Positions 1 to 64,000 of a stretch of 64,000 nucleotides of DNA are shown here, in pieces. Below the pieces are notes generated by a model, which was given only the letters and a program-made list of their open reading frames with translations, was not told the DNA's origin and made no database searches. Origin of the DNA: Acutalibacteraceae bacterium. GTDB lineage: Bacteria; Bacillota; Clostridia; Oscillospirales; Acutalibacteraceae. Position 1 is the stretch's first letter. Every line of letters starts with the position of its first letter. Location of the stretch: positions 24,099 through 88,098 of the forward strand of contig JAZNME010000037.1 in NCBI GenBank assembly GCA_045579445.1. The letters run 5' to 3'. The position numbers and the translations under genes are program-made.

Positions 1-367
1 CCTCAAACAGCTTCTTAATGGTGAAGTACCAACAATAAATGGCGATGGTAAACAGAGCAGAGATTTTACTTACATTGATAATGTTATAGAGGCAAACCTC
101 AAATCCTGCCTTGCTTCTCACGAAGCCGCCGGTAAAGCTTATAATATTGCGTACGGCGGCAGAGAGTACCTTATCGATATTTATTATGGTCTTACAAAAG
201 CTCTCAATATAGATGTTGAGCCTAACTTCGGTCCCGACCGAAAAGGTGATATCAAACATTCAAATGCGGATATTTCAAGAGCGAAAGAATTATTGGGCTA
301 CGACCCGGATTATAGTTTTGCAGACGGTATTAAGCTTGCAATAGAATGGTACAAGGAGAATCTTTAA
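1..367 (+). CDS. C-terminal part of an extended-SDR NAD-dependent sugar-nucleotide 4-epimerase (WbpP/TviC/CapI-like); 5' end lies outside the window
   Basis: An open frame enters the window and stops at TAA 365-367. The translated tail (..NGDGKQSRDFTYIDNVIEANL..AYNIAYG..GDIKHSNADISRAKELLGYDP..) matches the conserved C-terminal half of UDP-GlcNAc/GlcNAcA 4-epimerases. Confidence 0.7.
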   Translation, partial: LKQLLNGEVPTINGDGKQSRDFTYIDNVIEANLKSCLASHEAAGKAYNIAYGGREYLIDIYYGLTKALNIDVEPNFGPDRKGDIKHSNADISRAKELLGYDPDYSFADGIKLAIEWYKENL

Positions 368-368
368 A

Positions 369-1511
369 ATGAGTAAGGGTACAATTCTTTATATAGGTGG
401 TTTTGAGCTTCCGGACAGAAATGCGGCAGCTCACAGAGTCATTAATAATGCCCGCATATTTAGAGAATTGGGTTATGACGTTGTTTTTTGCGGTGTTGAT
501 AAGGAGCTTTCTGAAAACTGCAAGGAAAGACAAGATGTTTTCGGGTTTGATAGTTTCCCTGTTGCTTATCCTATTTCAGCAAAAAAATGGGTATTGCAGA
601 TGTTGGATATTGAGCATTATGTTTCCGTTTTAGAAAAATATCCCTCTGTAACACATATTGTGTGCTATAACCTTCATGCAGTACCATTAAAAAACATTCT
701 AAGTTATGCCAAAAAGAAAAATATTAAAGTAATTTCCGATTGTACAGAATGGTACGAGAATAAATTTTCTTTAAACCCCATACGGCTTGTTAAATGGGCG
801 GATACTTTTATGAGTATGAGGGTATTGCAAAAAAAATGTGATGGAATTATAGCTATCAGTAAGTTTTTGAAAAATTATTACGGTAAGCATATAAAAAAAA
901 TAATTGTCGTGCCACCTCTTGTAGATATAACAGAAGAAAAGTGGCACCAGGAACCTGAGAAAAAAACAAATAAAATTTCATTTGTTTATTCAGGTCAGCC
1001 CGGAGATACTAAAGACAAAATCGGGCAGATTGTTGATTGTTTTCTTAAAACAGGTAATATCCTGAACTGCGTGTTCCGCGTTGTGGGAATAAAAGAAGAA
1101 GAATTTTACAATTCATACCCGGAAATGAAAAGCAAAGAAAACGAAATCAGGCAATTTGTTGAGTTTTTTGGAAGAGTGCCTCATAAGCAAAGCATAAAAG
1201 AATTATTTAATGCAGATTATTGCATTTTCATCAGAGATAGAAGCCGTAAAAATATGGCAGGCTTCCCTACGAAGTTTGTTGAGTGTTTTACCAGCGGAAT
1301 TTCAATTATTGCCAACAATATAAGCGATATTGAAAATTATTTTCCTGATGACGAACATAGTATTTTAATTGAAAATAATACGTCTGAGGAAATCTGCGAA
1401 GCACTGAACAAGGCCCTGCTGGCAGGAAACCCAACAAGGCGAGTAAACGAAAGCAATCCGTTTGACTACCGTCAATGGATAGACCAATACAAGATTTTTC
1501 TGGAAAGGTAA
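369..1511 (+). CDS. Glycosyltransferase, GT-B fold (GT4-like)
   Basis: 380-aa ORF starting 2 nt after the preceding stop. The C-terminal half carries the GT1/GT4 signature region (..FPTKFVECFTSGISIIANN..). It sits in a polysaccharide locus. Confidence 0.7.
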   Translation: MSKGTILYIGGFELPDRNAAAHRVINNARIFRELGYDVVFCGVDKELSENCKERQDVFGFDSFPVAYPISAKKWVLQMLDIEHYVSVLEKYPSVTHIVCYNLHAVPLKNILSYAKKKNIKVISDCTEWYENKFSLNPIRLVKWADTFMSMRVLQKKCDGIIAISKFLKNYYGKHIKKIIVVPPLVDITEEKWHQEPEKKTNKISFVYSGQPGDTKDKIGQIVDCFLKTGNILNCVFRVVGIKEEEFYNSYPEMKSKENEIRQFVEFFGRVPHKQSIKELFNADYCIFIRDRSRKNMAGFPTKFVECFTSGISIIANNISDIENYFPDDEHSILIENNTSEEICEALNKALLAGNPTRRVNESNPFDYRQWIDQYKIFLER

Positions 1512-1516
1512 GTTAT

Positions 1517-3850
1517 ATGTCAAAAAGCAAGCCAAAAATCCTATTAACATTTCAGGAAAATGGCCAAAATGGCGGACCATATATCAGCCATAAAAGAATA
1601 ATGGAAAGTGAACTGTCAAAAGAATTTGACATTAAGCCGTTGATGATTCCGCGTTCAAGATATTTATTGAACCCTATGGGAATGATCAGGTTTATTAAAG
1701 GAATAAAAAAAGAAAAACCTGAAGCAGTACAGGTAACAGGGTTACAGCTTGAAGGCTTTTTGTCAACTATAGGTTGTAAGCTTGCCGGAGTTAAAGTTCT
1801 TGTTGCTGTTCATGGGAGCGCAACCCAGGCCTGCGGTTTGAAATGGTTTGAAAAGAAAATTTATAGTTACATTGAAAAATTAACGGTTAAAATGGCAGAT
1901 GGCATATTCGGCGTTAGCGACTACGTTGCGGCTTGGGATGTGTGTAAATATGCCAAAAAGAACTATGGCAGGATTTATAACATTGTCCGTTTTGAAGAGA
2001 ATAGTGAAAATAGCGATTCTTTAACAACTTTTCGCGAGGAAACGGGAATTAAAGAAGATGATATAGTTGTTACCTCAACGGGGAGGATTACAACGGACAA
2101 GGGTTATGACATTTTGTGGGAAGCTATTCAAAAGCTGGAACCCAAAGAAAATCTAAAGTTTGTTATAGTCGGTGACGGCAGTTATAAAGATGAGTTTGTT
2201 AATCAAGTGGAAAATAGCGCCTATAAAGATAATGTTATTTTCACCGGTTACAGAAGCGATGTTCACGCCATACTTAAAGAAAGCGACATTTTTGTTATCT
2301 GCACAAAACACGAAACGCTGTGCATCTCGTTGCTTGAAGCAGCAATAAATCAACTTCCTATGATAGCTTCTGACGTTGGCGGAATTCCGGAAATTGTAGA
2401 TGATTCTTGCGGTAGCCTTGTTGACGTGGGAGACGCTGAAGGATTTGCTCAGGCAATTTCCGAGTATGCAAATGATGAAGATTTGCGAAGAGAAAAAGGC
2501 ACACGAGCTAAAGAAAAAATAACAAAAGATTTTAATGAAGAAAAAACTATTATTAAATTAAGCAGGGTTTATAAAAGTGTTTTAAAAGGACCAAAAAGAT
2601 GTCCGGACAGATTATTTTCTTTTATGAACATTGTTTTGACCCTATATCTTGTTGAAACAATATTTCCCCCGATAACAGTAATAGTTAAACCGGTAATTGT
2701 ATGTTTTATATGCCTTTTGGTATGGTTGGTTTTAAGCTTCACAAAAGATCCCGATTTTTATCTGGATATAAAAAAGAATAAGTATGTATTATATCCGATG
2801 GTGTTCTACTTTATCTCTATTCTTATTCCTTACGTTGCAGGAGAAGGAACCTTTGGTAACAGATATGCGGCGTTGGCACTTATTCCTATGGGATATATAA
2901 TTTTTAATTTCTACCAGAAGCATAAAAAATTACATCATATTAAAAATATTTTGATTGTAACAGGCGGATTTGTTGCAATTACATTTGTGAAAACACTGTC
3001 GGCGTTAATTGAATTTCCTTATATCAGCCGTTCAATCAAATCATCAGGTGAACACACAGAAGAGCTTTACAGACAAGGTATAGGTGGTTATAGTTTCGTC
3101 TATTTTATAACTTTGTGTTCGATTCTTGTCTTGTTTATTGCTTTGAAAGAACGAAAAAACAAAAAAGGAATTGTGTTCTTCCTTTTGTATTTTGTTTTAT
3201 TGTTTTTCGTTCTCAAATCCAACTACGTAACAGCATTACTTATTGCTGTATGCTGCTCTATAATATTAGCATGTATTGAACTTATTAACAAAAAAACTAT
3301 AGGTATTTTTGCTGTAGTGTTTGCGGTGGCTATAGTAGGGTTAATATTCTTGGAAGAAATAATTGGTGTGTTTGCGTTTATTATTCCTAAACGTATAGCA
3401 GAGGTGCTTGTTTCAGGCGAGGGAGAAACCATTCTTGGTTCCATTGCAATAGAATTTATGGAAGATAGATTCCCGCTTATGAAGGATAGTATAGATGCTT
3501 ATCTTGCTCACCCTATCGGCGGTATTGTTATTAATAACGCTATCACTTTTGCTGACGGAAATTATGTTGGCTTCGGACAACATTCACATATACTTGACAC
3601 ATTTGCGTTATTAGGAACAACTCTCGGTGTATTAAATATCTTTGTTCTCTTCAGGCCGTTTAAAGACAGTAACGGTAAATTTATCAAAAACAATAGGTCT
3701 CTTAACATAACAATGATTTGTGCTGTGATTGTTACTCTGATGTTTAATAATGCAACAGAAGCCATTGGTATGTCTATTACAATTATTTATCCGTTAGTGA
3801 GAGAATATTACTCTGTACCCGCAGGGGATATAAGAAGGGAATTACCATAA
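1517..3850 (+). CDS. Fusion protein: N-terminal GT4 glycosyltransferase (about 380 aa) plus a C-terminal polytopic O-antigen polymerase/ligase-like (Wzy_C-type) membrane domain (about 400 aa)
   Basis: I placed the start at ATG 1517 (GGAAAGG SD 8 nt upstream, after the upstream stop at 1511) rather than the ORF-track start at 1475. The N-terminal half has GT1 motifs (..ETLCISLLEAAINQLPMIASDVGGIPEIV..). One continuous frame then runs through about 10 hydrophobic helices with a large loop typical of Wzy/O-antigen-ligase proteins. Confidence 0.65.
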   Translation: MSKSKPKILLTFQENGQNGGPYISHKRIMESELSKEFDIKPLMIPRSRYLLNPMGMIRFIKGIKKEKPEAVQVTGLQLEGFLSTIGCKLAGVKVLVAVHGSATQACGLKWFEKKIYSYIEKLTVKMADGIFGVSDYVAAWDVCKYAKKNYGRIYNIVRFEENSENSDSLTTFREETGIKEDDIVVTSTGRITTDKGYDILWEAIQKLEPKENLKFVIVGDGSYKDEFVNQVENSAYKDNVIFTGYRSDVHAILKESDIFVICTKHETLCISLLEAAINQLPMIASDVGGIPEIVDDSCGSLVDVGDAEGFAQAISEYANDEDLRREKGTRAKEKITKDFNEEKTIIKLSRVYKSVLKGPKRCPDRLFSFMNIVLTLYLVETIFPPITVIVKPVIVCFICLLVWLVLSFTKDPDFYLDIKKNKYVLYPMVFYFISILIPYVAGEGTFGNRYAALALIPMGYIIFNFYQKHKKLHHIKNILIVTGGFVAITFVKTLSALIEFPYISRSIKSSGEHTEELYRQGIGGYSFVYFITLCSILVLFIALKERKNKKGIVFFLLYFVLLFFVLKSNYVTALLIAVCCSIILACIELINKKTIGIFAVVFAVAIVGLIFLEEIIGVFAFIIPKRIAEVLVSGEGETILGSIAIEFMEDRFPLMKDSIDAYLAHPIGGIVINNAITFADGNYVGFGQHSHILDTFALLGTTLGVLNIFVLFRPFKDSNGKFIKNNRSLNITMICAVIVTLMFNNATEAIGMSITIIYPLVREYYSVPAGDIRRELP

Positions 3851-4974
3851 TGGTGTATTATATTGGATATTATACGTCGGAAGAAAATCCGCAAAACAGG
3901 AACTCTGTTCCCGCGGGTTTAACCAAAATGCGATATATTGCGGGAGCTATGGAAAATGCAGGAATACAGTATGAAATAGTATCCTGCGCCGTCACAAAAA
4001 ACCAGACAAGCTTCCCTTCATATAAAGAAAACGTATCGGATTCAGCTTTCTGTAAATATTTTAGAACTTATGGCAGAAAAAACATTGTTACAAAGCTTTT
4101 AGACCTGATTTTCATAAAAATACAGTTGTTGTTTTACTTGTTTAAAAATGTTAAGAAGAATGATAACGTGTTAGTATACCATTCTGTATATTATCCTGAT
4201 ATTATTTCTGTTGTAAGATTTTTTAAAAAATGCAAGGTGGTACTTGAGGTAGAAGAAATATACAGCAATGTTACCAGGCGCAAGAACGACAGAAAGCGCG
4301 AAAAGTTCGCATTCAGACATGCAGACTCCTTTGTTTTTCCTACGAAGCTGCTGAATGACGAATGTAACCCCGACGGCAAACCTTACTTTTTGATTCATGG
4401 CACATATAAAGTTGAACCCCCAATTTCCTGTGGCTTTAATGACGATAAAATTCACGTTGTTTATGCAGGAACTTTTGACACCCGTAAAGGTGGTGCGGCA
4501 GCAGCAGTTGATTCTGCAATCTACTTAGACGATAAATATCATTTGCATATTTTAGGCTTCGGTACAGAAGAAGATACGCGAATGATAAAAGAAAGAATAA
4601 ACAGGGTATCAGAAACCTGTAAAAGTGTTGTTACCTATGACGGCTGCTTAACAGGAATGGACTATATCAAGTTTATTCAATCCTGTCATATAGGATTAAG
4701 TACTCAAAACCCGAACGCATCTTTTAATTCAACATCGTACCCATCAAAGATTTTATCATATATGGCAAACGGATTAAGGGTTGTAACTGTACGAATTCCT
4801 GTTGTTGAAACCTCTGCAGTCGGAGAGTATATGTATTACTATGACGAACAAACTCCGGAAAGTATTGCTGAGGCAATACAAAAAATTGATTTGAATTCTT
4901 CGTATAACAGTCGGGAAATAATTAATGAATTAGGAAAAGGGTTTGAAAAGAATTTAAAAGGGATGTTTAATTGA
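3850..4974 (+). CDS. Glycosyltransferase (GT-B-like)
   Basis: The start overlaps the upstream stop (TAATG). The C-terminal ..STSYPSKILSYMANGLRVVT.. resembles the nucleotide-sugar-binding region of GT1-type enzymes. Locus context supports the call. Confidence 0.5.
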   Translation: MVYYIGYYTSEENPQNRNSVPAGLTKMRYIAGAMENAGIQYEIVSCAVTKNQTSFPSYKENVSDSAFCKYFRTYGRKNIVTKLLDLIFIKIQLLFYLFKNVKKNDNVLVYHSVYYPDIISVVRFFKKCKVVLEVEEIYSNVTRRKNDRKREKFAFRHADSFVFPTKLLNDECNPDGKPYFLIHGTYKVEPPISCGFNDDKIHVVYAGTFDTRKGGAAAAVDSAIYLDDKYHLHILGFGTEEDTRMIKERINRVSETCKSVVTYDGCLTGMDYIKFIQSCHIGLSTQNPNASFNSTSYPSKILSYMANGLRVVTVRIPVVETSAVGEYMYYYDEQTPESIAEAIQKIDLNSSYNSREIINELGKGFEKNLKGMFN

Positions 4975-5034
4975 AACATTCTTTAATTTAATCTGTACAC
5001 AAAAAATTATTAAATACAAACAGAGAGAAAAATT

Positions 5035-6552
5035 ATGGGAAGAAAAAAAGGTGTAATTTTTTCGTATATTTTTATGGCTACTGAAGCCGTTTCGAGTATG
5101 CTTTTCACTCCATTTGTTATACGGTGTCTTGGTGCTGAAGAGTATGGTATTTACGGGCTTGTAGCTTCGATAACGTCGTATTTGTATCTGTTGGATTTAG
5201 GCGTGGGAAATGCAATTGTACGATACATGGTTAAATTCCACGCAAACAACGATAAGAAAAACGAACAAAACGTTCTTGCCATAACAATGGTCTTTTATTC
5301 AATAATTGTTGCTGTTATAATCTTGGCAGGACAACTACTGAATTATTTTATCCCTACTTTATTTGGCGACGGACTTACTGCAGAGCAACATATTGTTGCT
5401 CAGAAAATGTTGAATATTACTGTTTTAACAGCTGCTGCAACTTTGTTTTTTGCTCCGTTGAAAAAAACACTTATAGCGTATGAGAGGTTTGCAACAAGTA
5501 AATCAATAGACATCTTCAAAGTAATGTTTAAAATTATATTAGGTTTTGTTGTTTTGCTTTCAGGCGGAAAAGGTGTTGCAGTTGTTGCAGTTAATCTTAT
5601 AGTAACTGTAGCTGCCGGCCTTGTGGAGACGGTGTACGTTTTCGGCAAAATAAAGCTTTTCCCCAAATACACAAAACCGGAAAAAGGCTTTATTTCTTCT
5701 ATTGTTGGTTTTTCTTCCTTTATAATGATTCAGATGATTGCTACGCAAATCAACGCTATGGTAGGTCAGGTACTTATAGGCATGTTTGTTTCGTCTTCGG
5801 CTGTAATCCTTGCGTTGTATACGGCAGGCACCCAAATTACAACATACTATCAGAGTTTTGGTAGTACAATAAATGGTGTTCTTATGCCGGGCGTAACACG
5901 AATGATAGAACAAAAAGCAACAACAAAAGAAATACAGAACGAAATGGTTAAAGTCAGCAGATTACTATTTGCCTTTCTTGGAATTATATTTGTTGGATTT
6001 TTGGTTTGCGGCAAAGAATTTATGGTAGCGTGGGCGGGAGAAGGATACGAAAAGTCTTATTACGTTGCTATAATTCTTATGATACCAATGTTGTTTTCGT
6101 TGGCGCAATCTATCGGGACACAAGTTTTATGGGCTATGGATAAACATAAGGAACAGTCAATACTAAAACTAGCTATATCTGTAGTAGCAACTGTTATTAT
6201 TATTGTTCTTATACAGTGGGACGGCCTTTTGGGAGCAACCATAGGTACAGCATTTGCTTACCTGGTAGGCGACGTGGTAGTAATGAATATCATTTTTAAA
6301 AAACATATAAAAATTTCCGTAAAAGGTTACTGGTTTGGTATGTTTAAGGGAATTTTGCCATGTCTTATAATTTCGGGCGTCGTTGGATTTTTAGTAAGCC
6401 TTACAAATCTGTCAGGATGGTCAGCAATATTGGTAGAGGGTGGATGTACTTGTATCGCTTATGGTATAAGTATGTTGATTTTCGGAATGAATACATATGA
6501 AAAAAATCTTCTCACTAAAATACCTATGGTTAAAAAATTTATAAAAATATGA
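5035..6552 (+). CDS. wzx: Wzx-type oligosaccharide flippase (MOP/PST family polysaccharide biosynthesis protein)
   Basis: 505 aa with about 12-14 hydrophobic segments. The N-terminal ..FTPFVIRCLGAEEYGIYGLV..LGVGNAIVRY.. is typical of PST flippases. It sits in a polysaccharide locus. Confidence 0.75.
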   Translation: MGRKKGVIFSYIFMATEAVSSMLFTPFVIRCLGAEEYGIYGLVASITSYLYLLDLGVGNAIVRYMVKFHANNDKKNEQNVLAITMVFYSIIVAVIILAGQLLNYFIPTLFGDGLTAEQHIVAQKMLNITVLTAAATLFFAPLKKTLIAYERFATSKSIDIFKVMFKIILGFVVLLSGGKGVAVVAVNLIVTVAAGLVETVYVFGKIKLFPKYTKPEKGFISSIVGFSSFIMIQMIATQINAMVGQVLIGMFVSSSAVILALYTAGTQITTYYQSFGSTINGVLMPGVTRMIEQKATTKEIQNEMVKVSRLLFAFLGIIFVGFLVCGKEFMVAWAGEGYEKSYYVAIILMIPMLFSLAQSIGTQVLWAMDKHKEQSILKLAISVVATVIIIVLIQWDGLLGATIGTAFAYLVGDVVVMNIIFKKHIKISVKGYWFGMFKGILPCLIISGVVGFLVSLTNLSGWSAILVEGGCTCIAYGISMLIFGMNTYEKNLLTKIPMVKKFIKI

Positions 6553-6571
6553 TTGAATAGGAGAAATAAAT

Positions 6572-7618
6572 ATGTCATCATTTTCAGGTAAAACACTTAT
6601 GATTACAGGCGGTACAGGTTCATTTGGTAACGCTGTGCTTAATCGTTTTTTACAAACAGATATTGGCGAAATTCGTATACTTTCCCGTGATGAAAAAAAG
6701 CAGGATGATATGCGCCATGAATTCCAGGCAAAGATGCCTGAGGTTGCAGAAAAAATAAAGTTTTACATCGGAGATGTGCGCGACCTTTCAAGCGTTAAGA
6801 ACGCAATGTATGGAGTAGATTATATTTTCCACGCTGCAGCTCTTAAGCAGGTGCCTTCTTGCGAATTCTTCCCGATTGAAGCAGTAAGAACAAATGTTAT
6901 AGGTACCGAAAATGTGCTCACTGCAGCTATTGAGGCAGGCGTTAAGAATATTGTTTGCCTTTCAACTGATAAGGCTGCATACCCTGTAAACGCAATGGGA
7001 ACATCAAAGGCTATGATGGAAAAGGTTATTGTTGCTAAAAGCAGAACAATAAGCCCGGAAAAAACAAAAATCTGTTGCACACGTTATGGTAACGTTATGT
7101 GTTCAAGAGGTTCAGTTATCCCTCTTTGGATTGACCAGATTAAACAGGGCAAGCCTATTACAATAACAGAGCCTGCTATGACACGTTTTATAATGTCTCT
7201 TGATGAGGCTGTTGACCTTGTTCTTTTCGCTTTCGAAAATGGTGTATCAGGCGATATTCTTGTTCAGAAAGCTCCTGCTTGTACAATTGAAACACTTGCA
7301 AAAGCAGTAACAGAGCTTTTCAATCCTGAAACAGAAATCAAGGTTATCGGTATCCGCCACGGCGAAAAAATGTATGAAACTCTTCTTACAAATGAAGAGT
7401 GTGCAAATGCATTTGATATGGGTGATTTCTATCGCGTACCTTGCGATAACAGAGGTCTTAACTACGATAAATATTTTAAAGACGGCGACAAGGAGAGAAA
7501 TCCTCTTACTGAGTTCAATTCAAATAATACAGACCTTCTTAATGTGGAGCAGGTAAAAGAAAAGCTTCTTTCTCTTCAGTATATAAGAGATGAGCTTGCA
7601 GCTTGGGAGAACAAATAA
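6572..7618 (+). CDS. fnlA: UDP-N-acetylglucosamine 4,6-dehydratase/5-epimerase (CapE/FnlA/WbjB type)
   Basis: N-terminal KTLMITGGTGSFGNAVLNRFL..IRILSRDEKKQDDM..FYIGDVRD closely resembles S. aureus CapE. It is followed by CapF- and CapG-like genes. SD is TAGGAG. Confidence 0.85.
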   Translation: MSSFSGKTLMITGGTGSFGNAVLNRFLQTDIGEIRILSRDEKKQDDMRHEFQAKMPEVAEKIKFYIGDVRDLSSVKNAMYGVDYIFHAAALKQVPSCEFFPIEAVRTNVIGTENVLTAAIEAGVKNIVCLSTDKAAYPVNAMGTSKAMMEKVIVAKSRTISPEKTKICCTRYGNVMCSRGSVIPLWIDQIKQGKPITITEPAMTRFIMSLDEAVDLVLFAFENGVSGDILVQKAPACTIETLAKAVTELFNPETEIKVIGIRHGEKMYETLLTNEECANAFDMGDFYRVPCDNRGLNYDKYFKDGDKERNPLTEFNSNNTDLLNVEQVKEKLLSLQYIRDELAAWENK

Positions 7619-7619
7619 T

Positions 7620-8819
7620 ATGAAAATTCTTGTTACAGGAGCAAAGGGCTTTGTAGGTAAAAATCTTTGTGCTGCGCTTTATAATGTGAGAGACGGCAAG
7701 GATAAAACAAGAGGTATTGATTCAGATATTACTGTTTTTGAATATGATATTGATACAGACCCTGCCCTTCTCGATGGCTACTGCAAGCAAGCAGATTTTG
7801 TATTTAATCTTGCAGGTGTAAACAGGCCACAGAATACAGAAGAGTTTATGGAAGGTAACTTTGGATTCGCTTCAACTCTTCTTGAAACATTAAAAAAGCA
7901 TAATAATAAATGTCCGATAATGCTTTCAAGCTCATTGCAGGCAACCCTTGTAGGCAGATATGCCGAGGGTGAGTACGGCAAGAGTAAAAAAGCGGGAGAA
8001 GATTTGTTCTTCGATTATTCAAATGAAACCGGCGCACCTGTTTATGTTTTTCGCTTTCCTAACCTTTTCGGTAAGTGGTGCAGACCTAATTACAATAGTG
8101 CTGTTGCAACCTTCTGCAATAATATTGCAAACGATTTGCCGATTCAGGTTAACGACAGAGCAATTGAATTAACCCTTCTTTATGTTGACGATTTGGTTGA
8201 CGAAATGTTCTGTATTTTAAAAGGCGATGCTCACAGATGCGAATATGATGGCCTTAATATTGTTGAAAAAGAAAACGGCAAATTCTGCTACTGCCCTGTT
8301 ACACATAACGTAACCTTAGGCGAAATTGTTGATTTGCTCCAGAGCTTCAAAAATCAGCCGTCAACATTAATTGTTCCTGAAATTCCTTATAATTCATTTG
8401 CAAAGAAGCTTTATTCAACATATCTTTCCTATCTTCCGAAAGAAAAAGCATCTTTTCCATTAAAAATGAATGTTGACCAAAGAGGTAGCTTTACAGAGCT
8501 TCTTAAAACTGAAAAATGCGGTCAGATAAGCGTAAATATTTCAAAACCCGGTATTACTAAAGGTCAGCACTGGCACAATACAAAGTGGGAATTTTTCATT
8601 GTTGTTTCAGGTAAAGGACTTATTCAGCAAAGGAAAATCGGTTCTGATGAGATTTTGAATTTTGAGGTCAGCGGAGAGAAAATTGAAGCTGTTCATATGC
8701 TTCCGGGTTACACACATAACATCATAAACCTTTCCGACACAGAGGATTTAGTTACTGTTATGTGGGCAAACGAACAATTTGACCCAAATAAACCTGATAC
8801 ATTCTTCCAGGAGGTTTAA
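7620..8819 (+). CDS. fnlB: CapF/FnlB/WbjC-type bifunctional reductase/epimerase (SDR domain plus C-terminal cupin) of the UDP-L-FucNAc pathway
   Basis: I placed the start at ATG 7620 (MKILVTGAKGFVGKNL Rossmann motif), directly after the fnlA stop at 7616-7618; the ORF-track N-terminal extension overlaps fnlA. The C-terminal cupin-like region reads ..GITKGQHWHNTKWEFFIVVSGKG... Confidence 0.8.
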   Translation: MKILVTGAKGFVGKNLCAALYNVRDGKDKTRGIDSDITVFEYDIDTDPALLDGYCKQADFVFNLAGVNRPQNTEEFMEGNFGFASTLLETLKKHNNKCPIMLSSSLQATLVGRYAEGEYGKSKKAGEDLFFDYSNETGAPVYVFRFPNLFGKWCRPNYNSAVATFCNNIANDLPIQVNDRAIELTLLYVDDLVDEMFCILKGDAHRCEYDGLNIVEKENGKFCYCPVTHNVTLGEIVDLLQSFKNQPSTLIVPEIPYNSFAKKLYSTYLSYLPKEKASFPLKMNVDQRGSFTELLKTEKCGQISVNISKPGITKGQHWHNTKWEFFIVVSGKGLIQQRKIGSDEILNFEVSGEKIEAVHMLPGYTHNIINLSDTEDLVTVMWANEQFDPNKPDTFFQEV

Positions 8820-8837
8820 GTTTGGTTAAAATTGCCC

Positions 8838-8903
8838 ACAGGTCGTTTTCGGGGCTCGGGGCAGTATTTTCATACAGCACCACTCGCTCGAAAACATACT
8901 GTG
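8838..8903. repeat. Imperfect inverted repeat (long hairpin) within a 139-bp spacer between fnlB and fnlC
   Basis: Outer arms ACAGGTCGTTTTCG (8838-8851) and CGAAAACATACTGT (8889-8902) match at 11 of 14 positions as a reverse complement. An inner stem GCAGTAT/ATACAGC surrounds a TTTC loop at 8868-8871. Confidence 0.4.
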
Positions 8904-8958
8904 AACATTTTTCCCTCAAACTTAGTTTTTGGGAGTATTTCTTCTAAGGAGAATGATA

Positions 8959-10143
8959 ATGGATATTAAACTTGATTATTCAGACGTTTCTTTTAAAAAT
9001 AACGGTAAATTGAAGCTTCTTATAATTGTGGGAACACGCCCGGAGATAATCCGCCTTGCTGCAGTTATAAACAAATGCCGTAAATATTTTGATTGTGTTC
9101 TTGCTCACACAGGTCAGAACTATGATTATAACCTTAATGGCGTTTTCTTCAAGGATTTAAAGCTTCAGGACCCTGAGGTTTATATGGATGCTGTTGGCGA
9201 TGATTTAGGGGCAACTGTTGGTAACATTATTAACTGCTCATATAAGCTTATGGCACAGATAAAGCCTGATGCGCTTCTTATTTTAGGTGATACAAACTCC
9301 TGCCTTTCAGCAATTCCTGCAAAGAGACTTCATATTCCTATTTTTCATATGGAAGCAGGTAACCGCTGTAAAGACGAGTGCCTTCCTGAGGAAACAAACA
9401 GAAGAATAGTTGATATTATTTCTGATGTTAACCTTGCTTATAGTGAGCATGCAAGACGTTACCTTGCAGATTGCGGTCTTCCAAAGGAGCGTACATACGT
9501 TACAGGCTCACCAATGGCAGAGGTTTTACACAATAATCTTGAGGATATTGAAAAATCAGATATTCTCACAAAATTAAATCTTCAGGAGAAAAAATATATT
9601 CTCCTTTCTGCTCACAGAGAAGAGAATATTGATACAGAAAAGAATTTCCTTTCTCTTTTCAACGCAATAAACACAATTGCTGAAAAGTATGATATGCCTA
9701 TTCTTTATTCCTGCCATCCACGTTCAAGAAAGCGTCTTGAGGAAAGCGGCTTCAAGCTTGATTCACGTGTAATCCGCCATGAGCCTTTAGGCTTCCATGA
9801 TTACAACAAGCTTCAGATGAATGCTTTTGCAGTTATTTCTGATAGTGGTACTCTTCCTGAAGAATCAAGCTTCTTTACATCAATAGGCAAGCCATTCCCT
9901 GCAGTTTGCATAAGAACATCAACGGAGCGTCCGGAAGCACTTGATAAGGCTTGCTTTGTGCTTGCAGGTATCGATGAAAAGTCTCTCGTTCAGTCTGTTG
10001 AAACTGCAGTTTCTATGACTGAAGACGGCTTCCACGGAATACCTGTCCCTGATTACACAGAAGAAAATGTTTCAACAAAGGTAGTAAAGATTATTCAGAG
10101 CTATACAGGTATTGTTGATAAAATGGTTTGGAGAAAATTCTGA
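8959..10143 (+). CDS. fnlC: Non-hydrolysing UDP-N-acetylglucosamine 2-epimerase family (CapG/FnlC/WbjD type)
   Basis: I placed the start at ATG 8959 (AAGGAG SD 8 nt upstream). The sequence ..LLIIVGTRPEIIRLA..HTGQNYD..LGDTNS..HMEAGNR.. is the WecB-family signature. It lies directly downstream of the CapE/CapF homologues. Confidence 0.85.
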   Translation: MDIKLDYSDVSFKNNGKLKLLIIVGTRPEIIRLAAVINKCRKYFDCVLAHTGQNYDYNLNGVFFKDLKLQDPEVYMDAVGDDLGATVGNIINCSYKLMAQIKPDALLILGDTNSCLSAIPAKRLHIPIFHMEAGNRCKDECLPEETNRRIVDIISDVNLAYSEHARRYLADCGLPKERTYVTGSPMAEVLHNNLEDIEKSDILTKLNLQEKKYILLSAHREENIDTEKNFLSLFNAINTIAEKYDMPILYSCHPRSRKRLEESGFKLDSRVIRHEPLGFHDYNKLQMNAFAVISDSGTLPEESSFFTSIGKPFPAVCIRTSTERPEALDKACFVLAGIDEKSLVQSVETAVSMTEDGFHGIPVPDYTEENVSTKVVKIIQSYTGIVDKMVWRKF

Positions 10144-10185
10144 TTTTAAACTGACAACAATTCACTTTTTCACGGATGTGGTTAA

Positions 10186-11238
10186 ATGAAATGCGCAATT
10201 ATTGGTTGTGGCAGAGTGGCTCCAAGCCACGTTAAAGCTGCTAAACAGAATAATATTGAAATTGTTGCTCTTTGCGATATAGATTACGAAAAAGCTGTCG
10301 CCTTCTCAAAGGTAAACAATGTTGAAAATGCAAGAATATATGCAGATTACAAAGAACTGCTCAAAAAAGAAGAGCTTGATTTTGTAAGCATTGCAACTGT
10401 CAGCGGTGTTCACGGAGAAATTGCTCTTTATTGTGCAGAGCAGGGCGTTAATTTTCTTGTTGAAAAGCCTATGGCAATGAGTATTGCCGAAGCTGATGCA
10501 GTTATTACTGCGGCTGAAAAAAGCGGTGTTACAGCAGGTGTCTGCCATCAGAACCGCTTTAATGTTGCGGTTCAGGAGTTGAGAACAGCCCTTGAAAGAA
10601 ATCGTTTCGGCAAGCTTTCCCATGGTAGCATACATATTCGTTGGTTCAGGGATGAAAGCTACTATAAGCAAGACGATTGGCGCGGAAAATGGGAGCTTGA
10701 CGGCGGTGCGCTTATGAATCAGTGTATCCACGGAATAGACCTTTTAAGGTGGATGTTCGGTGATGAAATTGAATCCGTTTACGGCTCTGCGAGAAATCAT
10801 TTCCACCCATACATAGAAGCCGAGGATGTTGGCGTTGCAGTAGTCAATTTCAGAAGTGGCGCGGTTGCAACTATTGAAGGCACTGTAAATACTCTTGATA
10901 ATCTTGAAGAAACGCTTTGCGTTTTCGGTGAAAACGGAATGGTGCGCCTTGGTGGAATGAGCGCATCTACAGTAGATGTATGGCAGTTCAAGGATGAAGA
11001 GTCAGCAGACGAGGACCGCAGATATATTGAGGAAAAAGCGCCAAATGTGTACGGAAACGGACATACAAGCCTTTACCTTGATTTTAAAAATGCGATTCTT
11101 GAAAAGAGAGCGCCGTATGTTGATTTGCACGCAGGTAAGCGCGCAGTTGAGTTGGTTCTTTCAATATATAAAAGTCAGAAAACAGGAGAAAAGGTAATAT
11201 TACCACTAAAAGATTTTTCCTCATCTGATATGAAATAA
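10186..11238 (+). CDS. Gfo/Idh/MocA family NAD(P)-dependent oxidoreductase (sugar-nucleotide dehydrogenase-like)
   Basis: MKCAIIGCGRVA Rossmann N-terminus and an EKPMA motif. It is the last gene of the polysaccharide locus. Confidence 0.75.
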   Translation: MKCAIIGCGRVAPSHVKAAKQNNIEIVALCDIDYEKAVAFSKVNNVENARIYADYKELLKKEELDFVSIATVSGVHGEIALYCAEQGVNFLVEKPMAMSIAEADAVITAAEKSGVTAGVCHQNRFNVAVQELRTALERNRFGKLSHGSIHIRWFRDESYYKQDDWRGKWELDGGALMNQCIHGIDLLRWMFGDEIESVYGSARNHFHPYIEAEDVGVAVVNFRSGAVATIEGTVNTLDNLEETLCVFGENGMVRLGGMSASTVDVWQFKDEESADEDRRYIEEKAPNVYGNGHTSLYLDFKNAILEKRAPYVDLHAGKRAVELVLSIYKSQKTGEKVILPLKDFSSSDMK

Positions 11239-11243
11239 GAAAA

Positions 11244-11275
11244 CCCTCACAATGAGTTTTTACTCATTGTGAGGG
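11244..11275. terminator. Bidirectional intrinsic terminator between convergent genes
   Basis: Perfect 13-bp stem CCCTCACAATGAG / CTCATTGTGAGGG with a TTTTTA loop. T-rich tracts follow on both strands. Confidence 0.8.
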
Positions 11276-11279
11276 ACTT

Positions 11280-13067
11280 TTATTTTGTATACTTTTCAGC
11301 TTGTAAAGTAAACATCTCGGCGTATTTACCGTCGAGAGCCATAAGCTCCTCGTGGCTTCCGCTTTCAATTATTTTGCCATTCTCCATCATAAGAATTCTA
11401 TCAGCATTTCTTGTGGTGGAAAGTCGATGCGAGATAAATATAACAGTCTTGTGTGATGCGGCGGTCATCATAGCGTGATTGAGCTCATATTCAGAAATAG
11501 GGTCAAGGTTTGCGGAGGGCTCATCAAGTATGACATACGGACAGTTTTTGTAGAATGCTCTTGCGATAGCAATTTTTTGTTGCTCGCCACCTGAAAGCAT
11601 TAAGCCGTCTTCGTCAAATTCCCTGAGAAGAATTGTTTTAAGTCCGTCGGGAAGCTCCTTGTCAAAGCCTGCGCTTTGGAGTGCCTTCCAAACACGCTCC
11701 TCGTCATATTCTGTGCTCAAAGCAACGTTTTCGCCAACGCTTGCAGAGAATATCTGAAAATCTTGAAAAACTGCAGCAAAGCGATTGCGGTGAGAAGCAA
11801 CTGTTTCCTCGCGGATATCTCTGCCACCGATTTTGATGCTTCCTGATTTTACATCATAAAGCCTTAAAAGAAGGTTGGTAAGTGTCGTTTTACCTGCACC
11901 GTTATAGCCAACGAGGGCAACCTTTTCATATGGCTCTATTTCAAAGGATATTCCGTTAAGGGAATCGCTGTCGTTTCCCTCATATGAAAAAGTTATGTTT
12001 TCTACAGATATTGTTTCAGGCGCACCGCATTCGGCAATATGTGGTCCGTCGGTAATATCGTTTTCAACCTGTAAGAACCTGCGGTATTTATCTATGATTT
12101 TTGCGTGCTCGGTGAAGTTTCTCACACAGCCTACTGTGAGGTATAGTATTCCTGAGCCGATTTGAACCGCGCCATTAAAGGTTGCAACAAAATCACCTGC
12201 AGTCATCTCCTTTGCAACGATAGTTTTGTATCCGATGTAAAGAGTCAAAACAAGCATAAAGCCTATAACGTTTATTGATGTTCCTTGCAAAAAGAAAAGC
12301 ACATTCGTTTTTCTTGCATACTTTTTCTGAATATCAATAACCTCTTCTGACGCTGTGCTGAAGCGCTTTTTCAAAATAGAATATATTCCGCTTGTGCGAA
12401 GCTCGCTTGAATATTCCTGCAAATAAAAAATTCGGGCAAAATAATCTCCGACTCTGTGAGCCTCGGTTATTTTCTCCCTGCGCTCTATCAAAAGGTTTCC
12501 TGTATATTTTCCTACAGGTATAAAAATAACTGTGGAAACTACGACAATAAGAAGTGCTATAGGGTCAATTGTGAAAACAAGCGTACCAATAAGAACGAAA
12601 GAGATAACCTCTTCAACAACACCCTTAATCATAGGAATAAGGTATCGGATACTATTTGAAGAGTTTTCAACTGCAAGAATAAAATCTGCATAGTATTCGG
12701 GATTATCATATTTTGAAAGGTCTATAGATGCAGCCTTTTTATAGAGCATAGACTGTAAACCAATATCCAGCTTTTCTCGCTCCCTATGGGCGAAAAGCTC
12801 AAAGAAAAGCGCATTCAGAAAATCTCCGCCAACAAGTAAGCCAATTATAAGACATATACCAATTATAATTCTTTGGGGATCTCCGCCTGTACTTACTTCA
12901 TCAATAACAAACTTAAGACCTATTACAGAAACAAGCCTTCCCGGTAAGGTACAAAGAATGTGAAAAAGTATTTCACCGAGAACGAGTCCGGGACAAAGCT
13001 TGAACATTACTCCGGTCATATACAAAAGGTTGGAAAAGGTGCCTTTTTCTGTTTTTGCTTTTTTCAT
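11280..13067 (-). CDS. ABC exporter half-transporter (N-terminal 6-TM domain plus C-terminal NBD), partner 2 of a probable heterodimer
   Basis: Walker A GYNGAGKTT, signature LSGGEQQKIAIAR, Walker B YVILDEPSANLD. The start overlaps the upstream gene's stop (ATGA). Confidence 0.85.
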   Translation of the reverse strand: MKKAKTEKGTFSNLLYMTGVMFKLCPGLVLGEILFHILCTLPGRLVSVIGLKFVIDEVSTGGDPQRIIIGICLIIGLLVGGDFLNALFFELFAHREREKLDIGLQSMLYKKAASIDLSKYDNPEYYADFILAVENSSNSIRYLIPMIKGVVEEVISFVLIGTLVFTIDPIALLIVVVSTVIFIPVGKYTGNLLIERREKITEAHRVGDYFARIFYLQEYSSELRTSGIYSILKKRFSTASEEVIDIQKKYARKTNVLFFLQGTSINVIGFMLVLTLYIGYKTIVAKEMTAGDFVATFNGAVQIGSGILYLTVGCVRNFTEHAKIIDKYRRFLQVENDITDGPHIAECGAPETISVENITFSYEGNDSDSLNGISFEIEPYEKVALVGYNGAGKTTLTNLLLRLYDVKSGSIKIGGRDIREETVASHRNRFAAVFQDFQIFSASVGENVALSTEYDEERVWKALQSAGFDKELPDGLKTILLREFDEDGLMLSGGEQQKIAIARAFYKNCPYVILDEPSANLDPISEYELNHAMMTAASHKTVIFISHRLSTTRNADRILMMENGKIIESGSHEELMALDGKYAEMFTLQAEKYTK

Positions 13068-14890
13068 ATTGTAGCCACACTCCTTTCTTTTTCTCTGTAG
13101 CTTGAAGCCTGGAGTGTAAACATTTCGGCGTATTTGCCATTTAATTCCATAAGCTCATTATGAGTTCCGCTTTCTTTTACCGTTCCGTTTTCGAAAACGT
13201 AGATTTTATCAGAAAGCACAGCGCTTGAAAGTCTGTGGGAAATGTAAATAACAGTTTTACCTTTTGTTGCAGAAATAAGGTTTTCATACATATTATATTC
13301 TGCTATAGGATCAAGAGCAGATGATGGCTCATCAAGCACAGCTAAATCAAAATTCTTGCAGAACATTCTGGCTGTTGCGATTTTTTGTTGCTCACCACCG
13401 GAAAGACCTGTTCCTGTTTCGTCAAATTCCCTTGTGATAACAGTTTTTTCTTTTTGTGGTAGAAGACTTACAAACGTATCTGCTCCGCTATTTTTAAGAG
13501 AAACTGCAACTTTTTGCTGTTCGTCTTCGCTTTCAACCTCTTTGCAAAGCACGTTCTCAGCGACGGAAACAGCAAACACTTTGTAATCCTGAAAAACAGT
13601 TCCGAATTTTTGACGAAGAGCATCAATATCGTAATTGCGAAGATTCTTGCCATTATAAAGAATCTCTCCCTCATCAGGATCATAAAACCTTAAAAGAAGC
13701 TTTACAAAGGTTGTTTTGCCTGCGCCATTTTCACCAACGATAGCGGTTGTTTCACCTTTGTTGAATTTCAGGTTGAGGCTTTTTAAGGTGGGCTCTTTTG
13801 CATTAGGATATGTAAAAGTAACATTTTTGAATTCCAAGGTTTCAAGCTCATCGGGTAATTCCGTTCCGCTGATAACTGTAGATTCATATTCAAAAAATTC
13901 TTTTAAATTACCAAAATAAAGAGACTCATTTTTTACAACAGAAACTGCTTGGCCTAAATCGTTAATAATATCGCGGATATTACTCATAGCTGTCATAATT
14001 ACAGAGAAGTCTGCAAGTGCAAGATTTCTTTTAATTGCATAGCGGAATGTTGCATATGCATATGCAATGGCAACAGGCAAAGCCTGACCAAATAATCCGC
14101 TGATAACTTCATAAAATGCAATTTTCCAACCGTATTTCTTAATTATTTCACGATTTTTTTCCACTGCGTGGGAAAAGCGTTTGTGAAGAACGTTGAATAT
14201 TCCGGAGGTTCTGATATCCTTAGAATATTCTTTTAAATAAATGATCCTTTTGACATAAGCCTTTGACCTTTTATGAACTGTCATTTCTTTGTCTTTTTTT
14301 ACTTGTACTTTACCTTTAAGAGCTTGCGCTGCAACTACGGGAAGCATAAATAAAAGAATCAATAATATTTTCGGGTCAATGGAAACAACATATGCTACTA
14401 TAAAGATTCCTGTAAAAGAAGCCACGAAAATACTTGAAAAGTAATAAATAAACATATCATAGTGAGATTCAGAAATAATCTCCGTTGCTCGTTTATATTT
14501 ATCAAAAAAATCAGGGTCTTCAAAGCAGGATATATCAACACTGACCGCTTTCTCAAAAATTTTCTCGTTCAAGGCCTTGTAAAACTGCTTGAATTTTACG
14601 CTTAAAACATAGTTTGAATAGCTTTGAATAAGTCGCGCAGCAATGCCTGCGGCAACAAACATTAATACAGCAACCACGAAGGCTTTAAACGGTAAATTGT
14701 TTTCAAGAACTTGTAGGATTACTCGCAAAAACAAGATTTCCTGAACAAATGCTGTGAAAAACCAAAAACCGCCTGTTGCAAGAATCTGAACAGTAAAATA
14801 CCACGGACAACAGTCTTTAATGATTTTTACCGCATAAAACACATTTTTCAGTGTTTCAAATTTTTCTTTTTTCTTTTTTTCTTTTTTCAT
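13064..14890 (-). CDS. ABC exporter half-transporter (TMD-NBD), partner 1 of a probable heterodimer (BmrC/D, YheI/H-like architecture)
   Basis: I placed the start at ATG 14890 (GGAGG SD 4-5 nt upstream) rather than 14911. Walker A GENGAGKTT, signature LSGGEQQKIATAR, Walker B LAVLDEPSSALD. Confidence 0.85.
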   Translation of the reverse strand: MKKEKKKKEKFETLKNVFYAVKIIKDCCPWYFTVQILATGGFWFFTAFVQEILFLRVILQVLENNLPFKAFVVAVLMFVAAGIAARLIQSYSNYVLSVKFKQFYKALNEKIFEKAVSVDISCFEDPDFFDKYKRATEIISESHYDMFIYYFSSIFVASFTGIFIVAYVVSIDPKILLILLFMLPVVAAQALKGKVQVKKDKEMTVHKRSKAYVKRIIYLKEYSKDIRTSGIFNVLHKRFSHAVEKNREIIKKYGWKIAFYEVISGLFGQALPVAIAYAYATFRYAIKRNLALADFSVIMTAMSNIRDIINDLGQAVSVVKNESLYFGNLKEFFEYESTVISGTELPDELETLEFKNVTFTYPNAKEPTLKSLNLKFNKGETTAIVGENGAGKTTFVKLLLRFYDPDEGEILYNGKNLRNYDIDALRQKFGTVFQDYKVFAVSVAENVLCKEVESEDEQQKVAVSLKNSGADTFVSLLPQKEKTVITREFDETGTGLSGGEQQKIATARMFCKNFDLAVLDEPSSALDPIAEYNMYENLISATKGKTVIYISHRLSSAVLSDKIYVFENGTVKESGTHNELMELNGKYAEMFTLQASSYREKERSVATI

Positions 14891-15037
14891 ATTTCCTCCG
14901 TTTAAATTCAAGATAAAAAGTTAACGACACATTTTATCTTTTTCGGCTTTAGCCGGAGTTTGTGTGTTGATCTCTGAGCTGAGAGGAACTCGGAAATATT
15001 TTCGGTTCCTGCCACTTTGCCTTGGGTTAATTTGCAA

Positions 15038-15069
15038 ATAAAAAACCGGGAAAGCAGATGCTCTCCCGG
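15038..15069 (-). terminator. Intrinsic terminator inside the 5' leader of the ABC-exporter operon (candidate attenuator)
   Basis: On the minus strand, CCGGGAGAGC-AUCU-GCUUUCCCGG forms a 10-bp stem including one G.U pair, followed by UUUUUUAUUU. It lies about 150 nt upstream of the ABC start and 20 nt downstream of a short ORF. Confidence 0.65.
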
Positions 15070-15089
15070 GGTGTGCAAAAGACAATATG

Positions 15090-15152
15090 TCAGCAGGAAG
15101 CGGACACAATAACCGGATAGAGTCTAATTTTTGTGTTCATATAATTCATCAT
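15090..15152 (-). CDS. Putative 20-aa leader peptide MMNYMNTKIRLYPVIVSASC
   Basis: ATGATG is preceded by AAAGGAG at 9-nt spacing, with stop TGA at 15092-15090. Codons 10-13 (AGACUCUAUCCGG, 15125-15113) can pair with the 5' arm of the downstream terminator (9 bp with one bulge). Confidence 0.45.
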   Translation of the reverse strand: MMNYMNTKIRLYPVIVSASC

Positions 15153-15203
15153 TATGTCCAACTCCTTTCAAAATTTATTTGTATTTACACGGAATACTCC
15201 TAA

Positions 15204-15232
15204 AGAGTAGCACAGCAGGAAGGTTTTGTCAA
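15204..15232 (-). promoter_or_regulatory. Putative sigma-A promoter for the leader and ABC operon
   Basis: TTGACA (15232-15227), 17-nt spacer, TGcTACTCT extended -10 (15209-15204). It sits immediately downstream of the phosphatase terminator. Confidence 0.4.
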
Positions 15233-15274
15233 TAAAAAAATAACAATCGGAAAAGTTAACCTTCTCCGATTGTT
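15233..15274 (-). terminator. Intrinsic terminator of the alkaline phosphatase gene
   Basis: On the minus strand, the stem AACAATCGGAGAAG / CTTTTCCGATTGTT (one mismatch) with a GTTAA loop is followed by ATTTTTTT. Confidence 0.75.
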
Positions 15275-15285
15275 CGAAATTTGTG

Positions 15286-16422
15286 TTATGCTGCAACTTC
15301 AAACGGGAACTCCTCTTCTGTTGCGCCGAGGGTGTAAGCAATTCTTGTAGGAATTTCGTAGTTGTTAAGAGTTTCTCCACCGTTAACAAGGTTATCTGAA
15401 CCGTAAACAAATACAGGAACATTAGCAGCTGAATGTGAGCCCGATGTGAAAACATACTCGCCGTCAACAAGAGTAATTGCGCCTGTTTCGTGGTCTGCAG
15501 TTATAACAACAAGAGTTTCACCGTCAGCCTTTGCATAGCGAAGAACTGATTCAATAGTATTATCAAATGCTTGAAGAGATTCTGTCATGCTTTGGCTGTC
15601 ATTACTGTGTGAGTGCTTGTCAATGTGTGCACCCTCAACCATAAGGAAGAAGCCTTTGTCTGTATCGTCAAGAATATCAATAGCCTTCATGGTCATCTGC
15701 TCAAGGGTAGGCGTTACAGCGTCTGATTGCTGGAGTGTCCAGAGATTGTTTGTGAACTGAGCAAAGCTTCTGCTGCCTTCAGGGAGAGCCATCATTTCAG
15801 CATAGGTAGAAACGAATGTGAAGCCGTTAGCTTCTGCATCGTTCTTTTCAACAATGCCGTTTGCCGCACCCCAGATAAGGTTAATATCTGAATAAAGCTG
15901 GTCTCTTGAAATTTCTTCTGCTCTGCCTCTGTCGCTTTCGTGAGCAGAGAAGGAGGCTGGTGTTGCGCCCGATGTTTCGTCGGTAGTGATAACACCTGTA
16001 AGCATACCTCTTTCAATGCAAAGCTCTGTAATACTCTTTGGATATGAGAAGGTTGCTGTAAGGTCTGTCATGTAAACACCGATAGCACCGTTTGATGTTC
16101 TGACACCTGTTGCAAGGGCAGTACCGCCTGCAGCACTGTCTGTAACGGAGCTTGAAAGTGAGCGTGTCATGGAGCCTGCTCTTGTTTCAATAGTTTCCAT
16201 TGCAAGAGGAATATTTCTTTCTTTTTTTGTTTTGTACAAATGGTTTGTACCCATACCGTCGCCAATAAGATAAATAACATTTTTAATGTTATCGTCGTAA
16301 TAGCCGTTTGACACATCTGTTGATGGTGGAGTAAAAATGCCAAAGGTTAAACCAAATGACATTATAATACTCATTAAAAAAGCAGTAAATTCTGACCAGA
16401 AGGAAGAAAGTTCAAGCATCAT
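15286..16422 (-). CDS. Alkaline phosphatase family protein with an N-terminal membrane anchor or signal sequence
   Basis: ..LIGDGMG.. and ..VTDSAAGGTALATG.. (active-site Ser region) plus ..DKHSHSND.. and ..ADHETG.. metal-ligand motifs. GAGGTG SD. Confidence 0.85.
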   Translation of the reverse strand: MMLELSSFWSEFTAFLMSIIMSFGLTFGIFTPPSTDVSNGYYDDNIKNVIYLIGDGMGTNHLYKTKKERNIPLAMETIETRAGSMTRSLSSSVTDSAAGGTALATGVRTSNGAIGVYMTDLTATFSYPKSITELCIERGMLTGVITTDETSGATPASFSAHESDRGRAEEISRDQLYSDINLIWGAANGIVEKNDAEANGFTFVSTYAEMMALPEGSRSFAQFTNNLWTLQQSDAVTPTLEQMTMKAIDILDDTDKGFFLMVEGAHIDKHSHSNDSQSMTESLQAFDNTIESVLRYAKADGETLVVITADHETGAITLVDGEYVFTSGSHSAANVPVFVYGSDNLVNGGETLNNYEIPTRIAYTLGATEEEFPFEVAA

Positions 16423-16572
16423 AATAACACCTCAAAAATTTTATTATTAACATAATATTATAATTTAAGGAGAAAATCAAGAAATATGTGGTAATTAGCA
16501 GTTGGCAGATGGTGTTTGGATGCGAGATTCCGGGGGTTCGCAGAGAAATTGAAAATGGAAAATTCAAAGTTT

Positions 16573-16596
16573 CGGAACGCTACGCGTTAATTAAAA
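16573..16596 (+). repeat. Copy 1 of a 24-26-nt motif CGGAACGCTACGCGTTAATT(T)AAAA
   Basis: Near-identical strings occur at 20134-20159 and 33889-33913. The motif contains the small hairpin AACGC-TAC-GCGTT. Confidence 0.8.
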
Positions 16597-16716
16597 GATA
16601 CCGGGGAGATTTACGTAAATTAAAATAGGACAAGCGTAGGGAACGGGCACTGACCGTTCCGCAAGATTACAATAAAATATATCTGATACGAAATTTATAT
16701 TTGCCAACGCAGTTCA

Positions 16717-16742
16717 GGCACTTTGCACCTTGCATTTTGCGC
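16717..16742 (-). repeat. TGCAAAGTG-type repeat module (inverted orientation) abutting the AraC stop codon
   Basis: The reverse complement reads GCGCAAAATGCAAGGTGCAAAGTGCC, the same word family as 19294-19329 and 33842-33885. Confidence 0.6.
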
Positions 16743-17606
16743 TTACGAAAACCTTACCGCCACCTTAGCGTACTCCGATGGTGTCATACCTGAGACTCTT
16801 TTAAATACGGTAGTAAAATACTGGGATGTATTAAAATTAAGTTTTTCCGAAATTTCCGTAAATGTATAGTTTTCTTCTCGTATAAGCTCTTTTGCTTTGT
16901 CTATTTTTAGGCGGATAAAATAATCCATAACGCCGCAACCCATTTGCTGACGAAAGATTTTTTTAACTACGGAAGGGGACAGATTAAAATGATTTAAAAT
17001 ATCTTTGAATTCCAGTTTCTCTTCCACATTTGAGGATAAATATTCTGTAATTTCTGCAAGTAAATCGTTGTTTTTATTGATTTTTAAAGGTGTTGCTTCG
17101 GTGTTTTTTCTTATAAGGCGTATGAGCAGCTGTTCCAGGCTTAGTTTTATCATTTGCTGACCACCGAAGCCACCGCTTTCCGATAATTCCATAACATTAG
17201 TATATGGGTTTCCCAATGGCGTTGAGAAAGCAGAGGATGCCTCTTTTACTATTGTGCCTAAAAGAGCTCGTTCTTTTTCACCCAGAGAAATGACCTTTCC
17301 CGCAACATTATGAAGCTCAATTGCAGAGCAGTCAAAAGAAACAATAACTGAGTTTGCCGCTCTTTTGCCGTCGCAACGGATGTTATGAAACTCGTTTGGC
17401 TTATGAAGATACATCTGACCTGCCTGAAGCTCAATTTCCTCTGCGCCTGCAGTAATAAGCAGATTCTTTTTATCTGCATAAACAAGCTCCCAGAAATCAT
17501 GCACCTCGCCCGAATAGGTGAAATCCTTAGCATATTCAAAGTAATGAACAGTATAAATTCCGTTTACAATAACGGGACAAAGAAGAACTGTTTTAATATA
17601 ATCCAT
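16743..17606 (-). CDS. AraC family transcriptional regulator (N-terminal cupin-type sensor, C-terminal dual HTH)
   Basis: The C-terminal ..FKDILNHFNLSPSVVKKIFRQ..FTEISEKLNFNTSQYFTTVFKRVSGMTPSEY.. is the AraC HTH signature. I placed the start at the second ATG (17606), which has GGTGA upstream. Confidence 0.8.
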   Translation of the reverse strand: MDYIKTVLLCPVIVNGIYTVHYFEYAKDFTYSGEVHDFWELVYADKKNLLITAGAEEIELQAGQMYLHKPNEFHNIRCDGKRAANSVIVSFDCSAIELHNVAGKVISLGEKERALLGTIVKEASSAFSTPLGNPYTNVMELSESGGFGGQQMIKLSLEQLLIRLIRKNTEATPLKINKNNDLLAEITEYLSSNVEEKLEFKDILNHFNLSPSVVKKIFRQQMGCGVMDYFIRLKIDKAKELIREENYTFTEISEKLNFNTSQYFTTVFKRVSGMTPSEYAKVAVRFS

Positions 17607-17744
17607 ATTAATCACCATAGCTATTGTAAATGCTTATAAGGAAAAATGCAACCAAAATTATAAAAATTTCAACGGATTTTATAAGATTTACGGCTTTTTC
17701 TGTGTTACAATAGAACCGAAAACAAACAAAGAGGAGAGGGACGT

Positions 17745-19157
17745 ATGGATAAAATAAAATTCGGTACAGGCGGTTGGCGTGCTATTATCGGTAAAGATTT
17801 TGTTTGCGAAAATATAAGACGCGTAGCTAAAGGCATTTATTTATTAATGGTTGAGCAAAACAGAGCAGATAAGCCTGTTATTATTGGCTACGATAGACGT
17901 TTCCTTTCAGAAGTTGCGGCAAAATGGGTAGCGGAGGTGCTTACTAAAAACGGAATAACCGTCTGGATTATGGAACGCTCCGCACCAACTCCGCTTATTA
18001 TGCACACAGTTAAAAGTAACGATTTATGGTTCGGTATTGAGGTTACTGCAAGCCACAACCCTGCAACATATAATGGTATAAAGCTTTTCACCCACGAGGG
18101 AAGAGACGCCTCGGTTGAGGTTACCGAAAGGCTTGAAGAGTTAATAGCAGATATCGGGGATGTCCCATATCTTGATTACGAAGAAGCTACGAATCAAGGA
18201 CTTGTAAAGCTTCTTGATAATCCATTCAATGATTTCCTTGACGATATTATTGACTTATTGGATATTAAGGCATTAAGAAAAAGAGGACTTCGCGTGCTTT
18301 TCGACTCTATGCACGGCTCAGGCACATATCCAATTTTAGTTATCTTCCACACCGCAAGGTGCACCATTGATACTATAAACACAAATAAAGATGCGTATTT
18401 TGGTGGTGTTATGCCCGCCCCATCTGAAAAGAGTCTTTTTGCCCTTAAAAACTCAGTTTTAAACGGTAAATATGACCTTGGCATTGCAATGGATGGCGAC
18501 GGCGACAGACTTGGTATTATTGACTCGAACGGCAAGTATATAAATGCAAATGAAACACTTTGCCTTCTTTATTATTACCTTGTAAAGTACAAGGGTTGGA
18601 AGGGTCCTGTTGTAAGAAATATTGCTACCACCCATATGCTTGACAGAATTGCAGAAAGCTTCGGTGAAAAATGCTACGAGGTACCTGTTGGCTTTAAATA
18701 CATTTCTTCAAAGCTTGATGAGGTTGATGCAGTTTTAGGTGGCGAAAGCTCAGGCGGTCTTACAGTAAGAGGTCATATTCACGGCAAGGATTCCGTTTAC
18801 GCTGCATCACTTTTTGCAGAAATGGTCAGCGTTACAGGCAAAACACCTTCACAGATGTTAGCAGAGCTTCAGAAGGAATTCGGAAAATTTGTGATGGTTG
18901 AGGATGATATGAGCTTTGACCCGACAATGAAAAGCGCGGTACAGAAAATTCTGCTTAAAGATAAGCGACTTCCTGAATTCAGCGATGAGATTGTTAAGGT
19001 CAGTTATGAGGATGGTTGCAAAATATATTTTGAAGATGGCTTCGTAATCTGCCGTTTCTCAGGTACAGAGCCACTTTTGAGAATTTTTGCAGAAAGCACA
19101 AGTGCCGTGAGGGCAAAGGATTACATAAATACAATCAAGAAATTTGTATTTGAATAA
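17745..19157 (+). CDS. Phosphoglucomutase/phosphomannomutase family (alpha-D-phosphohexomutase)
   Basis: Active-site loop TASHNP, metal loop DGDGDR, sugar loop GGESSGG. Strong SD AGAGGAGAGGG. Confidence 0.85.
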   Translation: MDKIKFGTGGWRAIIGKDFVCENIRRVAKGIYLLMVEQNRADKPVIIGYDRRFLSEVAAKWVAEVLTKNGITVWIMERSAPTPLIMHTVKSNDLWFGIEVTASHNPATYNGIKLFTHEGRDASVEVTERLEELIADIGDVPYLDYEEATNQGLVKLLDNPFNDFLDDIIDLLDIKALRKRGLRVLFDSMHGSGTYPILVIFHTARCTIDTINTNKDAYFGGVMPAPSEKSLFALKNSVLNGKYDLGIAMDGDGDRLGIIDSNGKYINANETLCLLYYYLVKYKGWKGPVVRNIATTHMLDRIAESFGEKCYEVPVGFKYISSKLDEVDAVLGGESSGGLTVRGHIHGKDSVYAASLFAEMVSVTGKTPSQMLAELQKEFGKFVMVEDDMSFDPTMKSAVQKILLKDKRLPEFSDEIVKVSYEDGCKIYFEDGFVICRFSGTEPLLRIFAESTSAVRAKDYINTIKKFVFE

Positions 19158-19161
19158 TAAA

Positions 19162-19190
19162 AACCGCAGTCGCAGGACTGCGGTTTTTTA
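19162..19190 (+). terminator. Intrinsic terminator of the phosphohexomutase gene
   Basis: AACCGCAGTC-GCAG-GACTGCGGTT followed by TTTTT. Confidence 0.8.
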
Positions 19191-19191
19191 A

Positions 19192-19329
19192 AATTAGGAA
19201 TTAGGGGTTAGGAATTAGAAATTTTGGGGCTATGCCGTAATTATAAAAATTGCAAGTGGCAGGTTGCAAGTTCCGAAACTGCGTTGCGATTGTAATGCAA
19301 AGCGCAGAGTGCAAAGTGCAAAACGTCGG
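19192..19329. repeat. Composite intergenic repeat (AATTAG words, GCAAGTGGCAGGTTGCAAG, GTTCCGAAACTGCGTTGCG, TGCAAAGTG words)
   Basis: AAATTAGGAATTAGGGGTTAGGAATTAGAAATT at 19192-19224. AATGCAAAGCGCAGAGTGCAAAGTGCAAAACGTCGG at 19294-19329 parallels 33865-33891. Other pieces parallel 16491-16520 and 16700-16742. Confidence 0.6.
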
Positions 19330-19333
19330 GGCA

Positions 19334-19498
19334 ATGAGTGAAGCTCATATCACCTGGTTTTGATGAAATAAAAGGAACACAACCCAGTTTATCTTTTTCG
19401 CAACCAAAGAAATCTGCCATAAAGCACCATCTGCCGTCAGGGAGGGTAATGGTTGTGGCACCCTCATATGAGCCGGGGTTCTGAATCTCCTTCTCCAT
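19334..19498 (-). pseudogene. Relic of a glycoside hydrolase (GH43-like beta-propeller blade); both ends missing
   Basis: Only the first 55 or so codons of the 85-aa ORF look protein-like (..YEGATTITLPDGRWCFMADFFG....GCVPFISSKPGDMSF..). The rest of the ORF is a translation of the TGCAAAGTG repeat. No upstream continuation and no SD. Confidence 0.3.
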
Positions 19499-19627
19499 AT
19501 AATCCTGAAAGCTTAATATATATGAATTATATCAAAAGGTTAATTGTTTGAAAACTGTTTTTCTTATATTTGCCTTAAAGAAATAAATGTGGTAAAATAA
19601 ATCATATAAAATAAATGGGAGAAGAAG

Positions 19628-20134
19628 ATGAACATAATCTTAATCGGTATGCCGGGTTGCGGTAAAAGTACAGTTGGTGTTTTGCTTGCCAAAAGTCTGC
19701 TTCGGGATTTCGTTGACACAGATTTAATAATACAGAATAAATATAAAAAAAGTCTTTGCGACATTATAAATCAAGATGGTCTTGATGGCTTTAAGGAAAA
19801 AGAAAACAGCGTGCTTGCTCAATTGAAGGCAGAAAACGCTGTTATTGCAACAGGCGGCAGCGCAGTATACTGCCCTGAAGGAATGGAAAACCTAAAAAAT
19901 AGTGGTAAGGTTATTTATCTTAAGCTTTCACCCGAAGAAATAAAGGGAAGAATTAAAAATATTACCACTCGCGGTATTGCTATGAAAGAGGGCACAACTA
20001 TTGAGGAGCTATACAACGAGCGATTCGCCCTCTACGAAAAATATGCTGACATTACAATTGATTGCGAAAACACAACGGCAGAGGAGTGCGTTAATAAAAT
20101 AATTGAAAATTCCAAATTAAAAATTCAAAATTAA
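19628..20134 (+). CDS. aroK: Shikimate kinase
   Basis: MNIILIGMPGCGKSTVG P-loop, 168 aa, typical AroK length and layout. Confidence 0.85.
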   Translation: MNIILIGMPGCGKSTVGVLLAKSLLRDFVDTDLIIQNKYKKSLCDIINQDGLDGFKEKENSVLAQLKAENAVIATGGSAVYCPEGMENLKNSGKVIYLKLSPEEIKGRIKNITTRGIAMKEGTTIEELYNERFALYEKYADITIDCENTTAEECVNKIIENSKLKIQN

Positions 20135-20159
20135 GGAACGCTACGCGTTGAATTTAAAA
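20134..20159 (+). repeat. Copy 2 of the GGAACGCTACGCGTT(G)AATTTAAAA motif, overlapping the aroK stop codon
   Basis: AGGAACGCTACGCGTTGAATTTAAAA. The upstream AATTGAAAAT...AAAATTCAAA (inside aroK) also parallels 16547-16570. Confidence 0.75.
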
Positions 20160-20171
20160 CGGAGATGAAAG

Positions 20172-21074
20172 ATGAATAACACAAGAAGACAGAGAATAAT
20201 AGAAAACATTAAAAAATTTAAAATCAAGAATTTCATAATGCTTACAGTTGCGGGTATTATAAATGCATTTGGCGTAACTGTGTTTTTAAACCCTGTTAAT
20301 CTTTATGACAGCGGTATTTCAGGCACATCAATGCTTCTTGCAGAGGTAACGCCACCACAGCTTACACTTTCAATTTTTCTTTTGATTTTAAATATACCTT
20401 TGTTTATTTATGGCACAAAAAAGCAGGGTAGCCACTTTACTGTTTACGCTGTGTATACAGTTTTCATTTACTCCCTATTTGCCTTTCTTATAACAGATAT
20501 TTTTCCCATAGATGTGAGTCTTGCTTCACCACTTGCAGGGTCAGATTTATTGCTTTGTGCCCTTTTCGGCGGTATGATTTCCGGTGTGGGAAGCGGTATT
20601 GCTATCCGCTTTGGCGGTGCAATGGACGGCATTGAGGTTATGGCAGTAATATTTGCAAAAAAGCTTGGTGTTACTGTGGGCACATTTGTTATGGCTTATA
20701 ACGTGGTGCTTTATGTTGTGTGCGGTCTTGTGCTTGAAAGCTGGATTTTACCGCTTTATTCTATTGTGGCATATATGGCGGCACTTAAAACGGTGGACTT
20801 TATAGTAGAGGGCTTTGACAGAGCAAAGTGTGCTATGATTATTACCACCGAGCCTGACGATGTTTGTGCAATGCTTTCATATTATTTTGAAACGGGCTCC
20901 ACAAAAATTGAAGTTGTAGGCGGATATTCAAACAAGCCTAAAACAATGGTTTACTTTATTGTTAACCGCTTCCAGGTGGCAAAGCTTCGTGAAATTGTGC
21001 ATGAGACCGACCCACACGCATACATCACTATTACCGAGGTTGCAGATGTGTTTAAAAAAGAAAAGATAGACTAA
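20172..21074 (+). CDS. YitT family membrane protein (DUF161 repeats plus C-terminal DUF2179 domain)
   Basis: Five or six TM helices followed by a soluble C-terminal ..MIITTEPDDV..KIEVVGGYSNKPKTMVYFIVNRFQVAKLREIV..DPHAYITI.. typical of YitT/DUF2179. Confidence 0.7.
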   Translation: MNNTRRQRIIENIKKFKIKNFIMLTVAGIINAFGVTVFLNPVNLYDSGISGTSMLLAEVTPPQLTLSIFLLILNIPLFIYGTKKQGSHFTVYAVYTVFIYSLFAFLITDIFPIDVSLASPLAGSDLLLCALFGGMISGVGSGIAIRFGGAMDGIEVMAVIFAKKLGVTVGTFVMAYNVVLYVVCGLVLESWILPLYSIVAYMAALKTVDFIVEGFDRAKCAMIITTEPDDVCAMLSYYFETGSTKIEVVGGYSNKPKTMVYFIVNRFQVAKLREIVHETDPHAYITITEVADVFKKEKID

Positions 21075-21118
21075 GACTAAAAAGGGGTTTAAAAAAACTT
21101 TCGTTTTTTATACTGTTT

Positions 21119-21157
21119 AAGGGGTTCTTACAGGTATCAGTCCTGCAGGAACCCCTT
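21119..21157. terminator. Probable bidirectional terminator hairpin between convergent genes
   Basis: AAGGGGTTC ... GAACCCCTT outer stem with inner CAGG/CCTG pairing. The flanking T-tracts are weak. Confidence 0.45.
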
Positions 21158-21189
21158 GATTTATATTGTTTTATGCGGTCTGCGTTTTT

Positions 21190-23421
21190 TTACAGCCCTT
21201 TTCCTATTGCCCCTACAAACAGAGCGGATATTTTTTCTATAATATTGTCGGCACTATCATAACTTACATTAAATCCGAGCTTTGCTTCTTCGCTTGATGG
21301 AGTAAATTGAATGTTATCAATGCTAAGGGTGGTTTCATTACTGCTTTCAAATGTAAAAATAATGTTTTCCACATCTTCCAGCTTATCGTTGGGCCGTGAA
21401 AAACCACATTCATTACCAAATAAATGCAAGCGGTTAAGATCAAATGTAATTGAATGCCATTGACTATCTCCGGGTATAGTTATTTCAACATCTGTAGTAT
21501 TGTCAATCGCAGGAGCATACCATTTGTATTTTCCAACATAAAAACGTACGCCTTTAAAAGAGACTGACTCGGATGTGTTATTCCTTACCTGAACAGTCAT
21601 TGTGCTGTAATTTGAATAATTTTTATCTGTATCATTAAAGGTTTGTATTTCTTTCTTGCGACCATCTTCAACCTCAAGTTCAAAGGCAGGGTTAATTGAA
21701 AATTCACCTGTTCCTTTAACCGACAAGCCATTTGTGCCACTGTACGCGTGATTTTCTGAAAATGATATTTCTGCATTTTCACTTTCCCAAACAGAATAAA
21801 AGTTGCTTGTAAAATCTGTATGGAAATGCCATGCAGTTTCATTTTCGCAATCTATCCATGGCTTTTCAACCCAATGCTGAACAGATATATCATTATTTGT
21901 AACAAATGGTGAAACGGGAAGTGTAATTGCCCCGTTTTCAGAAGAATACAAATTGGAGTAGGTGTTACGCACACCATAAGCATAAGCAACAGATTCAGGC
22001 TTATCTATTAGCTCATTGTATACCTTAACAGTATTTTTATCTGTTATTTCTGCCTGTGCTTCAACATAAATTCCATCTGCACCGCATATTGTAAAGCCTT
22101 TAAGATGCTCACCATTTATGCGTAAACCGTCTCCTGCATTATTTAATGTAACAAACACGTTATTGTCTGTTATCGTAGTTTTTTCAACAGTTGGTGCTGT
22201 ATAACATTTGAGCATACCATACACAAGACCTTCTGCGGCAAAAGCCATTCTTTCACCGATAGGCTTCTTTGTTTCAGGGTGAATAGATCCCACATCCTGT
22301 ATATATGTATTCTCTAAATCATATATGGAAATAACCGCCCTGGAGGATGGCTCTTCTTTTTGCCATTCCGAAAAGGCAATGTTACGATTTGAAAGAGGGA
22401 AATCATCACCATAATAGTACTGTGCAAGCTGTGTGCACACAAAAGGAAGCAACCCGTTTTCATAATTAAAAAGCTTGGTGTATGAACGTTGAAGAAGTGA
22501 AAGGCAGTTAAAATAATCTTTATCTGAGTCACCTATGTTACTCTCGCCCTGATACCATATCATACCTGACAGGCGGAAATTTTTAACCGGATTTATGCGT
22601 TGATTAAAGTTTGTGGCAATATCAGTATAAACATCCTGTTCATCTTCATTCCAGTCGTCTTTTTCTATATAGGTTCCTTTTTCAACAAGAAAATTTTTGA
22701 CCGCTTCATCATTGTCAACTGCTTCTCTCGAAAGCCAGGATTCCACAAGGGAGCCTCCTAAGGAAAGATTGAGAATACCAACAGGCACATTCAGATCCTT
22801 TTGAAGCTTATCAGCAAAGAAATAGCCTACTGCACTTACGCCGTAAATTTCATCATACTCACCTGTTACCCAATATGCATTTTTAATATCATTCTGGGGT
22901 TCAACGGGTAGCTTTTCTTCTGAACCTTTGTATTCAATATATGGAGGAGTATAAAATGCTCTTACCCAGGGGTTAAGCTCTGTTTGAGCTTTTTGCCAAT
23001 CAGCACCCACCTTAGATTGACCTAAAGGGTACATCATATTACTTTGACCGCTTGCAAGCCACAACTCACCAAAAACAACATCAATAAATTTTTTTGCTTC
23101 TACGCCATCCTTTTTTATAATAAGGGTGTATTTATCATATGAGCCTGCAGGTGCCTGAAGCACTATTTCAAAACGGCAATTTGTTGCTTTGCATTTCCCT
23201 TGTGCAATCAGCTCCTCACCCTTATAAAGCTCTGCACTTATTTCGGCATTGCGTGGAGCTTCCCCTTCAATTACCATAGGTTCGTTTTGTTTAAAGAGCA
23301 TGTGGGATGAGTATTTTGAGGATAATATGACTTTTTTAGGCTCTGCTGTTGCGAGAGAAAAAGGCATCAGGGAAACACAAAAGTTTAGAGCGAGAATAAA
23401 GGACAGAAATTTTTTGCTCAT
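21190..23421 (-). CDS. Secreted SASA/DUF303-type carbohydrate O-acetylesterase (sialate O-acetylesterase-like) with a beta-sandwich N-terminus and a roughly 230-aa CBM-like C-terminal extension
   Basis: Signal peptide MSKKFLSFILALNFCVSLMPFSLATA. Catalytic-Ser block ..GELWLASGQSNM.. and ..MIWYQGESN.. are typical of the SASA family. Confidence 0.65.
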   Translation of the reverse strand: MSKKFLSFILALNFCVSLMPFSLATAEPKKVILSSKYSSHMLFKQNEPMVIEGEAPRNAEISAELYKGEELIAQGKCKATNCRFEIVLQAPAGSYDKYTLIIKKDGVEAKKFIDVVFGELWLASGQSNMMYPLGQSKVGADWQKAQTELNPWVRAFYTPPYIEYKGSEEKLPVEPQNDIKNAYWVTGEYDEIYGVSAVGYFFADKLQKDLNVPVGILNLSLGGSLVESWLSREAVDNDEAVKNFLVEKGTYIEKDDWNEDEQDVYTDIATNFNQRINPVKNFRLSGMIWYQGESNIGDSDKDYFNCLSLLQRSYTKLFNYENGLLPFVCTQLAQYYYGDDFPLSNRNIAFSEWQKEEPSSRAVISIYDLENTYIQDVGSIHPETKKPIGERMAFAAEGLVYGMLKCYTAPTVEKTTITDNNVFVTLNNAGDGLRINGEHLKGFTICGADGIYVEAQAEITDKNTVKVYNELIDKPESVAYAYGVRNTYSNLYSSENGAITLPVSPFVTNNDISVQHWVEKPWIDCENETAWHFHTDFTSNFYSVWESENAEISFSENHAYSGTNGLSVKGTGEFSINPAFELEVEDGRKKEIQTFNDTDKNYSNYSTMTVQVRNNTSESVSFKGVRFYVGKYKWYAPAIDNTTDVEITIPGDSQWHSITFDLNRLHLFGNECGFSRPNDKLEDVENIIFTFESSNETTLSIDNIQFTPSSEEAKLGFNVSYDSADNIIEKISALFVGAIGKGL

Positions 23422-23425
23422 AATA

Positions 23426-24532
23426 TTACCACCTGTTTTCTACATATTCACAAAAGGTAAAAAGGTCTTTTATTTCAATTTTTGTTCCGTCGTCAAGGGT
23501 AACATCGCCATTCCAGTTACCGAAAATCTGGTGGCAGTTCATTCTGCCAACCTTGAAGTCAACATCTGTGTGGTTATCTAAGGTAGGTGTCATTGTCATG
23601 TTGAATCTGCCGTCTTCGGAAATGAATTTCCACTCCTCAAGGAATCTGTCCTTAGGGAATTTTTCAACGTCCACCGCACCTATTTTATGCACCTTGCCGT
23701 CATAGAAAATGCAGGTTTCCGTTGCGTTGGATTCATCACCGATTGCCCATGTGATTTCAAAGCCGAAAAGGTGCTTTTCACCTTTTTCATCTGTTATGTA
23801 TTTATTACCGCTTCCCCAGTACCACACCATTTTGTGAACAGTATTTACTCTACCCCAGTCCAGAGTGCAGAAGGAGTTATCCTTTGAGAAGCTATAGGTG
23901 TAATCTCCGAATTTAAACTCACCCTGGCAAGGCATACACATCTGCTTTGTGGTCATAAAGTACTTCGTGTTATCCTCATTAAAGGGGAATATTGTGGTTA
24001 TATTTTCAAGACCCTCGGGAATGTCCATTGTAACATTAACTTCAACAGGCTTACCCTTGTAGGTGCCTTTATACCAAAGAGTTCTTTCTGTTTCTTTGGT
24101 ATCAAAATCAAATTCTGTTTTACCGATTTTATCCTTATATCTGTTAGGAACATCGCCTTTTGAAGGCGGAACATGCTTGTTGGCACCAAGAAAGTATTGC
24201 ATTGAATCGCAGATTACCTCACCCGTTTTAACATTGGTGAGCTTTGCGGCAACATATCCGCCTACGTTAATGTTTGCAAAGGAAACCAGCACCTGAACCT
24301 CATCACCGACAAGAATATTGTAAAAATCCCATTCCTTACGGCTCATAATACCTGTTTTAACAAGATTTCTGTCGTATGTAAAATGGTTTTTTCTTGCCCA
24401 GCCTTTAGCGTTTAATGTGCCGTCAGCATTAAGGAGAGGAATTTCCTGTGTATACTCTGTTTGTTTTGATTTTTCCTTCCACTCTGTAAAGCTTTTGTAT
24501 GTTCTTGGAAGCTCTTTGCTCAAAGTAATCAC
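23426..24532 (-). CDS. DUF2804-like protein of unknown function
   Basis: 368 aa, no signal peptide, ends ..EYVENRW. The overall pattern resembles the DUF2804 family as I recall it. The stop lies 4 nt before the esterase start. The start is ambiguous: GTG 24532 or TTG 24523 (GAGGTG SD). Confidence 0.45.
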   Translation of the reverse strand: MITLSKELPRTYKSFTEWKEKSKQTEYTQEIPLLNADGTLNAKGWARKNHFTYDRNLVKTGIMSRKEWDFYNILVGDEVQVLVSFANINVGGYVAAKLTNVKTGEVICDSMQYFLGANKHVPPSKGDVPNRYKDKIGKTEFDFDTKETERTLWYKGTYKGKPVEVNVTMDIPEGLENITTIFPFNEDNTKYFMTTKQMCMPCQGEFKFGDYTYSFSKDNSFCTLDWGRVNTVHKMVWYWGSGNKYITDEKGEKHLFGFEITWAIGDESNATETCIFYDGKVHKIGAVDVEKFPKDRFLEEWKFISEDGRFNMTMTPTLDNHTDVDFKVGRMNCHQIFGNWNGDVTLDDGTKIEIKDLFTFCEYVENRW

Positions 24533-24585
24533 CTCAGATGTTAGTATATCTGTATTGTATCACAAAAAGATTAATTATGTAAAGA

Positions 24586-24610
24586 GCCACCTGAGTCTGA
24601 CTCAGGTGGC
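24586..24610 (-). terminator. Hairpin downstream of pnp (probable terminator)
   Basis: GCCACCTGAG-TCTGA-CTCAGGTGGC, a 10-bp stem. The trailing U-tract on the minus strand is weak (TCTTTA). Confidence 0.5.
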
Positions 24611-24618
24611 AATTAAAA

Positions 24619-26793
24619 TTAGTCTCTTTTCTTGTTGAAAGGCTTTCTTGGACGGCGTTCTCTCTGAGGCTCGTCGTCATTTTCAGGAACAAGGCCTTCA
24701 ACCTCAATAAGAGCATCTCTTCTTGAAAGATTGATTCTGCCCTGATCGTCGATTTCTGTAACCTTAACCATAATCTGATCGCCAACGTTTACGCAATCTT
24801 CAACCTTTTCCACTCTCTTAACGTCCAGCTTAGAGATGTGAACAAGGCCTTCCTTACCAGGAGCGATTTCAACGAATGCGCCAAAGCTCATAAGTCTTGT
24901 AACAACGCCGTTGTAGATAGCGCCAACCTCCGGATCATTAGCGATTGTGTTGATAATATCAAGAGCGCGGTTTGCATCGTTGATGTCAACTGCTGTAACG
25001 AAGATTGTACCATCTTCCTCAACGTCAACCTTACAGTTGCATTCTGCGCAGATTTTCTGAATAACCTTACCCTGTTTACCGATAACATCGCCAATCTTTT
25101 CAACGTCAATCTTAGTTGTGAGAAGCTTTGGAGCATATGCTGAAAGCTCTTTTCTTGGCTCTGCGATAACGGGATTCATGATTTCGTCAAGGATATACAT
25201 ACGAGCCTTATATGTTTTCTCGAATGCTTCCTTGATGATTTCAGGAGTAAGACCATGAACCTTAAGGTCCATCTGGATAGCTGTGATACCGTTCTTTGTA
25301 CCTGCTACCTTGAAGTCCATATCGCCGAAGAAGTCTTCAAGACCCTGAATATCAACCATTGTCATGAAGCGGTCGCCTTCAGAGATAAGACCGCAGGAGA
25401 TACCTGCAACAGGAGCTTTAATCGGAACGCCTGCAGCCATAAGAGAAAGAGTTGAACCACAAACTGAACCCTGTGATGTTGAACCGTTTGAAGAAAGAAC
25501 CTCTGATACAACACGGATTGTGTATGGGAACTCTTCCATTGAAGGAATAACAGGAAGAAGAGCTCTTTCAGCAAGAGCACCGTGGCCGATTTCACGTCTA
25601 CCAGGGCCTCTTGATGGCTTTGTTTCACCAACTGAGTATGATGGGAAGTTGTAGTGGTGGATATATCTCTTTTCAACGTCTTCGTCAATACCGTCAAGCA
25701 TCTGAGCATCGCGAGCAGTACCAAGGGTTGTTATTGAAAGAACCTGAGTCTGACCACGGGTGAACATACCTGAACCGTGTACTCTTGAAAGAAGGTCGAT
25801 TTCTGCGTTGAGAGGACGGATTTCGTCAATACCACGACCGTCTACACGCTTGCCTTCGTCAAGAAGCCAACGGCGAACAACGAATTTCTGAAGCTTGTAA
25901 AGGCAATCTTCGATCTTGTCTGCTTCCTCAGGGAATTTCTCGTCGAATTCAGCATGAACAGCAGCGTAGATCGGAAGAAGTCTTTCGTCGCGGATTCTCT
26001 TGTCGTCTGTGTCAAGAGCAACCTTGATATCGTCAATAGCGAAAGCTTTAATTGCTTCGTAAAGCTCTTCTGATGGGTCATTTGACTCAAATGGAACCTT
26101 TTCTTTACCAATTTCAGCAACGATAGATTTGATGAATTCAACGATTTTCTTGTTCTCTTCGTGAGCGAACATAATACCGTCGAACATAACCTCGTTAGAA
26201 ATTTCGTTAGCACCTGCTTCAATCATAGCAACGAGGCTGTCTGTAGAAGCAACTGTAACAGTCATTTCTGTTTTTGCTCTCTCTTCGAGAGTTGGGTTGA
26301 TAACGTATTTACCCTCAACAAGACCAAGAGATACGCTTGATACAGGGCCATCCCACGGAATATCGGAAATTGCGATAGCTGTTGAAACACCCCAGAGAGC
26401 TGCAATTTCAGGTGAGCAGTCAGGGTCAACAGACATAACTGTTGCAACAACAGAAACATCGTTTCTCATATCTTTAGGGAAGAGAGGACGGATAGGTCTG
26501 TCGATAACACGGGAAGTGAGAACTGCTTTTTCTGAAGCTTTGCCTTCTCTTCTCTGGAAAGAGCCCGGGATTCTGCCTACTGCGTAAAGCTTTTCTTCGA
26601 AATCAACTGAGAGAGGGAAGAAATCTACACCCTCACGTGGCTTTGGAGCCATTGTAGCTGTACAAAGAACTTCTGTATCACCGTAACGAACGATACAAGA
26701 ACCATTTGCAAGCTGAGCCATTTTACCGGTTTCAATAACGAGCTTTCTGCCGGCAACTTCTGTTTCAAAAGTTCTGAAATCCTTAAAAAACAT
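24619..26793 (-). CDS. pnp: Polyribonucleotide nucleotidyltransferase (PNPase)
   Basis: 724 aa with two RNase PH domains, KH and S1 (..GAIYNGVVTRLMSFGAFVEI..). Conserved rpsO-pnp synteny. Confidence 0.95.
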   Translation of the reverse strand: MFFKDFRTFETEVAGRKLVIETGKMAQLANGSCIVRYGDTEVLCTATMAPKPREGVDFFPLSVDFEEKLYAVGRIPGSFQRREGKASEKAVLTSRVIDRPIRPLFPKDMRNDVSVVATVMSVDPDCSPEIAALWGVSTAIAISDIPWDGPVSSVSLGLVEGKYVINPTLEERAKTEMTVTVASTDSLVAMIEAGANEISNEVMFDGIMFAHEENKKIVEFIKSIVAEIGKEKVPFESNDPSEELYEAIKAFAIDDIKVALDTDDKRIRDERLLPIYAAVHAEFDEKFPEEADKIEDCLYKLQKFVVRRWLLDEGKRVDGRGIDEIRPLNAEIDLLSRVHGSGMFTRGQTQVLSITTLGTARDAQMLDGIDEDVEKRYIHHYNFPSYSVGETKPSRGPGRREIGHGALAERALLPVIPSMEEFPYTIRVVSEVLSSNGSTSQGSVCGSTLSLMAAGVPIKAPVAGISCGLISEGDRFMTMVDIQGLEDFFGDMDFKVAGTKNGITAIQMDLKVHGLTPEIIKEAFEKTYKARMYILDEIMNPVIAEPRKELSAYAPKLLTTKIDVEKIGDVIGKQGKVIQKICAECNCKVDVEEDGTIFVTAVDINDANRALDIINTIANDPEVGAIYNGVVTRLMSFGAFVEIAPGKEGLVHISKLDVKRVEKVEDCVNVGDQIMVKVTEIDDQGRINLSRRDALIEVEGLVPENDDEPQRERRPRKPFNKKRD

Positions 26794-26921
26794 AATTTTT
26801 ACCTCTTTTTATTTTATTTCCGTTTCCTACTTTTTAGCAACAAAGAAAAACACAAAAAGCTTGCACTTTTCTTTATCGCTAAACAGGTAAGTTACGGATT
26901 TTTAACGTATTAAAAGTGTTT

Positions 26922-26962
26922 TAAAAAACGGCTAACGGGACAAACGGTAAGCCGTTTGTCCC
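26922..26962 (-). terminator. rpsO terminator / pnp leader hairpin
   Basis: GGGACAAACGG-CTTA-CCGTTTGTCCC on the minus strand, followed by GTTAGCCGTTTTTT. Confidence 0.7.
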
Positions 26963-26973
26963 GAAATGAGCAA

Positions 26974-27237
26974 TTATTTACGAAGACCAAGACGTGCAAC
27001 GATTGAACGGTAACGCTCAATGTCTGTCTTCTGAAGGTATGCAAGAAGGTTTCTTCTATGACCTACCATTTTGAGAAGACCGCGACGAGAGTGGTGGTCC
27101 TTCATGTTGTTTTTAAGATGTTCGTTAAGGTCGTTGATTCTCTTTGTGAGAACAGCGATCTGAACCTCTGGAGAACCTGTATCTCCTTCGTGTGTGGCAT
27201 ATTCTGCCATAATTGCCTGCTTTTCTGCCTGTGTCAT
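26974..27237 (-). CDS. rpsO: 30S ribosomal protein S15
   Basis: [63 protein letters not shown].. I placed the start at ATG 27237; the ORF-track N-terminal extension is not S15-like. Confidence 0.95.
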
Positions 27238-27338
27238 TTTTTTCACCTCATTTAATTTTTCCCAAATAACCCAGAAAGTAGGGTAGGTGAACACGCTCAA
27301 ATGCGTTTACTCCATACTCCGAGTCATAAGGCTTGTGT

Positions 27339-27367
27339 ATTATAGCATAAGTTTGAGACTTTGTAAA
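27339..27367 (-). promoter_or_regulatory. Putative rpsO promoter
   Basis: TTTACA (27367-27362), 17-nt spacer, TATAAT (27344-27339). It would give a leader of roughly 95 nt. Confidence 0.55.
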
Positions 27368-27413
27368 GAAATTTTTGAAAATTATCGGGAACGTCAATAG
27401 TCGGGAGCAATAC

Positions 27414-27442
27414 TTGACAAATTTTGGGTAATATGATAGTAT
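27414..27442 (+). promoter_or_regulatory. Putative sigma-A promoter, divergent from the rpsO promoter
   Basis: TTGACA (27414-27419), 17-nt spacer, TGaTAGTAT extended -10 (27434-27442). Confidence 0.5.
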
Positions 27443-27448
27443 ATATAG

Positions 27449-27575
27449 CAATGAGGGAGTAATTCCGTACATAACACATTGTGCGCGACACCATCGTCAA
27501 CACAGAGCTTTTGCTCTCGGTGTGTCCTAAGTAAATGAGACTCATACATGGTTACCGCCATGTGTGAGTTTTTTG
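27449..27575 (+). ncRNA. Candidate small RNA, or a terminator-containing 5' leader of the SPFH gene (about 125 nt)
   Basis: It starts at the promoter above and ends at the terminator CTCATACATGG-TTACCG-CCATGTGTGAG + TTTTTTGTGTTTT (27541-27580). An internal hairpin GACACC..AGAGC-UUUU-GCUCU..GGUGUGUC spans 27487-27527. No SD-preceded ORF. Confidence 0.4.
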
Positions 27576-27613
27576 TGTTTTCGGATTTAATTAGCTACTA
27601 AATCTTCCTCACA

Positions 27614-27627
27614 GACTGCGCGCAGTC
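27614..27627. promoter_or_regulatory. Perfect 14-bp GC-rich palindrome GACTGCGCGCAGTC (possible operator)
   Basis: It is an exact reverse-complement palindrome, 46 nt upstream of the SPFH start codon, in otherwise AT-rich DNA. Confidence 0.3.
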
Positions 27628-27672
27628 GAAAAGAAAACAACGGTAAAACCAATATATTAAAGGAGAATTATT

Positions 27673-28473
27673 ATGGACAAAAAGAAAATTATTAAAATTG
27701 TGGTTCTCGTGGTATGTGTTGCCCTTGTTGGTACAGTACTTGCAACATGCTTCACAGTTGTTAAGGCAGGCCACACAGGCGTTGTGCTTACCTTCGGCGC
27801 AGTTGAAGAGAATGTGTTTGATGAAGGCTTGCACTTTAAAATACCGCTTATTCAGAACGTGGTGCAGATGAACAACCGTACACAGAAAATTGAAACAGAC
27901 GGTACAGCTTCATCTAAGGACCTGCAGATTATTTCATATGTGGTTGCAGTAAACTTCCACGTAAACGATGCATCATCTGCATCTCTTTATCAGAATGTTG
28001 GTATAGACTACGGCACAGTTATTATTGTACCCGCAATTCAGGAAAGTATTAAAGCTGTTACTGCTCAATTTACTGCAGAAGAGCTTATTACAAAGCGTCA
28101 GCTTGTTGGCGACCAGATTAAAGAGGCATTATCCGAAAAGATCGGTGAGTATGGTATTGTTGTTGAAATATTCAACATTGTAAACTTTGATTTCTCAGAG
28201 GAATTCAATGCGGCAGTTGAAGCTAAGCAGACCGCTCAGCAGAATGCCCTTAAGGCAGAGCAGGACCTTGCACGAATTGAGGTTGAAGCAAAGCAGAAAA
28301 TTACTCAGGCAGAGGCAGAAGCAAAGAGCATTCAGCTCATTCAGGATGCTCTCGAATCATCACCAGACTACGTTGACTACATAAAGTGGAGTAAGTGGGA
28401 CGGTAAGCTTCCTTCTGTTATGGGCGATAACGGAGTGCTCGTGGATGTAGGGGACATAAATCCTGCGCAATAA
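27673..28473 (+). CDS. SPFH/Band-7 (prohibitin-like) membrane protein
   Basis: N-terminal TM helix, then ..VKAGHTGVVLTFGAV..GLHFKIPLIQNVVQM..TKRQLV.. and an Ala/Glu/Gln-rich coiled coil. AAAGGAG SD. Confidence 0.8.
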   Translation: MDKKKIIKIVVLVVCVALVGTVLATCFTVVKAGHTGVVLTFGAVEENVFDEGLHFKIPLIQNVVQMNNRTQKIETDGTASSKDLQIISYVVAVNFHVNDASSASLYQNVGIDYGTVIIVPAIQESIKAVTAQFTAEELITKRQLVGDQIKEALSEKIGEYGIVVEIFNIVNFDFSEEFNAAVEAKQTAQQNALKAEQDLARIEVEAKQKITQAEAEAKSIQLIQDALESSPDYVDYIKWSKWDGKLPSVMGDNGVLVDVGDINPAQ

Positions 28474-28481
28474 AATGTGTC

Positions 28482-28512
28482 AGCCTTCCGTTTTTAGCGG
28501 AAGGCTTTTTTA
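28482..28512 (+). terminator. Intrinsic terminator after the SPFH gene
   Basis: AGCCTTCCG-TTTTTAG-CGGAAGGCT followed by TTTTTT. Confidence 0.75.
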
Positions 28513-28534
28513 AAAATCAAGAGGAGGAAAGATA

Positions 28535-30301
28535 ATGACACATATTGATTTGTTGAACTATTTAACAGATGTTCAAAGAATTGAAAAGTCTGATTTAGCA
28601 GAGCTTATAGGTGTTCCTCAGAAGAAAATTGATGGTGTACTGTGCGGTCAAATCGAATTAAAGAAAAAGTGGTTGAAGAACTTATCTCTTTTTACGGGTA
28701 TACCTGAGCAGGTAATTTTAGCAGGAGAATTTAATCTTCAATATTCTGTCGAAACACAAGAATCACAGGCAGAAGGTGAACAACCACCTGTTACACCTGA
28801 ACAAACTCCTGAAATGTCGGAAGCTTTGAAGGACTATAACTATGGTAGGTTAATGACCTTCTGCGAAACAAGGCATAAAAAAAGATACAGAGATATTAAG
28901 CAGGGTATCGTTATTCAGATAGCCGCAGCAATAGTTGGTTTGCTTTTTTCAATAGCTTGTGGAGTTATTGTTGTTCTGCAAAAGCCTATGATGGATATAT
29001 TTATGTTTCCGTTAATTTGCTTTATCCCCTCTTTTATGACGCTTCTTCCTGTAAGAGGCTTATATAAAATAGCAAAAACCGGTAGCAAAAGTGAGGAAAA
29101 GAATTTTAAAATTTACACTTTACTTTCTGTTTTGCCTATGCTGATTCACACGGTAGCAGGTGTTTGCTTTAAGGTTTATCCTGTGTGGGCAATTGGCTTT
29201 GCAGCAGCATCGTTATTACCACCGATATATTTTGTTTTTGTAAAAGATTTGGAGAAAAAAACAACACAATTGCAGAGCTCTCTCAGTATAGCGTTTTCTT
29301 TCCTTACAAGCTGTGCTTTCGGTTACAGCATTGTTATAGGTGAATTTATTGAAAGAGATACAGAAGAAATTGTTATAATGGCTTCTTTGATAGCTGTTAT
29401 TGTTGCTTGGGGCGTAGTGGCTATGGCTCTTTGCTTCATAAATTATTTTTATTATTGCTATCATAAGGTTATTGTAACTTCTAAGTATTTTCAGCCTATT
29501 CCTGAAAAGCCTTTATTTAAAAAGCACCATATACGTAATAAGATAATCGCTCTTGTGCTTGCAGCAATAATTTTTGTTGGTGGGACATATATTCTTTCTT
29601 GTGCAATTATGTATTGGAATGTTGATGTTATGATAAATGCAGAAGATTATCCTATGCCGAAATATTCAGAGTATGACAAATCTGATATTAACTTTACATC
29701 GGAAGACGATGTAGTAACTGTTGATAACGAGTGTTACACAGTTAAGCTTCCTGCCGATATGAAGAAAGACGAGAAAATAACGGATTGTGACACATATAAG
29801 GTTGAAGGCGTTGGAGGAATGGTAATGATATATCCTGAAGATTACCTGGGAAATTCATTACCCAAGCTGTATTTCAGCGAGGATGCTACTCCGAGAGAAA
29901 ATAAGATTATGGCTGAATATAAGCAGAAAATTATAGATGAATATGGTTTTTACCCGCAGTCTTCGTATGAAATAAAGAAGATAGTAAAAGATGTTCATGA
30001 GAACGGTGTGGACTTTTGGGATAGAAAGCAAGCTGCTGCAGTTATACCGATGCTGATTTTTGAATCTACCTTAGCTTATGATAATGAGATAATCTTTTAC
30101 GAGGATTCTGAAATTGAAATGGTTTTAACACTTCGCAGAACAGAGACATCAGAAACCAAAATGACGATAGTAACATGTCAGGTAGATGCGAACAAAAAAG
30201 GTGACTATAATAAAGATGTAAACCTTAATATTTTGCTAAGAAGCGACTACGCAGACGAAGAGCTTCTGTACAAAATCATCAACAGTATTGAAATGAAGTA
30301 A
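28535..30301 (+). CDS. Membrane protein with N-terminal XRE-type HTH, about 7 TM helices and a roughly 215-aa C-terminal (predicted extracytoplasmic) domain; uncharacterised family
   Basis: HTH-like ..KSDLAELIGVPQKKIDGVLCGQIELKKKWLKNLSLFTGIP... I counted seven hydrophobic segments by eye (aa 124-361). The C-terminal soluble domain ends KIINSIEMK. GAGGAGG SD. Confidence 0.6.
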   Translation: MTHIDLLNYLTDVQRIEKSDLAELIGVPQKKIDGVLCGQIELKKKWLKNLSLFTGIPEQVILAGEFNLQYSVETQESQAEGEQPPVTPEQTPEMSEALKDYNYGRLMTFCETRHKKRYRDIKQGIVIQIAAAIVGLLFSIACGVIVVLQKPMMDIFMFPLICFIPSFMTLLPVRGLYKIAKTGSKSEEKNFKIYTLLSVLPMLIHTVAGVCFKVYPVWAIGFAAASLLPPIYFVFVKDLEKKTTQLQSSLSIAFSFLTSCAFGYSIVIGEFIERDTEEIVIMASLIAVIVAWGVVAMALCFINYFYYCYHKVIVTSKYFQPIPEKPLFKKHHIRNKIIALVLAAIIFVGGTYILSCAIMYWNVDVMINAEDYPMPKYSEYDKSDINFTSEDDVVTVDNECYTVKLPADMKKDEKITDCDTYKVEGVGGMVMIYPEDYLGNSLPKLYFSEDATPRENKIMAEYKQKIIDEYGFYPQSSYEIKKIVKDVHENGVDFWDRKQAAAVIPMLIFESTLAYDNEIIFYEDSEIEMVLTLRRTETSETKMTIVTCQVDANKKGDYNKDVNLNILLRSDYADEELLYKIINSIEMK

Positions 30302-30338
30302 AGCTATCGCAAACGAAAAAATCAAGAGGAGAAAAATT

Positions 30339-32060
30339 ATGACTCATATTGATTTACTGAATTTTATTATTGATGTTCAGAATATCCCGAAAAATGAGCT
30401 TGCAGAGCTTATTGGTGTACCACTCAAAAAGATGGATGATGTTCTCAGTGGCGCTATGCCACTTAAGAAAAAGTGGCTGAAGAACTTATCTCTTTTTACA
30501 GGTATACCAAAGGAGGCAATTCAGTCGGGAAATTTTGCGCTTAACTATCCGGAGGGTGAGGTAGCACCTGCATTGGATGTATACGTGCCCGAAGCAATTC
30601 GCGAAGAAAACACAAGAAGGCTTAATTTCTATTCGAAGAAGAGATATAAATCAGATTATCAGGACGTTGTACTTATTAAAATATTAGGAATATTCAATTT
30701 GGCTATGAGCTGGATTATTCCTTTGGGATTGATGGTTATTTACAGTATAAACGCAGTTTCTGATTTAATTAAAATTATGCTGTTAGGTATCATTCCTGCT
30801 ATGATAGGTGTTTCTATATTGCGAAATGCATATAAATTCGCTAAAAATGGTGTTCCTGCGGATGAAAAAACCTTTAATTATTATGGTGCTCTTTCAATAA
30901 TACAGATATTGATTTTTTTAGTATCTCTTACTGTTTTCAAATGGACCTCTCCTGTTGCTCTTGTTGTTATGATATTAACAGCTCTGCCTATCTTCTATGA
31001 AGTATTTATTGTTAAAGATAAGGATTTAAGTTTTTTAAAACATACTCTTGTATCTATAACCTGTGTAGTAGCATTCCTTGCTCTTGTTTTTCTTTTGCTT
31101 ACAGGGGAAAAAGCAGATAGTATAGAAAATGAAACACAAGCTATTATTTTTATAGGGCTGTTTAGTAGCGGTTGGCTATCAACATATTTTTCTTTTGCTA
31201 GTGTTCTGATAAGCAAATACTATTATTGTAAAAGGACGGGTATTTCAAAGTATTTCGGTGCCGTTGTTAAAAAGCCTGTGTTCAAAAAAGGTAGAGCTGT
31301 AAAAAGTGCTATCGCAATTGTACTTGCATGTGCAGTTGTTTTTGCCACAATTTATATTGCGCCGGTTGTTTTGCTTGATGGGGCAATGTCTACAGCGATT
31401 GACGGATTTAATGAAGAAAAGGTAGAGACCCGGTACATTGATTACAACAAAGAGGATATTACTTTTGGCGAAGACGAACAAGTTGTAACAATAGAAGAAG
31501 AAAATTACAACATCAAACTCCCCGTTTATCTGGAGAAAAACGAAAAAATTACTACCAGGGATGGCTATCAAAATAAAGAAAAAATGACTGTAGTTTTTAT
31601 AGAGGAAATTTATTTTGATTATAGTGATGTATTTACATACGATGGTGATGATGAAGAGAACAAAGCATCTTTCGAAAGGCTTAATAAAACCATTAAAGAT
31701 AGATATGGTTTTATTCCTAAAGGACAATATGAATACTTTAAGCTTCTAAAACTAATTTCTGAAGATAACATTAGTCCATTCAATCGAGATTTGAGCTTAG
31801 CTGTTTCCCTTTTCACAAATCTTGAAAAAATGCTAGCGTATGATAATGTATATTTGTATGAAGATTCTGAAAAGTGTTTTTGTATTTGTGAGAATATCAT
31901 AGAGAGAGAAAGCGGTAATTTTACTCACACTTATAGTATAAATGGTAATGCAAAGGGTGATTATGATAAATTCTTTTCTATTACTGTTATGGTAGTTACC
32001 GAAACGCCTGCAGATATGGATTTGCCATTTAAAATTATAAACAGTATTGAGATGAAATAA
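30339..32060 (+). CDS. Paralogue of the preceding gene (XRE-HTH, 7 TM, C-terminal domain)
   Basis: Same architecture. The N-terminal 65 or so aa are highly similar (MTHIDLLN..LAELIGVP.KK.D.VL.G...LKKKWLKNLSLFTGIP). The last 9 aa, KIINSIEMK, are identical. The 5' UTR (AAAAATCAAGAGGAG) and 3' flank (TAAAGCTATCGC) are duplicated. Confidence 0.6.
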   Translation: MTHIDLLNFIIDVQNIPKNELAELIGVPLKKMDDVLSGAMPLKKKWLKNLSLFTGIPKEAIQSGNFALNYPEGEVAPALDVYVPEAIREENTRRLNFYSKKRYKSDYQDVVLIKILGIFNLAMSWIIPLGLMVIYSINAVSDLIKIMLLGIIPAMIGVSILRNAYKFAKNGVPADEKTFNYYGALSIIQILIFLVSLTVFKWTSPVALVVMILTALPIFYEVFIVKDKDLSFLKHTLVSITCVVAFLALVFLLLTGEKADSIENETQAIIFIGLFSSGWLSTYFSFASVLISKYYYCKRTGISKYFGAVVKKPVFKKGRAVKSAIAIVLACAVVFATIYIAPVVLLDGAMSTAIDGFNEEKVETRYIDYNKEDITFGEDEQVVTIEEENYNIKLPVYLEKNEKITTRDGYQNKEKMTVVFIEEIYFDYSDVFTYDGDDEENKASFERLNKTIKDRYGFIPKGQYEYFKLLKLISEDNISPFNRDLSLAVSLFTNLEKMLAYDNVYLYEDSEKCFCICENIIERESGNFTHTYSINGNAKGDYDKFFSITVMVVTETPADMDLPFKIINSIEMK

Positions 32061-32086
32061 AGCTATCGCGAACATGTAAAAAACAA

Positions 32087-32112
32087 AAGCCTCCCGTGAA
32101 AACGGGAGGCTT
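32087..32112. terminator. Bidirectional intrinsic terminator
   Basis: AAGCCTCCCGT-GAAA-ACGGGAGGCTT. The T-tract is strong on the minus strand (TTTGTTTTTT). Confidence 0.75.
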
Positions 32113-32125
32113 GAATTATACCATC

Positions 32126-32470
32126 TTATTCTGCAGGAGCTGCTTCTGCGATTTTGTTAAGGTCGTTCTGAATCATGCAAAGAGCAACAATACCGAGACC
32201 AAGGAAGCCGATGATAAGGTAAATGATTGAATTATCCTTATGCTCAATTCCTTTTTCTGCACAACCTTCTGCAAATTTCTTTTCTGTAAGGAAAAGACCT
32301 ACAGGGCCAAGGAAAAGGCTGAGCACAATTTCAAGAACTGCGCTGTCGTTGGCATCCTTAACAGAAACTGCATCCTTTACAAGCATAACAATCCAGTAAA
32401 TGCCGTAAATACCGCAAGTAACGATTGTGAGAAGAATAGATGTAACAATATTTCTCTGTTTAATGTTCAT
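32126..32470 (-). CDS. DUF4234-type small membrane protein
   Basis: I placed the start at ATG 32470 (AAGGGGG SD). The sequence ..NIVTSILLTIVTCGIYGIYWIV.. is the DUF4234 signature. The ORF-track N-terminal extension has no support. Confidence 0.6.
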   Translation of the reverse strand: MNIKQRNIVTSILLTIVTCGIYGIYWIVMLVKDAVSVKDANDSAVLEIVLSLFLGPVGLFLTEKKFAEGCAEKGIEHKDNSIIYLIIGFLGLGIVALCMIQNDLNKIAEAAPAE

Positions 32471-32624
32471 AATTAACCCCCTTATAAAATAGAAGCAGTT
32501 ACTTCTTGAAATAAGTTTAGCACAATCGACAAAATTCGTCAATATTTCAAGAAAATTTTGTTTATTGTTGATTATTGGGAACAAAAAGAGTATAATGCCC
32601 ATAATATTTTTAAAAGGTGATATT

Positions 32625-33620
32625 ATGAAAACTTTCAGCTATAAGGATAAACCAATCGAAGTCCACGGAGTGCCGTTTTTTGAGAAAACAGGTGTGCTTG
32701 AAAGGCTTCCGGAGGATGTGCGCAAGGCGGTGCCATCTCTTGATGGTCTTGGCAGACGTTGCCCTGGTGCGAGGATTTGTTTTCGTACCAATTCACCAAA
32801 AATACACTTAGAAATGATCTTTAAAACGCTTAGCTGGGATATAGGTATGTCTATCTACGACTGCCAGGCAGCAAATGTTATGATAGGTGAGCGTCAGAAC
32901 GCACGCTTTGCAGGACTTCTTCATCCGCAGGATTATGAAACTATGGTGTGCGAAAGGGAGTTTTCAAAGGATTCTTCAATGGAGGATGTAACAATCTGGC
33001 TTCCGCGTAATGAGGAGATTGCAGATTTTACAATTTCAATAGAAGATGGTGCAGTTATTGAAGCCCCCACACCATATAAATATCCGCCAATGCTCTACTA
33101 CGGCTCTTCAATCACCGAAGGCGGTTGCTGCTGCAGAGTAACAAATGTGTATAACGCTATTATTTCTCAGCACCTTGATATTGACTACTATAATTTAGGC
33201 TTTTCAGGTAATGCAAAGGGTGAGCTTGAAATTGCAGACTACATCAACACTATTCCAATGAGCATTTTTGTTTATGACTATGACCACAACGCACCATCTG
33301 TGGAGCATCTCGAGAAAACTCACGAAGCATTTTTTAAAAGAATCCGTGAGAAAAACCCTGATTTACCTATAGTTATACTTACAAAGCCTGATTTTGACTA
33401 TGACCCTGAGGGCGCAGAGCGTCGCAGGGTTATTTACAGAACATACGAAAATGCTGTAATTTCAGGAGATAAAAACGTTTACTTTATTGACGGACAAACA
33501 TTTTTCGGTGATGAAGATCGCCATTTCTGCACCTGCGACTGTTGCCATCCCAATGACCTGGGATTTTATCGTATGGCTTCAGTCATCGAACCCGTTATAA
33601 GACAAATCTTGGGCGAATAA
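32625..33620 (+). CDS. SGNH/GDSL-type hydrolase (carbohydrate esterase-like), no signal peptide
   Basis: I placed the start at ATG 32625 (AAAGGTG SD). Block I ..YYGSSITEGG.., block III ..GFSGNAKG.., block V ..CHPNDLG... Confidence 0.65.
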   Translation: MKTFSYKDKPIEVHGVPFFEKTGVLERLPEDVRKAVPSLDGLGRRCPGARICFRTNSPKIHLEMIFKTLSWDIGMSIYDCQAANVMIGERQNARFAGLLHPQDYETMVCEREFSKDSSMEDVTIWLPRNEEIADFTISIEDGAVIEAPTPYKYPPMLYYGSSITEGGCCCRVTNVYNAIISQHLDIDYYNLGFSGNAKGELEIADYINTIPMSIFVYDYDHNAPSVEHLEKTHEAFFKRIREKNPDLPIVILTKPDFDYDPEGAERRRVIYRTYENAVISGDKNVYFIDGQTFFGDEDRHFCTCDCCHPNDLGFYRMASVIEPVIRQILGE

Positions 33621-33827
33621 CTTGTTTTTTCGCTGCTCGCAGTACCTATGTACAGTGTCGCATCTTAAAACTGCGTTCTTCATCCCAATCTTTGTCTTAT
33701 AAAACAGATGTAAATGGGCAAATAACTTGTTTTTTCGCTGTTCGCAGTACCCTTGTATAGTGTCGCATCTTAAAACGGCATTCTTCATCCAAATCTTTGC
33801 CTTATAAAACAGAGGTAAATGGGCGAA
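33611..33827 (+). repeat. Tandem direct repeat, 105-bp unit, 2 full copies plus a 7-nt start of a third
   Basis: Copies at 33611-33715 and 33716-33820 differ at about 10 of 105 positions by manual alignment. GGGCGAA starts again at 33821. Copy 1 begins inside the last codons of the SGNH gene. Confidence 0.85.
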
Positions 33828-33841
33828 GAGATAAAAGGAAA

Positions 33842-33913
33842 AGTGCAAAATGCAAAGTGTAAAGTGCAAAGTGTATAGTGCAAAAAGTCGGAACGCTACG
33901 CGTTAATTTAAAA
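33842..33913 (+). repeat. Composite repeat: TGCAAAGTG-word array joined to copy 3 of CGGAACGCTACGCGTTAATTTAAAA
   Basis: AGTGCAAAATGCAAAGTGTAAAGTGCAAAGTGTATAGTGCAAAAAGT followed by CGGAACGCTACGCGTTAATTTAAAA (33889-33913). Confidence 0.8.
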
Positions 33914-33975
33914 ATGCCGGATGCCAGAGGATGTCGTGCTTATTTGCACACCAAAAATATTTTCAAAAACAAAGC

Positions 33976-34004
33976 GCAATCTGTTTGTTCAGGTTGCTTT
34001 TTTT
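33976..34004 (+). terminator. Intrinsic terminator about 355 nt downstream of the SGNH stop
   Basis: GCAATCTG-TTTGTT-CAGGTTGC (one G.U pair) followed by TTTTTTT. Confidence 0.6.
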
Positions 34005-34017
34005 ATTAATAAAATAA

Positions 34018-34045
34018 TTGAAAATTTTGTGAAGTATGCTATACT
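34018..34045 (+). promoter_or_regulatory. Putative promoter of the CE15-like and giant dockerin protein genes
   Basis: TTGAAA (34018-34023), 16-nt spacer, TGcTATACT extended -10 (34037-34045). Confidence 0.5.
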
Positions 34046-34083
34046 ATTTTATATGGCACAACTATCCTTGAGGAGTTGATAAA

Positions 34084-44194: not shown

Positions 44195-44928
44195 AGGTGC
44201 TTAATCTCCTTTTTATATTTTTCTATCAGCTTATTATTTACTTGGTCTCCGCCATCAACGTTGGCGCTTAAAAAATGCTCAGGGCAAAAACCTTTTTCAG
44301 CACATATTTCTACTGCCCTTGCTACAACTGCATTCAAAATAAGCGCGCCTGAAACAGTAGACGTAGCGCAGATTTTTCCGCTGACACCATCAACATCTAT
44401 ACAGGCATCACCAAGGCAACCGCAGTTATCGAGGACAATATCTGCAATTTCACAAAGGCGTTTTCCGCTACGGTGGCGAGACTCTCCTGCAAGAGAGTGG
44501 TTAAGGCTGGTAAGAGCAATAGCTTTAACATTTCTTTCTTTGCAAAGAAGAGCCATATCAACTATAACGCCGTTTCTTCCTGAATTGGAGATTATAACGA
44601 TAACGTCATTTTCACTTATTCCGTAATCGGAAAAAATCTTTTCCGCAAGGCCTTCCTCACGCTCTTTTTCTGTGCTTTCGGAAGCAGAAATATGAAGCAT
44701 AAGTTCATCAATGAGAATAGGCTGAATATTCAAAAGACCGCCTGCTCTGTAAAAAAGCTCTTCCGAAAGCATATGGGAATGACCTGTGCCAAAGAGAAAG
44801 ATTTTGCTCTTTTTTATAAGAGCTTCTGAAAACGCTTTTGCAGCATCCTCAATGTTTCCTGAACATTTTTCTTCGATTTGTTCAACTATTCTCTTTATAT
44901 TTTCTATGTATTCAAATTGCTTTTTCAT
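44191..44928 (-). CDS. SIS (sugar isomerase/phosphosugar-binding) domain protein, UPF0309-like
   Basis: 245 aa with ..IFLFGTGHSHMLSEELFYRAGGL.. and ..VIVIISNSGRN.. SIS motifs. ATGA overlap with the upstream gene. Confidence 0.65.
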   Translation of the reverse strand: MKKQFEYIENIKRIVEQIEEKCSGNIEDAAKAFSEALIKKSKIFLFGTGHSHMLSEELFYRAGGLLNIQPILIDELMLHISASESTEKEREEGLAEKIFSDYGISENDVIVIISNSGRNGVIVDMALLCKERNVKAIALTSLNHSLAGESRHRSGKRLCEIADIVLDNCGCLGDACIDVDGVSGKICATSTVSGALILNAVVARAVEICAEKGFCPEHFLSANVDGGDQVNNKLIEKYKKEIKHL

Positions 44929-45827
44929 TTTAACTCCATTGACGCTTTCAATGCGCCCTCTTCCGCAGGTGTTGTGAGTGAATCAGTTATAGTTTCAGGG
45001 TAATTTTCTTTAACCTTATTGCAGAATATCTCACGGAAAAGAGAATTATTAAACACACCACCATAAAGAGAAAGGTGAGCGACTTTTCCTAATTGAGCTA
45101 TAAGAGAAGCTACAGTTTCTGCAAAAGCAACGGCTTCATCTTCTATAATCTCCTTGCAGAACATGTCTTCTTCAGCAAGGCTTCCAACAGTTTCTGCAAA
45201 GCCTGCAATGGAGTCTTTGGCGGTTTCGGGAGAGTAAATAATATCAATAATTTCTCTGAAATTCTTTATACCGAAATATTTTATTGCTTCATCAATAAGA
45301 GGAGTTTTAATGCCTTTATCGTAGCAGATGCAGCATTTTTTAAGAGCAGAAACGGCAATTGAATAGCCTGAGCCCTCGTCGCCTAAAATATGTCCCCAAC
45401 CACCTTTTATGATTAAGGAGCCGTCTTTTGCTTCACCTATTGCCATAGAGCCTGTTCCGCATATTGCAACAGAATTACCCGAGGCTGCTTTGAGAGCCAC
45501 AAAAACATCACTGTTCATACTGATTTTTTCAGCGTTTATTATTCCGCCGCAAAGAGCATCGATTGTTTTCTTGTCAGCTTCTGTGTCAAGGGCGGAGCAA
45601 CCTATAAAGGCAGAATAAAAATCTTCAATACCTGTATTTTCTTGTATTTCGGTTATTATTACGGCAAGGTTTTCTCGTGCCTTTTCCATTCCTACGCCAT
45701 AGAAATTTATTGACTTGCCTTGAGCTCTGAAAAGGATTTTTCCTTTTTCGTCTGCAACAACGGCAGTAGTTTTTGTGCCGCCGCCGTCTATTCCGAGATA
45801 GTGCTTCACGCTTTCACCTGCTTTCAT
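44925..45827 (-). CDS. BadF/BadG/BcrA/BcrD-type ATPase (N-acetylglucosamine kinase-like)
   Basis: YLGIDGGGTKT phosphate-1 motif, ..AICGTGS.., ..GGWGHILGDEGSGY... ATGA overlap with the upstream gene. Confidence 0.7.
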   Translation of the reverse strand: MKAGESVKHYLGIDGGGTKTTAVVADEKGKILFRAQGKSINFYGVGMEKARENLAVIITEIQENTGIEDFYSAFIGCSALDTEADKKTIDALCGGIINAEKISMNSDVFVALKAASGNSVAICGTGSMAIGEAKDGSLIIKGGWGHILGDEGSGYSIAVSALKKCCICYDKGIKTPLIDEAIKYFGIKNFREIIDIIYSPETAKDSIAGFAETVGSLAEEDMFCKEIIEDEAVAFAETVASLIAQLGKVAHLSLYGGVFNNSLFREIFCNKVKENYPETITDSLTTPAEEGALKASMELK

Positions 45828-47293
45828 TTTACAGATTTTATCAGGTTAAATGTTTCGTCAAGAATTGTACGCGCCGTCTTAGGACCGGTAGAGTTTGTTT
45901 CCTCATAGTGTCTTCTGTCAAATCTGTCTTTAGCTGCGTCAATGTATGGTGATTTTTCGTTTAATAAAAAGTCGTTATCAGGGATAATATAACCTAATTC
46001 ATCATTACAAAGACCAACAACAAAATTGTGATCGCAATCGGTCATTGGGGATAAGATGTTGTATTCCGCTTTTTTGCCTGTTGCAGATTCTTCTGCCGAT
46101 AAAAACTGACCATTCCAAAGCTCAGGGAACAATTCGCCGGGTATAAGGAAAGCACCAATCTGCCTGTTTCCTAATTCAAGGTAGCCTAACTCTGTTGCCA
46201 CAAATGCTTCGCTTCTTTTATTACTGCGCAGGCAATCGTTATTGATAACATTCATGAGCCTTGCAAAAATAAGGACAAAGTTATCTGCCTTTATTTTAAC
46301 AGGAACAGATTTTATATTAACGAGAGGTACAAGCTCCTCTTCATTCTTCATTGAATTTGCAAGCTCACCTAAGCTTTTACCATATTCCTGAGTATACTTA
46401 AGGCAATCAAATTCGTGGCGGTAAACCTTTCTTATTTCCTTTGCAGAAATCATACCGCCGATTGCGCCATTTATGTAAACAACGTTTGTGTTTTCGTTGT
46501 TTTCTTCAATTTCTCTTATCATATAGCAAGGGAAATCTGCGCTTATACTGTTACTTTTACTGCCGAGAAGCTCTGCGTGGCAGGCAAAGTTTATAACCTG
46601 AACATTTTCAGAACCGTCAAAGCTTTCAAAACGGAGCTTTGTAAGATTTTCGTCGTAAGCGTCAGGTAACCTGTAATCGCAATGCATATCCTCTGTTTTG
46701 TAAACAGAGTAAAAAAGCTTGCCGTTTTTTTTGTTTTCATAAGCCTTTATAATTGCCTCGGAGGTCTTTTCCTTGAAGAATTTCATATATTCTTCATTTC
46801 GTCCGGTTTTAAAAATCTTTTCACCCCACAAGCCCTGAGTATCTATAGCAGAATGAGTGTGGGTTGCGCAGACGGAAATTGATTTAAGATTTTCTGTTTT
46901 ACCGCTTTCGAGAACTATTTTTCGTATATCGTTTATATCACGTCTGCTAAGACCAACTGCATCAACAGCGCAGATTACCGCACCGCCTCTGCCTGTGTTA
47001 TCGTCTATAAAAAACGCACGGGCAAACATGTGGTCAAGCACACTTTTTGCAGGGTTATTTGAGCCATAGCCTGCAATATAATATGTTTTTTCGTTAACAT
47101 CCTTGGGTGTAAGGTCTGCCTTTCCGAAGCCACAGGTAAAAAAATCGCCTTTATTCCACGAAAAAACATTATCACCTGAAAGCATATATTTGTTCGCTTT
47201 TTCGGATGTAGTAAAATATTTTTTCGGCATACAACTGATTACTGCATCTGCAAGCTTTTCAATAGCTTTTCTTGTGATTTTATCTTTATTCAT
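45824..47293 (-). CDS. Neutral/alkaline ceramidase N-terminal-domain-like hydrolase (uncharacterised amidohydrolase)
   Basis: ..GFGKADLTP..YIAGYGSN.. and ..VCATHTHSA.. resemble the ceramidase_alk N-terminal signature. I placed the start at ATG 47293 (GAGGA SD 8 nt upstream) rather than TTG 47308. Confidence 0.45.
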   Translation of the reverse strand: MNKDKITRKAIEKLADAVISCMPKKYFTTSEKANKYMLSGDNVFSWNKGDFFTCGFGKADLTPKDVNEKTYYIAGYGSNNPAKSVLDHMFARAFFIDDNTGRGGAVICAVDAVGLSRRDINDIRKIVLESGKTENLKSISVCATHTHSAIDTQGLWGEKIFKTGRNEEYMKFFKEKTSEAIIKAYENKKNGKLFYSVYKTEDMHCDYRLPDAYDENLTKLRFESFDGSENVQVINFACHAELLGSKSNSISADFPCYMIREIEENNENTNVVYINGAIGGMISAKEIRKVYRHEFDCLKYTQEYGKSLGELANSMKNEEELVPLVNIKSVPVKIKADNFVLIFARLMNVINNDCLRSNKRSEAFVATELGYLELGNRQIGAFLIPGELFPELWNGQFLSAEESATGKKAEYNILSPMTDCDHNFVVGLCNDELGYIIPDNDFLLNEKSPYIDAAKDRFDRRHYEETNSTGPKTARTILDETFNLIKSVK

Positions 47294-47297
47294 ACAA

Positions 47298-47873
47298 TCA
47301 ATCCTCAAAGAAGTTTGTTTTTATTCCAAAAGCGATTTCACCCTCACTATCCTTTTGCTCCAACAATGTAAAACCGCATTTTTTATAGAATTTAACGCCG
47401 TTTTCATTTTTAGAGCCAACGGTAAGCATAACACCCGGAATGCCTTTTTCCCAAAGATGCTTGCACAATGCTTTTATAAGCTGTGTGCCGAAGCCCTTGT
47501 GGTGATATGGGGGAGTAAGGTCTATATGAAGGTGAGCAGGGTATTCGTCTTTATATTTCTCCTGAAGAACAGTAGAATTTTTTGCCCAGTTGTAAAGACC
47601 CTCGTCAAGATGGGCGTTGAGAGGAAGATATTTTTCGTCAAAAATCTTTTTGTAGCTGTCATAATTTTCTGCACAGATAATATAACCTACTGCCTTGCCG
47701 TCGTCATCAAGCACGAAGCAATTCTGAGGCTCGTTATCTATATAATAATCGCAGAAGGTGTGAAGAACGAATTCCTGTAAATCAGGTGGGTCCTCAGGGC
47801 CATCCTCACAATGCAGGCATACGTACTGCACATCTTTATAATCTTTATCTTCGTATTTTCTTATTGAAAGCAT
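47298..47873 (-). CDS. GNAT family N-acetyltransferase
   Basis: 191 aa. ..HHKGFGTQLIKALCKHLWEKGIPGVMLTV...N..GVKFYKKCGF.. is the acetyl-CoA-binding motif A/B region. AGGAG SD. Confidence 0.7.
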   Translation of the reverse strand: MLSIRKYEDKDYKDVQYVCLHCEDGPEDPPDLQEFVLHTFCDYYIDNEPQNCFVLDDDGKAVGYIICAENYDSYKKIFDEKYLPLNAHLDEGLYNWAKNSTVLQEKYKDEYPAHLHIDLTPPYHHKGFGTQLIKALCKHLWEKGIPGVMLTVGSKNENGVKFYKKCGFTLLEQKDSEGEIAFGIKTNFFED

Positions 47874-47999
47874 AATATATCTCCTAAAATTTTTATATTA
47901 ATATGATACACTAAATTAATAAAGGTTGCAACTGCAATATTACATTATACAACACCTGTTTAATGTTTTGCTTTTGGGGTAAAATTAACATAAAATGCC

Positions 48000-48028
48000 T
48001 TGACTTTGTAAAAAATAACACGTATCAT
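48000..48028 (+). promoter_or_regulatory. Putative sigma-A promoter of the acyl-CoA synthetase gene
   Basis: TTGACT (48000-48005), 17-nt spacer, TATCAT (48023-48028). Confidence 0.55.
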
Positions 48029-48056
48029 CATTTTAGTTTTAAAAGGAGGCGAGAAT

Positions 48057-49772
48057 ATGGGAAAACCATGCGAATACCTTTCAAAAATGACACCTGTTCA
48101 GTTGGCAGAAAACCTTGAGTATGAGAAAAAATGGCTTCAGTACTATGGTGAGATGCCTGAAAAATTAGATTATCACCAAGGCTCTATATACGATATGCTA
48201 TATGACGCAATAAGGGCGTATCCTAAAAGCCTTGCAATGGAATATTTCGATGTAGAATTTACTTACAGAGATTTAAGCGAGCATATAGAGCAGGTAGCTC
48301 AGGCTCTTTTAGGGCTTGACGTTGTGCCCAACGAAAGCGTAACAATTTGTATGCCAAATATGCCTGAGGCCATTTTCCTTATTTACGCTATCAATAAAAT
48401 TGGTGCGGTTTGCAACGTTATTCACCCTTTAAGCGACCACGACGATATTGTAAAAGCCGTTGAAGCAACAAACTCAACACTTGTTTTTACGACGGATGTT
48501 TCTGCTCTTAAGGTTGAGGGCGTGAAGGCGAAGGTTGTTGTTTGTGAGGTTTCAAATTCAATGAAACCGCTTCTCAGAACTGCATATAACCTGAAAAACA
48601 GAAAAGCTCTCAGATATCCTGCGGAGTTTATCCGTTGGAAGGATTTCCTTAATATGGGCGTTGCTTACGGTCCTATTATTAAGCGTACTAAAGATGACCC
48701 TGCAGTTATTATCTACAGTGGAGGAACAACAGGTAAATCAAAGGGAATTGTGCTTTCAAACCTTTGCTTCAACTCTCTTGCAACACAGTGCTATGCAGTT
48801 TGTAAAGAGGCGAGAGCAGGTAACTCTATTCTCTCTGCTCTTCCTATTTTCCACGGCTTTGGATTATGCGTAAGCATTCACGTTCCGTTGACATTAGGTC
48901 TCAAATGCATACTTCTTCCTAAAATCAGCGTTGGCGATCTGAATAACACAATCAAGAAGAAAAAGCCGAACCTTCTTCCTGCAATTCCTACAATGCTGAA
49001 GGCTATGACGAATAATCCGCCTTTAGGGCCTGACAGCCTCAGCTCAGTTAAGGTTATTCTTTCAGGTGGCGATTATCTCAGCGATGACGTTCGCGAAAAG
49101 GTGCTTGAATATTTCAAGGATTGCGGTTCTGATGCTCATATTCAGGTTGGTTACGGTCTTTCCGAGGCAACTGCATTTATTGCTGCCACTGCAGATACAA
49201 TAGAGGAAACGGACAATCTTGGTATTCCTAACCCTGATAATATCATTAAAATCTGCGACCCTGAAACAAACGAGGAGTTGCCTGCAGGAACTGTTGGTGA
49301 AATCTGCGTTAACGCTCCGACTGTTATGATGGGTTACCTTAACGAGCCTGAAGAAACCAAAAATGCTTTAAGAGTTCATGAAGACGGCGTTACTTGGCTC
49401 CACACAGGCGACCTTGGTTTTGTTGATGAGGGTGGCGTTCTTCACTTTACATCACGCCTTAAGAGAATGATTATTTCAAACGGCTACAATATTTACCCGA
49501 CAGAGCTTGAAAACGTAATCAACAAATGCAGATACGTTGCATCAAGCGTTGTTGTAGGCGTTAAGGATAAGGTAAAGCAGGAAGCACCAAAGGCAGTTAT
49601 TGTTCTTAAAAAAGGTGTTCAGCGAACAGCGGATGTAGAAAAAGAAATAAAAGAATTCTGCAAGCAGCACATTGCAAAGAATGCCCAGCCTACAGAATTT
49701 GAGTTTACGGACGCTTTGCCGACAACAAAAATAGGTAAAGTAAACTATAGAGAATTTCAGGATAAAGAATAA
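48057..49772 (+). CDS. AMP-dependent synthetase/ligase (long-chain fatty-acid-CoA ligase-like)
   Basis: AMP-binding motif ..IIYSGGTTGKSKGI.., ..GYGLSE.., ..TGDLG.. and a C-terminal ..PTTKIGKV... Confidence 0.8.
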   Translation: MGKPCEYLSKMTPVQLAENLEYEKKWLQYYGEMPEKLDYHQGSIYDMLYDAIRAYPKSLAMEYFDVEFTYRDLSEHIEQVAQALLGLDVVPNESVTICMPNMPEAIFLIYAINKIGAVCNVIHPLSDHDDIVKAVEATNSTLVFTTDVSALKVEGVKAKVVVCEVSNSMKPLLRTAYNLKNRKALRYPAEFIRWKDFLNMGVAYGPIIKRTKDDPAVIIYSGGTTGKSKGIVLSNLCFNSLATQCYAVCKEARAGNSILSALPIFHGFGLCVSIHVPLTLGLKCILLPKISVGDLNNTIKKKKPNLLPAIPTMLKAMTNNPPLGPDSLSSVKVILSGGDYLSDDVREKVLEYFKDCGSDAHIQVGYGLSEATAFIAATADTIEETDNLGIPNPDNIIKICDPETNEELPAGTVGEICVNAPTVMMGYLNEPEETKNALRVHEDGVTWLHTGDLGFVDEGGVLHFTSRLKRMIISNGYNIYPTELENVINKCRYVASSVVVGVKDKVKQEAPKAVIVLKKGVQRTADVEKEIKEFCKQHIAKNAQPTEFEFTDALPTTKIGKVNYREFQDKE

Positions 49773-49774
49773 AA

Positions 49775-49810
49775 AAGTCAGGTGCAATGCACCTGACTTC
49801 TTTGTTTTTA
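49775..49810. terminator. Bidirectional intrinsic terminator
   Basis: GTCAGGTGC-AAT-GCACCTGAC followed by TTCTTTGTTTTT. An A-tract lies upstream for the opposite strand. Confidence 0.75.
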
Positions 49811-49811
49811 A

Positions 49812-50756
49812 TTAATCACAGCAAGGGTCTGTTTTTTTCTTTTTTGGTGTTGGTTTTGCTTGCTCTGTTGCATCGCCAAGACCTGTTGTTTCGCTGAAAA
49901 GAACGTCTTTCTTAACAACCTCAACTGCATCTGTAGGAACAATAATTTTTGCAGCCTGACCATTGGACATATTAACAAGAGCTTCGTATCTTTTAAGCTC
50001 AATAACTGCGGCTGTAGGATTAGCCTCAACAATTGCGCGGATACCGTCTGCTTCTGCCTCTTTAGCAAGAAGAAGTGCTTTTGCTTCACCTTCTGCGCGG
50101 GCAATCCTAGCATCTCTTTCACCTTCTGCGGCAAGCACCATAGCCTGCTTATCACCCTCTGCGCGAGTGATGGCGGCAGCCTTGTGTCCTTCAGCCTGAA
50201 GAAGAGTTTCACGACGGTCGCGTTCAGCCTTCATCTGCTTTTCCATTGCCTGCTGAATTTCCTGAGGCGGAATAATATTTTTAAGCTCAACTCTTGTAAC
50301 CTTCATACCCCACTGGTCTGTAGCATCGTCAAGAATTGCGGTCATTTTGCCGTTGATAGTATCACGGGAAGTAAGTGTGCTGTCAAGCTCAAGCTCACCG
50401 ACAATGTTACGAAGAGTAGTTGCGGTTAAGTTTTCCAAGGCGTTTATAGGATTTACAACACCGTAAGAATAAAGTTTTGCGTCAAAAATCTTGAAGAAAA
50501 CAACTGTATCAATCTGCATTGTAACATTATCTTTAGTAATAACAGGCTGTGGTGGTGAGTCAATAACCTGTTCCTTAAGGGTAATTTTCTTTGCGATTCT
50601 CTCAACAAGAGGGATTTTCACGTGAAGGCCTGCACCCCAGGTCTTTTTGTATTTACCTAAAAACTCGATTACGTACTCGTGAGCCTGTGGCACAATGCGG
50701 ACATTTGCCACCACTAAAGCAAGTAAAAAAGCAACAACGATTAAAATAATTTCCAT
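49812..50756 (-). CDS. SPFH/Band-7 (stomatin-like) membrane protein
   Basis: N-terminal TM helix, ..VRIVPQAHEYVIEFLGKYKKTWGAGLHVKIP..TKDNV..D.V..F.. stomatin core, and an Ala/Glu-rich coiled coil. The C-terminal tail is ..KKKKTDPCCD. AAGGAGG SD. Confidence 0.8.
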   Translation of the reverse strand: MEIILIVVAFLLALVVANVRIVPQAHEYVIEFLGKYKKTWGAGLHVKIPLVERIAKKITLKEQVIDSPPQPVITKDNVTMQIDTVVFFKIFDAKLYSYGVVNPINALENLTATTLRNIVGELELDSTLTSRDTINGKMTAILDDATDQWGMKVTRVELKNIIPPQEIQQAMEKQMKAERDRRETLLQAEGHKAAAITRAEGDKQAMVLAAEGERDARIARAEGEAKALLLAKEAEADGIRAIVEANPTAAVIELKRYEALVNMSNGQAAKIIVPTDAVEVVKKDVLFSETTGLGDATEQAKPTPKKKKTDPCCD

Positions 50757-50844
50757 TAAAAAACCTCCTTAGATAGTTTATGATTTCATTCTACAAAATA
50801 TGTTTTTTATTGTCAATAAAAGTTTAATAGAACAAATTTCCTTT

Positions 50845-51504
50845 TTATTTAAATTCTTCAAATTCAGGCATAATGTAAGTGGTTGTAGAGAAAAACATAA
50901 CCTTCATTTCACCGTAAGAATATTCATTTAAGTTTCTGTCCTGGCTTGCCCTTTTTGAGTTAAGCGCTTTATCTATTGAGTAAATTGCAATTAAAGAGTC
51001 TTTGTTTCTGATAGGTGCGCCGTCTGCATTTTTAGTCCCGTCAAATTCAAGCACAAGGTTGCTGTCGTTTTCAGGGACAGTATAAAGGGCTACAAGGTTT
51101 TCTGAAGCTACGCCGTATTTTTGTGAAACGGCATCAATATAGCGGTTGTTTTTATCGTCTGAAAAAGCCATTTCCCCTGTTTTTTCATATGTTTTTGTGG
51201 TTTGTGGGAGAGTAGTGGCTTCTGTTTCAGGCTCGAGACTCGGAGTGGGCACTGAAGCAGGTGGAATTATCTCTACAGAATCCGATACAGTCTGAGTAAA
51301 TGTAATTTCACTTTCCTCTTGTTGTTGGGAAGATGTGATTATCTGCATTTGTGTTGAAAGAATGTTTTCGGTTTCTTCATAATACAGAGAATTATCTGTT
51401 GAAGAAATGGGAGTGTTATTATCAGAATTATCCTTTATACCACAACCTGCAAAAGTAAAAATCAAGGCTCCGACAACAACTGATTTTAATATATGTTTTT
51501 TCAT
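50845..51504 (-). CDS. Lipoprotein of unknown function
   Basis: I placed the start at ATG 51504: MKKHILKSVVVGALIFTFAGC with lipobox FAGC, followed by a low-complexity Ser/Thr/Glu/Pro linker and a C-terminal globular domain. Confidence 0.6.
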   Translation of the reverse strand: MKKHILKSVVVGALIFTFAGCGIKDNSDNNTPISSTDNSLYYEETENILSTQMQIITSSQQQEESEITFTQTVSDSVEIIPPASVPTPSLEPETEATTLPQTTKTYEKTGEMAFSDDKNNRYIDAVSQKYGVASENLVALYTVPENDSNLVLEFDGTKNADGAPIRNKDSLIAIYSIDKALNSKRASQDRNLNEYSYGEMKVMFFSTTTYIMPEFEEFK

Positions 51505-51569
51505 AAACTCACCGCCTTTTAATATAAATATAACACATTTTCTGTATGGTTTCAAATAATATATTTTTC

Positions 51570-51599
51570 TTGCAATTGAATACCTATGTATAGTATAAT
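51570..51599 (+). promoter_or_regulatory. Putative promoter of the GH20 operon
   Basis: TTGCAA (51570-51575), 18-nt spacer, TATAAT (51594-51599). Confidence 0.5.
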
Positions 51600-51634
51600 T
51601 ACAATGTATAACTATAGTAAGGTGGTGTAGTGTT

Positions 51635-53104
51635 ATGTTTTTATGTCCACAACCTAAAAAGATGGAGCTTTATAAGGGCTTTTACCGATTTGATGCAGGT
51701 GAAATGCCTGAAATCACTTCTGTTGTAACACCCTTACTTGCCCAGAAAGAAAGCTACAGAATTGAAATAAACGAAAAAGGCGTACATATTCAGGCTGCAG
51801 ACTCTGCAGGAGAACATTATGCCCGCATAACACTTTCGCAGCTTATGAAAAACTACAGGGGTTGTCTGCCGTTTTTATATATTTACGATGAGCCTGATTA
51901 CAGCTATCGCGGCTTTATGATAGACTCCTGCCGTCATTTCTTTACAGTAGAAGAAATTAAAAAAATGGTTGAAGGCGCAGCTCTTTTCAAATTCAATAAA
52001 TTCCATTTCCATTTAACAGATGATCAGGGTTTCAGAGTTCAGATTGATTCTTACCCTCAGCTTACGTCTGTGGGCTCTGTGCGTTATGGCTCTCATTTTG
52101 GAAAAACCCATAATGATGAGGAAGTTTACGGCGGCTTTTATACAAAAGCGGAGCTTCGGGAAATTGTTGAATTCTGCGCAGAGCGTCATATTGAGGTTAT
52201 ACCCGAATTTGATATTCCCGGTCATACAAGCGCAGTAGTTTCTGCTATGCCTGAGCTTTCCTGTACAGGTGAAGAGATAAAACCACAGACAACGTCCGGT
52301 ATTTTTCCTGATGTTTTGTGTGTTGGTAACGAAGAAACATATAAAATGATTTATGCAGTTCTTGACGAATTGTGCGAAATCTTCCCTTGCAAGTATGTTC
52401 ATATCGGTGGAGATGAAGTGCCGAAAGCCCATTGGAACGAATGCCCTAAATGTCAGGCAAAGAGAGACTCTCTCGGTCTTAAAACGATGGAAGAGCTCCA
52501 GAGTGCATTTTGTCAGGAAATAGCTGCTTATCTTAAGAAAAAAGGCAAAAAGGCTATTTGTTGGAATGAAGCAGTCCGTGGCGGAAACGTTGAAAACGAC
52601 AACATTACAGTTGCCTGGTGGATGGATAAAACCGATGCTTCTCTTAAATGGGCAAACAGTGGTGCGCCAACAATAATTGAAAGCTTTGCGCCATACTATG
52701 TTGATTATCCTTATGGTATGCACTCGTTAAGAGATATTTATATGTATAATCCTAAAAAAATAAGAGGATTAACAGAACTGGGAAAAAATTCAATTATAGG
52801 AATTGAAAGCCCTATATGGACAGAGTTTGTTAAAGATATTGATAAAATGCAGAAAATGTGCTTCCCTCGTTGGCTTGCAGTTGCAGAAAACGCATGGAAC
52901 AGCTACGAGAAAAAGAACTTCCCTCAATTCCTTAAAACAGTTGAGTTTTTCTGCGATGTTCTTAAAGAAAACGGCATAACGCCTGCTCCTGAAGAGGAGT
53001 GGAACATTCTTCCTCATACAAGGCTTGAGCAGACATTGAATTTTGCCGCTAAAAACATATCAAAGAAAACAATTATTGACTTTTTCAGAGGTAATAACAA
53101 ATGA
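51635..53104 (+). CDS. GH20 beta-N-acetylhexosaminidase, no signal peptide
   Basis: ..YRGFMIDSCRHF.., ..FHFHLTDDQGFR.., ..HIGGDEV.. (catalytic D-E) GH20 motifs. Confidence 0.85.
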   Translation: MFLCPQPKKMELYKGFYRFDAGEMPEITSVVTPLLAQKESYRIEINEKGVHIQAADSAGEHYARITLSQLMKNYRGCLPFLYIYDEPDYSYRGFMIDSCRHFFTVEEIKKMVEGAALFKFNKFHFHLTDDQGFRVQIDSYPQLTSVGSVRYGSHFGKTHNDEEVYGGFYTKAELREIVEFCAERHIEVIPEFDIPGHTSAVVSAMPELSCTGEEIKPQTTSGIFPDVLCVGNEETYKMIYAVLDELCEIFPCKYVHIGGDEVPKAHWNECPKCQAKRDSLGLKTMEELQSAFCQEIAAYLKKKGKKAICWNEAVRGGNVENDNITVAWWMDKTDASLKWANSGAPTIIESFAPYYVDYPYGMHSLRDIYMYNPKKIRGLTELGKNSIIGIESPIWTEFVKDIDKMQKMCFPRWLAVAENAWNSYEKKNFPQFLKTVEFFCDVLKENGITPAPEEEWNILPHTRLEQTLNFAAKNISKKTIIDFFRGNNK

Positions 53105-54063
53105 TTAAATATTCTGTTATCGGTACTTCCTGGATAACAAAATCCTTTATTGAAGGGGCAAACCTTTGCGACGAGCTGATTTTAGACGGGGTTTATTCCC
53201 GTTCAGTTTCAAAGGGTAGTGTATTTTCAGAGGAAACAGGTGCAAAAAGAGTTTTTTCTTCCTTTGAAGAATTACTTAAAAGTGATACAGACCTTGTGTA
53301 TGTTGCTTCGCCAAATGTGTGCCATTACAGTCAGTGCAAGGCTCTTTTAGAAAACGGAAAGCATATAATTTGCGAGAAGCCTGTAACAATCACAGCAGAA
53401 GAATTTTCAGAGCTTGTGTCATTGGCGAGGAAGAAAAACCTTGTATACTTTGAAGCTATTATGTATATGCATTCGCCAGCCAGAAGGATTTTAAAAGAAG
53501 CGGTAGAAAGCATAGGCAACATAAGAAGCGCAAGCTTTGATTTTTCTCAGCTGTCATCAAAATACAAGGCTCTTGTAAATGGTGAATTACCAAATATTTT
53601 TAACCCTGAAATGAAAACGGGAGCCCTTAACGATTTAGGTATATATTGCGTTTACCCTGCAATTGATTTGTTTGGCGAGCCTGAGGAGATTATTCCTGTT
53701 CAGCATTTCCTTTCAACAGGTGCAGACGGTTGCGGTTCTGCAGTTTTCAAGTATAGCGATAAGCTTATTACAATAACATATTCAAAAATCGGACAGAGCA
53801 GAGGCGTTTCTCAGATTTTTGGCGATCTGGGTACTGTTACAATAGGCAGTATTTCTCAGACAGATAACATATATTTATACAACAACGACGGTGAGAAAAC
53901 AGAGCTTGTTCCTGATATTGATAAAAAATATCATATGGGTAACGAGGCGAAAAATGCCGTCCAATTCATTAAAAATCCCCAAAGTGAGCCTTTAAAAGAG
54001 TGTCAGGAAATGAACTTGAAGGTTCTCAGGGCTATGGAAAAAATGAGGGTAGAAAATGCTTGA
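53101..54063 (+). CDS. Gfo/Idh/MocA family oxidoreductase
   Basis: The start overlaps the GH20 stop (ATGA). ..YSVIGTSWIT.. Rossmann-like N-terminus and an EKP motif (..ICEKPVT..). Confidence 0.7.
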   Translation: MIKYSVIGTSWITKSFIEGANLCDELILDGVYSRSVSKGSVFSEETGAKRVFSSFEELLKSDTDLVYVASPNVCHYSQCKALLENGKHIICEKPVTITAEEFSELVSLARKKNLVYFEAIMYMHSPARRILKEAVESIGNIRSASFDFSQLSSKYKALVNGELPNIFNPEMKTGALNDLGIYCVYPAIDLFGEPEEIIPVQHFLSTGADGCGSAVFKYSDKLITITYSKIGQSRGVSQIFGDLGTVTIGSISQTDNIYLYNNDGEKTELVPDIDKKYHMGNEAKNAVQFIKNPQSEPLKECQEMNLKVLRAMEKMRVENA

Positions 54064-54712
54064 AAAAGAGCTCAGAGAGTTCCTTCTCTCAAAAGGTGTA
54101 AGTGATGTTGGTTATTCCTATATTACTGATAGCGATACAGGTGAGCTGAAATATGCAGTAAGCCTTGTTGTGCGCCTTTCAGATGCTATTATTGATGAGA
54201 TTACAGATGAGCCGACTGCAACATATTTTAATCATTACAGAAGTGTCAATGCTTTTATTGACCGCTGTCTTCTTGATGCAGGGCTTTTCCTTCAGGAGAG
54301 AGGATATAAATATATAACAGTTGCCGCCTCTCAGAGTATGCCGGGTACACATTATAACGGGCGCTACAGCCATAAAAAAGCGGCGCGCCTTGCAGGTCTT
54401 GGCGGAATAGGTAAAAACTCGCTTTTCATTCACAAAAAGTATGGCACAAGAGTGCGTTTAGGTACACTTTTTACTGATTGCGAATTAACGGGTGAGGGAG
54501 AATTAAAAGAAAATCTGTGCCTTGGCTGCGATAAATGCGTAAAGGCTTGTCCATCAGGCGCAATAAGCGGAAAAGAATTTACAGTAGGCGTGGAAAGAGA
54601 AGATATTTTTAATCCTCAGCTTTGCAGCGATTATATGAAAAAACAGTTTCATCATATCGGCAGAGGCGTAGTCTGCGGTATATGTATGAAGGTTTGTCCC
54701 TACAATAAATAA
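54056..54712 (+). CDS. 4Fe-4S dicluster protein, QueG/reductive-dehalogenase-related but short (218 aa)
   Basis: ..SHKKAARLAGLGGIGKNSLFI..G.RVRLGTLFTD.. resembles the QueG core. Cys clusters CLGCDKCVKACP and CGICMKVCP. 8-nt overlap with the upstream gene. Confidence 0.6.
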   Translation: MLEKELREFLLSKGVSDVGYSYITDSDTGELKYAVSLVVRLSDAIIDEITDEPTATYFNHYRSVNAFIDRCLLDAGLFLQERGYKYITVAASQSMPGTHYNGRYSHKKAARLAGLGGIGKNSLFIHKKYGTRVRLGTLFTDCELTGEGELKENLCLGCDKCVKACPSGAISGKEFTVGVEREDIFNPQLCSDYMKKQFHHIGRGVVCGICMKVCPYNK

Positions 54713-54731
54713 TATGAATTGAGGTGATTTT

Positions 54732-55421
54732 GTGGCAAAAATTCTTATAGCAGATGATGAACAGTTAATAAGAAAACTAATATCAGACTGTCTTACTAAA
54801 GAGGGGCATCAGGTTTTAGAAGCGGAAGACGGTTTGCAGGGCTTATCTCTTTTCAGAAGCAACAAGGATATAAATCTTTGCATACTTGATATTATGATGC
54901 CTGAAATAGACGGATGGGAGCTTTGCCGCAAAATCAGAGAAACAAGCGGTATTCCCATAATGCTTGTGTCTGCAAGAAGTCAGGATTTTGACCAGATAAT
55001 GGGCTTTGAAAGTGGTGCAGACGATTATGTAACAAAACCGTTCTCTCTTGCGGTGCTCAGCAAAAGAGTAAACACTCTTCTTCAGCGAGGTGCTGTGCAA
55101 AGTCCTACAAAATCTGAGGTTTCAAGGATAATTGTTGTTGATGGGCTTACTATTGATGAAATTTCTTATGAGGTTATTTATAACAACAAGAAAATTGATT
55201 TGACGGCAAGAGAATTTGAAATACTTAAAACCTTAGCCAAAAATTCAGGCAGAGTTTATTCAAGAGATAATATTGTAAAGCTTATCTGGGGCGAGGATTT
55301 TGAAGGTATGGCGCGAACTGTTGATTCCCATATTGCAAGAATCCGCACAAAGTTAGGCGAGTGGGGAGCAAGCCACCTTGTTACAGTTTATGGTACAGGG
55401 TACAAATTAGATGTTAAATAA
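54732..55421 (+). CDS. OmpR/PhoB-family response regulator
   Basis: GTG start with GAGGTGA SD. Receiver ..ILIADDE..DIMMPEIDG.. and a winged-helix C-terminus ..LTAREFEILKTLA..VDSHIARIRTKL... Confidence 0.85.
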   Translation: MAKILIADDEQLIRKLISDCLTKEGHQVLEAEDGLQGLSLFRSNKDINLCILDIMMPEIDGWELCRKIRETSGIPIMLVSARSQDFDQIMGFESGADDYVTKPFSLAVLSKRVNTLLQRGAVQSPTKSEVSRIIVVDGLTIDEISYEVIYNNKKIDLTAREFEILKTLAKNSGRVYSRDNIVKLIWGEDFEGMARTVDSHIARIRTKLGEWGASHLVTVYGTGYKLDVK

Positions 55422-55473
55422 TTTCTTGAGTAAATATGTAAATGGTTATGAATAAAAAAAGGAGGCGGGCTGA

Positions 55474-56910
55474 ATGAAAAAACGAAAAATAGGTATCAGA
55501 ACAAGGTTTTTCCTCGAGGTTGGTGCTATTATTGCCGCATGCCTTATAGGTATTGCTTTCGTTAACTCCCAGCTTCTTGAAGGCGTTTATATATGGAATA
55601 TGGAGCGCACTTTTGCAGATATCGCAAATCGCACAGAGCGTGAAGGTGAAAATTATTTTGCTTATCTATCTGAAATTGAAGCAACGCAGAACGTAAGTAT
55701 AGATTTATATGATGCAACCGATAATTATCTGTATGAGGGAAAAAGCTCCTATCTTTCTGGTAGTAAAATAAATGTTATAAGCCGTAAAACAAATGATGAC
55801 GGCAGCTATTTCAATGTAGTATGCGCAGAAGGAAGTACTACCCAGTATATTCTTTATGGTAAAAGCTTTGAAAATAATTATCACATAGAAATTTCAACGG
55901 AAATAAACCCGATTCAGGAAAATGCATCTCTTGCAACTACAGTAACTACTGCAATTACTGTGCTTGCTCTGGGTCTCGCTCTTGTTTTTATTTATGATTA
56001 TTCAAGGCGTTTCACAAAACCTCTTATTCAGATGAATGATGTTATGCAGAAAATTGCAACTCTTGATTTCTCTGCTAAAACGCATATTGACAGAAAAGAC
56101 GAAATCGGTACTCTCGCAAATAATATCAATACTGTTTCCGATTCTCTTGATTCTGCGCTGACAGAACTTCGTGAAAAGAACGCTCAGCTTCAGGCAGATA
56201 TTGAAAAAGAGCGTCAGCTTGAAAGAATGAGGCAGGATTTTGTTTCTTCCGCATCTCACGAATTAAAAACTCCTATTGCAATTGTACGAGGCTATGCAGA
56301 AGGCTTGAAAATGAATATGGATGAAAGTGATGAAGCGTCCGCAGAATATTGCGATATTATAATCAGGGAAGCAGATAAAATGAACGACCTTGTTATTAAT
56401 ATGTTGGAGCAATCCCTCTATTCAACAGGAACAAAGCTTCCTGAAAAAGATGATTTTGATGTTAAGGAATATATTAAAGAGTTTTTGAAATCTGCTTCTC
56501 CGATTTTTAAAGAAAAGGGTATAACAGTTGAAGCTCAGACAGAGAGCATATCTGTTTTCGGAGATAAAAAACAGCTTACAACAGTGCTTTCTAATATTGT
56601 TCTGAATGCCTGTAGCCACGCTTCAGGAGAAAAGATTATCAGAATTTCAACTGAGGATTACGATGATAAAGTCAGGGTTAATGTCTTTAATACAGGTAGC
56701 TTTATTGCCGATAAGGATAAAGACAGTATTTTCACTTCCTTTTACAGAGCGGATAAAGCCCATTCCCGTAAGGAAGGTCGTTTTGGGTTAGGGCTTTCAA
56801 TAGTAAAATCTATAGTAACTAACCATGGTTGTGATTGTGGTTTTCAAAATGAAGATAATGGTGTAACCTTCTGGTTCACTGTGGAAAAGAGTAAACAGTA
56901 TGAAAATTGA
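55474..56910 (+). CDS. Sensor histidine kinase (2 TM, HAMP, HisKA, HATPase_c)
   Basis: H-box ..FVSSASHELKTPIA.., N-box ..LSNIVLNACSH.., G-box ..GLGLSIVK... Confidence 0.85.
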   Translation: MKKRKIGIRTRFFLEVGAIIAACLIGIAFVNSQLLEGVYIWNMERTFADIANRTEREGENYFAYLSEIEATQNVSIDLYDATDNYLYEGKSSYLSGSKINVISRKTNDDGSYFNVVCAEGSTTQYILYGKSFENNYHIEISTEINPIQENASLATTVTTAITVLALGLALVFIYDYSRRFTKPLIQMNDVMQKIATLDFSAKTHIDRKDEIGTLANNINTVSDSLDSALTELREKNAQLQADIEKERQLERMRQDFVSSASHELKTPIAIVRGYAEGLKMNMDESDEASAEYCDIIIREADKMNDLVINMLEQSLYSTGTKLPEKDDFDVKEYIKEFLKSASPIFKEKGITVEAQTESISVFGDKKQLTTVLSNIVLNACSHASGEKIIRISTEDYDDKVRVNVFNTGSFIADKDKDSIFTSFYRADKAHSRKEGRFGLGLSIVKSIVTNHGCDCGFQNEDNGVTFWFTVEKSKQYEN

Positions 56911-58015
56911 TTTTTGTATACCAAGCCTTTTAGGCGTTGAAGGTCTTATTGCTGATGAGCTTCGCTTCTTAGGAGCAGAGAATGTTGCGGCAGAAAACGG
57001 AAGAATCTTGTTTTCAGGTGATGAGAATATGCTTGCCCGCGTTAATATCTGTTCCCACTTTGCAGAAAGAGTACAGATTCTTATGGGTAGCTTTGAAGCT
57101 AAAACCTTTGAGGAGCTTTTTCAGGGTGTTAAGGATTTACCTTGGGAACAGTGGATTGGTAAGGAAGATGCTTTCCCTGTTAAAGGCTATTCACTGAAAT
57201 CTCAGCTTTTCAGCGTAAGCGACTGTCAGGCTATTATTAAAAAAGCAGTTGTTGAAAGGCTTAAATCTAAATACGGTGTTTCATGGTTTACTGAAACAGG
57301 ACCTGTTCATCAGATTCAATTCTCTATTATGAACGACAAGGCAACGCTTCTTATAGATACGACAGGTGCAGGTCTTCATAAGCGTGGCTACCGCCTTTCC
57401 CAGAACGGCGCACCAATGAAGGAAACTCTCGCAGCCGCTCTTTGCGCTCTTGCCAAGGTAAGGCATTACCACACCCTTTATGACCCGATGTGTGGTAGCG
57501 GAACTCTTCTTTTAGAAGGCGCTTTGTATGCACATAATATTGCTCCCGGTCTTAACAGGCATTTTGCCGCAGAGCGTTTTGAGGTTCTTCCTAAAAACAT
57601 ATGGGCAGAGGAAAAAGAAAGAGCAAGGAGTCTTGAAAAGGTTGATACGGATTTTCAGGGCTTTGGCTCCGATATTGACCCTATGGCAATAAAGATTGCA
57701 ACCGAAAACGCTGCAAGACTTCCTATAGGCAAAAAGCTTCATTTTGAAAAGCGCGATATTAAAGATTTCAAGCGCTACAGTGAGCGAGGTACAGTTATCT
57801 GCAATCCGCCATATGGTGAAAGACTTCTCGATTTACAGGAAGCTGAAGAAATTTACAAGCAGATGGGTAAAGTGTTTACTCAGCAGCATGGCTGGAGCTA
57901 CTATGTAATAACTCCTGACGAAGAGTTTGAGAACTGTTTTGGAAGAAAAGCGGATAAGAGCAGAAAGCTCTACAATGGTATGATTAAATGCCGTTACTAT
58001 ATGTTTTTTAAATGA
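56900..58015 (+). CDS. THUMP-domain class I SAM-dependent RNA methyltransferase (RlmL/YpsC-like)
   Basis: ..DPMCGSGTLLLEGA.. SAM motif and ..VICNPPYGERL.. catalytic NPPY. The start overlaps the HK stop by 11 nt. Confidence 0.75.
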   Translation: MKIDFCIPSLLGVEGLIADELRFLGAENVAAENGRILFSGDENMLARVNICSHFAERVQILMGSFEAKTFEELFQGVKDLPWEQWIGKEDAFPVKGYSLKSQLFSVSDCQAIIKKAVVERLKSKYGVSWFTETGPVHQIQFSIMNDKATLLIDTTGAGLHKRGYRLSQNGAPMKETLAAALCALAKVRHYHTLYDPMCGSGTLLLEGALYAHNIAPGLNRHFAAERFEVLPKNIWAEEKERARSLEKVDTDFQGFGSDIDPMAIKIATENAARLPIGKKLHFEKRDIKDFKRYSERGTVICNPPYGERLLDLQEAEEIYKQMGKVFTQQHGWSYYVITPDEEFENCFGRKADKSRKLYNGMIKCRYYMFFK

Positions 58016-58025
58016 GGTATTATAA

Positions 58026-58961
58026 ATGAAACATCTATTCATAATTAACCCGAATTGCGGCAAAGGTATTTCTTTTGAACGTTGTTCAGACGGAATTAAA
58101 GAAGCTGTAAAAGAGCTTAACGTTGAGGATTACGAAATCTACGTAACCAAAGGCGCTAACGATGGCTATAATTACGCAAAAGCTCAGGTGGATAAGGGCG
58201 AGCCAATCCGCGTTTACGCTTGCGGTGGCGACGGCACCTTGTGGGAAATTGTTAATGCCTGCGCTTGTAAGCCAAATGCTCAGGTAGCCGCATTCCCTTT
58301 GGGTAGCGGTAATGATTTCATACGAATTTTCGGTGATAAAAAGCATTTAAGAGATGTTAAAGACCACATTAATGGTACAGTTATGCAGTTTGACCTTATA
58401 AAATGTGGTGATGAATATGCCATAAATCAATGCTCAATGGGTATTGATGCGGAGGTTTGCGCCCGTCAGGCAAGCCTTAAAAAGCTTCCGTTTATTAAAG
58501 GTGATGCGGCATACACTTTAGGAGTGCTTCTTCAGTTCTTTAAAGAAATGAAAAAGACCTTTGAAATTAAAATTGACGATGAAAAAGAATTTACTGCAGA
58601 TGTGCTTTTCTGCCTTGCGGCAAACTCCCGTTGGTATGGTGGCGGATATTTTGCAGCACCAAAGGCGCTTACTTATGATGGTGAGCTGGATTTCGTTATT
58701 GTTAAAAAGGATGTGCTCAGACCTGCGCTTTTACCTCTTATTGATAAATATAAAAAAGGTCAGCATCTTAGTTGGGACAGAACAATTTTCAAGAGAGGCA
58801 AAAAAATTACCATAAGATCAGAAAAGGATGCCGCAGTGAACATTGACGGCGAAGTTCGTTTTGGTAAGGAAATTACCTTCGAAATTGTAGAAAAGGGTAT
58901 AAACTTTGTTGTGCCTGCTTGCTCAGACTTTATGGAACGAGTAGAAAAAGGAACAGTATAA
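58026..58961 (+). CDS. Diacylglycerol/lipid kinase family protein (YegS/DagK/BmrU family)
   Basis: ..LFIINPNCGKG.., ..VYACGGDGTLWEIVN.., ..PLGSGNDF.. motifs. Confidence 0.8.
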   Translation: MKHLFIINPNCGKGISFERCSDGIKEAVKELNVEDYEIYVTKGANDGYNYAKAQVDKGEPIRVYACGGDGTLWEIVNACACKPNAQVAAFPLGSGNDFIRIFGDKKHLRDVKDHINGTVMQFDLIKCGDEYAINQCSMGIDAEVCARQASLKKLPFIKGDAAYTLGVLLQFFKEMKKTFEIKIDDEKEFTADVLFCLAANSRWYGGGYFAAPKALTYDGELDFVIVKKDVLRPALLPLIDKYKKGQHLSWDRTIFKRGKKITIRSEKDAAVNIDGEVRFGKEITFEIVEKGINFVVPACSDFMERVEKGTV

Positions 58962-58974
58962 AAAAACAACATAA

Positions 58975-59009
58975 AAACGAGGTATCTTCTGCTTGAAGAT
59001 ACCTCGTTT
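58975..59009. terminator. Bidirectional intrinsic terminator
   Basis: AAACGAGGTATCTTC-TGCTT-GAAGATACCTCGTTT, a 15-bp stem. Confidence 0.8.
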
Positions 59010-59025
59010 AACATTGTTATGTTTT

Positions 59026-60558
59026 TTAGTTTGAAGCTGTCTGTGCTTCTGTTTCGTGCTTTGCGCGAAGGTCTGCATAAATTGGTTCCATTTTTTCTTT
59101 GGTAAGAGGGTAACCGAATCTGAAAATAAGCCATACGCTTGTATAAACAATAGCAGGGATTATTGTACAGATAAACATAATCTTCTTACTTGTATCGTTT
59201 TCGGCGATGAAACCATTACCTGCAGTAAGGCTGTCGTACTTTGCCCATTCAAGAAGGAAAAGTCCGCCTGCGTCTGCAACCGCCTGACCAAATTGTCTGC
59301 CGAATGTGTATGCAGAATAAACTGCACTTTCGTTTCTTACGCCTGTTATGTGTTCCTGATAGTCAATAACGTCCATAACAACTGCCCAGCAGGTAAGGCT
59401 TACGAAGGTGTAGCCAAAACCGATAAGGAGAAGGCAGGTCATATAAAGCCATGCAGGGTAAATTCCTTGGCTTGGGTTAATCCACTGAATAAAGCTTTCG
59501 CTGTTTGCGGTTACGAAAAGGAATACAGATGTTATTGCGGAAATAATAGACATTCGTCCGCAAAGCTCTTTTTTACCGAATCTTGCCGCCAGCTTTGGCG
59601 TGAACAGAATCAGTACCGCCATAGGAAGATAAGTACAGATTGTACCTACTATGCTAAGACCTGTGTTTGTAAAGTAGTTCTTGTAAAGATATGAGTTAAA
59701 TGAACCAAACTGAAGCTGACCGCTGATAAGAACACCTGAAAGGGTGAGCATAACGAAAGGTCTTGACTTGAAGAGACCCTTGTAAACAGATTTAAGGTTT
59801 GATTCCTTTTCTTCAAAAGACGGAACACGCTCTTTGACCATTCTGTGGCCGATAAGGTAAGTTGCAACAGATAAAGCGCCCATAATAAGAGCATATATAA
59901 ACATTCTGTTACCGTCTGCAATTTCGATTTCCTTACCTGTCTGCTCGTCGAACTTACCGGTGCCAACGAAGATAATCATTGGTGCAATAAGAAGAACAAC
60001 TGCGCCGCCAACGCCTGAACCAACTGAACGAGCAGTTGAAAGAAGTGTTCTGCCCTTAGGGTCATCGGTAATAACAGAAGCAAGAGAGCCGAAAGGAATG
60101 TTCATAGCCGTATACATTGTGCAATAAATAAGATATAACACAATGGAAAGACCGAAAAGAAGCATAGGCTTTCCTGCTAATGTGGGGTTATAGAAAATTG
60201 AGTTAGGGTCGCCAAAAGGAATAAAGCAGACAACAGTTGAAATTCCTAAAGGCACAGCAACAAGGCGGAGATACTGGCGGTATTTACCATCCTTACCCGG
60301 CTTTCTTTTTGAAACAACAGCACCCCAGAGAGGGTCGTTGATTACGTCCCAGAGACGAGTGATAATAAACATATAACCAACAAGCCTTGGCGCTATCTTC
60401 AAAACGTCGGTCATGAAAATCTTAAGGTAGCTTGTTATATATGTAAGGTTAAACATATTACCTGATTCGGCAATAGTGTAACCGGCTATATCCTTAAAGC
60501 CTATTTTGTTAGGATGATTGTTAACCTCTTTTTCTTTTTTTATCTTTTCTTTAGCCAA
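59026..60558 (-). CDS. Glycoside-pentoside-hexuronide (GPH):cation symporter family MFS transporter
   Basis: About 12 TM helices with the N-terminal ..FKDIAGYTIAESGNMFNL..D.L...P..VG..F...R.WD.INDP.. GPH signature. The start is uncertain: TTG 60558 (AAGGGAG SD 8 nt upstream) avoids the overlap with sdaA that the ORF-track start at 60597 creates. Confidence 0.75.
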   Translation of the reverse strand: MAKEKIKKEKEVNNHPNKIGFKDIAGYTIAESGNMFNLTYITSYLKIFMTDVLKIAPRLVGYMFIITRLWDVINDPLWGAVVSKRKPGKDGKYRQYLRLVAVPLGISTVVCFIPFGDPNSIFYNPTLAGKPMLLFGLSIVLYLIYCTMYTAMNIPFGSLASVITDDPKGRTLLSTARSVGSGVGGAVVLLIAPMIIFVGTGKFDEQTGKEIEIADGNRMFIYALIMGALSVATYLIGHRMVKERVPSFEEKESNLKSVYKGLFKSRPFVMLTLSGVLISGQLQFGSFNSYLYKNYFTNTGLSIVGTICTYLPMAVLILFTPKLAARFGKKELCGRMSIISAITSVFLFVTANSESFIQWINPSQGIYPAWLYMTCLLLIGFGYTFVSLTCWAVVMDVIDYQEHITGVRNESAVYSAYTFGRQFGQAVADAGGLFLLEWAKYDSLTAGNGFIAENDTSKKIMFICTIIPAIVYTSVWLIFRFGYPLTKEKMEPIYADLRAKHETEAQTASN

Positions 60559-60574
60559 GAAAACAACTCCCTTC

Positions 60575-61774
60575 TTATGCTTCATAGTGAAGGGCAAGAC
60601 CGCCCTCGCTTGTTTCTCTGTATTTATGCATTAAGTCTTTACCTGTCTGATACATTGTGTTAACAACTGTATCAAATTTGACCTTACGTGTAGATGTTAG
60701 GAAGTTTGCAAGTGAAAGGGCGTTTATTGCGCGCATTGCAGCAACTGCGTTTCTTTCAATGCAAGGGATTTGAACAAGACCGCAAACAGGGTCGCAGGTA
60801 AGACCTAAATAATGCTCCATAGCATTTTCTGCAGCGTATTCTATCTGGTCTAAATCCATAAAATGAAGCTCTGCAAGAGCTGCCGCCGCCATACAACAAG
60901 CAGTACCAATCTCTGCCTGACAACCTGCTTCCGCACCGCTTATAGATGCATTTTGCTTAACAACGTTGCCTATAACACCTGCTGCTGCAAGAGCTTTGCA
61001 GATTTCAAAATCGGTAAAGCCTTTTTTCTCCTGCATATAGTAAAGAACAGCAGGGAGAACGCCTGAAGCTCCGCAGGTTGGCGCAGTTGTTATCATTCCG
61101 CCACCGGCATTCTGCTCGCTTGCCGCAAAAGCATAGGCGCAAACCAAGCGGTTTTCGCGTGTTTCGGGAGTTTCGTCCATATGGCGTTGAGCATAAAGAT
61201 ATTTTGCTTTTCTTTCTACCTCTAAGCCACCCGGGAGAGTGCCCTCCTGAGCGAGACCTTCACGGACTGTAAGCTTCATTCTTTCCCATATTGTTTTAAG
61301 GAATGGGAAAATCTCTTCGCCCTCGTATTTTGCAACATAATCGCTTAACTTAAGGTGATTCATTAAGCAGTAGTCTTTTATTTCCTCGAAATTCTTCTGC
61401 GGGTAAACCTCAGGAGCTGTAACAGAGGGTTGACCTTCTATACGGATTTCTCCACCACCAATACTCATGGCTCTGATTTTATCAATTTCATTGCCGTCTT
61501 TATCATAGACAATAAAATCAAGAGTGTTAGGGTGCGGTAAATCCTGAAGCTCTGTATTGAAAACGATTTCGTTTCGTGCTTTAAGTGTTGATGAAAGAGC
61601 GGTGTGAGTGCCGTGGCCTTCACCTGTTAAAGCAAGTGAGCCGTAAAGAATTACCTTAACAAAATCTGCATCAGGGTATTTTTCGTTAACATACTCTGCA
61701 GCATACTGAGGACCCATTGTGTGTGAGCTTGAGGGACCAATGCCGATTTTATAAAGCTTCTTTAAGGATTGCAT
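60575..61774 (-). CDS. sdaA: L-serine ammonia-lyase (iron-sulfur dependent), single-chain beta-alpha form
   Basis: N-terminal ..LYKIGIGPSSSHTMGP.. and ..TTAPTCGASGVLPAV.. motifs. GGGAGGAGG SD embedded in the 3' end of mnmA. Confidence 0.8.
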   Translation of the reverse strand: MQSLKKLYKIGIGPSSSHTMGPQYAAEYVNEKYPDADFVKVILYGSLALTGEGHGTHTALSSTLKARNEIVFNTELQDLPHPNTLDFIVYDKDGNEIDKIRAMSIGGGEIRIEGQPSVTAPEVYPQKNFEEIKDYCLMNHLKLSDYVAKYEGEEIFPFLKTIWERMKLTVREGLAQEGTLPGGLEVERKAKYLYAQRHMDETPETRENRLVCAYAFAASEQNAGGGMITTAPTCGASGVLPAVLYYMQEKKGFTDFEICKALAAAGVIGNVVKQNASISGAEAGCQAEIGTACCMAAAALAELHFMDLDQIEYAAENAMEHYLGLTCDPVCGLVQIPCIERNAVAAMRAINALSLANFLTSTRKVKFDTVVNTMYQTGKDLMHKYRETSEGGLALHYEA

Positions 61775-62793
61775 ATTGTGCCTCCTCCCAGTAAAACATC
61801 GTCTTTGTAAATTGCCGCTGTCTGACCCGGTGCCGCCGCTCTTTGCGGTTGAGTGAATGTGATTCGGGCACCGTTTTCAGTCAGAGTTAATGTGGCATCT
61901 GCAGGGCGCGCCGCGCATCTTATTTTTATCTGACAAGGAAAACTTTCTGATGGAGCTTTGCCTGCAACGAAATTGATGTCTTTAATATAAATTGTTGTTT
62001 TGAATAGCTCTTCGTTATCTCCGATTGTAACTGAATTGTTTTCAGGGTTTATGGAGATAACATACATAGGCTTACCGAAAGCGCCCAAGCCCTTTCTTTG
62101 ACCTATTGTATATTTATATAATCCTGAATGTGTGCCCAGCTTTTCTCCTTTTGTTGATAAGAAATCACCGGGGATAGCATCAGGGTTAAATTCTTTTTCA
62201 ATAAATGAAATATAGTCGTTGTCAGGAATAAAGCAGACCTCCTGACTGTCTTTTTTATGAGCTACAGGGATGTTATATTTTTCTACAAGAGCACGTGTTT
62301 CGTCTTTTGAGTAAGTGCTTAAAGGAAACTTTATGTGTGAAAGAATATGTTGGTTAAGTCCGCAAAGAAAATAGCTCTGGTCTTTTGAGGAAGGGTTGCG
62401 CTTTATATAGTAAATCCCATCTTCATTTACTATATCTGAGTAATGACCTGTTGCAAGAAACTGGGCGCCATTGTTTATAGCGTACTCGACTAATTTACCG
62501 AATTTTATTGTGGGATTGCAAAGAACACAAGGATTTGGAGTAAGACCCTGCATATATGCTTTGCAAAAATAATCGGTAATTGATTTAAAGCTTTTTCTTT
62601 CGTCAAGAATATCAAGAGGGATTCCCAGCGCGTCTGCAACAGCTTGAGCGTCGTGTATGTCATCGTCTGCAAGGTTATCGGGCTTCAGGCGCAGAATAAC
62701 GCCACGGACATCATACCCGCGCTCTTTTAAAATTATTGCCGCTGCGGTTGAATCAACACCGCCGCTTAATGCTACATAAACAAATTTACTCAT
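61762..62793 (-). CDS. mnmA: tRNA 2-thiouridine(34) synthase
   Basis: I placed the start at ATG 62793: MSKFVYVALSGGVDSTAAA PP-loop. ..CNPTIKFG.., ..ATGHY.., ..KDQSYFL.. motifs. Confidence 0.9.
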   Translation of the reverse strand: MSKFVYVALSGGVDSTAAAIILKERGYDVRGVILRLKPDNLADDDIHDAQAVADALGIPLDILDERKSFKSITDYFCKAYMQGLTPNPCVLCNPTIKFGKLVEYAINNGAQFLATGHYSDIVNEDGIYYIKRNPSSKDQSYFLCGLNQHILSHIKFPLSTYSKDETRALVEKYNIPVAHKKDSQEVCFIPDNDYISFIEKEFNPDAIPGDFLSTKGEKLGTHSGLYKYTIGQRKGLGAFGKPMYVISINPENNSVTIGDNEELFKTTIYIKDINFVAGKAPSESFPCQIKIRCAARPADATLTLTENGARITFTQPQRAAAPGQTAAIYKDDVLLGGGTICNP

Positions 62794-63082
62794 ATTAGAA
62801 TGATACCACACAAAGAGCAAAAAATCAAACATATATAGTATTAATATACAACAAAAATACTCGTCAAAATTCGTCTTAAAATACAAAAATAAACTTGCTT
62901 TTTTATGGTAAAAGTAGTAATATATTGTTATTACGATATATTCGGGGTATGTGTGCTATTTTTTACTAAGAAAACGCAATATGCAGATTTGCACACAGTC
63001 AGATGGGGCTGATTCCCTTATATATCAACAGTTTGTAGATATGGAAAACTCTTTTAAATGAGATACGGAAGGAAGGATTTTT

Positions 63083-64000: not shown

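Follow-up and report, generated by a model that had tools for sequence, protein, structure and literature searches.

Transmembrane transcription regulators (TTRs) are defined as proteins that combine a predicted DNA-binding domain with one or more transmembrane (TM) regions, and the class counts 50,302 members, with the helix-turn-helix (HTH) as the commonest DNA-binding domain and with up to 22 TM regions (PMC10269533). One member, the XRE-type regulator BcrR, is a one-component system that works while membrane-bound (PMC10269533). The two genes described here, A and B, lie in a window of 64,000 nucleotides, the whole stretch of Acutalibacteraceae DNA that was analyzed, and each encodes a predicted HTH fold and seven TM segments in one polypeptide, in keeping with the TTR definition. 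Because neither protein matches a Pfam DNA-binding domain, a Pfam-based census of TTRs would miss both. Membrane-anchored HTH domains of the XRE type can bind proteins, an example being RodZ, a conserved single-copy morphogenetic factor with one TM helix and a DUF4115 domain, whose HTH binds MreB. 7TMR-DISM and related bacterial 7TM receptors carry their outer domain at the N-terminus and their output module at the C-terminus. We propose, with a probability of roughly 0.6, that A and B are one-component systems of the polytopic transmembrane transcription regulator type; each would most likely unite sensor and gene switch in a single protein, of a known general kind and a new design. The features on which this proposal draws are the following.

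27673-28473, plus strand: SPFH/Band_7 gene upstream of A (Pfam Band_7, E 9e-35)
28482-28512, plus strand: intrinsic-terminator-like hairpin AGCCTTCCG..CGGAAGGCT with T-run, between SPFH and A (terminator scan)
28512-28534, plus strand: 5' leader of gene A, with ribosome-binding site (RBS) AGAGGAGG at 28520-28527 (sequence and flank comparison)
28535-30301, plus strand: gene A, 588 aa
28535-28738, plus strand: A residues 1-68, predicted cytoplasmic five-helix XRE/Cro-C1-type HTH (AF2, Foldseek, profile)
28739-28888, plus strand: A residues 69-118, linker and juxtamembrane helix (AF2)
28889-29614, plus strand: A residues 119-360, predicted seven-helix TM core (hydropathy, TM scores, positive-inside counts, AF2)
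29615-30301, plus strand: A residues 361-588 and stop, predicted acidic extracytoplasmic alpha/beta domain ending KIINSIEMK
30302-30338, plus strand: A-B intergenic spacer of 37 nt, without hairpin, with AGCTATCGC at 30302-30310 and AAAAATCAAGAGGAG at 30317-30331
30339-32060, plus strand: gene B, 573 aa
30339-30542, plus strand: B residues 1-68, predicted XRE/Cro-C1-type HTH, 69% identical to that of A
30543-31391, plus strand: B residues 69-351, linker, juxtamembrane helix and predicted seven-helix core
31392-32060, plus strand: B residues 352-573 and stop, predicted extracytoplasmic alpha/beta domain ending KIINSIEMK
32087-32112, no strand assigned: bidirectional terminator-like hairpin common to B and the convergent DUF4234 gene (terminator scan)
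32126-32470, minus strand: gene for a small DUF4234 membrane protein, convergent with B (Pfam DUF4234, E 3.7e-11)

An ORF check places both genes on the plus strand with 37 nt between them, and their products are full-length paralogues (35% identity end to end, E 5e-88 by pairwise alignment), in agreement with the tandem same-strand paralogues of one architecture described in the first-pass annotation. Identity is 69% in residues 1-68, 36% in the linker, 28% in the TM core, 34% in the C-terminal domain and 100% in the final nine residues; the alignment also contains the juxtamembrane motifs noted earlier, namely AK(T/N)G..EK.F, YYC, SKYF and KP.FKK. The duplication of the flanks is likewise genuine: the 15-nt AAAAATCAAGAGGAG lies 5' of both genes, at 28512-28526 and 30317-30331, and TAA-AGCTATCGC ends both, at 30299-30310 and 32058-32069. 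Since AGCTATCGC also occurs in a single-copy relative (L003), this 3' flank is ancestral and was carried along by the duplication. Flank comparison and alignment to the ancestral SPFH-X spacer suggest that the A-B spacer marks the duplication junction. As judged from sequence, A and B are old tandem paralogues in a small unannotated family.

Several lines of evidence point to an XRE-type HTH at the N-terminus. AF2 models residues 3-13, 18-25, 29-37, 44-54 and 58-63 of A as helices (pLDDT about 86), giving the five-helix bundle with an HTH formed by helices 2 and 3 that defines the XRE/Cro-C1 superfamily, and Foldseek agrees. It assigns probabilities of 0.97-1.0 to P22 c2, 434 Cro, DdrO, CylR2 and HigA, with P22 c2 at a TM-score of 0.77 and rmsd 2.1 Å; superposition on Cro/C1 repressors gives rmsd 1.7-2.6 Å across 60-64 residues. 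A profile of the family N-domain retrieves XRE proteins from the PDB, CylR2 being the best (E 0.0017, 56 residues aligned). Neither A nor B matches an HTH model in Pfam or NCBIfam, even when the isolated domain is searched against Pfam at E<=10. The full-length homolog P0031 (E 1.4e-9 to B) matches HTH_26 at 32.2 bits against a cutoff of 22, PF13443 is carried by its whole subfamily, and five other homologs have sub-threshold matches at the same position. Because A and B have no Pfam HTH match of their own, the putative HTH rests on structure prediction and transitive homology. The first-pass annotation had named a missing HTH match as evidence against its assignment, and that is literally what the HMM search of both N-termini returned; the assignment is upheld by the modeled bundle, the Foldseek and CylR2 matches and HTH_26 in distant homologs. 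The HTH is the most conserved module between A and B. Synonymous differences are nonetheless about as frequent in it (43%) as elsewhere (45-50%), which indicates purifying selection rather than gene conversion. Its most invariant stretch, LKKKWLKNLS, sits in helix 4, outside the recognition helix. On the proposed reading, the domain would bind DNA.

In A, the HTH is followed by an acidic, Pro-rich linker at residues about 71-89, which is predicted to be disordered (AF2 pLDDT below 50) and varies in length and sequence across the family, and then by a basic juxtamembrane helix at residues 92-113 (AF2). Consensus hydropathy and per-member TM scores define seven hydrophobic cores. The N-flank carries a net charge of +4.3 in 20/20 members, and the cytoplasmic loops 2, 4 and 6 are basic, loops 2 and 6 being conserved and strongly so; in all 20 members, K+R number 15-24 on the N-flank and even loops vs 2-7 on the odd loops and C-flank. 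By the positive-inside rule, the predicted topology is thus N-in/C-out in 20/20 members, and hydropathy, TM scores and charge counts agree on the seven helices and outer C-terminal domain anticipated in the first-pass annotation. The odd helix count hinges on TM6, which in B is weakly hydrophobic and free of charged residues (hydrophobicity 1.07-1.48 in B-type members). The TM helices have hardly any conserved polar residues, their invariants being P165, F212 and Y232, and this speaks against a transporter or enzyme core.

The outer domain had been put at 215 residues; it is present and ends in KIINSIEMK as described, and its length is instead ~225 residues. Its AF model is confident (pLDDT 90, pTM 0.87), and its net charge is about -21. 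The best Foldseek matches, which amount to a weak resemblance, are PsbP-like proteins, PsbP (1v2b), Tsi3 and DcrB, with probability up to 1.0, E 1.5e-3 to 9e-2, TM-score 0.34-0.56 and rmsd 6-13 Å; for the PsbP-like 9grx_0, E is 1.5e-3 and the TM-score 0.38 by query and 0.50 by target. In a viral structure library, the top two matches are phage lipoproteins. No match to known proteins was found at the sequence level, and the fold matches are modest and point to no particular ligand.

Among 1.84 billion proteins, this gut-bacterial family accounts for about 30 representative clusters, and it is confined to Acutalibacteraceae/Oscillospiraceae MAGs. No members were found in plasmid and phage collections, tblastn of A against 72,556 plasmids returned no relatives at E<=0.01, and PADLOC defense models match none of A, B, SPFH and DUF4234 at E<=0.1. 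Sequence searches of Pfam, NCBIfam, PADLOC and the PDB gave no characterized family, just as none had been recognized from the sequence earlier. The family is multi-copy, sporadic and fast-evolving, and tandem pairs recur in it. The family gene is 54-79% identical where the flanking proteins are 92-100% identical, and its dN/dS is 0.15-0.40 vs 0.01-0.04 in the flanks, with no domain above 1. Within the gene, segment-wise dS spans 0.10 to about 1.5, and this spread shows that recombination acts at the level of modules, with HTH, membrane and outer parts exchanged between lineages; both this exchange and the recurrence of tandem pairs are new observations here. At one locus, allele types A, B1 and B2 are found in differing combinations, and the TM core is at least as divergent as the exposed domain.

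The hairpin between SPFH and A keeps its stem and varies in its loop in five syntenic loci, where it abuts the RBS of the family gene so closely that a promoter could not fit between them. The family gene therefore has no promoter of its own in the window's clade; the SPFH gene is probably the source of transcription into A, with low expression by read-through of the SPFH terminator and, probably, co-transcription of A and B. The DUF4234 gene has 114 codons rather than the 158 of the longest ORF (homologs are 114 aa). The order SPFH-X-DUF4234-SGNH is repeated in six or more loci with differing outer flanks, and every locus that has SPFH/DUF4234 falls in a single clade of close relatives (flank proteins 77-100% identical). 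Eleven more distant loci, as well as L025 and L026, have no SPFH/DUF4234 beside the family gene, and one locus (L007) lacks the SGNH gene. The earlier suggestions of a membrane module with SPFH and DUF4234, and of the nearby esterase/dockerin cluster as a target, are thus unsupported, since this neighborhood is kept within the window's clade and missing from all other clades; for the cluster, neither a family-wide link nor a shared operator was found. Comparisons of promoters and flanks among family loci yielded no common operator. The single inverted repeat of the promoter region of DUF4234/SGNH is conserved in the closest locus only. Nearby, just one palindrome is conserved (27614-27627); each locus has one copy of it, which lies upstream of SPFH and not of the family gene. 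In two other clades, SASA esterase and GH38 genes adjoin L017-L024 and a beta-helix protein adjoins L015/L016. The neighborhoods compared contain no protease gene conserved nearby in any clade and no partner gene conserved across clades, and the latter result would favor a stand-alone function.

It could be argued that the HTH is a protein-interaction module as in RodZ, and that A and B are membrane scaffolds or adaptors, possibly with the SPFH microdomain protein. Such a role would fit the missing Pfam HTH match, the position of the most invariant stretch in helix 4 and the fact that the family gene always lies transcriptionally downstream of SPFH in the window's clade. We nevertheless regard it as unlikely given that repressors and antitoxins that bind DNA make up the best structure and profile matches, with RodZ found neither in the Foldseek top 50 nor in the 22 profile matches, that the SPFH linkage is missing outside one clade, that A and B have seven TM helices and lack DUF4115, and that a multi-copy, sporadic and fast-evolving family is unlike a core morphogenetic factor. 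Alternatively, the linker or membrane core could be cut upon a stimulus and a soluble HTH repressor or activator freed, compare anti-sigma factors. The ~20-residue disordered acidic/Pro linker between HTH and membrane part would suit this, and regulated proteolysis is reported for membrane-bound regulators (PMC7593790); however, the linker is variable and has no conserved cleavage motif, no clade has a conserved protease gene nearby, and the XRE-type BcrR is active while membrane-bound (PMC10269533), so we consider cleavage quite unlikely.

That A and B, together with SPFH and DUF4234, form a module regulating the SGNH/CE15 esterase and dockerin cluster on plant polysaccharide seems improbable to us. 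The repeated gene order with differing outer flanks speaks for it, as do the carbohydrate-active genes near members of two other clades. Yet the SPFH/DUF4234 loci all stem from one close clade, the distant loci lack both neighbors, L007 lacks SGNH, no shared operator was found, and CAZyme genes are so abundant in these fiber-degrading genomes that proximity is weak evidence. It is very improbable that the proteins are primarily polymorphic surface molecules (a phage receptor, or a sensor/immunity determinant in strain competition), with modular turnover the key and signaling secondary. Divergence far above that of the flanks in identity and dN/dS, module-level recombination and the variously combined alleles speak for such molecules, but dN/dS never exceeds 1 in any domain, no relatives turned up among PADLOC models, phages or plasmids, and divergence of the TM core equals or outpaces that of the exposed domain, which selection directed at the surface alone would not predict. 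The same recombination raises a further, rather unlikely idea: modular sensor-regulators whose HTH, 7-TM and outer cassettes are shuffled between lineages, as in a pherotype-like system or one that senses bacteriocins, phages or competitors. The HTH modules would be homogenized within some genomes and wired to a common operator, and as a result of the shuffling strains would carry differing extracellular specificities (alleles A, B1 and B2). If true, this would be a previously undescribed receptor architecture in uncultured fiber-degrading gut Clostridia.

We therefore favor transmembrane transcription regulators. Each would begin with a cytoplasmic Cro/C1 (XRE) HTH on a flexible, acidic and Pro-rich linker (~20 residues); a basic juxtamembrane helix would then lead into seven TM helices, and a folded, acidic alpha/beta domain (~225 aa) would follow on the outside of the cell. 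Either a ligand or a cue from the envelope may act on the outer domain, the helical bundle or both, and would reposition the cytoplasmic loops and juxtamembrane helix; this in turn may alter dimerization or DNA access of the tethered HTH, so that transcription would be switched from the membrane.

A and B resemble BcrR, also a Firmicute protein whose N-terminal XRE-type HTH runs straight into a multi-pass membrane region. BcrR crosses the membrane with four TM helices, is not known to carry a large outer domain and lies beside its target, a bcrABD-type ABC transporter; A and B have seven TM helices and a 225-aa outer domain, and neither gene has an ABC transporter next to it. No BcrR similarity emerged from tblastn of A against the 72,556 plasmids, among which we assume BcrR plasmids to be present, and no named relative is among the homology-search matches of A and B. 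With ToxR, TcpP, CadC and VtrA they share a cytoplasmic N-terminal DNA-binding domain, a membrane anchor and an extracytoplasmic sensor, one protein both sensing and regulating; those proteins have an OmpR-type winged helix, a single TM helix and often a co-component (ToxS, VtrC), in contrast to the XRE fold, seven helices and lack of a conserved partner here. The five-helix bundles of P22 c2, 434 Cro, CylR2, DdrO and HigA superpose on the N-domain of A, but these proteins are soluble, whereas the A/B domain is membrane-tethered and too divergent for Pfam models. RodZ likewise has a cytoplasmic XRE-clan HTH anchored to the membrane and an extracytoplasmic C-terminal domain; A and B differ by their seven TM helices and multi-copy family, neither HTH_25 nor DUF4115 matches them at E<=1, and RodZ turns up neither in the top 50 Foldseek matches of the N-domain nor among its 22 profile matches. 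The PsbP/Mog1/DcrB sandwiches (also Tsi3), the best fold matches of the outer domain, have 6-11% sequence identity to it, and it exceeds them by about 70 residues and contains an insert of three helices (C-domain residues 92-152, AF2). 7TMR-DISM proteins, too, use a seven-helix core to link an extracytoplasmic domain with a cytoplasmic output module, but the domain order is reversed in A and B, and Pfam 7TM receptor models do not match them. On the favored reading, A and B are a new architectural variant inside the known class of transmembrane transcription regulators.

Our best reading of the tandem genes A and B, to which we give a probability of about 0.6, is that each encodes a polytopic transmembrane transcription regulator (TTR), that is, a predicted DNA-binding domain joined to at least one transmembrane (TM) region. 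The two genes lie exactly where the first-pass annotation had placed them, on the same strand and separated by 37 nt:

28535-30301: gene A, 588 aa
30339-32060: gene B, 573 aa

Their proposed paralogy is confirmed by an end-to-end alignment (35% identity, E 5e-88), and a segment-wise comparison reveals that identity is very uneven along the length.

Identity between A and B by segment
Residues 1-68: 69%
Linker: 36%
Membrane core: 28%
C-terminal domain: 34%
Last nine residues, KIINSIEMK: 100%

The flanks are likewise shared, as had been claimed, with AAAAATCAAGAGGAG 5' of each start codon and TAA-AGCTATCGC 3' of each gene. Given that the 3' flank is also present after the single-copy gene at locus L003, and that the A-B spacer can be aligned, with an internal deletion, to the ancestral spacer between the SPFH gene and the family gene, these flanks mark the boundaries of a tandem duplication. 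Synonymous differences among codons for identical residues amount to 43% in the N-terminal domain and 44% in the last nine codons, compared with 45-50% elsewhere. On this sequence measure the duplication is old, and since synonymous differences are as common at the conserved ends as in the rest of the genes, those ends are kept by protein-level selection; recent gene conversion was rejected as the cause because of the equal rates.

The first-pass annotation took the N-terminus for an XRE-type helix-turn-helix (HTH). Direct searches returned no significant HTH match, whereas fold and distant homology support an XRE/Cro-C1 assignment. Neither Pfam nor NCBIfam scans gave a useful match for full-length A and B or, at E<=10, for the isolated domains (first ~70 residues), and a single-sequence phmmer search of PDB sequences gave no match. 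Read to the letter, this negative result is one of those that the first-pass annotation had named as counting against its proposal. The AlphaFold2 full model, built on a 14-sequence alignment, places five helices at the N-terminus (3-13, 18-25, 29-37, 44-54 and 58-63; pLDDT about 86), and in Foldseek this domain matches the P22 c2 repressor (TM-score 0.77 by target length, rmsd 2.1 A, 64 columns), the DdrO HTH (0.71), 434 Cro (0.69), CylR2 and HigA-type antidotes, all with probabilities of 0.97-1.0. A family profile of the N-terminal domain run against PDB sequences matches almost exclusively XRE-type proteins, CylR2 being the best (E 0.0017, 56 residues aligned). Furthermore, the exhaustive search recovered divergent full-length relatives, among them protein P0031, which aligns to B residues 6-571 (E 1.4e-9) and whose residues 4-58 match Pfam HTH_26 with 32.2 bits (gathering cutoff 22). 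Precomputed PF13443 matches are found in 7/7 members of the P0031 subfamily, and five other divergent relatives have sub-threshold HTH_3, HTH_26 or HTH_19 matches at the same position. Based on structure and transitive homology, which make three independent lines, we accept the N-terminus of A and B as a predicted DNA-binding head of XRE/Cro-C1 fold.

Averaged by alignment column over 20 members, hydropathy shows cores at residues 126-146, 156-173, 197-232, 252-266, 286-302 and 338-353 (A numbering). Because the AlphaFold2 model folds the 36 residues of block 197-232 into a helical hairpin, the TM helix count becomes seven, in agreement with the modelled helices.

Mean net charge of membrane-flanking segments, with predicted side
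N-flank, inside: +4.3
Loop 2, inside: +2.9
Loop 4, inside: +1.9
Loop 6, inside: +6.8
Loop 1, outside: -0.4
Loop 5, outside: -2.3
C-flank, outside: -2.4

Counts of K+R are 15-24 inside versus 2-7 outside in 20/20 members, which under the positive-inside rule gives an N-in, C-out topology. The earlier proposal of an odd TM count with an external C-terminal domain is thus supported, with seven predicted helices and an unambiguous charge bias throughout. The weak point is TM6, which scores 1.07-1.48 in B-type members versus 2.82 in A, although in B-type members it carries no charged residues despite the low score. Conserved polar residues are nearly absent from the TM helices (the invariants among 14 members are P165, F212 and Y232), and conservation sits instead in cytoplasmic loops 2 (AKxG..EK.F) and 6 (SK.F...K..FKK); with this pattern the core fits a scaffold that transmits a signal better than it fits a transporter or enzyme. 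With the full-length model, Foldseek found nothing meaningful for the TM core, its matches (AcrB, opioid receptor) having a probability below 0.1.

The strongly acidic C-terminal domain (net charge about -21) was modelled confidently on its own (pLDDT 90, pTM 0.87); five beta strands are followed by three long helices, and four long beta strands then lead to a helix at the end. Its profile has no match among PDB sequences. The best fold match is the PsbP-like protein 9grx_0 (E 1.5e-3), followed by PsbP (1v2b), the T6SS immunity protein Tsi3 and DcrB, with TM-scores of 0.34-0.56 for these best matches; in the viral library the two best matches are phage lipoproteins. A decorated Mog1/PsbP/DcrB-like sandwich is the probable fold of the domain, an assignment that is not firm and points to no ligand. 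A BlaR1-like sensor had been suggested by weak matches of the domain, within the full-length model, to class-D beta-lactamases (rmsd about 8 A), and this lead was dropped once the domain-only search favored PsbP-like folds.

The family is very small. There are 15 clusters among 5.8 billion proteins, 29 representatives, several of them fragments, among 1.84 billion proteins (exhaustive phmmer search), and 16 loci among 185,579 species genomes, all of them from Acutalibacteraceae, Oscillospiraceae or uncultured Clostridia MAGs. When the 5.8-billion-protein database was searched by profile, only these close members or one divergent subfamily came back, with no bridge to an annotated family. Searches of 72,556 plasmids and 50,697 phage genomes found no relatives, no PADLOC model matches the family, and its PHROG matches are to HTH regulators only; defence-system, phage and plasmid origins were rejected given the absence of matches in these PADLOC, phage and plasmid searches. 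Dispersed paralogues can occur within one genome, as shown by L011 and P0045, which share a MAG. The 256-aa protein P0030 contains a 70-residue piece of the family N-terminal domain and linker between unrelated sequence; a chimera made by assembly or gene calling is the most likely explanation, in preference to a genuine fusion of domains.

In the clade of the window the gene order is fixed: SPFH, the family gene or genes, a convergent DUF4234 gene and usually an SGNH esterase gene. The outer flanks vary (rpsO/pnp at some loci, a HAD hydrolase at others), and these loci are close relatives whose flank proteins are 77-100% identical. The SPFH, DUF4234 and SGNH neighbors are absent from eleven more distant loci and from L025/L026, where the context is an NTP-transferase and FeoAB; the family gene adjoins an alpha/beta hydrolase and a YgjV-like protein at L017-L024, and a beta-helix protein at L015/L016. 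The SPFH/DUF4234 membrane module suggested by the first-pass annotation is thus not borne out, nor is its extension to SGNH, and the arrangement represents lineage synteny rather than a family property. Carbohydrate-active genes lie near several clades, which is weak evidence given that the genomes belong to fibre degraders. At 4/8 loci of the most divergent syntenic clade (L018:5060-5998, also L020, L021 and L022), a gene for a predicted lipoprotein of 308-314 aa (lipobox LVSC|A, no Pfam match) ends 2 nt before the family gene, and the remaining loci have a canonical promoter in its place. This lipoprotein (313 aa), found upstream of some L017-clade members, was rejected as a conserved co-component, being unrelated to the family and present at only four of the eight loci.

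Several sequences around the SPFH gene may bear on transcription:

27414-27585, +: strong sigma70-like promoter (TTGACA-17-TAGTAT, with TG) upstream of SPFH, followed by a structured leader of about 130 nt
27537-27572: terminator hairpin with T-run, at the end of the leader
27614-27627: perfect 14-nt palindrome GACTGCGCGCAGTC, about 45 nt upstream of the SPFH start codon
28482-28506: terminator-like hairpin with T-run, 3' of SPFH and abutting the gene A ribosome-binding site

The last hairpin is kept in 5/5 syntenic loci, no hairpin lies in the A-B spacer, and a bidirectional hairpin follows B. Transcription of A and B is probably by attenuated read-through from the SPFH promoter. In other clades the family gene has its own canonical promoter (e.g., TTGACT-17-TATAAT at L017), and at L014 each copy has a separate one. 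The SPFH leader is kept in five loci regardless of which gene lies upstream, and its terminator stem contains one compensatory pair. It could act as an attenuator or riboswitch-like leader, or represent a small RNA; no Rfam family reaches its gathering threshold in the whole window. The palindrome occurs exactly or near-exactly in syntenic loci, once per locus and nowhere else, and could be an operator or small hairpin. The DUF4234/SGNH promoter region also contains an inverted repeat (32522-32568), which we discarded as an operator since only the closest locus keeps it.

Other features of the window were noted downstream:

32126-32602, -: DUF4234, longest-ORF call, over-extended; 114 codons from start 32470, as in all relatives
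32565-33620, +: SGNH esterase, longest-ORF call, over-extended; start probably ATG 32625 (331 aa like homologues), not TTG 32565
33610-33884: 105-bp unit repeated twice (90% match), beginning in the last codons of the SGNH esterase gene; found nowhere else in the window or in related loci
After this repeat: about 6.4 copies of the heptamer AAAGTGC, upstream of the CE15 glucuronoyl-esterase gene
35125-42495, +: 2456-aa secreted protein directly downstream of the CE15 gene, composed of numerous copies of a two-part repeat (roughly 170-190 aa), with a C-terminal dockerin-like duplicated Ca-binding motif (DINRDGEVDVND ... DVNGDGAIDVLD)

A neighbor-joining tree and per-module identities distinguish three allele types of the family gene at the conserved locus, in combinations that differ among loci.

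Allele types by locus
A alone: L001, L003, L006
B1 alone: L007
B2: L008 (contig truncated on the upstream side)
A + B1: the window
B1 + B2: L014; also L013 with L012, from one MAG

Modules are combined in different ways. In protein P0004 the HTH is B-type (93% to B) and the membrane core A-type (96% to A), and the outer domain has diverged (61% to A); P0003 reverses this pattern in the last two modules (core 70%, outer domain 96%), and P0011 joins an A-like HTH (89%) to a B-type body. In the tandem copies of L014 (about 5920-6270 and 7747-8097) the promoter region and first ~270 nt, encoding HTH and linker, are 97-100% identical, and identity then collapses abruptly at the juxtamembrane helix, which indicates a recent conversion or duplication tract ending at a module border. 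By Nei-Gojobori estimates, flanking genes have dS of 0.34-0.71 and dN/dS of 0.01-0.04; the family gene has dN/dS of 0.15-0.40, and its dS ranges by segment from 0.10, in the L006 membrane core, which is younger than the L006 flanks, up to 1.0-1.5 in that gene's HTH and outer domains, both older than those flanks. At the level of sequence, module exchange between lineages and relaxed constraint on the family gene are demonstrated.

Positive selection is not demonstrated, as no module has a dN/dS above 1 by the same method. That A and B act mainly as polymorphic surface or recognition proteins seems to us quite improbable, the least likely of the alternatives. There are two further rivals. The head could bind protein, in a RodZ-like role, which we consider unlikely, or A and B could signal by proteolytic release, which we rate as slightly more doubtful still. 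For A and B as polytopic TTRs, the natural swaps of HTH, membrane core and outer domain would be ready-made chimeras for studying how a signal reaches a tethered DNA-binding head through a polytopic core. The hosts are uncultured rumen and gut fibre degraders, in which environmental sensing is poorly understood, and the practical impact of the family is limited until either its ligand or its regulon has been established.

Few of the many transmembrane one-component regulators have been characterised, and most known ones are single-pass; to these the family would add a seven-helix design and a new outer domain. TTRs as a class are well documented: a census of 50,302 of them found HTH to be the commonest DNA-binding domain, with a single pass in 56% of the proteins and as many as 22 TM regions in some (PMC10269533). 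Because A and B have no Pfam DNA-binding match, Pfam-based censuses of signalling proteins would miss them, and their escape shows such censuses to be incomplete. The nearest characterised analogue is BcrR, yet by sequence and architecture the family falls outside the BcrR, ToxR/CadC and RodZ families. As modelled, it is a new architectural variant in which seven TM helices link an XRE head to a PsbP-like outer domain. Both this architecture and the natural swapping of modules are new, whereas the general principle is already known.
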